A DNA stretch of 64,000 nt, from NCBI RefSeq assembly GCF_024521635.1, contig NW_026250424.1:124001-188000 (forward strand), given 5' to 3'. Positions within the stretch are counted from its first letter, which is position 1, and each line of letters starts with the position of its first letter. A program made the translations under genes and the position numbers. Of this stretch, positions 1 through 64,000 are shown piece after piece. Below the pieces are notes generated by a model. It was not told where the DNA came from and did no database searches. It was given only the letters and a program-made list of their open reading frames with translations. The stretch comes from Tricharina praecox (Eukaryota).

Positions 1-414
1 GCCGGCAACTACCTGCACCACGTCTCCGGACGCGCGCCCAAGGTCGGCGGCAGCGGCGACATCACCTTGCACGCGGTCAACAACTACTTCTACAACATTG
101 GCGGGCACTCGTTCGACGTGTCTACCGGCGGCAACGTGCTGATGGAGGGTAACGTGTTCGAGTCCGTCACGACTCCCATCACCACCGCTAGCAAGACCGG
201 TGGTGGAACTATCTACAACGCTGGAGGATCCACCTGCTCCACTTACATCGGTCGCTCTTGCCAGGCGAACTCCGTCTCCAGCTCTGGTACCTTCGATGGT
301 TATGGAAGCACCTCCGCCATGGCCGGCTTCTCCGGCTACACCGTACACCCTGCTGTGGCCGCTAGCGGTGTCAAGGCCAGTGTTGTCTCCAACGCCGGTA
401 TTGGAAAGATCTAA
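1..414 (+). CDS. Pectin lyase (PL1), 3' part; gene begins before the window
   Basis: Frame 1 reads AGNYLHHVSGRAPKVGG..LHAVNNYFYNIGGHSFD..GNVLMEGNVF..C..YIGRSCQAN..NAGIGKI*, the typical C-terminal half of fungal pectin lyases (GRxPK motif). Confidence 0.9.
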   Translation, partial: AGNYLHHVSGRAPKVGGSGDITLHAVNNYFYNIGGHSFDVSTGGNVLMEGNVFESVTTPITTASKTGGGTIYNAGGSTCSTYIGRSCQANSVSSSGTFDGYGSTSAMAGFSGYTVHPAVAASGVKASVVSNAGIGKI

Positions 415-2151
415 GCGATCGTGGCTTCGAGTGGAGGAAAAAGGGGGGGCGGGGGTGATGGTGAGGGGGGGAGGTGTAAGCGAGAGAGTTGTGCAGTGGT
501 TGTATGTATCTAGTTGAAGGAGGTGGAGGAATAGGAGTTGAAGGCGGAGGCGGAGGAGGGGAATAGCCCACTGAGTGGGCATAATCCATTATCCATCTAT
601 ATTCGCGCACTTATCGCACTTATCGCACTTATCGCTTGCAAGTTGCAAATTGTAATCTCTACCTCTACCGAGGGACAAAAAAACCTTACCATACCCGCGG
701 GCCCGATCTTCCGGTCATTCGCAGATATAGCATATAGTGTACTGTATATATGCAGAATCTCAATCTGTGCCATGGTGCGATAGTGAACAGTGCACACCGC
801 ATCGTCGAAGAAAGGTACAAGAGGTCCAGGATCGGGGAAACGGAAAGTGTACATACTTTTGCATACCCCGCCGCGGACCCGCGGCCGAGTACCGAGTACC
901 GGATGATGATGCAGCCTTTATCATATCTTCTCACCCGGGGTATCCATCTTTTTTTTGAGTTTTTGCTTTACGGCTCATGCGAAGTTGGTCGCTGACACGA
1001 GCTATTCACCTTCATCGCGGCAATAGAGAGGATATCCCTCCCTCACCCCCAGGTTGGGATATTTCATTATGGCATCATCTTGATGGGTCGAATACTTTAT
1101 GGTGCGACAACAGAGGACGAAAACGTAGGCAGTGAACAGTATAGTCATACCACCCGACTCTTATGTGCTGAGCCAAATGGGACGGACGGCTACCCACTAT
1201 ACGGTGCATACTTAGGTAACATGAGAACTTGAGTCAGTAAGTATATTAGTTGGTCGCCGACAGCCTGGCACGAGCCATTCATCCCGGGTTGGGATACCGT
1301 AAATATTCCATTTTTTTGATTCTGGATGGGTCGAATCGAATGCTTTATGGTGCAACGAGTCACGACAAAAGACAATAGACGAATACGAAAACGCAGTGGA
1401 CAGTGTCGTATAGTCCTATGTACGAGCTGCACAGGCGAACGACTACCTACGGTGCATAGTTAATATGAGGAATTGAGTGGATATGAAGCCTCCGCAGCTC
1501 CAAGGCGAAACCCGCAGAACACGTACTTTCGCAACAGCGCGATTGAGGCACAACGAGTGATACACGAGTATACCTACTATATTCAACATCCATGAGTCCA
1601 AGCATTCCGCACCTCGATTCCTCTTCCCCTGTCTCGCCCATCATGCCCGTCAATTCAATTCGTAAACATACATCACACATACGTTAAATACACCCCCCCT
1701 CCCCCCGCCCCCTCAGCTGACTACATCCCAACATCTCAAGCCCGCACCCGCACGCAATCCAGTCCAACGCCCGCACAATCACAATCACAATCACCATTTC
1801 CTCAACCCAGTTACCAACCAGTTACCAACCATCCAAGCAATCAACCATCCATCTATCCAAAAAAGTAGGAAAATTATGTATGGCTGAAGCCGCCAATCCT
1901 AGTCAAAAAAGGAAATGGAAAGGAAGAGCAAATCGCACGCAATCCTTGCGCCATAGTATCACCCTCGAACCGTAGAGATGAATAAAACCCTCCCCCCACC
2001 TCCCGCCTCCCGCCGCCTCCACTTTGCTTTCCTTTTTATTCTTATTTACAACAAAAAGAAAAACAACAACCTCAACCCGATACCTAATTGATCGTCCTCG
2101 AGTGTTACGAAAGGGAAAGCATCACCTCATCACGCCCTATCACTCGCCTTA

Positions 2152-5100
2152 CTACTCGCCACTCCCGAACCCCGTATTCGGGATCATGAAAAAGTCCATT
2201 CCGCCGCCGGCGGAGCTAGCCCTAGAGCTAGGCGCGCTAACCTCACTGACGGTTGTAGTTGCGGCGGTGGTGGCTGCGGCGGCGGAGGCAGCAGTGGCAG
2301 CCTGATACGCGGCGAAGCCCTTGGTGGTTTCCTCAGCCGCACGATGATACCTGCCCGCCTCACAGTCACGGCCGACCCTGCCGGCAGCCGCAGAGTGGTC
2401 GTCCGAGTAGCCCTCCTCGTCCATCTCGTCGTAGTCCTCTTCGCTGTCGTCGCCGTCCTCGTCAAGGACGTCGACATCGACGTCTTCCTCGTCGAGGACG
2501 TCATCGTCGTCGTCGCCCACGCTGCCGTCGTCGTTGGTGACGGGCGAGAGCTGGCCGCGGGCGTGTTGCACCACCTCCATGGTCCCGGTGCTGCGCCAGC
2601 CCGGTGGGGGCTGTGGCGGGGGCTGCGATAAGTCCACGCCGCTGGCGCCGCCAACTCCCATGCCGAGGCCGAAGTGCTCGCCGCTGCCAACGGTGCTCTG
2701 GTAGCCTTGCACGGTGCCGACTAGGGGCCCACGTTTCTTCCACTGTTCCTGCTGCAGGTAGCCGGCGCTGGCATCTAGCACGCCCACGGCGAATTCCATG
2801 AAGTCGGCGCCGCGGCTGGAAACACGCAGTGTCCAGCGGTACTCCGAGAGGCGGGCCTTGTAGAAGTCCGCCTCCTGTATCGAGGGCGACGTGGCCCACA
2901 GGAGAGAGCCGAAAGTGCCAATGAGAGCAAAGTTGACTTTGGAGGAAAAGAACCAGAACGACTGCAGGTGCTCCGGTTTGAGACGGTTCACGAAATCCAT
3001 GGCTGATATCAAGCGGGTTTTTGCGGCGGACCGGCAGATGTGCAGCAGGTACGGGTCGACCTGCGTGGATACGCTGAGAGTGCGCAGGATCTGTCGGTGC
3101 AGAGTTATCTCGGTGGCAAAGTAGGCGAGATGTAGGGAGCCTGTGTCGTGAGGGGGCACATTAGGAGGTATCTCTTGAAATTATTCACCAGAGGAAAAAG
3201 AGGAGACAGTACCAGTGGACGATAATCGCCTAGTTCTCGTAGTCGCATCCATTCGCAGGCACTCGGGCAACTTGATGAACCACTCCTTGAGCCGTATCTG
3301 AATCGGTTTCGCGCGCTCCAGCACCTTCTGGATGCCTCCCCGTGCCGCGAATCCCATCTGTGCGTCCACCGTGAAGAACGTCTCCAACACGTCCGCCATC
3401 AACCCCGACAGTTGGATCATCTGCTCGAACAACATTCTCCCCTTCTCCACCTCTTGCGACCCATCTTCCTCGTCATCCTTTCTCTCCTGTTTGATCCCAT
3501 CCGGCGACGGCCACGAGTCGGGGAAATCTTCGGGTTCGACCGGTCGTACCGCCCAATTCGCTTTCGCGATGTGCGACGGCCGACCATGCGTTAGCGCACC
3601 CCACTTGTCCTGCATGAACAGACCCCACGCCAATCGTTTCCGCAGTCCCTTCTCCCACCTGGGAATCTTCCAGCTGGAGCAGTTGAGGTGCAGACCGAGT
3701 TCCTGCCCGACGGCCACCAGCTGCGCCGTGAACGGCCACGCCGACCCCTTCATCTCCTCGTTCCTCTGCAGTAGCAGTAGGCCCGCTTGCACGGTCGACA
3801 GCTTGGGCCGGTTGATGACATCAGCCATCGTTTTCGTCGCCAGCTTCTCGAGCACCGACACATCCGGTTTCGGTAGCGCGGCGAGTTCGCGGTCGTAGCT
3901 CCACCAATGCAGAGCGAGAATGTAGACGGCGGCGAGGAGCGGCGGCGAAAACTCGCGATGGGTGCGCGCATACTTTTCGAGGAACACGCGCTTGTGAAGG
4001 ATGGGAAAGCTGGGATGCACGATGCGGAAGTATAGGTTCAGCAGCTTTTCGCCGTGCGGCGAGACGACCCTCTCGATCTTGTCCAGGTCCTCGTAGATCT
4101 CCGAGTGATTCGGCGTCGGCTCGTCGGGGTACAGGGTGAAGGTGGTTTCCGCGCACACCCGGCGAAACGAGGTGACCTTGGAAAGGGTCGAGAGGGCGTA
4201 TTCATCTTTAGTATCGATCGGGCACAGGTCGATCAGACACTGTTCGTATTCCGCGGTCGGGCCGATCAGGTGCGAATGACGATTGCCTTGCAGGCCGAGG
4301 GTGTTGTAGAGGGAATTATTGGGATGCGCCGAGTAATCGGTGATGGGAGGAGCATCGCGAATCGGTTTCGACCGCCGCGGAGATGTCGGAGATGTATTGC
4401 GACTTCTTCTCGGATTAAGTTATCAGCCACCCACGTCGCCAGTGTAGGAGAAAGTGGGGAGGTGGGGGTGTGCAGTGCAGATTGTACAACTCGAGATCTC
4501 AGGCGAGAAACAAAAATTAAAACAATTAAAACCCAATTTAATAAAAAATCTCGGAAAAAAAAGAAACACACGCACAAGCACAACACAGACGCACACATAC
4601 CGCTTCTTGCCATTGCCATTGGAACCGCTCTCGTCTCCGGGTGCTGCACTCTCGCGCACCAATCGCCGTTTTCGAGGTTGCGGACTTTGCACGAACGTGC
4701 ATTCTTGGCTGTGGAATTGGCAGAGCACGCATTTATCGGCGCCCTCGTTCATGACGCAACGCGACTTCCGTCGGCGGCATGCATCGCACGGTCGCTCTTT
4801 CCGGCCCTTCGCGTAGGGTTGTCCCGTGCCAGCTGCTGGCGTTGCGCCGCCCGTCGGGGTGTTTGTACCATTGCTCGCCGCCGAAGCTTCTATCGCGTGA
4901 GCAGCCTTTGTTGCTGCTGCATTGGTAGTAGTGGTGGTGGTGGTTGTCGTATTAGTAGAGATTGAATTCGAGCGCGAGTGTGCCCTCGATGCGGGAGTCG
5001 TCGCTAATCCCGATTTCTGCGGAGTCGTTATCCGAGCGGCGACTGTCGCGATCGGGGTGGACGACGCGGTGCTGTTGCTGGCAGCGGGGGACGCGGCGGC

Positions 5101-5322
5101 GGCGGCTGCGGCTGCGATGGCATTGTGCGAGGTCGACGACGGCGATGAAGACGGGGCCGGGGCCGGGTCCGCTGTTATGAGCGTCGATAATGTGGTGGCG
5201 GCGGTTGTGGTTGTAGTGGTGGCAGCCGAAAATGTCGACGATATTGTCGAGGAGACGGAGGAAGCGGAGGAAGACGAGTACTTTGTAACGGACTCGGCGA
5301 TCGTCGTGTCGGCGGAGTTCAT
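2152..5322 (-). CDS. tamA: Zn(II)2Cys6 transcription factor, TamA/Dal81-like; exons approx. 5322-4601, 4405-3213, 3140-2152
   Basis: RPCDACRRRKSRC..KCVLCQFHSQECTF binuclear cluster. Fungal TF middle domain LYFRIVHPSFPILHK..RKRLAWGLFMQDKWGALTHGRPSHI. C-terminal LHLAYFATEITLHR..FVNRLKPEHLQSFW. GT-AG introns at ~4600-4406 and 3212-3141 join the frames. Confidence 0.88.
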
Positions 5323-5987
5323 TGCCGGAGGTCAGTGATCCGCAATCACGAGACGCAAAAACTATCGTGAACCCGGGGCAAGGGCAACGATGACGGCTGG
5401 TTGGACAGGCGGTACAACGCGGAGTATAGAGTAGCCTAAGTCTAACCACACAGGACGGGGGGGGTGGGGAGGATGGGAGGGCAGTACCGCACACAGCTGT
5501 GCTATTGTGAGTATAAATAAATAAATAAATAAAATACACAGGTACAGGAACACGCAATTCTCGTGCGGAATCCAACAGAGAGCAAGGAGAAATTGTCCAG
5601 CAGATGGAGTGGAAGTGATGGGAGAATTTAGGAGCGTGGGGTAATGGTAGAGGAGGAGGAGGAGGAGGAGAAGGTGGAGGTGGAAACGGTGGTTGTGGTA
5701 GTGCTGGTGCTGGTGGGTAGTTGGTGGAAGGGGGGGGCAAGATATCGTGTGTTCGGGAAGATGAGGAAAGGGCCGATAAAGCAGGATATCGATTATCGAC
5801 ACGCACACACGGAACAGATTGGCACGGGATATTTGTTTCACAGGATCAAGATGGCAATTGCATGCAATGGCCACGGAAGTATATAGTAGAGGAAGAGGAA
5901 GAGGAAGAGGAGGGAGGGGAAGAGGAAGAGGGAACAGGAGAGGGAGAGGGAGAGGGAGAGGATGGACGCCTCCACCAGCAGCAGCAG

Positions 5988-6088
5988 CGGTGGTGGTGGT
6001 GGTGGTGGTGGTGGTGGTGGTGGTGGTGGTGGTGGTGGTCGTAGTGGTGGTGTTGGTCGTAGTGGTGGTAGTGGTAGTGGTGGTGGTT
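5988..6088. repeat. (GGT)n microsatellite preceded by a GA-rich tract, upstream of tamA
   Basis: Long perfect then degenerate GGT run; it generates the spurious poly-V/P/H/W ORFs in the track. Confidence 0.95.
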
Positions 6089-9000
6089 TGGCCCGGTATA
6101 ACGCATCAGTCGTACCTTTCGATATCGAAATAAAATAGTAATAACCACAGCTCTCGTCTGGTAACAACCCGGCGCCCAGTTATCCAGTTATCCAGCCAGG
6201 GAGTATGCAAGTGAGGTATGTAAGTAGGGTCGGTAGCATCCAGACGTGATGGGCCGAAGAGCGAGGGATTCCTCCGCTCCCGGAAGCCGATGCCTGCAAC
6301 TCATTAGTTAGCTTTGCGTGCATCACAGGCACGCAAGGCCAGGCACAGAGACCCTGTCTGGTCCCTTTTTTCGGGCACTACGGACAGAGTGACCTCACCG
6401 TCCGGAAACCACACGAGTTAGAGTCGACACCAGCCAGATGGTTATACTTTGCTAAGCCGTGGCCAGCCGACACCCAACTCACTTGGGGGGATGTCGGATC
6501 GAACTGGGGCTCAGTGGGCCACCCGGTGGTACAGATCCGGAACTGGCGATGCAGGTCGCGATTGTGGTGGTGGTGGTGTTGGTGGTGTTGGTGGTGGCGG
6601 TAGTTGTGGTTTTGGTGGAGGTGGTGGTGGTGGTAATGGTGGTGGTGTAAGAGGCGTTAGTTAGCAAGATCTTCAAGGCAAGTTGTGTGTGCGCGCGTGC
6701 TCCAGCTGTGCCGTGATATGTGGGTTGGTAGAGCAGGTATGTACGGTTGCGGTCCCGATGCTTAAGGGGAGGATGCGAAACCCGCATGGACGAGGGAAGA
6801 CTCCCCCAGATGGACGAAAGGGTGGGAGGGGGGGTGGGAGATGCGTAGTGGGGGATCCGGAACTTCGAGGACGTGGAATCGCGATAAGCCTCTCTCCGGG
6901 GGGGGGTGATTCCTTGCAGGTCCCTAGTTCAATAGTTATTAGCGGATCCGCACTTGACGCTTGCGTGTGTGTGGCTCACTGCTCACTGCTCAGCAGCTCA
7001 TCTCGTCCGTCGTCACCAAACAATTACTTACTATATTGGTGTTTCCGTGACGGTCGATTGAGGTGATGGCGATGAGTGGCCGTCGACGGGGGAGGGGGGG
7101 TGGACAAGCAGATGATGTCGCGCATGCAGTTTCTCGAACAAACTGTCGGTCCGATCAATGAGGACGGACGACCACATACGACGTGTTCAGAACCGGGGTA
7201 GCTGTTGACGGTAGACGCGGTGGATGCCTGCAGATGGGCGTCGGCTGGGATCGAGTATAGGACGGACTCCTGCTGATGTTTCATGCGGAAGCTCTGCTGA
7301 GGGCATGGCTGGTGTAAGTATGTAGAGTACTTGATACGAGAGCGGGCTGATACTATGGAGTATGTACCGTGTGTACCGTACCTACTGGCCGGAGAGCGGG
7401 CTGATAGGCGATCACGAGATCGGTATTGGACGGACAGAATCACTGGGGGCAGATAATGTGCTGTTGTTGCACCACACACACGATACGGCCGGTGTAGAAT
7501 GATGATTCTCTCGGTCATTTCGAATTCGTCGGACTCGTAGCGAGCGGCGGCACGATGCGATGTGAGCAGTGGGGAAGGGCAGGACGATCGCAAGGTGGGA
7601 AACGATGATGTCGACGAGCGAGTGAGCTCAGACACTCGGGAGAGATAGAGGGAGAAGAATTCGGCTTGCGAACGGCAATTCGCAAGCCTGCTTGCTTGCT
7701 TGCTGCCTGCAAGAAGAAGCTCGACGGGTGGCTGGGTGTGTTTTTTCCCTTCTTTTCTTTTCTTCCTTCTCCTATTTTGCTTTCCTGATATTGGCTGCTG
7801 GTAGCTGCTGCTGATGGGGTTCAACGGGCACCTGCCATAGTTATCTCGTTTCCCCCGGCCTCTCTCTCTCGAGTTGCCGATTGATTTGATCACCACCCTT
7901 AGCAACCAGCATCAGGATATCTATCTCCAGAGTCCAGAGTTTACCCCACGCTTTCTCGTTCAATAATAGCGATGCTAGCCAGCCACATCCCGGAAAAACT
8001 GCGTGGGGATTGCAACAAGTTTCCTGATACGTAACATGTGCCTTCCTGGCATGCTCCGCTGCGCGTGCCTGGTCGGTCCGCCGGTCGGTCTCTCTGCCTG
8101 CCGTTCGGTCATGTCATCTGCACCTCTAAGAAAGGTTCTCCGCAACGCGAGGGGAAATGGAGCCAAGTACACACCTACCTACATACATCCTTACTTACCT
8201 ACTCATGTACATACGACCTTTGCTTCCCGCCTTCCTTCCTTCCTTCCTTCCTTCGTTTCCGCACGCGGGCCTGGACCGTGCAGCAGGTGTTGGCGGTACC
8301 CACGTACGTAACATAAGGGAGGAGTAGGTGCCTATGTATGTATGTACCTGCTCCTGGTTCTCCCGGTGCCGGTGGTATGTAGGTAAGTAAATACTTGGGT
8401 ATGAATGTATGATATGTAGAGCACCAAGCCCCGGGGCCCACCTGGAAAGAAGGAGAAAAACAAAATCTCCTCGAGTCGCCGACGTTGCTCCCGGGAAAAA
8501 TAATAAAACATCTCGTAATCCCCTTCGCTAGCTGGATCGCGGTCATACATACCTGCCGTACATATATCATACACACATAGAGTACGGTGGTGTGGCTGTG
8601 GCTTGGACGAACTTTTGCGAGTTGACCGAGAAGTATGATATGTAGGAACAAGCCGCTTTCCGCGAGTGGTGTTGGGTCGGAGAGAGGAGCGCACGTGTGG
8701 CCGTGTCGGAATGGGGAAGGTCGGCACGTGGCGGTTGTCGTTTGGCCCCCATCTTTCGTTAACGGGCATTTTGATGGGCATTGCTGACGGCCTTTTTGAC
8801 AGCCATTAGTTATCGACGGCCATCGCTGTAGGATAGAGTAGAGTACCAACCAACTGCTATAGCTATACCGTATGTACTCCATACATACTTCGAGTACCAG
8901 GTAGAGTATACTATAAGTTGTAGATATAGACTCGAGTCTCGACATGCCGGACCGACGCCGCTGCTGTGGTTGACAGTCTGCTCGAGTCGCGATGGTTAGT

Positions 9001-12000
9001 TACGGTCCGCCTCCGCCCGCCCCAGTCCAGCCGAGGAGGGTTAGGGCGACGCTAGCTCGTGTCGGTCCTTTATCTCGTCCCTTCGCGTCCCTTCGCTGGC
9101 TATGATTGGCGAGCTGCACCCTTATCTTCTGCACACTTCCTGGCCTTCCTGTCCATCCTGCCCATCCTGCCCATCCTGCCCCTCCACCACCCCCCCCCCC
9201 CCATCCTTCCTTCCTTCCATCCCTCCCGCGTCGTGTAGAGTAGAGTAGTCTAGCGACTAGCTCGTAGGAAGTCTCCGGGAAATCCTTACATAACGCGAGT
9301 ATTACGCATCAAGCATCAGCGGCTCTTTCTTGTTGCTCACGGTCGACACGAGAACAGCAACCCACCCTCTCCTGCAGAGTTACGCATCTATGATATCTGA
9401 TAGGTATCATGCAAAACGTCCCCCCTTTAGCCCCGCCCCCTCCCAAGGCCCCAATTCTGTTCCAAGCTGCCGGCTCGATTTCTCTCGTCTTCCATCGGCC
9501 GTGGTAGCCTTCTCCGCTTGTCACCTTTCTTCCTGTTGGTTGTCCAAAGTATGTGTGTAGGTAGGTAGGTGCTATGGTAATAGATATCTGCCACTGACAT
9601 CAATCTCACCTATGGATAGGTAGGCAAGTAGGTACTAGCCCAGAGCCACGGGATGTTTCCAGTGCTACTCTAGTTTCGTCCACTCAAGTCTGTAGTCGAG
9701 TAAACCGTTCAAATCGATCCCGAGTTTTTATCGTGCGCCAGTTGAGCTGCCCGGGGGGGTTTTATCGCGGGTAGTTAGTTGTGTGTAGGTAAGTAAGGAC
9801 TTGGCGGGGGGTATGTACCTAGGTAGGATCTGGATAGCTAACTACTGTAGCGGGAGCCTGCGCGAGAGGGCGCTCACGCGGGCGTTCGCCGGGCTATGTA
9901 TGTGTACATATGGAGAGTACATACATACATACACAGCAATCGACACTCCGCTAATGGCGGTTCCACCGACTATAGTAACAGTCTGGCACATGGTAAGGCC
10001 GAGCCATGGATCACCAGCACTATCACCATCACCATCAGCATCACCATCGCATAGGAAGGTAGGTAGGTAGGTACTCAGGTAGGTAGTGGTGGCGGTTGGC
10101 AATTGGCAGGCAGGTTTGTCTGCGGTGTGCGCAGAACCCCAACCCGGCGTGTGCACGGGCGCGGGTGCGGAAGTATACTCTACTGAGAGTATGATACACC
10201 CGTATGCACCATGAAACGGCGACCTGGACAGTTCCGATTTCGAAAATCCCATTACATAAAAGCTCCCACCCTGTCTGCTGCACGCAAAAACCAGCAAGCA
10301 ATCAAGCAACACAGTCCAGTAGCATATGGGACCCTTTGGAGGGGGGGTTGGTGGGAAAGAACGAGAAAAAAAAGAAAAAAAGAAACGGAGGAACCGACTC
10401 ACAGGGAATCACTGACAGTCTACTATTATACAGCGTCGTGTCGTGTCGTGTGGTCTTGCTGCTGCTACTGCTGCTGCTGACATATCATAGCATGTCCACG
10501 GGGAGACAGCAGGTTCCCATCATCATCCTCCTCCTCCTCGAGAGAGACTCGCATCTCTACTGTATGATACCAACTCACATCGATGGTGGGGGAAACCCCG
10601 TATCACCAATTGGAGCCGGAGGCAAATCATCCTCACATCGGATCGCACGCACCACTGGAAAAAAAATAGGCTCCTCAGCCCGGATGTCCGTATGTGTATG
10701 TGTATGTATAGTACATATCTCGCGCGACAGGGTCTCGCTCCATTTCCGTCCAAGTTCCAGTGCAGAAATCCAGTTTGATTGGGTTTTCGGGTAGGCAGGT
10801 AGGCAGGTAGGTAGGCAGTGGATCTCTCCAGCCCCATCAGCGCGACTACATAGGTGGGTCTCGCTGTCTCGCTGTCACGCTGTCACTTCCCCAACCGCAT
10901 GAACTCTGATTAAGAAAAAATGCGCGCCTCGTGCGGTTGTCCACGGCCACAGCCGTTGGCAGAGGGTGGTGGTCGACCGCATGGGTGAGAGATCCTATGA
11001 TACCAGAGATGGTGAAAGAGCCGTCTCACTGGCTGGATAGCTGGCTCGCTGGCTGGCTGCTCGCCCAAAGTGTTTCCTGATGATCCGCCTGGAGAATAGT
11101 TGTTTCGCCCGCGATGAACCAGCCAGCGCCGCCTGCGATGCACACGGATTCCAATTCTCGGGCTTCTCTCCACCCCACGCTTCAGCTTTGCCCCTCCTCC
11201 TTTCCCATGTGAGCATTGAATTCACCACCCGCCCTCTCCCCTTGTGTCGTGTTGAAGCTCGCGATGTGATATGAAGAGAGAGCGATTCGATTCGAGCACC
11301 TACGTACAAAAATTGCTGTTAGTGGGGAGTAGGTATGGGCGCGCCAATTTCATGATCGCCCACTTTGAAAAAGCGGTGCGAAGGTGCGAAGGCGCCCCTC
11401 TTATCCCATCCATACCGCCATGCCATGGAGCTTATCTTCAGTGGAAGATACCTCGGGATCTCGACGCCATGCCATGCCATGCCATGTACATCCAGGCACA
11501 CCGTACTGTTCCAGTAGGTATCTTTCGTGGTTGCGTACACACGCTCATCCACCGGCAACCCGTATTCCCCGGTGGGGTATCGCAGCTCGCCGGTGAATAT
11601 GTAGTCCTCCGGCTCAGCTAAACCTCGCACACCCACACCCACTCTCCCAGCGCCGCAATCAATTGTGACGATTGGCTTAATCCGTCGCTGAACGAGTGAC
11701 AATATGAGATGCTGACGGTGTGGGCACACGGGAAATCCCTATTCCTATTCCTTGGTATCGTTCTCTCCTGATCTTGTGAGTACAGCACTCCCTAAATACG
11801 TACCTCCTGTTGGCTCCGGCGAATCCCCCCCCCCCCCCCCCCACCGTGCGAGGCAGTGGTACCGTACCCGCGGAGAGGAGGGACAGCGGAGTGATCCACA
11901 CCTGAGCGTGCAGTGCACTGTGCCGTGGGCGATGATGGAAGTGTTTGAGGGATTGTGTTCCTAGCGGTGTAGTTGATGCTGGTGCGTAAGCTTTGGCGTG

Positions 12001-13252
12001 CCAGTATGAAGGATTGATTCGGCGTGTGTACGGTGTGAGAGAGAGATCTTCAGTTTACTTTGTATGCAGTCTATCCTGAATATGGCGAAAACGTGTGTGC
12101 GACGGTTTTGCGGCCGCCTGTGTGGGTGGTGAAAGACGAGTGATGTCTGTGAACATGGCCGCTACCACCCATCAGTGTATGCTTTTTCTGCGGAGAATCA
12201 AGGCGGTCGAGCAGAGGGACTGAGTAGTTAGAGCGGCAGCTAAGGGTAACCCGGCCAGCTACGCTGTTGCAGCTCGGGTGTGGTGCTGAGTGTATTTGCG
12301 TATCCGGCACCGCATGCGGCCAGCGATGGCGCGGATCCGTGGGGCGTTAATTGTGGGTCGGGCTGAATGGGATGTTGCCTTTGTAGTCGTAGCGATGGAA
12401 CCTCATAGCATACCCGCAACGGTCGAGCCCTGCAGATGTCGGGGAAGCCCATGCGTACGTGTTAGCTTGTGCTTCTCGTTCAAGGTGATTGAATGCATGG
12501 TATTCACATCGTGTCAGTTGCGAGGGCTCTTTGCCAATGCCTCTCCAGGACGACGGGCGTGATGAGGAAAACAGCACACGCAGAGGAGAGAGCGGAGATG
12601 GGGGGATAACCATCTATTCAATAGGTGATGAGGAAGAAAGAAGAAGAAAACACGCGGGTGCCAGTTTAAGTCCCCCCTCCTCCTCAGTCAGTTGTTGACG
12701 TAGTCTTGGAAGGACGACGGTGAAATGAAAGATGATGAAGAAGTTGAGGTTGTATTCAACTTCGAAGAGCCATCTAATATGGCTCTCCTTCGCTGCCTAC
12801 AAAGTTCGGTGTCACTCGATCCGGCTAGTCCGGCTGACACCATCATGCCGATCCACCGATTCGTCTATATAGCCTTTCCTCCTCCTATCTTATCAGATCC
12901 TCCATCTATCCTACACGTGCTGGTCGGTGGCTGAGTTGTCAAGGACTCATAGCCACCGACCGCCCGCTGAATATTGCGTGGGCTACAGGTCACAAGTCGT
13001 TGATAGATATCTGCCCACCGAGTTTCTGATCTTGTTGGCACGCATGGCCCCCCTCGAGTGATATCACAGCTGAATGGACTGGCATATCCAGCGTCACTGC
13101 GACACGAAACCAGGAAACCGCAACAGCAATCAGAAGCTGCCAACGGAGCAATCAAAGACATCCAAGTCATCCCCGTCTAGACATAGCCGACCATAAACTA
13201 CTGTGCACCGCCGTCATGAAACCGTGAGACATACACTCAGTATCCCGCCCAT

Positions 13253-15270
13253 CTATCGACGCTCATCCCCATCCTCCTCGACCACTGCTTGCTCCGTCTT
13301 CAGCTCCCGATCCAGTGTCAACTCTCTAACCCAAATAGTGGCGAACAGGCCCGCCAGCGCAAACCCCAACATCGAGATCCACACGATCTGCAGTGCGTTC
13401 GTATATGCCTGCACGAATTGTGTTTTTAAGGGCCCACTAGGCATCCTCTTGATGAACCCTACGATGCCCACCGCATCGGTCGTATAGCCGTGTGCACCGC
13501 TCGCAAGCTCCGGGAACTTCTTCAATTCGTTCTTCAGCGCGTTCTGGAAGATCACCCCGCCCGCGGCGATGCCCAGGCCTTGCCCGACCCACCGCATGAA
13601 CGAGTACAGCCCGACGGCGGTGGCCATGTCTTTGTCCGAGGCGCCGGATTGGATGCAGTAGTTGGTACCGGGGAATACCATCCCAAGCCCGACGCCAGCA
13701 ACAACGTTCATGGGGATCCAGTGGCGCATCGGGGTGCCCACGTCGATCATGTACATTATCCCCATCCCAGTAGCGGTGAGCGACCAGCCACCCCAGAGAG
13801 CCCATCGGTAACGGCCGGTCTTGGTGATCAGGACGCCTGTGACGACGGCGGCTGGCATGACGGTGAAAGTCTCGGGGAAGCAGGCAAGGCCGGCTTGCAT
13901 GGGAGTGTAGCCTTTGACGAGCTCAAAGTAGATTGGGAGGTAATACAGTAGCGACCAAAGGATCAGCCCGGCTGTCGCCGCACTGAAGTAGCCAGCCGCC
14001 GCGTTGCGGTCCATGAACAAACGCATGTTGATGGTGGGATTTTCGGCGCCGTAGATTTCCCACAGGACGAAGATGGTCAGGCCGGCTAAGCCCGCTAGGA
14101 GTGGGAGCAGAGTTCGCCATGAGGACCAGGAGTACATCACACCTCCCCAAGACAGCGGGATGAGTAGCGATGTGGTCGAACTGACAAAAATGAAGGAGCC
14201 GAACCAATCCACTTTCATCAACTTCGCCAGCATGCCTTCCCGACGCAGCTTCAGCTTGACAAAAAGCGGTATCATGACAGCAAGCACGACGCAAAAGGGA
14301 ATCTGTAGGTATTTGCTCCCCGTATCAGCACCTGCACATACACATACTCTCTTGCTCCTCGGGGAACCCCCACATTGATCCAAAAAATCCACCTCCACGA
14401 AACCTCACCCGAGAATCCACCACCCACTACCGGCCCCGCCACCGACCCGAGCGAGTTTGTTCCCGAGAGGAAAGCAAAGTACTTTCCACGCTGCCGCATC
14501 GGCACACAATCAGTGATGACGATCTCCGCGAGCGCTATTAGGCCACCACCGCCGACTCCCTGGATACACCGGCCGACCAGTATCACGGTGAAATTATTGG
14601 CGAGTGCTGCTATGATCGCGCCTAGGGATGTGCTCAGTTTTTATTCCTTCCAGCTTCAAACAGAGGAATGGAGTGCACACCTGCGGTGAACAACGTGAGT
14701 GCAAAGATAATCACCGGCTTGCGACCAAAGATCCCCGAAAGCGACGACTGTCCCGCCACCATCCGTCAGTTCAATGGGGCCGCACGACACCCTCAAGAAG
14801 TTCCCATACCAGAGTGGGCTGAAAAACCGTTGCACACAATAGATACGACGTGCCCGCCCAGAAAGCCGTAATAGCATCCGCATTCAGCTCTTCCGCCATA
14901 ACCGGCAGCGCCACGGAAAGCGATGTCGCATCCAGGGCGATCAGCAACGTAACCTGTCACCCATCATCACCCCAATCAGTCTTGCATCTTTCCACTATCC
15001 CGTCCCCACCCCTAGCTCTAGGGCACTTACGGTACACATCGTAAGAACGATTAGCTTCACCCTCGTACTTGGCTTCCACTCGGTTGGCAGTGACGTCTGT
15101 GATGCCGACTTTTTCGTGATTGGCAGCTCGAGATTACTGTATCCGGAAGCGAGCGACGGTGGTCCTGTTGGTGACTCATCGCCCCACTCCCGCCATCGCT
15201 GCTGCGATGTGGGTGTGTCCGTCAGTTCGAAATCGTATCTGGGCTCGAAGGAAACTCGTTGGTGGGACAT
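13253..15270 (-). CDS. MFS drug:H+ antiporter (DHA2, 14-TM type), multi-exon
   Basis: ALDATSLSVALP, WAGTSYLL, GRCIQGVGGGG, GPVVGG..WRWIFWINV, DWFG, GRYRW motifs and many hydrophobic segments. Introns at ~15030-14954, ~14810-14750 and ~14680-14625. Confidence 0.92.
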
Positions 15271-16407
15271 AGTGAGCGGCGTAATAGGTTTTTGACTGTG
15301 CGGGGCTTGCGGGGACGTGCGAGCCCACGGCGATGTGCTACCTTTATGTTACGTTCTGCCAGTTGTGTTTCCACACCGAAGCGGTCATCCCGAGGGTGAG
15401 GGTGCGAGATTCACCGCCTTGCGGCCTAAAAACATGTCAGTGTAAAGTCCATGGAGGCGAGTGTTCTGCTGCGGTGTGTCTATGTATGTACATTTCGACT
15501 GGGATCGTGGCCACCCCGTAGTTACGCCTTACCGTCTGCAGCCGCGGAATACTTTATACCTCCCGCATCGTCGTCGAAACAAGTTGCTAAAGCGGATCAC
15601 CGTTGTTCTGCGAAGGATCCGAGCCCCGAAAAGACACTGTTCATCTAGTTGTTCGTTATTCATAGAACCCTCATATCATCCGTACCGTATCTCACGAAGG
15701 TTACCGTGGCTAGTAAACGCAGTTGGGAGTACATGATGTGTGGTAACTGGTCGAATCGAACCCTATAATACTATAGGCGCTACACGCCGTATATCGCCGC
15801 GGTACCCTTCTTTACGACACACCTGATCGACCACAAGAGACCCGGGAATAGGGTATCGAGATTCTCGTACCCATATATTAGACGGCAATATGACCAGCAT
15901 TCTGGGTCAATCTACTCGGATCCTCCGCCGGTAATCGTACAATTCAGACAAACGTGTCGCAGGGATTTAAGACTTCAACTGGTGATCCTCGTTCGCTGAC
16001 TCCATTCGGCTACGGTAGGAATTCCGTGCTGACGATGTTCATTGCTATTGGTGGAACGGGTGCTTCAGGCTACCTCCAGGAACTCTTTTCCGTTGTCCAG
16101 ACGACACTGCCCGGAGGGTATCGAAAGGTAAGCACTTATATGATATCCCGCAAGGCGATAGAGTACCTAGTGCTTGCAGGGTTTGGGGCACACGTGAGCA
16201 GATATAATGTAGACACTGACGTAGTCCTCTCGAGTGGCGCTGCAGTGACATATAGTAGGAATACGGGAAATTTCATGCGTGTAAATGGATAAGGTCGGAT
16301 GCGCCTCTTTTTCTCTGAATCCCTAGTTCTTACTCATCGAATTCATGTGATGTCACTCATGCGGCGAGCGAGCTCTCATGACTCGTGAGTCCCCATTCAT
16401 TCTTGCT

Positions 16408-16422
16408 TTTCGCGTCGCGAAA
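16408..16422. promoter_or_regulatory. Inverted pair of SCB-like CGCGAAA elements upstream of orphan gene A1
   Basis: TTTCGCG-T-CGCGAAA palindrome ~300 bp before the ATG at 16716. Function is inferred. Confidence 0.35.
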
Positions 16423-16715
16423 TTAATCGCACCTCAGTTACTTCCGTACAAACATGTCATCCTACGAGTCCCTATTCAATCTCGGCTCTTTGCGTTAAGT
16501 ATTTAATTCTCAGTCCATCCCATCCTTCTCTCCTACCATCTCTCCCACCATCTCCTCTTCTCATCTCTCGAGTTTACCACCCACGACCGACAACATCCAC
16601 TCTTCTGCAATTTTCGAATCGAAGTCGAACCAACCAGCCACTCACTACAGTAAGCCACCCGATCGATAATCCATCTTCTCTAATTGTGTTGACACCTCTG
16701 GAAAATCAAGAGAAA

Positions 16716-17540
16716 ATGGCTCCAAGAACAAGAAGCGCCTCACGGCCAAGAAGAAGCTCAAGAATCGTGGCAAAGCCAACTGCCAATAAGACCGCCGAGC
16801 AGAAGAAGAAGCCGGCGCCCAAGAAGGCTGCCGCAAAGCCTCAGGGCATCAGCAAGCGCGCCCCGAAGAAGGCTACCCCCAAGAAGTCCGCGCGCGCCAG
16901 GAAGCCCGCCGCTAAGAAGTCCGCGCCCGCCACTGTCCTCGCGCCCGCCACTGTCCTCGCACCCGCCGCCGTCCCCACGCCCGCTACTTTCCTGCCACCC
17001 GCCGCTCTTCCCACGCCCGCCGCTGTCCCCGCTCCCCCGTCGCCTCCTCCGCCTCCTCCGTCTCCTCCGTCTCCTCCGTCTCCTCACCCGGCCCCAGCCT
17101 TCGTCTTCGCTCCCACCCCGGGCACCACCAGATATACTTACCATCTCCCCGCCGATGACTCGGTCATCCATGCACTCAATGAGAGCCTGGTGGCGTGCCC
17201 GGAGCCGTCGGGTAAGTTGGAACGCTACGCGTTCCGCAACGAGGTTTTCCGTCGGGGTGAGATGCCCGGTATAAAGATGCACATCGAGGTCCCGGACACC
17301 TTGGGCTTCCTCGAGTGGCCCGAGGAGCTCAGGTGTCGGGCCCCTGGCTGGGAGGGGTATGTCGGAGCGGAAAGGGCACGCAGCCTCGCTGCTTTGCGGG
17401 GTTACAAGAAAGAGACAGTTGAGGAGAGCGAGGAGAGCGAAGAGAGCGAGCAGGAGGAGGAGCTGTCCTCGGGTGAAGAGGAGGAGCTGTCGCCAGGAGA
17501 AGTGGAGGAGCTGCCGACGGGAGAGGAAGAATCAGTTTAG
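16716..17540 (+). CDS. Orphan gene A, copy 1: Lys/Arg-rich N-terminus, Pro-rich linker, ~90-aa globular region, acidic tail
   Basis: Intact 274-codon ORF (MAPRTRSASRPRRSSRI...). Probable 5'UTR intron GTAAG(16650)...AG. The paralog at 19545 conserves the protein sequence (DDSVI.AL.ESL..CPEPSG...RY.FRNEVFRRGEMP.GI.MHIEVPDTL). Confidence 0.7.
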   Translation: MAPRTRSASRPRRSSRIVAKPTANKTAEQKKKPAPKKAAAKPQGISKRAPKKATPKKSARARKPAAKKSAPATVLAPATVLAPAAVPTPATFLPPAALPTPAAVPAPPSPPPPPPSPPSPPSPHPAPAFVFAPTPGTTRYTYHLPADDSVIHALNESLVACPEPSGKLERYAFRNEVFRRGEMPGIKMHIEVPDTLGFLEWPEELRCRAPGWEGYVGAERARSLAALRGYKKETVEESEESEESEQEEELSSGEEEELSPGEVEELPTGEEESV

Positions 17541-18338
17541 TAGTGGCAGCAACGTTGGCGGGGTCGTCTTCTTCTCCTGTTTTTTTTCTTTTCTTTTTTT
17601 CCCGATCATAATCTATAATAAACGATCAACCACTATCTTCTCTTTCTCCTTTCTTCGTCTCTCTACCCGCCGCTTTCCAGCCTGGAGAGGCATTGGCGAA
17701 AGAGCCCTCGCAAAAACGACGAGGCGGCTCTTCGCCCACTGGAGGTACTGGCCGATGCGGCAGTTTCCTTTCTTCAGCTGGTAGAATCTTCCATCTGACC
17801 TCAATGGTGATCTCGGTCTCCCTCCGGCGGCGTGTGGCGATGTGCTTCAACGGGTGCCTGGATGAGGCACTTCTGGTGGATAAAATGTGGTGTGGGAGGC
17901 TACCTATCTGTATTATTTTACTCTTCTCTTAGTGTGATATGAAAGCTTTTCCGATTCGAGAAACACCATCAATTCACGAGAGAAAATAGGTACGTATAAA
18001 GAAAGAGAAGAAGATGCTGCCACTGCTCTTTTCAACCACTGGAACCCTTACAGTTCGCGTGCTAGGGACGTTGTCGGGCTCTATATAAAGTTCTTCGGCA
18101 TCGATATTTCAATCTCCCACAGATAACCCATTTGAATCCTAGCGCCCACAACTCAGTGAGGCCATTTGAATGGAGTAGGTATCTTAAAGTGCTTCAGTCG
18201 TGAACAGAGTCCAGGCATCCAACCAGCAGCATAAAGCATCACTCCGCAGCACCCACAATCCCAGCCCCCTCCCCAATCTGTCAAAAGAACACCTAATCCC
18301 TCTGGAGCCATTCCCGACAAAAAAAACAACCAACCATT

Positions 18339-18734
18339 ATGTCTCACGCTTCTCAACTCTCCGATTCTCAGCTCTCCGGTTTCCAGCTCTCCGATTCCGA
18401 ACCAATCAACAAAGATACCGGCCAGGTTCAGGGTATCAAAGCCGGCAACAGCAACAGCAACCCTAGTACCGCGCCACCAAGCGCCGCACAACGACCAGCC
18501 GGAATCCTCAAGCCACCAGGCTGCAGCAACTGTCAAACTCCTTCTCCATCTACCGTGAAGAAGAAGAAGAAGCACGTGAGATTCACCGAGAATCTCCCGG
18601 GAGCGGCTGGCCAGAAAATCGGCTTGGACGTCTAGGAGCGAGTCACGGCCTATGATGTACTTTTGATGTGTGTTACTGCGGTGCTGATGGAGATGGGTGT
18701 AGGGGTCGTTGCAGGGGTGTGTGGATTGATTTGA
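18339..18734 (+). pseudogene. Orphan gene B, copy 1, with an in-frame TAG (18633-18635) before the C-terminal TM segment
   Basis: MSHASQLSDS..GILKPPGCSNC..KKKKKHVRFTENLPGA. The frame continues past the TAG for 32 codons matching the paralog's tail, to TGA 18732-18734. TATA at ~18082. Confidence 0.65.
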
Positions 18735-19544
18735 GGGAAGGAATGATGGGTGGGATGGATGGGATGGGTGCGGTTTAGTCGCGGACGTTGGATTCAATTG
18801 TGCTTGATAGATCTTGCTGTGGTTGTTTGTGGATGCGGAATGAAGCTGAACGCTTGATGTAGGTCCTACGATTTAGCGCATAGAATATTAAGTGGGTTTT
18901 GTAAAACTTGTCACGCCAACGGTAGGATATCAGTGCTGGAACAGCGAGGGCACGGCCGTTTGTGATAGTAGAGTAGTGCCTGCTGAGATTATTGTCCCGG
19001 TTCGATCGGATGAGGAAACTATCGATGTAGCGACGTCCGCGATGGTAATTCCAGTCGAAGGGGGGGAGGGGGGGTCGCGACGCAAGTTGGCTTGCTTACA
19101 ACAGCATGGCGACCCCACTAAGCTAGCTGTGTTCGCAGGTAGTGACCGAGTGATGCTCCCTGAAGTAGTCTTTCCATCCAAAATACTAGTGCCTCCGAGG
19201 TTCCTTATAAAGGTTCTACTTCCGTCTCCTCTCTCTCTCCCTCACTTTCTTCTCCACATCTCCTTCAACCTACGATCAAATTCCTTGCACGCAATTTCGA
19301 ATCTCCGACTTCATTTTCCTACGATCCAAGTTCTTACACTAGAATTCGAATTTGCGATTTCACTTTCCAAAAACTTGCCTCCTTCGTTGATCGAGATGGC
19401 GAACGGCTCAGCCGATTACCTCTAGCTCCTCGAGCTCCTCTTACTTCCGACTTCACATTGAACTCGCTACTCGCTACAGTAAGATACCCGATATATCATC
19501 CTTCTTCTCTAATTGTGTTGACATCTTTGGAAAATCAAGAGAAA

Positions 19545-20100
19545 ATGGCGCCTAGAACCGGAAGCGCCACACGGCCAAGAAGCTCCAGAATCGCGGAAAA
19601 GGCAACCGCCAATAAGACCGCCGAGAAGAAGAAGCCGGCGCCCGAGAAGGTTGCCGCAAAGCCCAAGGGCATTAGCAAGCGCGCCCCGAAGAAGCGCGCC
19701 CCAAAAAGCCCGCCGCCACCTCCACTGGCCGCGGCCTACGCCTCAGACCCTGGCTTTACCGGGCACACCTACCATCCTCCCGTCGATGACTCGGTCATCG
19801 AGGCCCTCAAGGAGAGCCTCGAGGTGTGCCCGGAACCGTCCGGTCGGGTGCGACGCTACCCGTTCCGGAACGAGGTTTTCCGTCGGGGCGAGATGCCCCG
19901 GGGCATCAGAATGCACATCGAGGTGCCCGACACCTTGGACTTCGAGGCGCTCAGGTGTCGTACCCCTCGCTAGGGGGGGTTACATTAGAGAGCAGAGGGC
20001 ACGCAGCATCGCCGCTTTGCGAAGCTACGATACCGCCCAAGTGACGGTGTGGCGGAACGGGAGGAGGGAGCGGGAGGAGGAAGAGCTGTTGGCGGGGTAG
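19545..20100 (+). pseudogene. Orphan gene A, copy 2: TGG>TAG at 19971 plus +1 frameshift in the adjacent G-run
   Basis: Aligns with A1. LRCRTPR* corresponds to LRCRAPGW, and the homologous continuation YIREQRARSIAALRSY is in the +1 frame. Confidence 0.7.
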
Positions 20101-20594
20101 TCCTTTTTTTTCTTTCTCAATCGTCATCTACAGAATATACGATCAACCACTATCTCCTCTTTCTCCTTGTGTGTTCTTCTTCTCTCGACTCGCCGCTTTC
20201 CGGCTGGAGAGGCATTGGCGGAACAGCCCTCGCAAAACCTGGATGGCGTACTTCTAGTGAAGGAAATATGGCGTGCGAGGCTATCTGTATTCTTTTACTC
20301 TTCTCTCTGTGATATGAAAGCTGTTTCGATCTGACAAACACTGGCGTGAATTCAAAAATGAAAATACGTATAAACAAAAGAGAAGATGATGCTGCCACCG
20401 CTCGTTTCAACCACTGGAACCCTTAGAATGTGCTCACAGTTCACGTAGGTACTAAGGAGATCCTCGGGCTCCATATAAACAGACATCTCACCAGCACGAT
20501 AAGCACCACTCCGCAGCTTCCATAATCACCTCCTGAATCCGTCAAAAAAACACCCAATCCCTCAGCGGCCATTCCCGACAAACAACAACCGACC

Positions 20595-20948
20595 ATGTCT
20601 TACGCTGCCCGGCTCTCCGATTCTGAACGCATCAGTAGTCAGGTTCACGTTACCAAATGTCCGCTTTGCGCCGGCAACAGCAACAGCATCCCTAGTACCG
20701 CGTCACCAAGGGCTCCCAGACAACCAGCCGGAGTCCTCAAGCCACCAGGCTGCAGCGGCTGCAGGCCTCCTTCATCTACCGCCACGAAGAAGAAGCACGT
20801 GAGGTTTACGGAGGATCTCCCGGGGGCGGGCGGACAGAAGAGAAGCTTGGACGTTAAGGAGCGAGCCACGGCCCGTGATCTACTTTCCATGGCTGCTGTC
20901 GTGATGCTGGTTGTGGGGGTCGTTGCGGGGGTTCTAGGATTGATATGA
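20595..20948 (+). CDS. Orphan gene B, copy 2: 117-aa tail-anchored protein with CxxC pairs and GVLK / KKHVRF motifs
   Basis: Intact ORF, C-terminal hydrophobic helix (MAAVVMLVVGVVAGVLGLI), conserved with B1, TATA-like CATATAAA at ~20472. Confidence 0.7.
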   Translation: MSYAARLSDSERISSQVHVTKCPLCAGNSNSIPSTASPRAPRQPAGVLKPPGCSGCRPPSSTATKKKHVRFTEDLPGAGGQKRSLDVKERATARDLLSMAAVVMLVVGVVAGVLGLI

Positions 20949-21513
20949 GGGCGGAATGGTGAGTGGGATGGGTGCAGTATGGACACGGATGTTGGGTTCC
21001 CTTGTGCTTGATAGCTCTACAGGTTGCGAGATAACTATGGTGGTGCGGAATGGAGCTGAACTCTTGACGGATGTTTTGCGATGGCACCGCTGGTTGTAGT
21101 AGTAGAAGTGCCTGCTGAGAATATTTTTCCGGTTTGATCGGATGAGCAAACTATCGAAGCAGAAACGGCCAAAATTGTCATTCCAGTCCAGCGCGGGGCA
21201 GGTTACAGCACACGTTTGCTTGCCTACAACATCAAGGCGACCCCACTCAGCTAGTTGTGCGCGGGAAGTGACCGAGTGATGCTCTCCAAACTAGTCTACC
21301 ATCAAAAAACACTAGTGCCTCGGAGGTTCCTTATAAAGGTTCCACTTCCGCCTCCTAGCTCCCTTCCTTTCTTCTCCACGTCTCCCTCAACCTACGAACC
21401 AAGTTCTTGCAATAGAATTCGAATTTTCCGAATTTACTTTCCAAAAACTTTCTTCGTACCTTGATCGAGATGGCGAACGGCTCTGCCAATTTTCTCCCTC
21501 CTCCTCCAGCTCC

Positions 21514-23693
21514 TTGAGCTTATCTTCTCCTTCTTTTCCTCCTCCTCCTAGTGCTTTGACCGGTGCTTCTGGAGCGAGCTCGACAGCTGCCAGCGGGCAT
21601 GCAACGGCGATGGCTGGTCCGGGTGATGCTGCTCCAGTTACTCCCGGGTTGACCTTGCTCGCTGGTGCTGGTCAAGAGCCTGCTCCCGGCCCGACTGCTC
21701 CCAGAAAACGTGCGACGAGAAAAGCTGGCAAGGGTAAAGCCGTCCCAGCTTCTTCCGGTCTGAGCACGTCGGCTGGTGGGAGTCCTGCGGGTGTTGCACC
21801 TGGTTCAGCGAAACCAGTTGGTGGTAAGGAGCGCAAGGTTGCAACCCGTGCGTTGAAGTCCCAAGCTTCTTCTGCACCTACTTCCTCCTGCACCGCCCCA
21901 GTTGCTTCCGGCCCTGCCACGGCGCAGGCTGGCCATGCGACGGCTGCTTCTGGTCCGACTCCGGCCGCTCCAGTCGCTTCCGGTTCGACCGTGGCCGCTG
22001 TGTCGGGTGAGGCAACGGCTGCTCCTGTGGGTCAGGCGCCCAGTGCTGTGCGTCAGCCTGGAGTGGCAATGGTGAGCTCTGCTCCCATGGTTCTATCCTC
22101 GGCGCCTTCTCAACTGGGCCAGGCCAGTCAAGCTTCTCCCCCTGCTCCTGCAGCTCTTCCGGCCAAAGAAAAAGATACTGAAGAGATTCAGTACCTCAAG
22201 TATTTGGTCGCTTCTGCCAATTGGGCAAAGCATCAAGGAAATCTCGATGACCTCGAGACCATCTTTGCGGAGCTGTTGGAGATCAGGAAGGTGCACCTGC
22301 CCATGCGAAAGGACCTGCCGGGGGAAGTCCACGTGTGTGCAAGAGACGCTCAGAATGCGCTTCGCAGGTTAGGTGCTCGTGGAACGAAGGTGGCCCACCC
22401 CGCTGGAAATAGCGTCGTGAGTGTGGCACCTTGCGTTTCCACCGCCCAGACTGCTGCTGCTTCCACGTCCGCGTCTGCGACTACGATTGCGACAAAGGCC
22501 CATCCATTGGTTGCGCCTGCGTTTACATTGGCGCCAAGGACAACGACTGCGGTTCAGCAGCAGAACCAGCGGAGCGCTTCAAGTGCCCTCAGTGCACCCT
22601 CCGCTGCACACCCTCCGCTGCACACACGCCGGCAGCCCCTCCAGCGTCAAGCCTCAATCCTTCGGCGATTCCCGTGGGAACTGCAGAGATGCAGTATCTC
22701 CGGGACTTGGCCACTGAAGCCAGGAGATTGGCTAATGATGATGGATACAATGGGTTCGAGAGGATCGAAGGTATCCTTCAGATGTTGAAAAACATCAAGG
22801 AGGCGGATTTGCCGCGCCGTCCGGATTTTCCCGTGGGGGTTGTCCGGGCGGTGGATACTATTCTTGGGGTGGTATCCAGGTGCAGGTTTGAAGTGATCGC
22901 TTCTAGACCTGCGCAAGGTTCTGGACCTTCTGGTCCGTCGTGGACTTCGTCTCCGCTGTTGGCCGAAAAGCCACAGCTGGAGATAGAGTAGGAGCCGACA
23001 CCTCCATGCCCCCCTGTCGGCCCTTGTGGTCCGACACTAGCACTGCCAATCGCGGCAGCGCTGCCAGTTGCTGGCCCCGTGGCAGCACCGGCAGTGCCGA
23101 AGGTAGCAGCTCTCCCGGTCGCTGGCCCCGTTGCGGCAGCGCCGGCTCCTCGCAAGATCTTGCTCGCGCAGGAACCTGCTCTGGTCACTGGCCCCGTTGT
23201 GGCAGCGCCAGCTCCGGCCCCACAGCTGTTGTTCCGACAAAAGCCTGTTCTTCTCCCAGCTGGACCATCGAGTCCACTGGTTCCGATCCCTACGGAGATT
23301 GGAAGACGACCGAACGCAGTCGTACCTCTTCGGAGGCACGTCTATGTTTCTGCCCGGCAGCCGCCTCTTCATCCCCGCCTGAACCAGACACCCGTCAGTG
23401 ATGACAGCAGTGCTCTGGCTGCTGACGCGTTTTCGCCGAAGCAGAAGGTTAGGGTGGTGCGAGGGGTGCCGCGGCAGCGTGCACTGGAGGCACCTGGTCC
23501 TGCACCCGCGGTCGTGTCCCTACCCGCCATACGGGCCTGGCGAGAGCCTAGCCCCGTGGTCCCGGTGGTGGATGAGAGGATGAGGGTGGAGGAGGAGCGG
23601 AGAGCAACGCTGTACGATGCGGTGTTCGGGTTGGAGGTGTCGATGGTTCTGGCGACGGGCTATGGGTTGGTGGCGGGCCTCTGGGTGTGGTAG
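21514..23693 (+). pseudogene. Orphan gene C: Ala/Pro/Ser-rich protein with two copies of a ~60-aa helical domain and a C-terminal TM; interrupted; start uncertain
   Basis: Three ORFs join if one copy of a 14-nt tandem duplication (22597-22624) is removed and TAG 22989-22991 is read through. TATAAA at 21332. Confidence 0.6.
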
Positions 23694-24909
23694 AGGAGGC
23701 CGGCGGCGGCGGCGTGGTTGTGGTTTCCTGAGCCCCTCTGCCCTGGGACACGAAAGTGTTCGCATGGAGCATGAAATTTGCCAGGTGGAAAAAATGCTCA
23801 AAGATTGGAACAGCGAGCGACCGAGATGCAGATATGTTCAGCTGTGCTTGGAGGATAGAGAACGCGTAATCAAGCAAATTTGAACTTCCGGGTGGAGAGT
23901 GTGCCTTAAACCATCATTAGAACCACCATAGTGAAATTGAAACCATTTATTAGCACCTAAAGAATAACCCTATCTAAGTATGTAGTCACAGCCGTAATCC
24001 GAGGTGTTGGTGGTGCGACTTGGTGGGTGGAGGACTGGCTATTTCTAAGGCGATTTTGGAACTCCAGTGCGTTACGATCCATGGGATAACGTGATAGAGT
24101 AGGCAGGTGGTAGTATGCCCATATGTACATACATGCTACTGGCCGGCGATCATGAACCAGAGCAGCATCAGCTACTTGATCCTTCAGTTAAACGTTTCAT
24201 GGTTGTGGGCACCATATCAACGTAGGTATGAAAACCACAATGGCATACCACCGGGCATGGACGATAAGCGCGTTGCTCATACTTCTGCCACCGGCGCATT
24301 GTGGCTATAATCGCAATCAACATTCTTCCTGTACGGAAAAAACCCCGCGTGGCCTAGCGGTCACGCACCCTGCGGAGTTAGCATGGACAACGGTCCATCT
24401 ATTAGGGTTTCCAAGCCACCCACCGGGGATGGTGAAGGTTTTTGGTTCGAGCGACGCCGTGGTTCGGGTTTTTTGTTTTGTTGCTTGCCACATAGATAAG
24501 TAGATCATGGCGATACAAGGCCACAGTTCGGCACAGTGTATCACTCGCCGCTGTTTTGTTTTTGTTTAATCATCATTGGATTCGACCTTAGTAGATTATG
24601 GCTGATTACATAACTATAGATGTAGAGTACCTATCCGTTTCCACCCGTCTGTTACCACCGACCGCTGGCCGCGAGCTCGATAACTACCACCTCCCTATTG
24701 CTCTCCGAATGAATGAAAGAAGGTATTCATTAGCCCAGTTCTCATCCCGTCCAACCTCCTGTGAGCTCAACTAAGATATCCAATTCCTCTTTCCTCCCTC
24801 CCGTGTTTCCAATGTCCTATGGGGGTATCGATTGTCGGGATGATAGCCAACAGTTGTTCAGGATCTGTGATCTACATATCATGTCACTCGCTTTTGGCTA
24901 CTTTTGTGG

Positions 24910-25148
24910 TGTTGATATTACGCGCCTAATTACCTGTTCCGGTGTCATTGCGACTTTCCACTGTGCCTTTGAATACTGCCCTTATTTTCTTCGTGACTGC
25001 TTAGCATTGTCCATGACCTCTCATCAGAGTCAGCCTCTTAAGCCTTCAAGCCCCCAACCCAGTCCGGTGACGGCTGTCGGCGCATCCTCTGTCTAAAGCC
25101 CGGCTTCCTCGTTGTATGCACGAGCTTGTTTCCTTTGTAAGCAGTCTT
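24910..25148 (+). repeat. Dispersed ~240-bp direct repeat, copy 1
   Basis: Matches 31908-32159 (ttgatattacgcg..ttccactgt..tctcatcaga..cccagtccgg..cctctgtct..gcccggcttcctcgt..cacgagct..taagcagtctt). Confidence 0.85.
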
Positions 25149-25424
25149 AGGAGTGGCCTTGAAGTAAATTTGAACCTTCCGTGCGAACCGGACGTGTTAG
25201 GTTTGGCTACCAGCAAATTCGCATGATGACGAAAGAACTACCGTCGAGAGAGAAGGCGACCTCGTCATCCAGCAAACTAGGTACTCCATTTGTTGACAAA
25301 ACACATTTACCAACACCACCTCCAACACCAACACCAGCACCCACAGTTCCAACTGTGACTTTTAAAAGCCCCCAGCGCCACCAGCACCACCGAGTATGTA
25401 CAATAAGATTTGAAGTCCTCCCAG

Positions 25425-25808
25425 CTACGACCCGGGCTCACGCTTATCCAAATGATGCGCCTCCTTCTTAGCCCTGCGCTCCTTCCCGGCGCGGCCAGGG
25501 GGATCACCGCCCTTCCCGCTGCCGTCCCTCGTGGGCCCATGGCTGCCGCCGCCACTCATTGCGCCGTCCTTCAGCGAGCGCCCACATACCTCCGGCATAG
25601 GCGCGACTTTGTGTGCGCGGTTCGTGTTGCGCGGATCGGATTCCTGGGGTGGAAATGTCAATAAGAGAGGGAAGAGGGAGGTAGGGGGGGGGGGGCGGGG
25701 GAGGTAGGGGGAGGGGGGAGGTAGCGGGGGAAGGGTACGTACCACGGCGGGGTCGCGCGGCACGCCGGTGTTCATCGGCTTGTCGGGGTTGGTGTAGGTG
25801 GACGACAT
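25425..25808 (-). CDS. Small hydrophilic hypothetical protein (~95 aa), 2 exons (25808-25743, 25643-25425)
   Basis: ACAACAATG start context; GTACGT...ATTGAC...CAG 99-nt phase-0 intron; MSSTYTNPDKPMNTGVPRDPAV-ESDPRNTNRAHK... Confidence 0.6.
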   Translation of the reverse strand: MSSTYTNPDKPMNTGVPRDPAVVRTLPPLPPPSPYLPRPPPPTSLFPLLLTFPPQESDPRNTNRAHKVAPMPEVCGRSLKDGAMSGGGSHGPTRDGSGKGGDPPGRAGKERRAKKEAHHLDKREPGS

Positions 25809-27091
25809 TGTTGTTGGTTGTTTGTTTGTTGGTGGTGGGCCAGAGACGCAGGCAACGGGGGGTATGAGGGGAATGCGGTTTATATCGTCCGAGGATTCCT
25901 GCCAGCTGGGCGCTGACATCAATGCTGCTCATACGCACTGTACGTAGCCCAGTATGTGCGGTTTCCGGCGTCGACTAGGCAGCGAAAGGCGGTCCGGTCC
26001 GTCTAGAGCTCGGACCGGATTGCGCAGCCCAGCGAGCGCGGATCGGTATCCATCTTCGCACCGAAAGCTCCAGTCGCCTGCTAAGGTCCGTACAAAGTAT
26101 CCCCGGATTAGAAGGATTACCTCTCTGTAAGCCATTGATATCCATTGGTTGGACAGGACTGGAATAAACCATTCCCCACCTGTACAGCGTACATACATAG
26201 GTACAGATTACAGACCGAACATACTTGGCTATGGAGCTATGGTGAACCCTGGGTGACGGATCACGATGAACGCGGTTGATGCGGATGGGATGCGGTCATG
26301 GGGTGAGGTGCGTGCGTTGCACAGTTTCACAGTTGCACAGTTAAATAGTGCTCCCGTGCTCCCGCCATCCGCTCGGTATGCAGGTGATGGAGACGAGCGA
26401 GCTAACTACCGGGGGGTAGGTAATAGCGGTACCGGTACTAGTACTTTTCACAATCGATGCAATACTGCAACGTCAGAGACGAATCAATACTACCGGTATC
26501 CAACTCTGCACGCCAACAATCAGAATCCTGCGACCACCTCCCTCGAAACCTCCAGTGTCGGTCCCATTAGCCAGTTTGAGCTCCTACGAACACATGCGTC
26601 CCTCGGACTCGGTTCTGCGACATATATGAGAATGGCAGTGGTAATCTGGGGACGATCCGTGAGATTGAGAAAAATAGCCGATCGCTCTCTAGCACTCGTG
26701 TGGTCGGGACGAGTGATATCTCAATCTCATGACGTCATGCGTCCCGATACCTAGCTTTTATCGTTATGTACGACTCATGCACGAACCATTGAATCTCTGA
26801 AAGGGAGGACAGTCAAGCGATGAATCCTCGGGTTTTGTTGTCATGATTTTACCTAGGCTGCTGCCTGGGGGGAACTAAAAGAGATGGCTCGCCACGAAAC
26901 ACAAGCCCACCTGCTCTACCGGTTATAACTTATTTGAGCGACTCCAATTGCCGGACCACTTTGAAAAGTGAGAGTGAGAGAATTACTCGACCGATTGCGG
27001 TCTATACTGCGGAGATACTACTAATATACATTTGCGGCATGCTTTCCCACCCACCCTCCCCGTTTTCCCAACTCTCCTAACCGGTCGGCAT

Positions 27092-28283
27092 CTACTTCTT
27101 AGTCTTCCGTTTCTTCGGCTTGAACTCATCGGAGTAAGTTTTGAAGAAGTCCGTCATTTCGGTCGGATGGGTTCCGGTGATATCATGGAAAGCGTGGGTT
27201 GAAATGTAGTTGGTCTTTCCGGCACGGACCAGAGCGTAGTACTCCAGCAGATATTCTTTCTCGGCATCGCTGATCTCGGCTTGGTCGTCTAGCAGGCTCT
27301 GTGCGTCCTCTCTGTGGCGGAGGGTTAGCAATCTTCAAACTGCGGTGGGGTGGCAGCTGTACTCCGAGATTTCCTCGAACTCCATCTTTGCGCCTAATCC
27401 TTGGCTGGCTGCCTCGGCGAGCTCTTTGCCAGCGACCATCATGGGTCCTGCACATGAGGCGGTTAGTATCATCGTCCGATTGCGGGGGATTTAGAGTGCA
27501 GTAGTATACCGGTGATGGTGATCAATTGCCCCCGCACTTTGTCTCCCAGCCCGTGCGGGCCCGACTCAGTGACTACATGTGCAGCCAACAAGGCGATATC
27601 GCCCAACGACACGGGGGCAAACTTGTGGGTAGGACCGATTGGCAGCGGGAGCTTCCCCTTATCCTTTGCCTGCTTGTTGTACAGCAGCAGGTTTTCGGCG
27701 TAGAATCCGGCACTAAACGTAGTGTCAGAATCAAGCCGCCGGAAAAGGAGAGAAAATAAAAAACCAACCGAATGATACAAGGGCTGTGTCCGGCTTCGGT
27801 GCTGGTGTCGCCCTTGGCGGCCATCAATTCGGTCTCGATATCGATGAACTCTCTCAGCCGCGGCTGGGCGTCGCGCTCGGCCATATCGCAGCCGGCGGAG
27901 CTGATCAGCACCACGTTCGGGATTCCGGCGTCCTTGGTCGCCTGCAACATCTCCTTGCTCGCCTCGAGCTTGTTATCGACGGACGGCGGGATGACGAGGA
28001 TCGTGTCTGCGCCTGCACCTTCGAAGGCTTCGGTGGTTCCCTCTAGGTCCCCGGGAGTGCAGGGGATGATGGTGGCCCCCTTTTCCTCGAGGTCCTTGAT
28101 GTGTTGGTGCTCGGGATTGCAAGTGGCTACCTGCAGCTTCGCGAGCTTGGATGAGAACTGGTCATCCGTCAGGAGCAGCTCGGCGATCAGGTGGCCGGTT
28201 TGGCCCTCGCCGGTAGTGACGATGAGATTTCTCGACGGAGCGGAGGAGGAGGAGGCGGATTTTTGTTTCTTTTCGTCCGACAT
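27092..28283 (-). CDS. NmrA-like NAD(P)-binding protein, 4 exons
   Basis: IVTTGEGQTGHLIAELL Rossmann motif, CIIR-AGFYAEN, FAPVSLGDIA, ITGP..GKELA, ITGTHPT. Introns at 27768-27713, ~27510-27448 and ~27362-27313. Confidence 0.88.
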
Positions 28284-29044
28284 GATGATGGTGGGGATGA
28301 TGATGGACGAGATGAGAGGGAGAGGGGGAGGAATTGGAAGGAAAGGAATCCGATTATTGGGCTGGGGGGACGGAAGTGTGTTTTATGGGCGGGCCTCATG
28401 TCCGCGTCGTCATGACGTCTGTGGATGGTACACTGTCGTACATTGATGGTGCACTCGACGCGACCAGCCGACGGCCAGCCATTTGGGAACAGCCATCAGG
28501 TAATCGTGACGTTTGTTGGATGCATTGAGGTTTGTCTGCGGGTTTGCGGCTGGTCGGGAGGTGGAGGTGGCTTGCAGGAACGATGCATCTGGACGATGAT
28601 CATCGGCCGTTAGGGTTTGGATGGCCTAACTTTCCAGGATGAATGCGGTAACTAAGCATGGGGGCCACATTGATCCGCACCGGGCCTGTTGGATCGCGAT
28701 TTGCGACGGCAATGCAGGGTAACTAGAGTACACCGCTGCGGCCGGGCCAACAGTCAAGACCCAAGACTTCACGATCCCGTGAGGAATCCTCACTTAGGTA
28801 CACACATACGGCAATCTACAGGAAAGAAGCGCGCATAACCAGCCTTCCCTCATCCATCTTCGTCTTCGTCTCCGCTCCTCGGCCAACAAAAAAAAAGAAA
28901 CTCTCGAATTAAAAACACAGTACACTTCGACTGCGGATACATGGATAACTACGAGCCTCGACTCTCAAGGACATACATAACAAGTACACACGCTAACAAT
29001 AACCACAGACAGACACCCCTGCAGAATAATGCTCAATGCTCATC

Positions 29045-29532
29045 TCAAACCTCAAAGTCGCACCAGATGCGATCTTTCTCCGTCAAGATGCCCTTCTCGT
29101 TGAACAGCACGCCCTCGGCCCGCAGCTTCTCCAGCTTCTTACTGCAGTTCATACCCGACGGCGCCTTGCTCCAGTCGCCCACGCCGCCGATATAGCCGTC
29201 GGACGCGATCACGCGGTGGCACGGCACATCGTCGAACGGATTCCGACCTGCATCTCGCTCAGCATCTCGCCTACGAGCAGTGGGGGGCCGGGGGCGGGGG
29301 AGAACCCACGTAGAGCTCCGCCGATCGCTCGCGGCGAGGAGTTGAGCAGGTCCGACATGTGCTTGTAGGTGCTCACCTTACCAGACGGAATCTGCTTGAG
29401 GAGGGCGTAGACTTTCTGTGCCGAATGGAATCGATTAGCGACCTTTCACTCGGCCCCTCCCCCGCCGCATCGATCTAGGTAATTCGAGTACTCTACCTCT
29501 TGATAGGGAGTGACTTTGATCTCTGAAGCCAT
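29045..29532 (-). CDS. O6-methylguanine-DNA methyltransferase-like protein (DNA-binding/active-site domain only), 3 exons
   Basis: MASEIKVTPYQE / KVYALLKQIPSGKVSTY..SSPRAIGGALR / NPFDDVPCHRVIASDGYIGG..KLEKLRAEGV; PCHRV active-site motif. Confidence 0.88.
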
Positions 29533-29668
29533 GCTGTCCTTTTTTTCTCCTTGTTTTCTTCTTCTTTTCTCCTGTGCGTTTTCCCGGCGGTTTTCCTGGC
29601 GTTCGTCGTCGTTCTCCTTTTCTTTCTACGGGGGGACGTGTTTAGTTATGTACTAGCGCCCGGGGAAG

Positions 29669-29685
29669 ACGCGATATAAACGCGT
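29669..29685. promoter_or_regulatory. MCB-like elements (ACGCGA, ACGCGT) upstream of the DNA-repair gene
   Basis: Two closely spaced MluI-box-like motifs ~140 bp upstream of the ATG at 29532. Confidence 0.45.
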
Positions 29686-30319
29686 TTTTGAAGACTGATG
29701 CCAAGAGCGCCCTGATCCCCGATACGGCCAATCGGAGCGGCTTCCTCCGGCGTAATACGAGACATGACTCCCTCTTCATGCCATGACATATGATTTGATA
29801 GGTAGAGTATATATCATGAGAGTGGCTGTGCTGTGCCACCGGAGAGAGCGATGGGCCCGCTGGTCGCCGTAGTGGGAAATTCGTTCCGACTATCCCCTCT
29901 GTCTGGACTCTGGAATCAATTTGTGGGATCCGCACGGCGGGGGCTCCTACAGGCTGCGCTCATGTGCACGACTCTTCAGCTTCAAGTGTTCGCGACCGGG
30001 GGCGGGGGCGAGAAAGTGCCTCTGTGTATCTACCGCAAACCTGACGGGTTTCAATGTTTCATCTGTGGCCACTATGGCCTATGGGACTCGGGGATATCCA
30101 TAAATTCCATCCATCCAGCCCGCCGTAACCGCGGGTGCTAACTAGCACTGTACTCTATACAAAACTCGGTATGTACGCAGATTCGTCGATATCATTGAAG
30201 CCTCGAAGCCATATATTCTCAGGTATCTTTGCGACTACCTAGTGACAGGCTTACAGCACACAGAAGATGACGGAGAAATATATAGTAGATTATACAGGTC
30301 CCGCCACTATAGTAGATAG

Positions 30320-31669
30320 TTATTCCAGACTGATTCCTACCACGATCGAAGCGATGACGCCGTCGGCGATCCTGCGTCCCAGGAGATCAGTCTTTGCGAT
30401 GCCTGTGGATCGTACTGTCAGTCTAGCGCTCTCGGAAGAGGAGAGGGGAAGGGGAAGGCGGAGTGAAAGCGTATGTACATACCATTGTAGCCATTCATCT
30501 GCCGCTTAAAGATGCGATCCTCAGAGTTCAGCGTGAGACGCTTTCTATTGGAAGCGTCTGGTTCCTTCAAATTGGTTACATTAGCACGGTACGTAGGGTC
30601 ATCTTTGGTAGCGAAAGTGGGAGTAGGAACGCAGCCGCACCTTCCTCTCAACCCGGGCGATAAAGTTCTGGTCATAAAAGACCTGTCCGATATGCGGCCG
30701 TTGGCCGCCGAAGTAGGTGTTTCCCTGACTGTTCCTCCCGTGTGCACGAGGATGTGCGTGTGGATCGCACGTCCCTGTGGAAGAGTCAGTCATACGGAGC
30801 GGGAGAAAGCCAATACCTATGGAGATGGGATGATACATACGCGGTAGTGCCCAGGCCAGATGGTCGTGAACTTTGCAACTCCGTTCTCGTCCGTGGGCTG
30901 CAGGCAGCGCAGCCAGGTTTCGCCCTGCGGGAGTGTTAGAGGAATCCCAGAGATGCTTTCGGATGTGCGCTGGACGTACTCTGGTCCGCTCGGCACGGAA
31001 ACCAAAATACGATCCGGTCGCGTTCTGGGGAATCGGCATTCATGGCGTTAGTTATGTACCTTCGAGAAGGAGAAGGAGAACTCACGGCATGCCACATATC
31101 AACATATTCTCCCTCTAACGGCGTGCAGTCCGCCACGTTGATGAACTGCAGTTCGAGGAGCAGCTCTACACCAGGCTCCTCCTCTCGATTATCCTTACGG
31201 ATGGGCCTGTGAGGATGCAAGTGTTACTATCCGATGAACGATCGAGCTTCAGATGTACCTATGTACATGCGGTTAAGATAATATGGGCCAGTCTTGCATC
31301 AGCAAACACCCCCGATCTCAGTGTATACGTAGCCTACTTACAGATCGTGACCTCCGGAGCCAAAACACAGCTGGCCTGCCTCTCCTCGAGGTCCAAGCCC
31401 GCGCCTCTCTTCGCCACACTCCGTCTCCGAACCCCGCGCCTCTCAGCATGCTCATTGATCCACGCCTTGCGCTTCGCAAACCGGCGGTCATGGAGCTCGC
31501 GGTTCCTCAGCAGCTTGTTTTGACACGCCTCGAACGAGCGAATGGCGTTATCGGTGTGGCGCTTTGCCGCCGCAAGCGCTTGGACAGACTCGTCGGCGGG
31601 ATGCGCGACGGCAGCCGGGAGAAGTGCCGCCGCCGCGAAGAGAATGAGTGATGTGAGCTTCATTGTCAT
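30320..31669 (-). pseudogene. Secreted intradiol ring-cleavage dioxygenase-like protein, multi-exon, apparently frameshifted
   Basis: Signal peptide; CVLAPEVT, GPYY, CTPL..YVDMWHA-NATGSY, QPTDENGVAKFTTIWPGHY, RAIHTH, HIGQVFYDQ, LLG..IADGVIASIVVGI. Frame break near 30725 (HTGGTV / GNTYFGG) with no intron signals. Confidence 0.75.
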
Positions 31670-31907
31670 GGTGCTGGATCGAGGGATGCCGGAAGGAACG
31701 AACAATGGTTGTGACTGGTGGAAAGGATCGGAATTGCAGTGCGGAATGGAGATAGCGAATCTCAACGGTGATAACTACTGGGGATCCGATCAACTGGAAT
31801 TGCCGATGCAGACAGGCCGGTTGGTGTAGTTTATATCCCCTCCAAGAATCCGCTTCACTTGGCCCCGTCGGCGCTCGACTGCCAACATCATGCCGTATTG
31901 AGCATTC

Positions 31908-32159
31908 TGTTGATATTACGCGTCCTATTTCCCGTTCCGGTATCACTGCTACATTCCACTGTCCTTTTGCATACCGCCCTCATCCTCCGTGGCTGCTTAG
32001 CAACGTCCATGGCTTCTCATCAGAATCGGCCTCGTCAGCTGAAAGCCTTCCAGCCCCCAGCCCCCAGCCCAGTCCGGCGACAGCTATCGCCGCAACCTCT
32101 GTCTGAGGCCCGGCTTCCTCGTCGCCAACACGAGCTCGTTTCCCTTGATAAGCAGTCTT
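31908..32159 (+). repeat. Dispersed ~250-bp direct repeat, copy 2
   Basis: Colinear with 24910-25148. Confidence 0.85.
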
Positions 32160-33755
32160 CTTTCTCATCTTTCTCATATCAATATATTAATCAAGCCAAG
32201 TTCTTCTCTCAATCCCAACACTTTCCGAGGCCCGCGCGGCCCCCAAGGCTGTGGACAACGACGAAGATGAAGAGCACTATCACCCACCTTGGCGTTACAC
32301 GCTGTTGGCGTACCTATGTGTGAAAATATTTCATGGAAATTTGCCCATCGGGCTCCCCTTGCCATCCTCTCCTCTCCCGGGTGACAGGACGCGTGAACTA
32401 GCCACGGCTAGCACTGCAGTCGATGATTGATTCCTGGAGAACCAAGTAGTCCGTCCCTGCGTCAGTCCGTTCGCACTGTGTTGAACTATCTGTCGGTCAT
32501 AGGCCTAGATACAGAAGGTGAAGGACCCCGTGGCGGCGCGCCGACATGAAAAACCGCGCATATGTGGTAGGTATATTGTTATGTACTTCTCGCGATTTAA
32601 GCTTTTGCCTTTGGTGGTTTTCGACGGTGTCACATGAATCGATCACTACTTCCCCGCATTCCACAATCCTCATATGTAACGTACCGTAGCTACGATTACG
32701 GTTCCTCCCAGCTCATGTACGGCCTGGTCTCGTGACGACCTGGCGACGTCATGACAAAACCGCCTGACGTGATTGGCAGTGATGGATCGGTTCCGAGGTG
32801 TAATAGGCAGAGTGCTATAGATCTGTTGGTAGATGTAGAGATTTCGCCGGGCTCTTGGGATAGAGCACCTACACTTGCAATTAAATGTATCGAACTGGCC
32901 CACGGTAGGACTCCAGCTCTTTCCGCTGAGCCAGTGGGTCCCTATGTTGCGGTAGGTATCCGACTGTGGGTGGCGGACCGAGATGTTGAGGTATGTAGAG
33001 TAACCAGGGCAGGGAATATCAAGGAAGCAAAGCAAGCAAGCATGCGGAGCTAGCAGCAACCACGACGTTGAACGTTCACCGTACCCAAATTGGGGTTGCT
33101 GATTATATAAGCTAAACTTTGAAGTTGGCTAAGCCGGCTATGGAGGCACGGGATCGATATGACATGTGGAGACGAGATTGAAGGTGGTTACTACCTGCTG
33201 CATACTTGCGCACCTCTTCAGGCTATAGTTAGAGGGTTCCATGACGAATTATACGTGGTACCGGTATCTGTCAATCATCCGAGGCACTGTATTTACACCA
33301 ACATAAATCTTGGGATTCAACTCTATCGTTTCGAAGGTGAATGAGATGTACCGAGATCGTGATATACACTGGCGGTATACCGTACGGTGTCGAAGCAGCG
33401 GTTGTGAGGTCAGTCACATACCATCACTCGAGGCGGACGAACAATTCTTGCTTTGCATCTCTGAGATGTGGACCCAGTATCAGGAGAACCCTATTGTCCG
33501 TCCAGCTTATTCTCTGGCTCATGAATATTGTTGGGAAATTGTGATGGTTTTGACGTCGGTGGATGACAAGGCTGCAAGCGGTTAGCCCGGATTTCCGCGA
33601 AGGACGGGCAGCCCTGGCAGCCCTGCACTGTGCAGCAGTGAGCACACTATTCTAAAATCGGCCCGGGATCTTCATCACCCCGCGCAATCACGACTCCCAG
33701 AGTCACCACGGCTCTTCCACCGGCCAACCTCTCCCAACGGCCCACCTCTCCCACC

Positions 33756-34355
33756 ATGCCCGCCATCATCTCGCACGACACGGGCACCGACGCCGCCGAG
33801 TCCCTCGTCTACACCTCGCAGCCGCCGGTATACACCTACACCACCTCGCTCATCTCCTACGCACTCCCTCCATCGCAGTTCGTAACGCCCGAGACACCCC
33901 AGGTCGCGGTCGGCGCGTTCATCTTCACGCCGCCCGGCACATCCCCACCCAAGGTCCTCCTCCTGCGTCGCGCGGCAACAGATTCCTATCCCAACCTCTG
34001 GGAGGTCCCCGGTGGTGGCGCCGATCCGGAAGACACGACGCTTCTCGATGCTGTTGCGCGCGAGGCGCTGGAGGAGTCGGGACTCGTGGCCGCTACTATC
34101 GTAGAGTTTCTGGGGACCGTGGAGTTCGGGACTAGCAGAGGCAACTGGTGCATCAAATATAACTTCTTGGTGGATGTGGAGGAGGGCGAGGTGACGACGA
34201 ATCCGGCGGAACACTCGGATGGGAGGTGGTTTGACCTCGAGGAGGTCAGGACCTTGGCTGTCACTACTGAGCTCATGCGGGAGAGTCTAGTGAAAGCTTT
34301 TGAAAGGGTGGAGGAGCTGAGGAGGAGCCGGGGGATTAGCGATCCAGTCAGTTGA
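33756..34355 (+). CDS. Nudix hydrolase
   Basis: LLLRRA..YPNLWEVPGGGADPEDTTLLDAVAREALEESGL Nudix box; NPAEHSDGRW. Confidence 0.92.
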   Translation: MPAIISHDTGTDAAESLVYTSQPPVYTYTTSLISYALPPSQFVTPETPQVAVGAFIFTPPGTSPPKVLLLRRAATDSYPNLWEVPGGGADPEDTTLLDAVAREALEESGLVAATIVEFLGTVEFGTSRGNWCIKYNFLVDVEEGEVTTNPAEHSDGRWFDLEEVRTLAVTTELMRESLVKAFERVEELRRSRGISDPVS

Positions 34356-35665
34356 GATATACAATGGCGTCGGTTATGTTTTGTTTGATCGTTGATTGCA
34401 TGCGACCTGGCTAGATCATGCCAATATACCCTCACTTTGTTTCCGTGTCCGCTGTCCAACTCAACTTTCGTGAAGCGGCCCAATGTGGCTTCCTCTGCCC
34501 TCGGCCATGGCCTGTCCCGGCGATGTATACATTCACTCTCTCGTGTTGTCTGTCACCACTATGGGAGGAGCGATATGTAGGATAGATATGGGATCAGATA
34601 AGATAAGAGAAAGGGCTAGTCGGATCGGTGGATCTGAATGGTGGATAGCCGCACTAGCCGGATCGGGTGGCATCGAACGTTGTAGGCAGCGGAGGAGAGC
34701 CATATGAGCATTGAGATGGCTCTTCGAAGTTGAAGAGAACCTCAACCATTCCTTGCTACATAAAAAACCGACCACATCCCAGTCCCAATCCGCAATTCTC
34801 CCAGCCCCGCGAATAATCATCTCAAGACGAGAAGGAAAAAAGGAAGTCTACAGCCAGTGCTGAATGGAAGACGATGCCTGAAGCCTTGAAGTTCCTCAGA
34901 GTCAAGAGCTGGTAGAGAGCGGGGATGATGATCGATTGCAGGGACGGTGGAGGAAATCCAAGCATTGGAGGAGGAGGAAGTGTTGCATGCCGTCGTCCGG
35001 TTGGCGATGTCGGCTTCAGGGCCTGTATCCGAGTGATTTCAAAGATACCACTTTTAGTTTTTTACGTTTCTTTTGTGGATAGGTGCATCGGTATCGAATA
35101 CACTTGTGAAAAGTAAAAGTATGATCGAAAGACTTGATTGTTCTCTCTCTCTTCCTGTGGTAGTAGGTCCTCTATATACGCGCGCTATCTAGATGGCCTC
35201 CAGGCTCGCCCGTTCGACGAACTGCTCCTACTATAGATCACCCCATCACAGCGCTCGGGGCACCGGATATGATTCGGACGCCTATGTAAGGTCTGGAGGA
35301 CTAGGGTCCGGCGCTAGTAGTCCTCCGGCGCCAGTAGCCCTCCGGCGCCGGGCGTCCAAGGTGTCCTCCGGAGCTTTCTGACGTTTAGATAGATCTGCCA
35401 AAATGCGCCGATCCATCATCCGATCTCTAGCACTCTGCCAATGAGCTTTTAACCGGCTACTGCAGTGGACATTATCCCGACCTCAGTTTGGCCAATGTGG
35501 TTAGACGGATCCCTTATCGAAGACCCATGAAAGGTGAGCCGAGTGACGCGCGTCAGACACAGCTCGAGAACCGGGCTATATATTGTCGGTACCTCCTACC
35601 TACTGCAACGATTCTTCGAGCTTTCAACGGACTCGCCTTTCGTCTCTGCTGTCCGGTCCGCAATC

Positions 35666-37417
35666 ATGCAGCTCCTCCGTCTCCGCCTGCTAATACTGGG
35701 GCTGATCCACCTGCACCCTCTCTCCAGCACCCACATCCCGCACTCCGCCCCGATCCAGCGTCCTCTATCCTCCATCTCCGCATCACCATCCCCCTTCAAC
35801 CCCTCCTTCATCTTCAGCTCCGTGCACGGGCTTCTACGGCAGCTGCCGAACACGTTCTCGCCGAACGGCTTCTCGATCGCCGCGGGCACGGTGCCGGCAT
35901 ACACAAACCTGTACCACGCGCGCAAGGACGCGGGCGACATTCCCAAGGTAGAGTGGGTCGCTTTCGACGCAGAGATGTCCTACGGGATCATGGGCGGCCG
36001 CGGCGGCGAGACTTGGCTGCACACGTTTGTCACCACGCGCGACGTGCGTGTCCTTGTGTTCGACGGGATGAGCGCTGCGCTGAGAGAGAGCGGAACGCTG
36101 GATGCGCAGGCGGTTTTTTTGCATGGTGGGGTGAATGGGAGTGAGCTGAGAGATGGGAATGGCCCAGGGAGGTATGGCTCGCCGGTGAGGGATGAGTACG
36201 AAAGGGCGGAGGGGCTGTGTAAGTGGGCACGGGAATTGCCCGGGGCACGCATAGAGGGCTTCGTCAGGATGAATACCGGGTTCGAGATGATTTGGTGCGA
36301 CTTTGAGGACAGCGATAGCTGGAAGCTCGTCTCGAAGTTGAATGTCACTGCGCCGGCTGGGCAGAGCCAGCACGGGGGTGCAGGTGTGGATATGGATATG
36401 GATATGTTTGCACCGGAAGAACTGCCCACTCCACCGCCCGGTGGTCCCGGATACGGACCTGGCCCACCAGACGGCCCACCCGACGGCCCCGATGGCCCCG
36501 GCAGTGGCGGCTTCAAAATGCCATGGGCCGGCGCTTCAGGCTGGGAATGGATCCGCTCAGCGACATGGCACTACGTTGTGCCCGAACTGCGCGTGATCCC
36601 AGACCTCTGCCGGTTCTTTACGTTCTACGACCCATCATTCGCCTCGTTCCCGCACGACCTGCGCACGCCAAAAGATTCCTCGCACCGGCTGGTGAACGTG
36701 ACGCGCGATGACGCGGCCGCGTTCCGCTCCCGCATCGGTAAGAGTCTGCTCGCCACACACGAGCCGTGCTCGCAACTCGACTGGCGCCGCGTCGCGGGTG
36801 ATGTCATGGATCGATACGGAGGCAGGATTAGGGAGCTGCAGATCGTCCTTGCCAGTGATGGTAATGCTACGGAGAGGGCGGCTGACGCCGCGAAACTCGC
36901 GTTCGCCGCGGTAATGCCGTTTGTGGCTGAGTCGCAGAGGGACGGCGCACAGGAGAGGTGCGCACTGGCTTACACTGAGGCCATACCCGCCGATGCCCTG
37001 TCGCCGCAGGAGGTGCTCCTCCGCGATGCTGTCGAGGCGGTGGTGGGAAGGATCTGCAGGACTTTCCTGGATGTTTATTTTGGATACCTGGAGGATGGTG
37101 GGCGCAAGAAGCAAACCGGGAAGTGGAGAAAGGATGTGGATGAGCTGGTAACGTGGCTGGATTGGGACATGTGGCGCAGGTGCGAGGGCGGCTGCGCTTG
37201 GGGCGAGCTGTGTGCCCTCGCGCTGTGGCCGGTGTTGGGGCTGATGGATGAGAGGGATTGGAAGCAGCCCAGGTGTGTTAATAGCTCGGTGGTAGAGAAC
37301 GGAAGAGGTAGAAGGCCGCGGTATCCTGGCGGTGGTGGCGATGGTGGTGGTGGACACGACGGGCCGGGTGGTGGTAAGCGACCCAGGCGGGCGCTCAAAG
37401 AATACATAGAGGTGTAG
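35666..37417 (+). CDS. Conserved-looking secreted fungal hypothetical protein (583 aa)
   Basis: Long intronless ORF with signal peptide-like N-terminus. Motifs FIFSSVHGLLRQ.PNT..PNG, LYH, EWVAFDAEMS, FDGMSAA, EYERAEGLCKW, EGFVRMNTGFEMIWCDF, WLDW..W..C...C recalled from an uncharacterised fungal family. Confidence 0.8.
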   Translation: MQLLRLRLLILGLIHLHPLSSTHIPHSAPIQRPLSSISASPSPFNPSFIFSSVHGLLRQLPNTFSPNGFSIAAGTVPAYTNLYHARKDAGDIPKVEWVAFDAEMSYGIMGGRGGETWLHTFVTTRDVRVLVFDGMSAALRESGTLDAQAVFLHGGVNGSELRDGNGPGRYGSPVRDEYERAEGLCKWARELPGARIEGFVRMNTGFEMIWCDFEDSDSWKLVSKLNVTAPAGQSQHGGAGVDMDMDMFAPEELPTPPPGGPGYGPGPPDGPPDGPDGPGSGGFKMPWAGASGWEWIRSATWHYVVPELRVIPDLCRFFTFYDPSFASFPHDLRTPKDSSHRLVNVTRDDAAAFRSRIGKSLLATHEPCSQLDWRRVAGDVMDRYGGRIRELQIVLASDGNATERAADAAKLAFAAVMPFVAESQRDGAQERCALAYTEAIPADALSPQEVLLRDAVEAVVGRICRTFLDVYFGYLEDGGRKKQTGKWRKDVDELVTWLDWDMWRRCEGGCAWGELCALALWPVLGLMDERDWKQPRCVNSSVVENGRGRRPRYPGGGGDGGGGHDGPGGGKRPRRALKEYIEV

Positions 37418-37783
37418 AACTCATATCGCAGTTACATAGAATCTCAATATACCCGATACATACTGCCGACTTGCGTTCCATTATTCTCGAGTGATAGGTA
37501 TGCTGCAGACAAGCTGCTTATAACCGAAACCAAAACACCATGCACACGACCCAACCGCCCATATGAACCCACCATATGCATCTATAGAAATCCCGATACG
37601 AAGGAAAGAGAAGGAGAGATAGAGAGTAAGAATGAAAAGATATCTCAGCTCGGTCAAAACCTTCCGCCACGACCATACTCGAATCTGACGCACTTTTCGG
37701 GGGCTTGCAACGCGTCGACTTCCTCGACGTGCTCTATGCCGTGTTAGTTAACTTTCTGCGAGTGATAGTGCGAGTCTTTCGGG

Positions 37784-38866
37784 TTACGTACCAGCCATTC
37801 CCTTGCTGCTGCTGCCAGCATAGACGCTTCTGATACTACTCTCGCCACTATCATACGGTCGTCCGAGGACATCCCCAAAGCTATGGCGCTTCGCCTCATC
37901 CATCTCCTTGACCTTCGCCTTCTTCTTCCCGTTCCCCCAGACGATAGAGCTAGCCGCGCTCTGAAACGACGCCACCGAGTTCCTGAACCCGCCCTTCCGC
38001 GTCCTCCACTTGTAAAAGAAGAAGCAGATGGCGGAGATGGCCACGAGCGCGAACGCCGTGACCGAGACGCCAACGCCGACCTGCAGCTTCCACGCAGCAG
38101 CACCGCCTTCTTCCTCGTCGTCCGAGTCCTCGCTGTCGGAGCCGGCGTGCGCCTCTTCTGCGTCTTCTTCGGAGGCGTGTTGGTCTACGGCCTCGGCTGT
38201 GGCGTCGTGCGGGTCCACCGCTAGCTCGGCCGTGTTGGAGGAGGTGGCGTGCGGGGTGATAATGCTGTCGGAGGTGTGCGTGTGCGACGGGATGAAGATT
38301 TCAGTCGGCAGGCGCGACGAGGAGGCAGCGCGTGTCTTGGTCGAGAGTGTAGTGCTGTTGGCCGAGGGCATCACCACGCTGGCGTGGATGTGGATTACAG
38401 TGTGGACGAGGGCATTCTCTGTCGTTCCCCACGACGGCGTGGTCGTGGGGAGTTTCTGGGCGAAGCCCGTAACGCCCGCGACGCCCGCGACGCCCAAACT
38501 GAGGGCTGGCACAGCCGGTGTTACCATGTTGGTAGAAGGAGGAGGAAGAAGAGAAGGAATCTGCGCTGCTGGCTCAGTGGTCGAAGTCGGGAGCGTCAAG
38601 CTAACAGGAAAGAGTGCGGGGAGTCCGTCGAGGGATACGAAAAGTTTATACTCCTCCTCCTCCTCCTGACCAGCGGAAGGGGTGTTGGTATTGCGTGCTA
38701 CCAGATGCGGGCTCAACTTTGTGCCGCCCTGTAAATGTGGATCCTGTTTTTGGTGGTGGTGGTGGTACCGGTGGTAGTGGGCGGACGATTGCAGCTGCCC
38801 CGAGGTTGTGGCCGGCGCCCGGCTGGCCGTATATCCATGGCCACTCGAAATCGTGCTCCCTGCCAT
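37784..38866 (-). CDS. Ser/Thr-rich single-pass membrane protein (hypothetical)
   Basis: 360-aa ORF: low-complexity region, acidic stretch, TM VGVGVSVTAFALVAISAICFFFY, then basic KWRTRK. Confidence 0.7.
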   Translation of the reverse strand: MAGSTISSGHGYTASRAPATTSGQLQSSAHYHRYHHHHQKQDPHLQGGTKLSPHLVARNTNTPSAGQEEEEEYKLFVSLDGLPALFPVSLTLPTSTTEPAAQIPSLLPPPSTNMVTPAVPALSLGVAGVAGVTGFAQKLPTTTPSWGTTENALVHTVIHIHASVVMPSANSTTLSTKTRAASSSRLPTEIFIPSHTHTSDSIITPHATSSNTAELAVDPHDATAEAVDQHASEEDAEEAHAGSDSEDSDDEEEGGAAAWKLQVGVGVSVTAFALVAISAICFFFYKWRTRKGGFRNSVASFQSAASSIVWGNGKKKAKVKEMDEAKRHSFGDVLGRPYDSGESSIRSVYAGSSSKGMAGT

Positions 38867-40292
38867 GTTTGCCCGTCCGTTCGTTCTTTCTTGAGATCTC
38901 GGGCCCGCGAGATCTAGAGATTCAGCTATGTACCTAGAACTGGCCGTTCGATCCGTAAAATTTCACCCTGAAGCTTTCGGGAGTCCTTTCCACGCGGAAC
39001 GAAGAGATTCTTATGTTCATGCTCATGTAGATGGAGGTTCCTCCGCTCGAAGCTCTTGGCATCTTCTCCAAACTCGCTTCTCGATGATGTGGTCTGCTAA
39101 GCAGAGGAGATAATATTGTATTGGGGCGAGGACGCCATGGTAATCTACCCACGATGGTGATCCCTCCACGGTCGAACGTATGTACGTGTACATACATCCC
39201 ATCCGGGTGGATCCAACCTGCACGGTCGACAGCTGACTGCTGTATGTATGTCTCTGATGCGTGCTGCGTATGGGGACTTGCCTCTGCATCTCCCCGACCG
39301 GTACCGTCGCTGATCACGAATCTGAATCACGGTGGAGTTGCCATGATCAGCATGAGGCCGAGAAACGGGGTTTCCTAGCGAAAGTGAAACATGACCGTAT
39401 CCTGTAGGGCCCGGGGCACCTACCTGCGTATGTTTGTTTATGGTACTAGGTAGTGCATAGGGTCAGTAATAGACAGCTCGTGTCGAGTATACTGGGCGGC
39501 AGAGTTTATAGAGTACATAGTACATAGTACTACACTCGCCCCCCACCCTGCAGATTATTCTATAGTAGAGTAGCCCAATCTCAACTCGAAGGCGAATGAT
39601 GAATCCGAGGAAACCCCACGCCCAGTCCCGAGAAAGCTTATCTACGGTGACCCCTGACGTCAAACAGATCTTCATATGCGGGACCTTTAAAACGCCTTTA
39701 AAGGGCCAGACATATAGTGGCCAAACAACAAGCCAGTACTTTACTCCTGTTACCATAGCCGTGGTGCAGCCATGTCACTTACAGGCTTGCAGGCAGACCT
39801 GCGGCAGGCAGTGACGCCAAAAACGACGTCGTTCGTGGAACCAGCCTCGGCACTATTCAATACTTGTTATTAACTGTTCTCGTGCGCCCCTTCACCCTCC
39901 ACCTCCCGCACCGCATCGACGAGGACCTCCAGTGCTGGCTGTCAATCTGTCTGTCAAGACGAAACCCACCACCTCCGCCCTCCGTAGCGACCACAATGCG
40001 CACGTACGTAGCTTACGTATGCACGCACGGCCCGCCTCGTCCACTCGCCCCCTCGCCCCTCGAGACGGGGTCTGTTTTATGTTTTATCCTCTCCCGAGTC
40101 CGCCCTGCCGCTTGCGCTCGCCCGCCCACGCCCGCCCGCACGGCATTCGAAGATGTGGAGTACCTTAGGCTGTAGCGCTCTGGCCGACTCGCCGATCGGG
40201 ATTCGCAGGGTTCGACCGTTCGAGAACATAAACACAACACGCCCACGCGCGGATCGGATCACCGGGAATATACTCTACCTAGTGCCTACGGA

Positions 40293-40323
<31 letters not shown>

Positions 40324-41624
40324 CTCTGTGGGTCTGTGAGTCCGGGATTCCGAGGGAGGGGCGCGATTGATCACTCGTCGCCGACTCACCGATGTCGACG
40401 GGATTCCACGGATCCGGTTGCGCACGAATCTAGAGGTGGTCCGTGGTCCGTGGTCTGTGGGAGGGAGGATAAGTGAAACGAGGAGACAAAGAAAACTGGC
40501 TTGAGCCTGGCGCCTGGAGCCTGGAGCCTGGAGCGGTCGATTACTGGCCAACCGACCAACCGGCCAAGTGTGGATGCTCTCACTGAGAGACCAAAGAACG
40601 GGTATGGTCAAATAAAACGTGATCAATTGAGCAAGAGGTCTACTATGTACCTATGATGATGATGGTGTCTGTTGTGTTGAACAACAAAAGGATTGACAAT
40701 CAGAACAGAAAAGTTTAAAGCAGCAACAGGAAGAAAACATTTCAACGTTCAACGACCGCATCGGTCTGCATCGGGTCCCACCAGGTCTCAATAAGGTCTC
40801 AATAAGGTCTCCTCTCTCCAGCACTCATCATTGGAACTTGGAAGTGGTGAATCACCCAAACCAAACCGTGAGGGTAATCGTCACGGCTGGCACAAAGAGA
40901 ACTTGTTGAAGAGATGACAGCGATCTGGAATCGTTTACTGTACCGTGTATCTAACTTGTAGGTATTGTACAAAGGTATGATAGGTACCAGTACTCAAGTT
41001 ATACATAAAGAGAAGAGCATTCCGTCACATACCTAGCTGGACTCGGCGTAGGTATACCGTATCCGGCCGGCGGGGATAGGGTTTCTATCATAGCGCGTAT
41101 GCGGCGGCCGGCGCTGCGCTGTGACGCCCGCGGCCAAATAATCTTTGATGCTTATCGAAGCGCTGACTCTCCGGTTTCCACGAATGCAATTAAGTGATAT
41201 GCAAACCATGATGAGAATCATGAGATGAGATTGCAAGTCGCCGATACGGTTCGGTGCCGACTCCGAAATAAGCTCTCTCACTCTCATTGTATCATAAGTC
41301 CATTCCACCGTCCTCGCCCTCGGGCCCCATACACAAAGAAATCCGAAACAAAAAACTCCATCGACACCGACCTGACCTGACCTGACCTGCCCGCTCCATC
41401 GCCGCTCATACTCGCGTGGAAAATCATATCTCAACTCCAAAAACCAGATCCTGCTCCTAGGCACAAACAAAACAAAAGACAAAGAACAGGGAGAAAGCTA
41501 AGGTATGTAGGTATGTACAGGAATTACTCAAACATTCAGACATTAGGAGTTAGTTAGGTAGTCGTCAAGGTAGTTGGCGTCATGAATCATTATTCGCACT
41601 CGCACCCGCGAAAGAAGTTGGCAG

Positions 41625-41952
41625 TTACTTAGGAAGCTTAGAAGAAGCCATGGAGGCGACGCTCTTCCTCCCGTCCAAGTCGGTGCTGCCACGCCGCCCC
41701 CCGCCCCAGCAGCAGCACCCGACCGGATCACGGATCGCGGCGCCGATGTCGGCGAACCACTTCTTGCAGGCGGGGAGGGTGGTGACTACGTATATCAATC
41801 CGTTCCAGAAACCTTGTGCGGGGAGCACCATTGCGGCGGCAAAGTTGAGTCCAAACTGGGAGGCGTTCGGCTCCATCAGGTTGTAGAGGCGGTTGATGCT
41901 CGAGGGCAGCTGGGATTCGTTAGTATTCGGTGAGAGGGTGGGGTGAGGGTGG

Positions 41953-41983
<31 letters not shown>

Positions 41984-43080
41984 GAAGAGGGGAAGAGGGG
42001 AAGAGTGAGGCGAACCCAGGTTATCAGCAGCGCGAGAAAGAATAGCATCGCGCAGCGACAATACGCCCACGCAGCGGTGTTTGCCTCGACAGCGCTGTTG
42101 CCGGACCTCGGTCGCGCGGTCGGCGTACAGCTCCTGCCTGGGCGTATGGCTTCGATATGGCACGTATACCCCGTGATGTGTGGCATGATATCCCTGGTGA
42201 GGCCCGGGAATGTCCCCGGCGGTGTGTTTTGTCGGGGGATTAGATCGCTGGCTCGGATGGTGGCTGACTCCACCGTGTCCACGGTTGTTACCTCGATCCG
42301 TCCGGGGGTGACTCGGGGGACGGCAGATTCCCGTAGCGAGGAGTGGGGGTCTTTGGCGAAGCGCCGGAGGTTCTTGCGTAGTTGCATGATTATGCGGCCG
42401 GCCAGAACGTAGATTATGAACGTTGCTGCCAGTACAACCCTACATACGAATCCCCTCGTCAGAGCATGGTCGGAGAAATGGAGTCCGGAGAGGAACATAT
42501 GTACCATACTGGGCCGTAAAAAGCGGCGATTCTCAGAACCTGCCAGTCACGATCGATCCAGCACCACAAAGTGGCTTCACCGTAGATCGGACCTTTCTTC
42601 GAGCCGATGAAGAGGAAAGTGAGGCTGGGGACTAATGGGATGCCGTAGCAGAGGATGATGTATATTGGCTCCAGCACCCGTAATTGCTTCGTGGTCTTTT
42701 TGCGGAACACGGTGAGGTATACATTCCATGCCATAGCCAGACACTGTGCCATATAAATGAGCTATAAGACAACATGCGGAGGATGAGGAACGACGTACAA
42801 AGAGTGCATCCGCCGGTATAGCCCATTGAATTATCGCCGCCTGCGCTTGACACATGCGGGACTCCCTGCCCTGCCTGATTCCCTCGCGCGAGTATATAGT
42901 GGCGGCATTCGTGAGTATGTTTCCGAAGGAAGCGTAGAAGGCGAGTCGGTTTATCGGCCGGTGAAAGTTCTTGCTTGTGCAGAAGGTAAGGATGATGAAA
43001 CTGGCACCGACGAGCGAGAAGGCGGATGAGATCCGCGATGTCCGCTCGAAGATGTCGAGATGGCTCTGCGGGAAAGGCAT
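41625..43080 (-). CDS. cAMP-receptor-like G-protein-coupled receptor, 4 exons (an upstream ATG at 43182 is possible)
   Basis: SAFSLVGASFIILTF, RPINRLAFYASFGN, CQAQAAIIQW, MAWNVYLT, YGEATLWCWI..WQVLRIAAFYGPVW, LFFLALLITW-LPSSINRLY, LPAQGFWNGLIYVVT. Confidence 0.9.
41932..42005. repeat. (TGAGGG)n / GGGGAAGA G-rich repeat within the last GPCR intron
   Basis: Tandem GAGGGT units visible directly. Confidence 0.85.
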
Positions 43081-46000
43081 TCCGGATCTCGGACGCAGCG
43101 TGTATGGACTTGAAACCACCTGAAGCGCGCAACCGGTCAGCCCGGCATCATATAGAGCGAGAATCCGTGTTCCATTCAACATGGCGCCAATGAACTCACT
43201 TATTATTATTTTTCTGAAGTGGGACTATACGCGGTAGTAACGTGATACAATCTAATTCACGATGGCGATGATGGGCGAAGTGGGAATCCGGATCATTTCT
43301 CGATGCTGGAACTGCAGTGGACACCAGCAAGGGCCGGAACAAGAAATAATCGCACGGGCGCGACGCGCCGCTATATGTATGCATCATATCCGGGGTTGCT
43401 CCCAGCTCCAGCATCGCATCGTCCTTACGGGCGAGTGTTGAGATGGTGGTGGTGGTGTGCTTGTCAGTCATGTTGCTGATGCAGTCTGGTCTCACCAGAG
43501 GAGGCGAGGGTGGTGATGGTGGCTCACCGTGGGGTTGGAACTTGGAGGCTATCCTCTCTTGGCGACCCCCAAAGAAACGGCCAATTATATCACCGTGCAG
43601 GCGACAATGGCTTAGGCTCGCAGATCAGTCAGTCCATTGGACAACCTGGCGAAAAGGCGTAAGGCGACTGGTACCCGATTAAAAACAAGCATGATGGAAA
43701 TCGGTACTATGGTCATGCAAGACTAAATTTAATCGTCATCCATGAACTCGTGAACTCATTATATAGTGGATAGGCTCTCACACTATGGCGGTCGAAAAGT
43801 GATCGAATAGGTAGGCTGCCAAACATCGATCGGATTGCGAAAGGCCAAAGTTCGAGGTATTGTGTAAGAGGAACTTGCCGGCGAAAGGCCAATGGGCAAT
43901 TGTGCATAGCGACAAGAGAGCGAGAATGAGTCGGTCCATACGCCACAGAATAAGATCCCGACCGCCCTCGACAAAGCGGAAGTGCAGGAGCAGAACAGAT
44001 TCGAGTCAACCCATGTTCTACTGTGAAATCCATCCACTTATTGACTTCACCTACTGTCATGCCATACCTGGGCATTGGCACCGAGACACACACGTACCTA
44101 TAGGCGCCAGTTGACAACCCGGTTGGTCAGGGCAGCAGCCACAAAGTCAGCATAACCACTGGACTCCGCTGCCTACAACCATGCGAGGCCCGGCCCCTCC
44201 TGCGTGAAGTTGATCGAGGCGGGTGCCCGTCTAATCGTCTGTCCTTTGGACAAATGCACATCATTGACCTTTCAGCGACCACTTTCGACCGCTGTAAGTA
44301 CACATTCAAGTGAGGGAAACAGGACGTGAGCACCATCCAACAGCATCAACATAGAAGCGAAAATTCTAAGATTTCAAAAGAGCGGTAGTTAACAATGATG
44401 TTACCAATTCTTACTATTCCCAGCATACCGTAGGCATGTGTGTGCCAAACTCGGCTAATCATCTAACAGCACTCCCTCCCTCCGGTATGTACCACGTTTC
44501 GCAATGAACACGCACCGCAACAGCTCCATGTATATCGAGGCCGTGATCCGTTGTGTCAGCAAGACCGCACGACGTTTTCCTCTCAACCGTGCGGGGTTCT
44601 TGATTTCACCGCGCATATATAGGCGACGCTAATTAACTAGTGGGCACGGGTAGAGCCGTCGGTTCAAGATTGGAGAAACCGGGCAGCACTTTCTTCAAGC
44701 CACAACGTCATGCACCGGCCGCGAGCCTACGGCCTCCCCATCGAGAGGTGGAATCAACATCTTTTCCTGCGTCGGCCTTCTGCGACCCCCTCGGACCTCC
44801 TCACCCTCGATTTACACAGACCTCGACTCCCCCAGTGGGGGTGCTCGCCGCTCGGAGCCCTTGGTAGGTATGCAAACATGAGTGCAGGCTGCAGCTTTCT
44901 ATGGATCCTTTGTATTTGTGCCCCGCCGAACAGCACTGCCGCGCTGACCAAAGCGGCGACGGGGTACGGTATGTATGTATACTTGATTCAAATGCTGAAA
45001 GAAACCACCAATGCAGCCTTGCAAAAATGACATCGAAGACCAGTTCCGAAACTGCGGTAGATGCCTACTCCACTCGCCACCGTCTTCGGTTTCACCAGGA
45101 ACGCCAAAATGATGGAACCGGAAGCGACGCTTGTAATAGTAGGTATGGTATGGTAACACCTCTAGACACAAGTTGCTTTCCGGATAAACAAACAGACGAT
45201 GCGACTGAAAACAGCCGCCAGGTACATATCTACATACCGGCTGTTGGCTTCCGCGTTGTCGTGCTCTCTCTGTAGTGTGACGAGTTGGCAGCTGTATCGG
45301 AGGCAGTCAAACGCTGTGGCAGCTGGGCCACCGCCAAATGTGATCATGATTCACGACTGATCCAGAGAATGTCCAGCCGGTTATGCAGATTTGAACTTTT
45401 GAAGAGGCCCAGTCACCGCTCAGCAGATCTATTGAGCTGATTGACTGGCTAGAGTTCCATAGAACTCGCGAGATGTTCGTCAACAACCGTGTGGGAAAAC
45501 GGGGTTCAGCAGCGAAAGCCCATCCTTGATAGCCACGGCCACGGCGGCCAATTGCATTGTACATAAACGCAACCCGTCACGACGAATAACGAACGATATC
45601 GATCCTCTTGAGATATGTGATGGAATTTCCTCCGTTCTCGCAGCGAGAAATCCGATCCCAACACCACAATCGCTTTTCACTTTTCACTTTTCGCTTATGC
45701 ATCTGCATCCTCGACGCGGATTTCAGACAATTCACAGGTAAGCAGAGCAACTACCTACTCGGACGAGAAAACCCCTCGATTTAGATCGCAGAGAAACATG
45801 CTCTCTACCTAGCGTGCTGATAGGATGGTGGGGTGCGTTAAGCGAGAACAAGTGCAGTGGGGAGTGGGGCTGAGCCGCGTGCGGGGTGGTACGTAGCCTG
45901 GTATGTAGGCAAGCTTTGCTGGTGGGCCGGCCCAGGAACGACACGACACACGCGTGCAGGACATTCCCGGGCGAACCCTGAAACTTGTCCTGTCGTTGTC

Positions 46001-48021
46001 AAGCATGTAGGGGTTGCGGCCGAAAAAGAGGATGAGATGAGTTTAAGGTGTAGTTGGTCCTGAAAGGGTGTCTTTGGTGGGGGTGGCGTCATGGACAGGC
46101 ACTCGGGAGTTGCCTTTTGGCCTAACAGATGGCTGGCCGCGATTGCTTCGCTGTTCTGTGATTGGAGAAGACGCAAAGTTACCTCGAACGCGATGATATC
46201 CAGCTTTTCGGTTCCATTTGCGGGCTAGATTTGTCGGATGAAGTAAAACGGATGAGGATAAAGCTTGTATCATCAGACGTCACCCGGACGAAGGAGGAGG
46301 GGGGTTTAAAAAAATTGCTTACTGTATAGCCAAAGGGACCTATATCGCGGTGGCTTATAATCATCTAATATACATTGACCGTAATTAAATGTATTCCGCG
46401 AGAGTGCGGGGGTAGGAGGAGAGAGGGGTAGAATTTACGGAAGCGGCAAGAGATCCCGCCTCATCGTATATCAGGCGGCGCTCTGGATTACTTTTGGTCC
46501 CGGTGAAGGTGATGAGGATGAGGATGTTTTTTAATGAACCGATTTTACCGACGCGACGCTGACCGCGAATAATAGGGTTGGGCTGACCCAGCTGTATATA
46601 AGAATACACATGCTTGGAAATAATTTGGCGATACTGAAGTGAGCTTTGGTTTCATATCGTCAACGTGGACACAGCGTGTATCCGGATGGTACGTAAATAG
46701 GAATAATTGGTTTCATACAAATACCGCGACCCTGATTTCTCCCCCTGCCAATCCTTTCAAAATTCAGTCTCTGCTCCCGTATTTGCCACATCACTTCGGC
46801 CAGAAAAAGGATCGGAAGATTAAGGATGTGAGATTTTCAAATCGTCCCTCCAGATTTGCGGCTCTCCGACGTTCTCAGGAACGAAGGCACCCAGAACCGG
46901 ATCTTCGTTCGCGGCTTCGTTGGCGTCGTTAGAATGGATAGAGTCTGTCGGTTCCGAACATCGGGTTCCGAGGAAAATACCATCGGAGTCCGACGCGGCA
47001 TAGTGCAGAACTGCTCTGTATCTGTCGATCCGGCAATGCACATTACATGTTCGGGCCGGAGGATATAGCAGAGGTTAACATTTGTGGTTGGGGGAAGAGT
47101 TACAAAATGAAGCTACAGCTGGCGAGGTGACGATTGGAATACGATAGAGTAGTGTCTCAGAGCAAAATCGATGAAATCTGGGCTTCCGGGACTTGCTTTG
47201 AGACGTCAGGTGTGTGATTTATGTGTCTTCCAGGTGCGAGCGAGTGGTACACTGTGCGGCAGCATTTATGTCATGGACTTGGAGACAGACTCATTCTGCA
47301 TCCGCATGTTTCAATCCGGTGATGATACGTATGATATTGCGCGCTAGTTCGACCACTATTACAGTCCAGCTAAGCGTCTGGGCGGCTTCGAGGTTTTTTC
47401 TTTTTTTCTCTTTCGAAATGTGAGCCTGCTCCTGCATACTTCCCTAGCATGTATTGTACACGTCGGAATGTTGGATCGTCGTGATACGGCTGAGAGGTGG
47501 GTGCTGGCATGGACGTGCTACCATAGCATAATGTTTAAGCGCCCGTGTTTCCGCTGAACGCAAAGTAATACCTGTTCCGCACCGGGGCGCCAGCACGTAG
47601 CTATCCTCGACTCTGGCGATTGGTCAGTATGGTTATGGCCAAGATTCATTTTCCCCCTCCATCTATCAATAGCACGCATTAGAAAGTGTGGAATGATGGA
47701 ATCCACACAGTGGATTCTTCATTCTCCTCTTTGCGGACGTACAAGGTAGGTATTGCGCATGCAGTGTCGTACTTCGCGTTGGCAAGGCGGCAAATGGTCG
47801 GACACCACCGAACAGCCGTATATGTATGATGGTGACAGCACATAATCTTCGTGAGGATCCACATATCTTTCCGAATCCTCAGGATACCTAGTTCTCGGCG
47901 TGTCGTATACCTCTCTTGCTTCCTTTCCCATCAGGGGATATTAGGGCCGTGTCATTCCACAGCGCACAAGCCTGGTCACTCCTGCGCACAACCAAGTCGC
48001 TCGGTCTCCTCCTCTTCTTCG

Positions 48022-51000
48022 ATGGCGTTCACGATCGATACACTACGGCTCGAGATAGGGAAGCTCCACCAACAATCCGTTGATGGCCGGTCTTTCGTCG
48101 ATCCGCACGACCTCAAGTCACTTCTATCGCGGCGGGCAATCGCGGAGGTTATACACCTTTGCGCGGTTCCGGACTGGCAACGATCGAGCATGGTCGACAT
48201 CATTTTCGACAGGGGTCGCGTGCTCTTTGGCATCCTCGTCTGGAAGAAATGGCATCGCGGTCTCACGGGATTCATCGAGCACGATGCACTCGATGATGCG
48301 CTGCCGCTTGACGAAGCGAGGGCCATGTTGATTTCTGGGACCTTTGGTTGGGAGTTTGCACGGCACATTCAATGGGAGTTTCTGCCGAGGGTGTTGCTCC
48401 GAGAGATGAGCGATCACCATTATCATTTCCATAAGGACGAGATCCTGCCGTTTACGAACGAGGCTTTCTTGGGGAACGGCTTCTTCGGCACTGTACACAA
48501 GATGTCGGTAGTACCTTCATTGCAGACCATCTTTCCAAAACAGGTGTGTTGATCCACAGCGAGTCCATGGTGTACGATCCTAAGAGGTTCGGCTCAGACA
48601 TCGCAAGTTTTCATGGTCAGAAAGACGCTCCAGCATGGAAAATATCTCGAGCGAGAAATGGAAACTCTGCGGATCCTCCATCGGCTACAGCACCCCAACG
48701 TAGTAAAGCTCTTAGGCACATACACGTACCAGGATCGCCACCACTTCCTATTCCCTCTATACGAAGTGGATTTAGAGACGTTTCTAGCCCTTCCACAGCG
48801 TCACGGAGGGTTCGAGAAAGATTACACCATCTATACAGCCCTGCAAGGACTTTCATCGGCACTGGAGAATATCCATTCAATTACTCTCAGTACCGGTGAC
48901 CACGACACGGAGCTCAACCGAATCGGCTACCACCATGATATCGGGCCCGCAAATATCCTCGTCGACTCGAAGACGTTCTATCTCGCCGATTTTGGGTACG
49001 CAAAGACAAAGTTGGAGGAGGAAAACTCTCAGACAAAGTGGAAATCAGGCCTGGGAGATTATGTAGGGCCGGAATGCATGGATCCGAAGCAAGGGTTGAT
49101 GTATCAACATGTAGGAAGGCCACTGGATATATGGTCGTATGGATGCATGTTGTCGGAGATCGCGGCGTACATACAGGACGGACCGGACGGCGTGAAAAGC
49201 TTCCGAGACCAGCGTTTCGGGGTCGGTTTCTTCCACAATGTGAAGGATCAATATTTCTTCCGAGGCGAGTTCTTGAGGCCGTCGGTTCTTCGTTGGTTCA
49301 ACCAAACAAAAGCGAAATCAAACGATCCAGCGTTCCGGCTTTTGCTCGATGTGGCATTATCAATGCTTAGAATCGACCCCAAACAACGCCCCAAGGCTAA
49401 GCAGGTCAACCTGGAGCTGTCCTTCGTGAGCGCCATGGCCCTTTTTAACGCCGTACAAACTGTTTTCCAACACTACCTCCATGCATTGCAGGCGGCAAAA
49501 GACGCCTCTGGGAAGCCCGACACAATTCAGCTTGAGTATACGCGTTTCACTGCATGGGGGAATGCCCTACAGCTTACGGGAGCCGGTGGTGTTTCGCCCG
49601 ATGATATGGCCGCTGTCGGCGGGATAGAGAGCTCCGTTCGACAGGTTCTGATCGGCTTACTCGGAGAATTTGATCACGCCCCCCAGAACGAAGAATCCAT
49701 GCTGCCTTCCGCGGACATGACTGCCAACCGCAGACCATCCCACGAGCGGATTAGGGACCACATTGACAAGCTGGAGGATTCCCTTCAGAGCTGGTACCGA
49801 GAAAACCCAAGGCAAGCGGGGCTAGAAGATCTGTTGATTCCCAAAAGCTATGCGCCAATTGCGCTGGACGGTATTGGATTAGATTCCCCACCGGATGACT
49901 GTTCAAAACTCAGCACTAGGCTCACATCGAGTAAACTGGAAAACCTACGGCCAGTGACGGTTCAATATCGGTCTGAAATGTCTAGCTCAAAGGCTTTCGA
50001 GATGGAAGCCTTGCGGCTGACTTCGAGCGCGCTCGATATCGCAACACGGTTCGAAGAGGGTATCTCAATCGGTCAGTACAATGAAAAGAACGTCATAATC
50101 GAATGGGTCACTCCTACGGCGAAATGGAGCGCGATGACGACCTCGGAAAGATGTCAGCTGATGCAGCTGATGGCCGAAGATTTCCGTCAACTATCGGGAC
50201 CAGGCGGGCTTCGAGTTCTTGAATGCATTGGTTTCGTGACACCGTCCTTGAATACAACTGGTCCTCGGGATTCTGGCTTTGTTTTTGCGTACCCTCGGCG
50301 TCCATCGGAGCAGGCGGAGCAGGCGGAAGCTGCCGAAGCACCCAAGAAGCTCCACCCGATCAGTCTTTACACAATATTGAAGCAAGGAGACAAATTGAAG
50401 TACCATATTTCGCTCGGAGCGAGGCTCCGGTTGGCACACATGCTAGTCAGCTATGTTCACGAGATGCACTTGGTTGGATGGTTACATGAGGATATGAACT
50501 CCAAGAATGTGGTCTTCTTTCAAGAGGAACTCAAGGGGGGTTGTTCTGATGTCTCGAGGCTATCTGAAGAGCTGGGGAATCCTTACCTGCTCAACTATCA
50601 CCATTCGTGGTCTTCGCCTCGAGAAGGACAAACCGAGGGATCAGCCACCTCAGCAGTGGGAAGCGGGAGTTCGTGCATGCATGCTTCCCAGAACCCAGAG
50701 TATGTCTCCGCCCAACAACACTCCTGCGACTCGTACGACTATCATAGCGTCGGAACAATTCTTCTAGAAATTGGTGGTTGGTATCCGCTGGAAAAGTTTC
50801 TCGCAAACAGCCGTAGGTTGGAATCAAATCCCCCGGCGTTCCGAGACGAGCTGGTCAAAAAATATGCCCCAAGGTTGCGCCACCTTATGGGATCGACGTA
50901 TGCGAATGCAACGCTTGCTTGCCTTTGCAGCAATTTTGGCAGCGGTAGCGGCTCGCGACAGAAGGTCCTTGAGGAGTTCTATGAAAACGTTGTTGGCCCG

Positions 51001-51030
51001 CTGCGAGAACTATCGACTTTCCCGGTATAA
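48022..51030 (+). CDS. Ser/Thr kinase - HeLo-like - kinase-like fusion protein (~984 aa); exons 48022-48543, 48598-51030
   Basis: Kinase 1: GNGFFGTV, VRK, HPNVVKLL, HHDIGPANIL, DFG, YVGPE, DIWSYG. Middle: LEYTRFTAWGNAL. C-terminal: LRVLECIGF, SLGARLRLA, GWLHEDMNSKNVVFF, PYL, DYHSVGTILLEIGGW, MGSTYANATLACL. 54-nt phase-0 GT-AG intron. Confidence 0.88.
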
Positions 51031-51862
51031 GTTGTTTGATCGAGTTGCTGGTCAGCGAAAAGCCGAGATAGAGTAAATTGAACGAGAAATTAAAGCTGGA
51101 GGGGTTAAACACTATCACGCTTGGACATCATGAGGGTCAGTGGGTTGCATAAGAGACAGTTGTGGGTATTGAGCATCAAATTGTCTCCAGGGCCGGTTCA
51201 ATCCGATGGTGACGAAGTGATACCCCTCAAGCTAGGGAAATTTCGATTTCACTCGTACCCAAGATTTATTTACTGTGGTTAGTTTGACTATTATCAGCCA
51301 GTCCAGCTGGGTGGCTATTGGGAGTCTTGAAACGCGAGAACACGTTGCCAGCTGGCTGCCAGCTGGAGGTTGTGGCAAGTCGGTCGCACAGCCACACTGA
51401 AATTATAAATTGCAGCTGCGCCACCAGCAGTGTCCTCGTTTCTCATTTCATTCCGGGCCCGTAGGGTATGCGTCTTCTTTCGCGGCCTGAAAGCCTGTAG
51501 TCCTTGTTCTCCTCAGCCCGACTTATAAATCCGCCGTCCCGTCTTGGGCAATACCAAAGGAGGACTGGACTCTCTGGGTATTCACAGCCCTAGGGGAGGG
51601 AGGGATGCGAACATTCGACAGCGCAAGTTCGACTTCGCCGAATTCGCGCTCAGGGAACATAGTCTGGACCGGCCAGCGAATGGCCAACAAATCATGCGAG
51701 GATAGTATTTATATGACTCTAAACCACAATCTCCCTCCCGGATCCCTACCGAACGTCATACCAACGACCCGACAATCATACCAACGACCAGACCGTCGTA
51801 AACGGAGCGTCGATACTACATCCCGATCCCATTCGAATCCGAACCAGAAGAAAAAACGCGAC

Positions 51863-52161
51863 ATGCAAGAAGTGACATTCGTGAGCAGTCGCTATATGAA
51901 TTTCCCCAAGCTCTATGCGCTCTTGGACAAACTGTTTCCCGGCCAGTGGACCGTGGAGGTGCGTAGGAGCTGTGCGCTGCTACCCCGCGCCGATCAAGAG
52001 TGGCGGCTAAATCATCACAGCACCGCTACGGTCAAGTCCGTATCAAGTCACCCAGAGCCCTCACCAAGGTCCGCCGTCGACACAAAATTCCACTGTCAAG
52101 AGCGAGCATCGCTAAGATCTTCTAGGACCAGCAACATTCCGTTCAGGACTTGGAAGATTGA
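51863..52161 (+). CDS. 59-aa microprotein, 3 exons (51863-51958, 52021-52068, 52126-52161)
   Basis: Two canonical phase-0 introns (GTGCGT..GCTAAA..CAG; GTCCGC..GCTAAG..TAG) give MQEVTFVSSRYMNFPKLYALLDKLFPGQWTVEHRYGQVRIKSPRALTKDQQHSVQDLED. Confidence 0.72.
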
Positions 52162-52713
52162 ATGTAGACCGTGTTAAAGACGATAATGTATACGACGGAA
52201 GAATCGGATTGGAGGGAAAGGCGGAAAAGTCGGATCGGAGGGTTTTTTATTGTATGTGTAGTACTGTTTGCGCAATACCTATGATATTTTGCGATTATTT
52301 GTGTCCATCAAGAACACGCGGAATCGCTGCCGGTTGGAGAACGTGGATAGTTCGGGCTCTTTTGTGATGTAATGTGCGCGCATCGCCGTCAAGGCAGCAT
52401 AGGAAGTATCCATCCACCATAGCAACGGATCACCGCAACTCACTCGTTTAGCTTTGCTTGGTCTAGTAGTGTTCTCATTTGGCTCAGCGCTTAAACGCAC
52501 CAGTTTTTGATGGTGCATAGGAGCAGTTCATGTCTTGGCACCCAGTGGCTGTGCCCCTCGGAGGCTGTACATGCTCCTACTCTACATCCGCCAATGGGTT
52601 GCCGCAGGACTAAGGAAGGGTCGCAGCCGCTGCTGCGCTGATTACTCTTTCATCGTCCACACAGCACAGCACATGAATCTTCGCCGGTGTCGTGTTGCAA
52701 CCTCACATGAAAG

Positions 52714-54524
52714 ATGAATACTGTATGTATTGAACCGATGCGCTCGCTTCCAGATTTTGAAGATGGCTAATGGTGACGCCAGGAGGCCCAGGTTCACGGA
52801 TGGGAGAACTACCCTACGGCTACAGCATCGACAAGTGGAATGCTAGATGATTTTCACGAAGTCCGGGAGCTGATAGGGAACTACGGAGATCTATTTGTCC
52901 AGAAACCGTCGGCGATCCATCTGCAGGTCTACCGAGCAAAGGAGGTTTACAATGTTTCTTCCCTCGAAAGCTTAGAATCCTTTCTCAAAGGGGATGGAAG
53001 GGAAACCGAAGGAGAGACGAAATTCTTGTCAGAAGCCCCCCCTGTTTACTCGTGTTGTGATCGGACATTTTAATTGGGGCCCTCTTTTAGTTTCATTACA
53101 CAGACGAATTCATGGACGCGTCTGCAGATATCACTGGAAATGTTCAAGATGCTCTGTCATGTCCACGGTGTCTTTCCGCGATACTTCCAGTCAGTTCTCA
53201 GATTAAGCCTCAAAACTTGCAAAACGTACGAGTATCTCGGCGGTGGATGTTTTCGGCACGTCTCCGTGGCACCCGATCAGCATCAATCGACAATCTTCGG
53301 TAAGTCCTCAAAGACCAGTCTATTCCTTCATTCCTTACTGAAGATTGCCATGCAGAAGTATGCTATAATCTCCGCAAGTTCGAGAGGCATGGCCGTGATG
53401 TACTAGACGATCCGTGGTCGTGTCGACAATGTGCCGTCTATCAAAAATATACCACTGGTGCCCATTCATCTGCGTGGATTTTCATCCAGCTCCCGAAGAC
53501 GACTAGGGAGCTTCTCGGACGAATCCACGAAGCCGGCGAGGATTCACTTTATCGGGCGCCGGCCGCGCACCCTCTGCTTTTGCACCTTCTCCTGCTATGG
53601 TCTTGTGAGAAGACCTGGGAAGAATACATCAGATATCTGGGAAACGAAATAACTGCGATTGTATGTTTTTTAATTCCACTTTCGTCACTTGCCCTAATGC
53701 CAACTCTACAATAGAACGACAAGACATCTTTCCTCAACAACACCTACCGCGAGTCCGACGTGAAACTCACGCACTGCCAGAACATCTGCCGTGTCCAATG
53801 GGAGCTAGAGAATGCTCTTCTACTTCTCGAGGCGAATCTGGATGTTGCCAACACGCTGGTCAAACACTCCAAGAGCATGCACGAAAGTACGGACACGGGG
53901 GTTACACGGGATACTCATGCATCCTTTCTTTCAGAGATTGAGCAGTACCAACGCACGATAGAGTGTCATATGCGGAATATTCAGAAGCACCTACGATTCG
54001 CGACGGTTGTCAACCAGCTAGTATGAACGACTTCTCCTCCTGATCATCTGAGGTGTAGGCTTACAAGACACCCGTAGACGCTGAAAATCCTGGACTTCCA
54101 AAACGACGAGCTCCGCCAAGCGAACAGCAACTCTCTGAAATCCCTCGCCTCCCAAACCGTCTCCGAGAACAAAGCGATGGTGACGATCGCCGAAAAAACG
54201 AAGGCACATTCGCGGATGATGGCGGTAGCCACCTTGATCGCAACAATATACTTGCCCGCAAGCTTCGTAGCGGTCAGTTTCTGCTTCCAATATACCTACC
54301 CCACGTGGCTGGCTGATGAAATTCCGGAATAGTCATTCTTCGGTACCAATATGGTCCAGTACAACACCAAGGCCGATGGAGATGCTTCATCCATTACCGT
54401 AAGGAAGGATGTGTGGGTGTATGTTATGGTGTCGGTGGTGCTGATGGTTTGTACGACGATATCGGCATATTTTCTCACGAGACGTCTAAAGAAGCAGGAT
54501 GAAGCAGATACGATTGGGCTCTGA
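52714..54524 (+). CDS. CorA-like two-TM protein, 6 main exons plus a 3-codon first exon
   Basis: Spliced product has WENYP, FITQTNSWTRLQIS..HGVFP, EVCYNLRKFERHGR..DPWSCRQCAVYQKY, HPLLLH..WEEYI, a long helical stalk, SRMMAVATLIATIYLPASFVA-SFFGTN and a second TM VWVYVMVSVVLMVCT. Introns at ~52723-52782, 53028-53090, 53300-53356, 53661-53714, 54021-54077, 54273-54332. Confidence 0.85.
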
Positions 54525-54632
54525 ATGACGGGAGTGGGATGGGTTCTCGATGTTGTGCTGTGCTTAATTGCTTGCTTTAATGTCTTTATGAATCGTTACT
54601 CGCTATCTATCGTAACTTCTTATTTATTTGAT

Positions 54633-54903
54633 GGAGGAGCTGTCGGCGAGAGGCGGAAGTGAAGGGGGACTCCAGTCGGCGGTGTCGGCGGGGGAGAACG
54701 AATGTGGTTAGTAGTACGCATCAACTTTGGCGCGCAGGGCGGGTCGTCTTCTTCTTCTTCTTCTTCTTTCTCTCTCTCTCTCTCTCTCATCATCATCTAC
54801 CGAATAGACGATCAACCTATACCTCCTCTTTCTTCTTTGTGTGCTCTTCTCTCGGCCTGCCGCCGGTTTGGAGGGGTGTTGGCAAAGGAGCCGTCTGCAA
54901 AAG
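54633..54903 (+). repeat. Third, isolated copy of the 3' end / 3'UTR of orphan gene A
   Basis: Colinear with 17504-17715 and 20075-20237 (ggaggagctg..ttagtagt..ggcgggtcgtcttctt..catctac..gatcaacc..tggaggg..ttggc..agcc..gcaaaa). Confidence 0.75.
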
Positions 54904-55490
54904 GGCCGTCTGGAGGGGTATTGAGACTGGACGCACTACTTCCAGGCAGTCTGCCAAAACCTCTGGACTGGACTTGACTGGACTGACGTCGTCCCGACAG
55001 TCTGGACTGCAGTCCGGGCCGAACTATCTCGAGACTCAACTAGCTGGACGGAACGGATGGAACGGACCACGGTTGACCGCGGTTGACTGTCATCACTTCC
55101 ACCAGAGGACAGTACTATCGGAACGGAGGTGCAAAACGACATTTCCAGTCCACTTCCAGAATGAAGCCGGATTCATCGATCAGGAGACTCAACTCGGAGT
55201 CCGAGACGGGCCATGATTCCACCTACGGCCAAGACACCAACTAGGATCACCGGAATTCACTCAGCACCGTCGGCGCGTCGGCGCTTCGGCACCTATTTGT
55301 CCGATCACGAAAACATACAGCATTGAAACAAATGCATACGGAAAAGGAAAAGGAAACAATAACCCCGAAAAAATACCCCCCATCTCACATATACATAACG
55401 TGGCCCATTCAATGTTCATATTCATTCCTCCCACACACACACAAAATCAAAAACATGTCCACCCATCCCACCACCCCATACCATCCCATC

Positions 55491-58389
55491 TTATGCGATC
55501 CAGGTGAATGATTCTGCAACCTCGAATTCTACTGATCCACTAGAAGATTGTCAGTCACGATGGACATTGTGATTTGGAGGGGGGTTGGAGCTTACCGGAT
55601 GTCCACAGCGGACGCCGCTACAAGTCCTACGAACTGTCCCTCCTCTGCTATCCAGGCTGACAGGCTCGGGTCGTAATAGCCAACAGCATATTTGTCGATG
55701 GTCATCTCGACAGTTTTTGTCTCACCGGGCTCCAGCGCGACCTTCACGAACGCGGCCAACTCCTTCTCTGGTCGCGGAAGTCGGGACTTGACGTCGCGGA
55801 TGTACAACTGGGCGATCTCTTTACCGGCGACCGTCCCGGTGTTCTTGACCGACACCAGGATGGTCAGTTTTCCGCTGTCGGAAAGCGTGCTGCCGCTGAT
55901 GCTGGGACTGCCGTACTCGAACGTGGTGTACGAGATTCCGTGGCCGAATGCGAACTGCGGTGCAATGTTGAGGCGGTCGTAATGGCGGTACCCAATGAAT
56001 ACGCCTTCGCCGTAGAGGACGCGCTGGTCTTGGCCTGGCCAGTTGTGGTAGGCCGGGTTGTCCTCAAGTCGCTTGGGGAAGGTGACGGGGAGCTTTCCGC
56101 TGGGGTTGACGTTGCCGAGGAGGACGTCGGCGAGGGCGTTTCCGGCTTCCTGGCCTTGGTACCACGCCTGGATGATGGCGGGGACCTCGTTGACCCATGG
56201 CATGGTTATGGGGGTGCCGGACTGGTTGACGACGATGGTGCGGGGATTGGCCTTCGCGACGGCGGCGATGAGGCGGTCCTGGCTGCCGTCCTTGGGAAGG
56301 TCCATGGTCTGCCTATCGTAACCCTCCGACTCCCATTCTGCGTCCAGGCCGACCACGACGATGGCCACATCGGCGCTGGCGGCAACCGCGGCAGCCTCGG
56401 CGACGAAGTCTTTGTCCGGTCGTTCCACGTAGCCGATACGGCATCCGCCGTAGCCATGCGTGGGGCCGGTCTTGCTCGCGGGCCGGACTTCGTTGTTGCT
56501 CTCGATCAGGATCTCATAGACTCCTCCCGCCTCCATGGGCCAGAGCGCGAGCTCCTCCACCGAGCCGTCGAACATGGCTTCGCCCGCATCCGTCCAGTCC
56601 CAGTTGTCGATCAGGAGCTCGCCATTGATGTACATCTTCGCCGGACCGACGCTCGACAGGCCGAAAGTGTGCTTTCCGGTGGTCTCGGGGATGATCTGCG
56701 TCTTCACTCGGAAAGAATACTCGGGAAGAACTTCCTTCGGTGCGTTGTCCCACAGGTACAGATCCGTCTTGGGCCGGTTCTGGATGAACATGGGAGTGCC
56801 TTCGAGTTTGTCGCCCTTGTAGAACTCGAGGATCACTCCAGGCTTGCCCGATGGTGTTGTGCAGATGTTTGATGCCAGTGGGAGCCACTTATCCGTCTGG
56901 GCGCCGGGAGCGTAGACGATCTCCCTATCACCTGCCATCTCCTTGATGGAGTCGTACGGAGTCGTGAGGTAGTATGGCTTCAAACTCGCGCTTCCACCTC
57001 CACCGGCAATGGCCTGTTTCGCGTTCGGGCCGATGATGGCGATTTTCCGCACCTCGGGGCCGATCGGGAGAGTGTGGTTCTCGTTCTTCAGTAGCGTCAG
57101 GCCTTCGTGCCCCGCCTGTCGGATCAGATCCCGCGTCGCCTGGGTATCGATGGATTTCTCCTCCGATTCCGTCCATGGGAGGTCGAAACGCCCACACTTC
57201 TCTATCCAGGTGAGGACACGGGCTGCACACTCATCGATGTCTTGAATTGTGAGCTCTCCCTTCCTGATGGCATCCATCACCTTCTTGCCACGCACTTTTG
57301 ATGGGCCAGGCATTTCTAGATCACAGCCGTACTTGATGGACTCCACGGTCGAGTTCGTTCCACCCCAATCGGACATAACCAGTCTAGGAAGCAAAAAAAA
57401 TTCAGAACCCACACGAGAGGATATAACGAGAAGGAACCCTTACCCATCGTATTTCCACTCGCCACGCAGAACCTTCCGCAGTGTGAATTCATTCATATCC
57501 GCATGTTTGCCATTGACCAAGTTATAGGACGACATAACAGCCCACGGCTTCGCCTCTCTGATGGCGATCTCGAACGGCTTCAGGTACAGTTCTCTCAGCG
57601 GCCTCTCTTCGATGATGGAGTCGACGGTCATTCTCCACGTCTCCTGCTCGTTACCAACATAGTGCTTGATGGTGGCACCCACACCGCCCTCTTGCAGACC
57701 CTTGATGTACGCGGACGAGAGTTTTCCGGTGACAAGCGGATCCTCCGAGAAGGACTCGAAGTTGCGGCCTCCGAGAGGTGAGCGGTGCATGCACACGGTT
57801 GGGGCGAGCAATGCCTGTGCCTGGCGCGCCTTCGTTTCCTCGGCGAGAGTCCTGCCGATGGAGTGGAGGATTTCGGTATTCCAAGTGGCGGCGAGTGATA
57901 TACCACAGGGAAGTAGCGCAGCCTGCGGTCCGTCAGCAACGCGAGTCTTCGCAGGAACTGCCGCCAAACATGGCATGGAATACAAACCGGAGTGCCGTCC
58001 GTGAAGAATTCGCCACGGGCTCCGTTGGGCCCGTCCGTCACCTTCAATGCGGGGATCCCATGTTCCTTGATCTCTTGGGTACGCCAGAAGTCTTGTGCTG
58101 CCAAAAGGGAGACCTAAAAAGCCAATCACGTCAGCACCCTCGCCTCATTCACCCTGCAACACTCGCGCCAGCAGCCAAAGCTAACGGAGTACATTTGCAA
58201 GTAATAGACGGCGAAAAACAAGACCTTCTGCTCCAGTGTCAATTTGGACATCAATTCTCTGACCCTCGGGCTTCGCTCAGGACCATCGTAGGTCTTCACG
58301 GTCGCCCTATTCGACTTCGGACTCGATTTCTTCGTCGCGGTCGACTGCCTGCGTTCCGGCCCTGAACACTTGCTGACGTGGGAACCCAT
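55491..58389 (-). CDS. Glycoside hydrolase family 3 beta-glucosidase (intracellular type, PA14 + Fn3-like domains), multi-exon
   Basis: TDGPNGARG, LGGRNFESFSEDP, IKHY, MSSYN, LVMSDW, DLEMPGP, ESEGYDR, WYQGQE.GNA, PSGKLPVTFP, FGHGISYT, RPEKEL. Last exon ends SFTWIA*. Confidence 0.95.
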
Positions 58390-61300
58390 CTTGACTGTGG
58401 TTCAACAGGCGGGGACTACTTGTCCCGGCCCGTTCAGTGGGGATGTTGGGTTTGGGTGTTTGGGAGTTTTTGTTTCGGCGAAGGAAGGCCTGTACTGTAG
58501 AGATCCCACTGACCAGAGCGAGGCGGCGGCGGAGGGCGGAATTATATATTGAATGTTAATCGCTATTTGTCGGCGTAGCAGCAGGTCAAACAATCCACCA
58601 TTTAGTAGGTGGCGTGCACCGCCGGCTTTATAGGTCGAGCGCCGACGGACAGATATCCCAGAGCTTCCGACCGGACGTGCAAAAAGGCCCACCCCCCGTA
58701 GCTTTCCACATACATACCTTACCTCACCTTACCTTACTTTACCTACTAGCACATAGGGTGCGGGAGAAACGACAAGCCCTACACGGGCCCGGACCGAACG
58801 ATGACAGCAACGCCACCAGGCTGGGAGCGAAACTAAACATGGGGCTTGCTTTCCTTGCCTTCCATCAATCAGTCAATCAATCACTCAATCAATCGGCATG
58901 CTCTAGTTACCCCCCACCCGTCGCGTAGTGGGTAGGTTTACTATCGAACCCCCGCCGAAGGCTAGGTAGATGGGCCGGCTGAGTGGAGTCGACCAACGTA
59001 TGTACGTACGGTGGAGCCAGACGACTGACGGAACTGGGAGGATCCGCCGCGTCCTCGAATTGATCCGTGCGTTGGGCAATGATAGCTAAGCCAGTATGTG
59101 CGGTGCTTGATTGATAGATGAGTATCGCTATAACATGCGTCGGAAAAATTCCTCAGTGTGCAGCTGGGTTCCATCTTTTTTCTGCCCACTGGCGCAGGTG
59201 GTGGCCGCTGGGGAGCAGGAGAGAGTTTTTAGGGGAGGGGGCCTCGCGTCAACGGTTGCCAAGGGCCGGGGCACGTGTGGGGCGGACTGATTGTGTCTAC
59301 AGTTGGGCCCAAGGACTGTGGGGTCCTGGCGGGAAATCCGCGTCGAAGGTCCGGCGTCAAATTTAAAAGGCTTGCGGAGTGGGTAAATCGAGCATGCGTC
59401 TGCCATCCCGCCGACGATCACCCCACCCAGGGCCGCGATCGGTAATGGCGGGCCGTCAGCCGCCGTCTCCAGAGGATCCCTCAAATTGACAATGCTCTAA
59501 CCCTTGCAAGGCAAGCCCCATCCAGCCCCCCTGCCCCTGGCCCTGCCAGCACTAATCTGACCGTTACCAAACAAAAAAACAATCATCACGAAAGTAGTCG
59601 ACGCGCACTGCACTGCACTGCACTGCACTCAGCACCCGTCCCTCGCGGTTGGCACGACCAGCCTGTGTTCTGCGAAGGAACATGCAATGCAAGGTGCGTT
59701 GAATCTCTCCAAATGAAGATACGCGCACCAGAACCCTGGCCGCCGCGAAGATTCGGAGATTTCAATTCATGGTTCTCCCGTTCAACCTGGCGAGAAAAAA
59801 AGCACATTGATCCATATTGCAAAAACCTATTCAACGACATTGACGGCTTGCTTGCGAGCAATCCTCCCCCCATATTTCATATAATCTGCCGTTCACCGTG
59901 TAGTTACATACGTAGGACCGGACTGACTGGCTGACTTGCAATTGGTGGATAGTAGGTAGGTACTAGGTACTTGGGTACATGCCTCGGTGGTAGCGGAGCT
60001 GAGGCGGAGCTGGGGCGGAGCTAGGGCGGACGGCAAGCACCGACATTTGTTTGGTTGCTGTATCTACATGCGCTGCAAGTCTTCTTGCGGTCCAGTAGAG
60101 ACTGCCGAGCTGAAAACGGTAGTGCAGCATATCCCCCGCGTTCACGTAGGTAACTATCTGTGAGGGTCTCTGGCCGGCCAGAGTGCGGACTGAGATGACG
60201 GATGAGACTTCTTCCAAACTCTCTGAAGTGAGCCCCTCTCACAGAGTGTTTACCACGAGCACATGCAATTCATCTCGCGCGACCACCTCGCAATCAAACC
60301 CATGCGAGAAGGAGGACACAATCGTCCATGGCTCTTGGCCCTCAGGCTCCGGTATGTACATACAAATCCCAGGCCTCCCAGAAGAGAATCCCACTACCGT
60401 AGGCCTTACCTTCAACGAAGCCTCTAGTCGATGTGGGTCTTCCATAATCGTGGCTTGCTCTCCCCACCAAGGACTCACGATGTTGATGCTACTCCACAAA
60501 CGGAACTACTTTGGAGCACCAAGCACAACGCTGGCATGTGTGGAAGGCAGCAGCATTCGGTCCGGCTTCACTTATATGCGAACCCGGTGCAGAAGGTATG
60601 TAGGTATGTACCCACAAATGAGGGAGTAGGACAGCAGCGAGGAGTTCTTCCAGTCCCCACGGGCAGACAAGAACGAAGCCATAGTTACATCTAGTCGGTC
60701 GGTCAGCCACTGCCACTGCCCCCTCACCCAGCCCCCCAAACCACCATAGGTATGTACGAACACTAACCAGACAGATATGTACAAACACACCTTTCGTTTC
60801 AATAGGCGTCCAGTCCCGCTCTTCCGGCCAGCCGGAAGAACCCCGATTCGGGCTCTCTGCGCGCGCGGGGGGGAGTCATCCCATATGTTTTAGGGCATAC
60901 CTACCGTATGTTTTGCTGACCCCCGCGCTGGGCGCTGGCTACTGGCTGGCTGGATGTAGGTGCTTATGTATGAGGTATGTACATATAGGCAGCTTTACCT
61001 TTCCGCCTTCCATCCGTCGGGCAAGCGGACGAGAGCCCCACGTCGTCCATATGAAATATCTGACGGTTGATCGCTCCGCCTAGGCTTTATCCGCCTGTCT
61101 GTCGGTGGTCGAGGGGGTAGCACTGGCCGCTCGTGGCACGTGATGGACCCCCTCTCACCGATGTATGTACCTCCCACCGACGTATGTACCTCCTGCTCCT
61201 ACTGCTGCTGCTGCTGCTGCACCTGCTCCTGTTGATGCTCGGAGAGAAGTGAGTGAGCATATACTCCAAACATGCACATGTAACTGTGCACTTACCTCCC

Positions 61301-62046
61301 GCTGGAGATCAGCAGTCAGCAGAGCAGATGCATGATAGCCAGCCAGCCATCCAGCCAGCCAGCCAGCCCCTCGAGCTCGGAATGATACACAGCGCTGGCG
61401 AGATCGCAGCAGCTGCGCAGAGACTAGATATCGACCAGATCACGAAGCTCGTATGCGGCATGATCGCATATAGCACCTTCCCGTCGGTGCTCTGGAAGTA
61501 CTGTAAGTATCTATGTACATAGCATTTGATATTGAACTGCTCGTATGTATGAACGTACAAAGTTACCGTTCGCCCCTGGCCTTCCTGAATCGATGCATGG
61601 GGATAGCACTCGCTGGCTATAGGTGAGTACTGTAGTAGTACATAGGGTTTAGGGCAGGCAGACTAGATCTGTCCTATGGAAGCCGTGTTGGCTTTTTCCT
61701 TGGAACGAGATGTTTCGACTTTACCTATGATTCGCCCCAGCGGTCAGGTCAGCATGAACAACCTCGGCAAATGGGAGGGCTCCGGGAGCGCACAGACTTC
61801 AATGGCGGTCACGTTACCTCCTCGGATCCGCCCCAAACGGCAATGTTAAGCCAATCGCCAAAACCCGATTCCAAGCGCAGCCAGCCAGCCAGCTACGTAG
61901 TGATGTAGCCAAGCTCCAAGCCGAAGCTCTGAGAGCCGAACCCCCCTCTCTCCCAGATAGCGCACGCGACCTCGTACTCACTTCCTTCCTCCTTCGTTTG
62001 CGTCGCATCCGCAAGAGTCATCACAGCAGCAAGCACAAGCACTGGC

Positions 62047-63695
62047 ATGGCAACCTTTGAGGAACGACTGCGTCAATGGCAACAGCCGCCGCCGCCAGCG
62101 AGCCCGAACCCCAGCCCGAGCTCGCTCCCGCTGCCACTCCCGACCGCGCCCGCACCCTCGCTTCGCTCCTCACCGTCGTCCATCACATCCGCCGACGACG
62201 ACGCCTCGTCCGACCACACGATCTCGACGCACCTCGAGCCGATCCGCACTGTTCCGAGCCGGCCCCGAAGCCAATTCCAGTACGAGTTCTTCGACGATGA
62301 CGAAGAAGCTGAGAACGGGGAAAAACTGCCGCCGACAGGGATCTTCGGCCCAGCTCGCGCGCAGCTGAATTGTTTCTGGAGAAACCACATCTCCGTCGTT
62401 GTTCCAGGGGCGGACGCACGTGACCATCTCGGTACGTATAATACATATTACAACTGTCATCAGGGGAGAGGGGTGTTTCAGACTTGACGGGAAGTTAAGG
62501 CTGGACCTGGACCCTTCTTCTGCTTCACATGTCCGCTTGCCCACCTGCCAAACTTCCCCACAATCTTTCCCTCGTGTTTTTTTTCTCCTTCATTCATTTA
62601 CCGGCCATTCCTTGCCCGCTATGCATATTTTGGCGCTGAAGCGGAGAGTAATTTCTCTTTCTTTCTTTTCCTTTTCTTTTCTGCTCTGAAAACTATCAGG
62701 CGAAGGGAAGAAAAAAAAGAAAAAACAACTCCGGCTGCCAGATTCGAATTCCCCGTTATCGAATCCATGTCCCCAGTCCGCTTAATATACGGTACACATA
62801 CTATGAGATCATTTATCGTGAGCCTGTCGGAGTCCCCACCCGTTCTCCCCACCCGCTGGCACCGCACCGCATCATGTCATTCGCGTGCGGCTGCTAGTTT
62901 GGTCTGGTCTGGTCTGGTCTGGTCTGGGGCGGTGAGATGGTTGATGGATGCTGATGGCTGCTGATGGCTGGTACCCCAAACGGCCCCGGGTTCCCGCGCT
63001 CCTCCTCCCCTCCACCTCCACGCCCAGCCTTATACATATGTGGGGCTTGGGCTTGGTGCGGCGAGGCATCGGAGATTCGGAGATGGAGATGGAGCGGGTG
63101 CATAAGCGATCCGCTGACCACTGGTTTGCTTACTGCTGGGGCCAGTCACCGGCTGTCACCCTAACTATACCCAATCGTCCTCATTATCCCTTGCTTCTCT
63201 CGCTTCTCTCCCCCCTCCTCCCCATTCTCCGAGACCCTCCCATCCCCCTCTTCGATCTCCGAGGCCCCCCTCCCCCCACCTCCACCTCCAACCTTCTTCC
63301 ACCCAACCTTCACATAGATACTAATCCACCCAGCCCTGGAGCGAACCTACCTCTCCTACCACCGCACGTCCCTCGCTTTAGCGCTTCTCGCCGTAATAGT
63401 CGCACAACTCCAGATCCTGCAGCACTCGCCCAACCCCGACCCCGTGTTTGGCTTCTACGCTCTCGGAAAACCTCTGGCCGTCGGACTGATCGTGTGCGCG
63501 ATCTCCATCAGCCTGCTTGGGTGGGTGCGGTGGTGGCATTGGCAGCGCACGCTACTGCGCGGGAAGGCGCTGGCGGGTGGGCCAGAGCTCGCAGCGGTGG
63601 GGGGGATTGGCGCGCTGGTCATTGTCGCGTTCCTCGGAATGGTAGCGGCGGTCGATATTAGGAAGAGTTATTTTACCAGGCATGATGATACGTGA
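62047..63695 (+). CDS. DUF202 (YidH-like) membrane protein; exons 62047-62431 and 63334-63695
   Basis: ARDHL-ALERTYLSYHRT across a GTACGT...CTAAT...CAG intron, followed by three TM segments and RWWHWQRTLLRGK. Confidence 0.88.
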
Positions 63696-63700
63696 TGGAG

Positions 63701-63786
63701 GGGAAGGGAAAGAGGAATACGATAATGCTTGGATTAGAGGGAGGGGAAGGGAAAGAGGAATACGATAATGCTTGGATTAGAGGGAG
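63701..63786. repeat. 43-bp perfect tandem duplication just after the DUF202 stop
   Basis: gggaagggaaagaggaatacgataatgcttggattagagggag occurs twice. Confidence 0.95.
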
Positions 63787-64000
63787 GGGGAGGGGTGAAG
63801 GGGTTTAGAATTGGGCAGTGAAGGTATAATTAACGGCGGACGGATGGACGGACGAGACGGACGGACGAGAAGGATGGATAGATGCTAGATGCTAGAGTAG
63901 ATATATGTTAGAATGATACCCACGATTTCACGATTTCACGATTTCACTGCCATTACCTATTGATGCCTCAAGCACCTACTAGTACTACTCTTGAGGCCCC

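Follow-up and report, generated by a model that had tools for sequence, protein, structure and literature searches.

A spliced fungal protein that joins a kinase, a HeLo-related bundle and a pseudokinase, and its linkage to a CorA-like gene

The locus and its three spliced genes

The window analyzed here, a 64,000-nucleotide stretch of the Tricharina praecox contig NW_026250424.1, carries on its plus strand a two-exon ascomycete gene whose ATG at 48022 and stop at 51030 had been placed correctly in a sequence-only reading of the DNA. Exon 1 (48022..48543, plus strand) encodes residues 1-174, comprising an N-terminal helical cap (~1-140) and the Gly loop GNGFFG of a kinase (48472-48489), and exon 2 (48598..51030, plus strand) encodes residues 175-984 and the stop. 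Between them lies an intron of 54 nt (48544..48597, plus strand; GT..CAG) that carries a stop codon in frame. Precisely these 54 bases were absent from spliced contigs of two runs, X1 and X2, which we guessed to be RNA, and exon 2 was contiguous in the contigs of both runs without further joints; no extra introns in exon 2 appeared in the gene prediction or in the contigs of the two runs. The spliced product of 984 amino acids corresponds to the database protein P0003 (100% identity across the searched part), which is named 'kinase-like domain-containing protein' from Tricharina praecox. Because the contigs skip the intron and cross exon 2 unbroken, the fusion is a single transcript and no annotation artefact. 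Expression of the gene is judged from these spliced contigs, on the guess that both runs are RNA.

Two genes lie directly downstream on the same strand. A microprotein gene of 59 amino acids (51863..52161, plus strand) has exons at 51863-51958, 52021-52068 and 52126-52161 with splice joints in the contigs, and it is followed by a gene for a CorA-like membrane protein of 486 amino acids (52714..54524, plus strand), which was delineated by its open frame, its hydropathy and the six joints between its 7 exons. All eight introns of these neighbours were seen in contigs, and all three genes, including that of the kinase, are transcribed and spliced in both runs. The signature motif of CorA is GMN; the neighbour has GTN at this place and two C-terminal hydrophobic helices. 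It matched PF26616 CorA-like clusters of the Atlas with a score of 0.97, where the family is assigned to 56% of the matched cluster, and a Pfam scan of the gene's single exons gave no CorA match. A sequence search for homologues of the microprotein likewise produced no candidates, and its homologues were found only by way of related loci.

Two kinase folds and a HeLo-related bundle in one chain

The 984-residue chain consists, in order, of the cap, a kinase, a HeLo-related bundle, a linker and a pseudokinase. An AlphaFold2 model built with 80 sequences (pLDDT 89, pTM 0.86) placed the bundle helices at 441-473, 481-497, 518-540 and 555-568, followed by linker helices and a second bilobal domain. 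The cap (~1-140) had no Pfam match, and its top structural match in the Atlas was the N-terminus of a different ascomycete kinase cluster (TM 0.77).

Kinase domain 1 (48442..49416, plus strand; residues ~141-447) is of the non-RD type and matched Pfam Pkinase over residues 145-444 with an E-value of 5.5e-23. It has the Gly loop GNGFFG at 151, the beta3 lysine K183, the alphaC glutamate E194, HHDIGPAN at 286-293 with D288 and N293, DFG at 305-307 and GPE at 331-333, and its model matched kinase folds at Z ~22. By sequence, its closest solved relatives are NEK7, NEK2 and CDK2, and RIP3 was among many near-tied fold matches (Z 21.5, against 22.4 for the top match). Across the family the catalytic residues are strongly conserved (K183 in 87/90, E194 in 107/108, D288 and N293 each in 134/134, D305 in 135/135), the kinase is non-RD with 6 exceptions, and an activation-loop Ser/Thr is found at position 318 in 126/135 and at 320 in 127/135 members. 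However, the description of this kinase as active-looking stands for the family more than for the Tricharina copy: D-x-K/R-x-x-N and the DFG aspartate are kept in 129 of 134 members, but the Tricharina protein is among the five without a basic residue, since Gly290, two residues after the catalytic Asp, replaces the family's Arg (69 of 135) or Lys (60 of 135) and is the only glycine among the 135. The Tricharina copy may therefore have reduced kinase activity. Otherwise it departs from 2 of 36 conserved kinase columns, a typical number that is reached by 62 of the 134 others.

The pseudokinase domain (50026..51027, plus strand; residues ~651-984) is related to DUF7580. Its beta3-Lys position is occupied by Glu676, its catalytic loop reads HED and NYH stands in place of DFG; the family shows the same degeneration, with a beta3 Glu in 133 of 135 members, HRD mostly changed to HKN or HKS, and DFG mostly to GF or GL. 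Residues 644-984 of the model superposed on TAK1 (Z 19.1, rmsd 3.1, 255 residues aligned) and on ALK (Z 19.3), so that the second domain is, as had been read from the letters, kinase-like without a DFG. A search of solved structures with the single sequence of the C-terminal half gave weak kinase matches only (E>=0.11), and a profile of 38 pseudokinase copies found LIMK1, MSK1 and IRAK4 at E-values from 5e-7 to 1e-5. These three outrank MLKL for the fused-family profile; a special closeness of the pseudokinase to MLKL, which held for the profile of stand-alone proteins, was accordingly rejected for the fused family. A Ser/Thr in the activation segment, Thr853 in Tricharina (50632-50634), is kept in 132 of 133 members, and 21 of 22 stand-alone MLKL-like proteins carry Thr at the corresponding position. 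This conservation fits a phospho-switch with S/T853 as a candidate phosphoacceptor. MLKL is activated by phosphorylation of its activation loop, according to the part of PMC13180255 that was available, which would make T853 the natural candidate phosphosite. The Tricharina pseudokinase departs from 6 of 39 conserved columns, as only 7 of the 134 others do to the same degree; its close relatives depart at 1-6.

Between the two kinase folds lie the helical bundle (49417..49836, plus strand; residues ~448-587) and a helical linker (49837..50025, plus strand; residues ~588-650), which would be brace-like by its position and was of low confidence when folded alone. The HeLo-like call had rested on the short motif LEYTRFTAWG (residues 486-495), whose signature residues E487, R490 and W494 (49531-49560) are retained in 110, 112 and 107 of 135 members, respectively. 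The call now has the backing of a family profile: built from residues 447-641 of 135 members, it gave all 22 stand-alone HeLo N-termini scores of 26-59 bits, compared to at most 7.9 bits for shuffled and 5.5 bits for reversed copies, and hhalign of the fused middle against stand-alone HeLo N-termini gave a probability of 97.4 (E 1e-11). Furthermore, the C-terminal 530 amino acids are collinear end-to-end with stand-alone HeLo+DUF7580 proteins (probability 100, 483 columns), whose profile matched HET-s at E 1.5e-11 and ranked MLKL first among kinases (E 3e-5), so that the C-terminal unit is indeed MLKL-like. The bundle profile of the fused family itself had no HET-s or MLKL match at E<=10; by profile comparison, the bundle is homologous to the HET-S HeLo domain through a two-step link via the stand-alone family. 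Pfam HeLo (PF14479) was sub-threshold at 448-504, with an E-value of 0.0016 on the isolated middle and a best score of 18.7 bits against a gathering threshold of 23.2, and it appeared at E<=0.1 in 8 of 41 full-length members (best E 0.017).

Folded alone, the bundle reached a pLDDT of 76. Its top fold match was the Rx CC domain (Z 10.7, rmsd 2.5, 99 residues aligned), followed by THATCH (Z 9.8), Sw-5b (9.6), MLA13 (9.6), MLKL (8.2 and 8.0), HET-S (6.9) and AtMLKL3 (6.6), all within the range common for helical bundles. The Foldseek check that had been proposed for the bundle gave no match at E<=0.001. The fold is thus consistent with a HeLo domain without being specific to it, and the real evidence is the sequence, which confirmed the middle region as a HeLo-related bundle. 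Altogether, splicing, profiles and kinase-fold superposition bore out the proposed order of kinase, HeLo-like region and pseudokinase: the middle is HeLo-related and the C-terminal domain has a kinase fold.

In the AlphaFold model, the last helix of the kinase and HeLo helix 1 form one continuous amphipathic helix (residues 441-473; 49396..49494, plus strand) within a block of pLDDT 94-98. The bundle is preceded by 447 residues in one spliced frame, and across the family the kinase RP motif and the HeLo Trp stand a fixed 47-63 residues apart. The alignment with stand-alone proteins begins at their residue 17, so that the last helix of the kinase takes the place of the first ~16 residues of the HeLo membrane helix. 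The best 19-residue hydropathy of helix 1 had a median of 0.72 in 134 fused proteins (16 at >=1.2) compared to 1.44 in 22 stand-alone proteins (19 at >=1.2), which are mostly from one clade at ~50% identity, and the median number of glycines was 0 in fused and 3 in stand-alone helices; the fused helix is amphipathic family-wide. The Tricharina helix is an exception within the family, since its value of 1.42 is level with that of free HeLo proteins. An alternative start that would free the bundle was considered and rejected, as a Met occurs somewhere in 438-465 in 62 of 135 members and at no fixed column. In the text available of PMC3531502 (Seuring 2012), HeLo is almost always N-terminal, a central HeLo is argued to have difficulty inserting, as this would take an additional membrane segment or a translocation step, and exceptions are suggested to be annotation artefacts. 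A free N-terminus is described as important for killing by HET-S and MLKL in excerpts of PMC3531502 and PMC13180255, the latter reporting that N-terminally tagged MLKL fails to kill; PMC9815663, in the portion available, takes no position on death activity in cases where other helices stand before helix 1. A role of the bundle as a free pore-former is thus doubtful, and killing by it would need cleavage or a large rearrangement.

Family, selection and gene linkage

A search of 50%-identity representatives gave 4699 matches at E<=0.001, and the family counts are taken from the best 150, in which kinase 1 and the pseudokinase are both present in 131 clusters. When the query and four closer relatives are added, 136 of the 158 examined have both kinase folds; the 135-row alignment used above leaves out one member of 1799 amino acids with TPR repeats. 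Among ten members looked up, seven were named (Phialophora, Aspergillus, Bogoriella, Xylariaceae, Purpureocillium, Fusarium and Hypoxylon), a further relative occurs in Trichophaea, and all of these are annotated as hypothetical or kinase-like. Of 16 locus pairs compared for selection, two were divergent, and dN/dS was 0.27-0.44 in all three domains of these; the other 14 pairs were too close to inform, one near-identical pair giving 5.5 in the bundle from very few changes.

In relatives without a full pseudokinase match, some of which are fragments, the bundle still follows the kinase in 19 of 19 listed, although these were found through their likeness to the kinase and bundle region and their retention of the bundle is therefore no independent evidence. 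Five of 18 such relatives scanned continue into NACHT-type domains and two into DUF7708, and these seven forms nest at two places among kinase-HeLo-pseudokinase members when 154 kinase-1 domains are placed in a quick, midpoint-rooted tree, in which 64 of 151 forks stayed open. This pattern suggests that kinase and bundle are kept together as a unit while the C-terminal slot can be exchanged, but the joining of a kinase to HeLo-NLRs would explain the NACHT forms equally well.

The genome of Tricharina itself contains stand-alone HeLo-pseudokinase genes. At 3 of 4 loci (2 of 3 when duplicates count once) these are paired head-to-head with a kinase gene, namely at the duplicates L083 and L084 and at L085 and not at L082. 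The partner kinases have low scores or none on the fused-kinase profile and hence belong to a different kinase family; the pairs support a kinase-pseudokinase partnership in general.

Linkage with the downstream genes was followed in a metagenome scan, in which 80 of 379 relatives were kept, giving 68 loci and 45 distinct genes. After 21 of the 45 loci were set aside as short-flanked, 24 with at least 4.5 kb on each side remained. A CorA-like gene lay within ~7 kb in 16 of these 24 loci, a microprotein gene in 10 and either of them in 20, compared to none for reversed decoys, whereas 8 lacked the CorA-like gene and 4 both neighbours; many loci are paralogues from few assemblies, so that these counts overstate independence. 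Of all 45 distinct loci, 26 had a CorA-like gene and 12 a microprotein gene, and the Tricharina genome has at least 7 CorA-like matches in 38.4 Mb. Gene linkage alone does not establish a kinase-substrate relation between the fusion kinase and the CorA-like protein.

Proposed mechanism, alternatives and known systems

From the observed architecture, splicing, conservation and linkage we infer each functional step of a tentative model, to which we give somewhat less than an even chance: a kinase switch that is gated by its pseudokinase, has the bundle as the coupler of both folds and signals to the linked CorA-like protein. The gene would have originated when the cap and kinase of a CorA-linked kinase family were fused onto an MLKL-like HeLo-pseudokinase protein, and its product would be a fungal intracellular signaling switch, probably immune or non-self related. 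The pseudokinase would act as the input or brake module, and the HeLo bundle, its helix 1 built into the kinase, as a rigid coupler or oligomerisation element and not as a free membrane-inserting domain. Once activated, kinase 1 would phosphorylate its own activation loop (S318/T320) and the activation segment of the pseudokinase (T853), and the output would be received by the CorA-like membrane protein encoded nearby, the microprotein acting as a cofactor. A more far-reaching proposal, which we regard as possible but somewhat unlikely, is that the genes form an undescribed cassette for cell death or immunity, widespread in filamentous ascomycetes. Its single-chain kinase-HeLo-pseudokinase receptor, an MLKL-like unit with its own kinase and a tethered membrane helix, would gate the linked CorA-like channel with the aid of the microprotein, and an NLR sensor could take the place of the pseudokinase.

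The conservation of T853 in stand-alone MLKL-like proteins fits equally well a protein that combines RIPK3 and MLKL in one chain, where kinase 1 would phosphorylate T853 in cis or in trans and the bundle, unlatched or cut, would oligomerise and perforate the membrane. This reading, which we consider unlikely, draws on the collinearity of the C-terminal 530 amino acids with HeLo+DUF7580 proteins, whose profile finds HET-s and MLKL, on bundle fold matches that include Rx CC, Sw-5b, MLA13, MLKL and HET-S, on the conserved T853, on the head-to-head HeLo-pseudokinase and kinase genes of the same genome and on the hydrophobic helix 1 of the Tricharina protein. However, the bundle is internal, without a linker before it or a conserved internal start, helix 1 is amphipathic family-wide, and N-terminally tagged MLKL fails to kill, as given in the excerpt of PMC13180255; in addition, the head-to-head partner kinases are of another family, the fused pseudokinase profile prefers LIMK1, MSK1 and IRAK4 to MLKL, and the bundle Z-scores are in the generic range for helical bundles, as the THATCH value of 9.8 illustrates. 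The self-contained switch with RIPK3-MLKL-like logic that the sequence-only reading had put forward is thus, as a killing switch, not supported in that form, given an internal bundle whose helix 1 is fused to the kinase, amphipathic and Gly-free across the family; its other suggestion, a tandem kinase-pseudokinase sensor, fits better. The linked microprotein and CorA-like genes had escaped that reading.

It is quite improbable, in our estimate, that the protein is a non-immune kinase which controls the CorA-like protein as part of ion or stress homeostasis, with the HeLo-pseudokinase part as a purely structural regulator. Tight linkage with the CorA-like gene, purifying selection on each of the three domains in both divergent pairs and the transcription and splicing of all three genes in both runs would agree with such a role, but HeLo-related bundles and NACHT, TPR or ANK partners typify fungal non-self and cell-death systems in the literature excerpts at hand, and the family is highly diversified, with more than 130 clusters at <50% identity. 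We also think there is little chance that the family is a working switch of which the Tricharina copy is catalytically weak or decaying, as a decoy or under relaxed constraint: the unique Gly290 and the 6 departures in the pseudokinase point that way, while the frame is intact and spliced, the departures of kinase 1 are typical, those of the pseudokinase lie within the range of close relatives, and the structure model is confident.

Returning to the pseudokinase-gated switch, its interest lies in what can be asked with it. For fungal HeLo-pseudokinase proteins, knowledge stops at the architecture, and PMC12881547, in the section available, urges study of whether fungi use phosphorylation-gated necroptosis-like signaling; as the family holds kinase, bundle and a candidate phosphosite within a single chain, phospho-gating could be tested with few point mutants. 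The family is also a large, spliced exception to the rule of an N-terminal HeLo as it is put in the available text of PMC3531502, and the linkage points at a second possible effector, the CorA-like channel. In partial texts, PMC4986451 lists PKinase among the N-terminal domains of NLRs, PMC12881547 states in one figure-legend sentence that some HELL domains are joined to kinase or pseudokinase domains as in MLKL, and the excerpts of PMC10197012, PMC12258605, PMC9262711 and PMC11476962 do not mention the three-part fusion. Our search, which covered few subscription papers, found no literature on a fungal kinase-HeLo-pseudokinase protein, an architecture that Daskalov 2016 or supplements may list, or on a kinase-microprotein-CorA cluster.

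Taken together, the protein is a widespread variant of fungal MLKL-like proteins that lacks their free N-terminus and may work as a related phospho-switch. It shares with fungal HeLo/HELL and kinase-like proteins (PF14479 with PF24476/DUF7580) the same C-terminal unit, the degenerate motifs and the activation-segment Thr; compared to stand-alone HeLo+DUF7580 proteins, the fusion adds the cap and kinase, its bundle is ~60 residues shorter (median span 175 versus 237), and it is linked to CorA-like and microprotein genes. With animal MLKL and RIPK3, plant MLKLs and wheat Pm13 it has in common the order of bundle, linker and pseudokinase and a four-helix-bundle likeness at Z ~8, and with MLKL and RIPK3 a candidate phosphosite in the activation segment and a kinase supplied with it; in contrast to MLKL and RIPK3, it is one chain, its bundle is not N-terminal, and neither of its kinase folds appears specially close to theirs in sequence. 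The HET-S HeLo of Podospora anserina has the same E..R...WG signature, but the fusion is without a free N-terminal transmembrane segment, a prion-forming domain or a direct profile match to it. JAK, with its JH1 and JH2 domains, and the plant tandem kinases are tandem kinase-pseudokinase proteins. Like these, the fusion has an active-type and a dead kinase fold in one chain, and JAK and EGFR-KDD entries were among its fold matches, whereas a HeLo-related bundle separates its two kinase folds. Finally, fungal NLRs with an N-terminal PKinase are listed in the available part of PMC4986451, and relatives of the fusion have the same kinase and bundle before NACHT domains, while the fusion itself has a pseudokinase in the C-terminal slot and no NTPase.

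The N-terminal cap and transcription of the kinase gene

The first 140 residues encoded by the kinase gene form a cap (window 48022-48441) that is common to other ascomycete kinases, and comparison of this segment with Pfam and with the Atlas features returned no family and no feature match, respectively. A single contig from run X1, a sequencing run presumed to be RNA, extends over window 47900-51956, beginning in the kinase gene and reaching the microprotein gene, whose exons it shows spliced. This contig may reflect read-through or merged transcripts, and a contig is not proof of a single transcript.

Other genes in the window

Two further multi-exon genes, both on the reverse strand, were recognized by reading the sequence by eye: a candidate gene for a cAMP-receptor-type GPCR-like protein (41600-43200), two pieces of which gave no convincing match to Pfam, and a GH3 beta-glucosidase-like gene (55500-58400).

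Related loci and domain combinations

Elsewhere in the T. praecox genome, an additional CorA-like match lies on contig C15 (29825-33446), with a related kinase about 3 kb away, and three CorA-like matches fall inside 13 kb on C9 (647022-660162). A kinase-ankyrin gene stands head-to-head with a stand-alone HeLo-pseudokinase gene at two loci, L083 (890-6056; contig C17) and L084 (contig C52), although this repeated pair may be an assembly duplicate. A second kinase/HeLo-pseudokinase pair, likewise head-to-head, is found at L085 (4072-8218; contig C56). Among the database relatives of the fused protein, P0041 (1799 aa) adds TPR repeats to the kinase-HeLo-pseudokinase arrangement, and P0084 and P0153, both kinase-bundle-NACHT proteins, carry fungal fucose-lectin domains.
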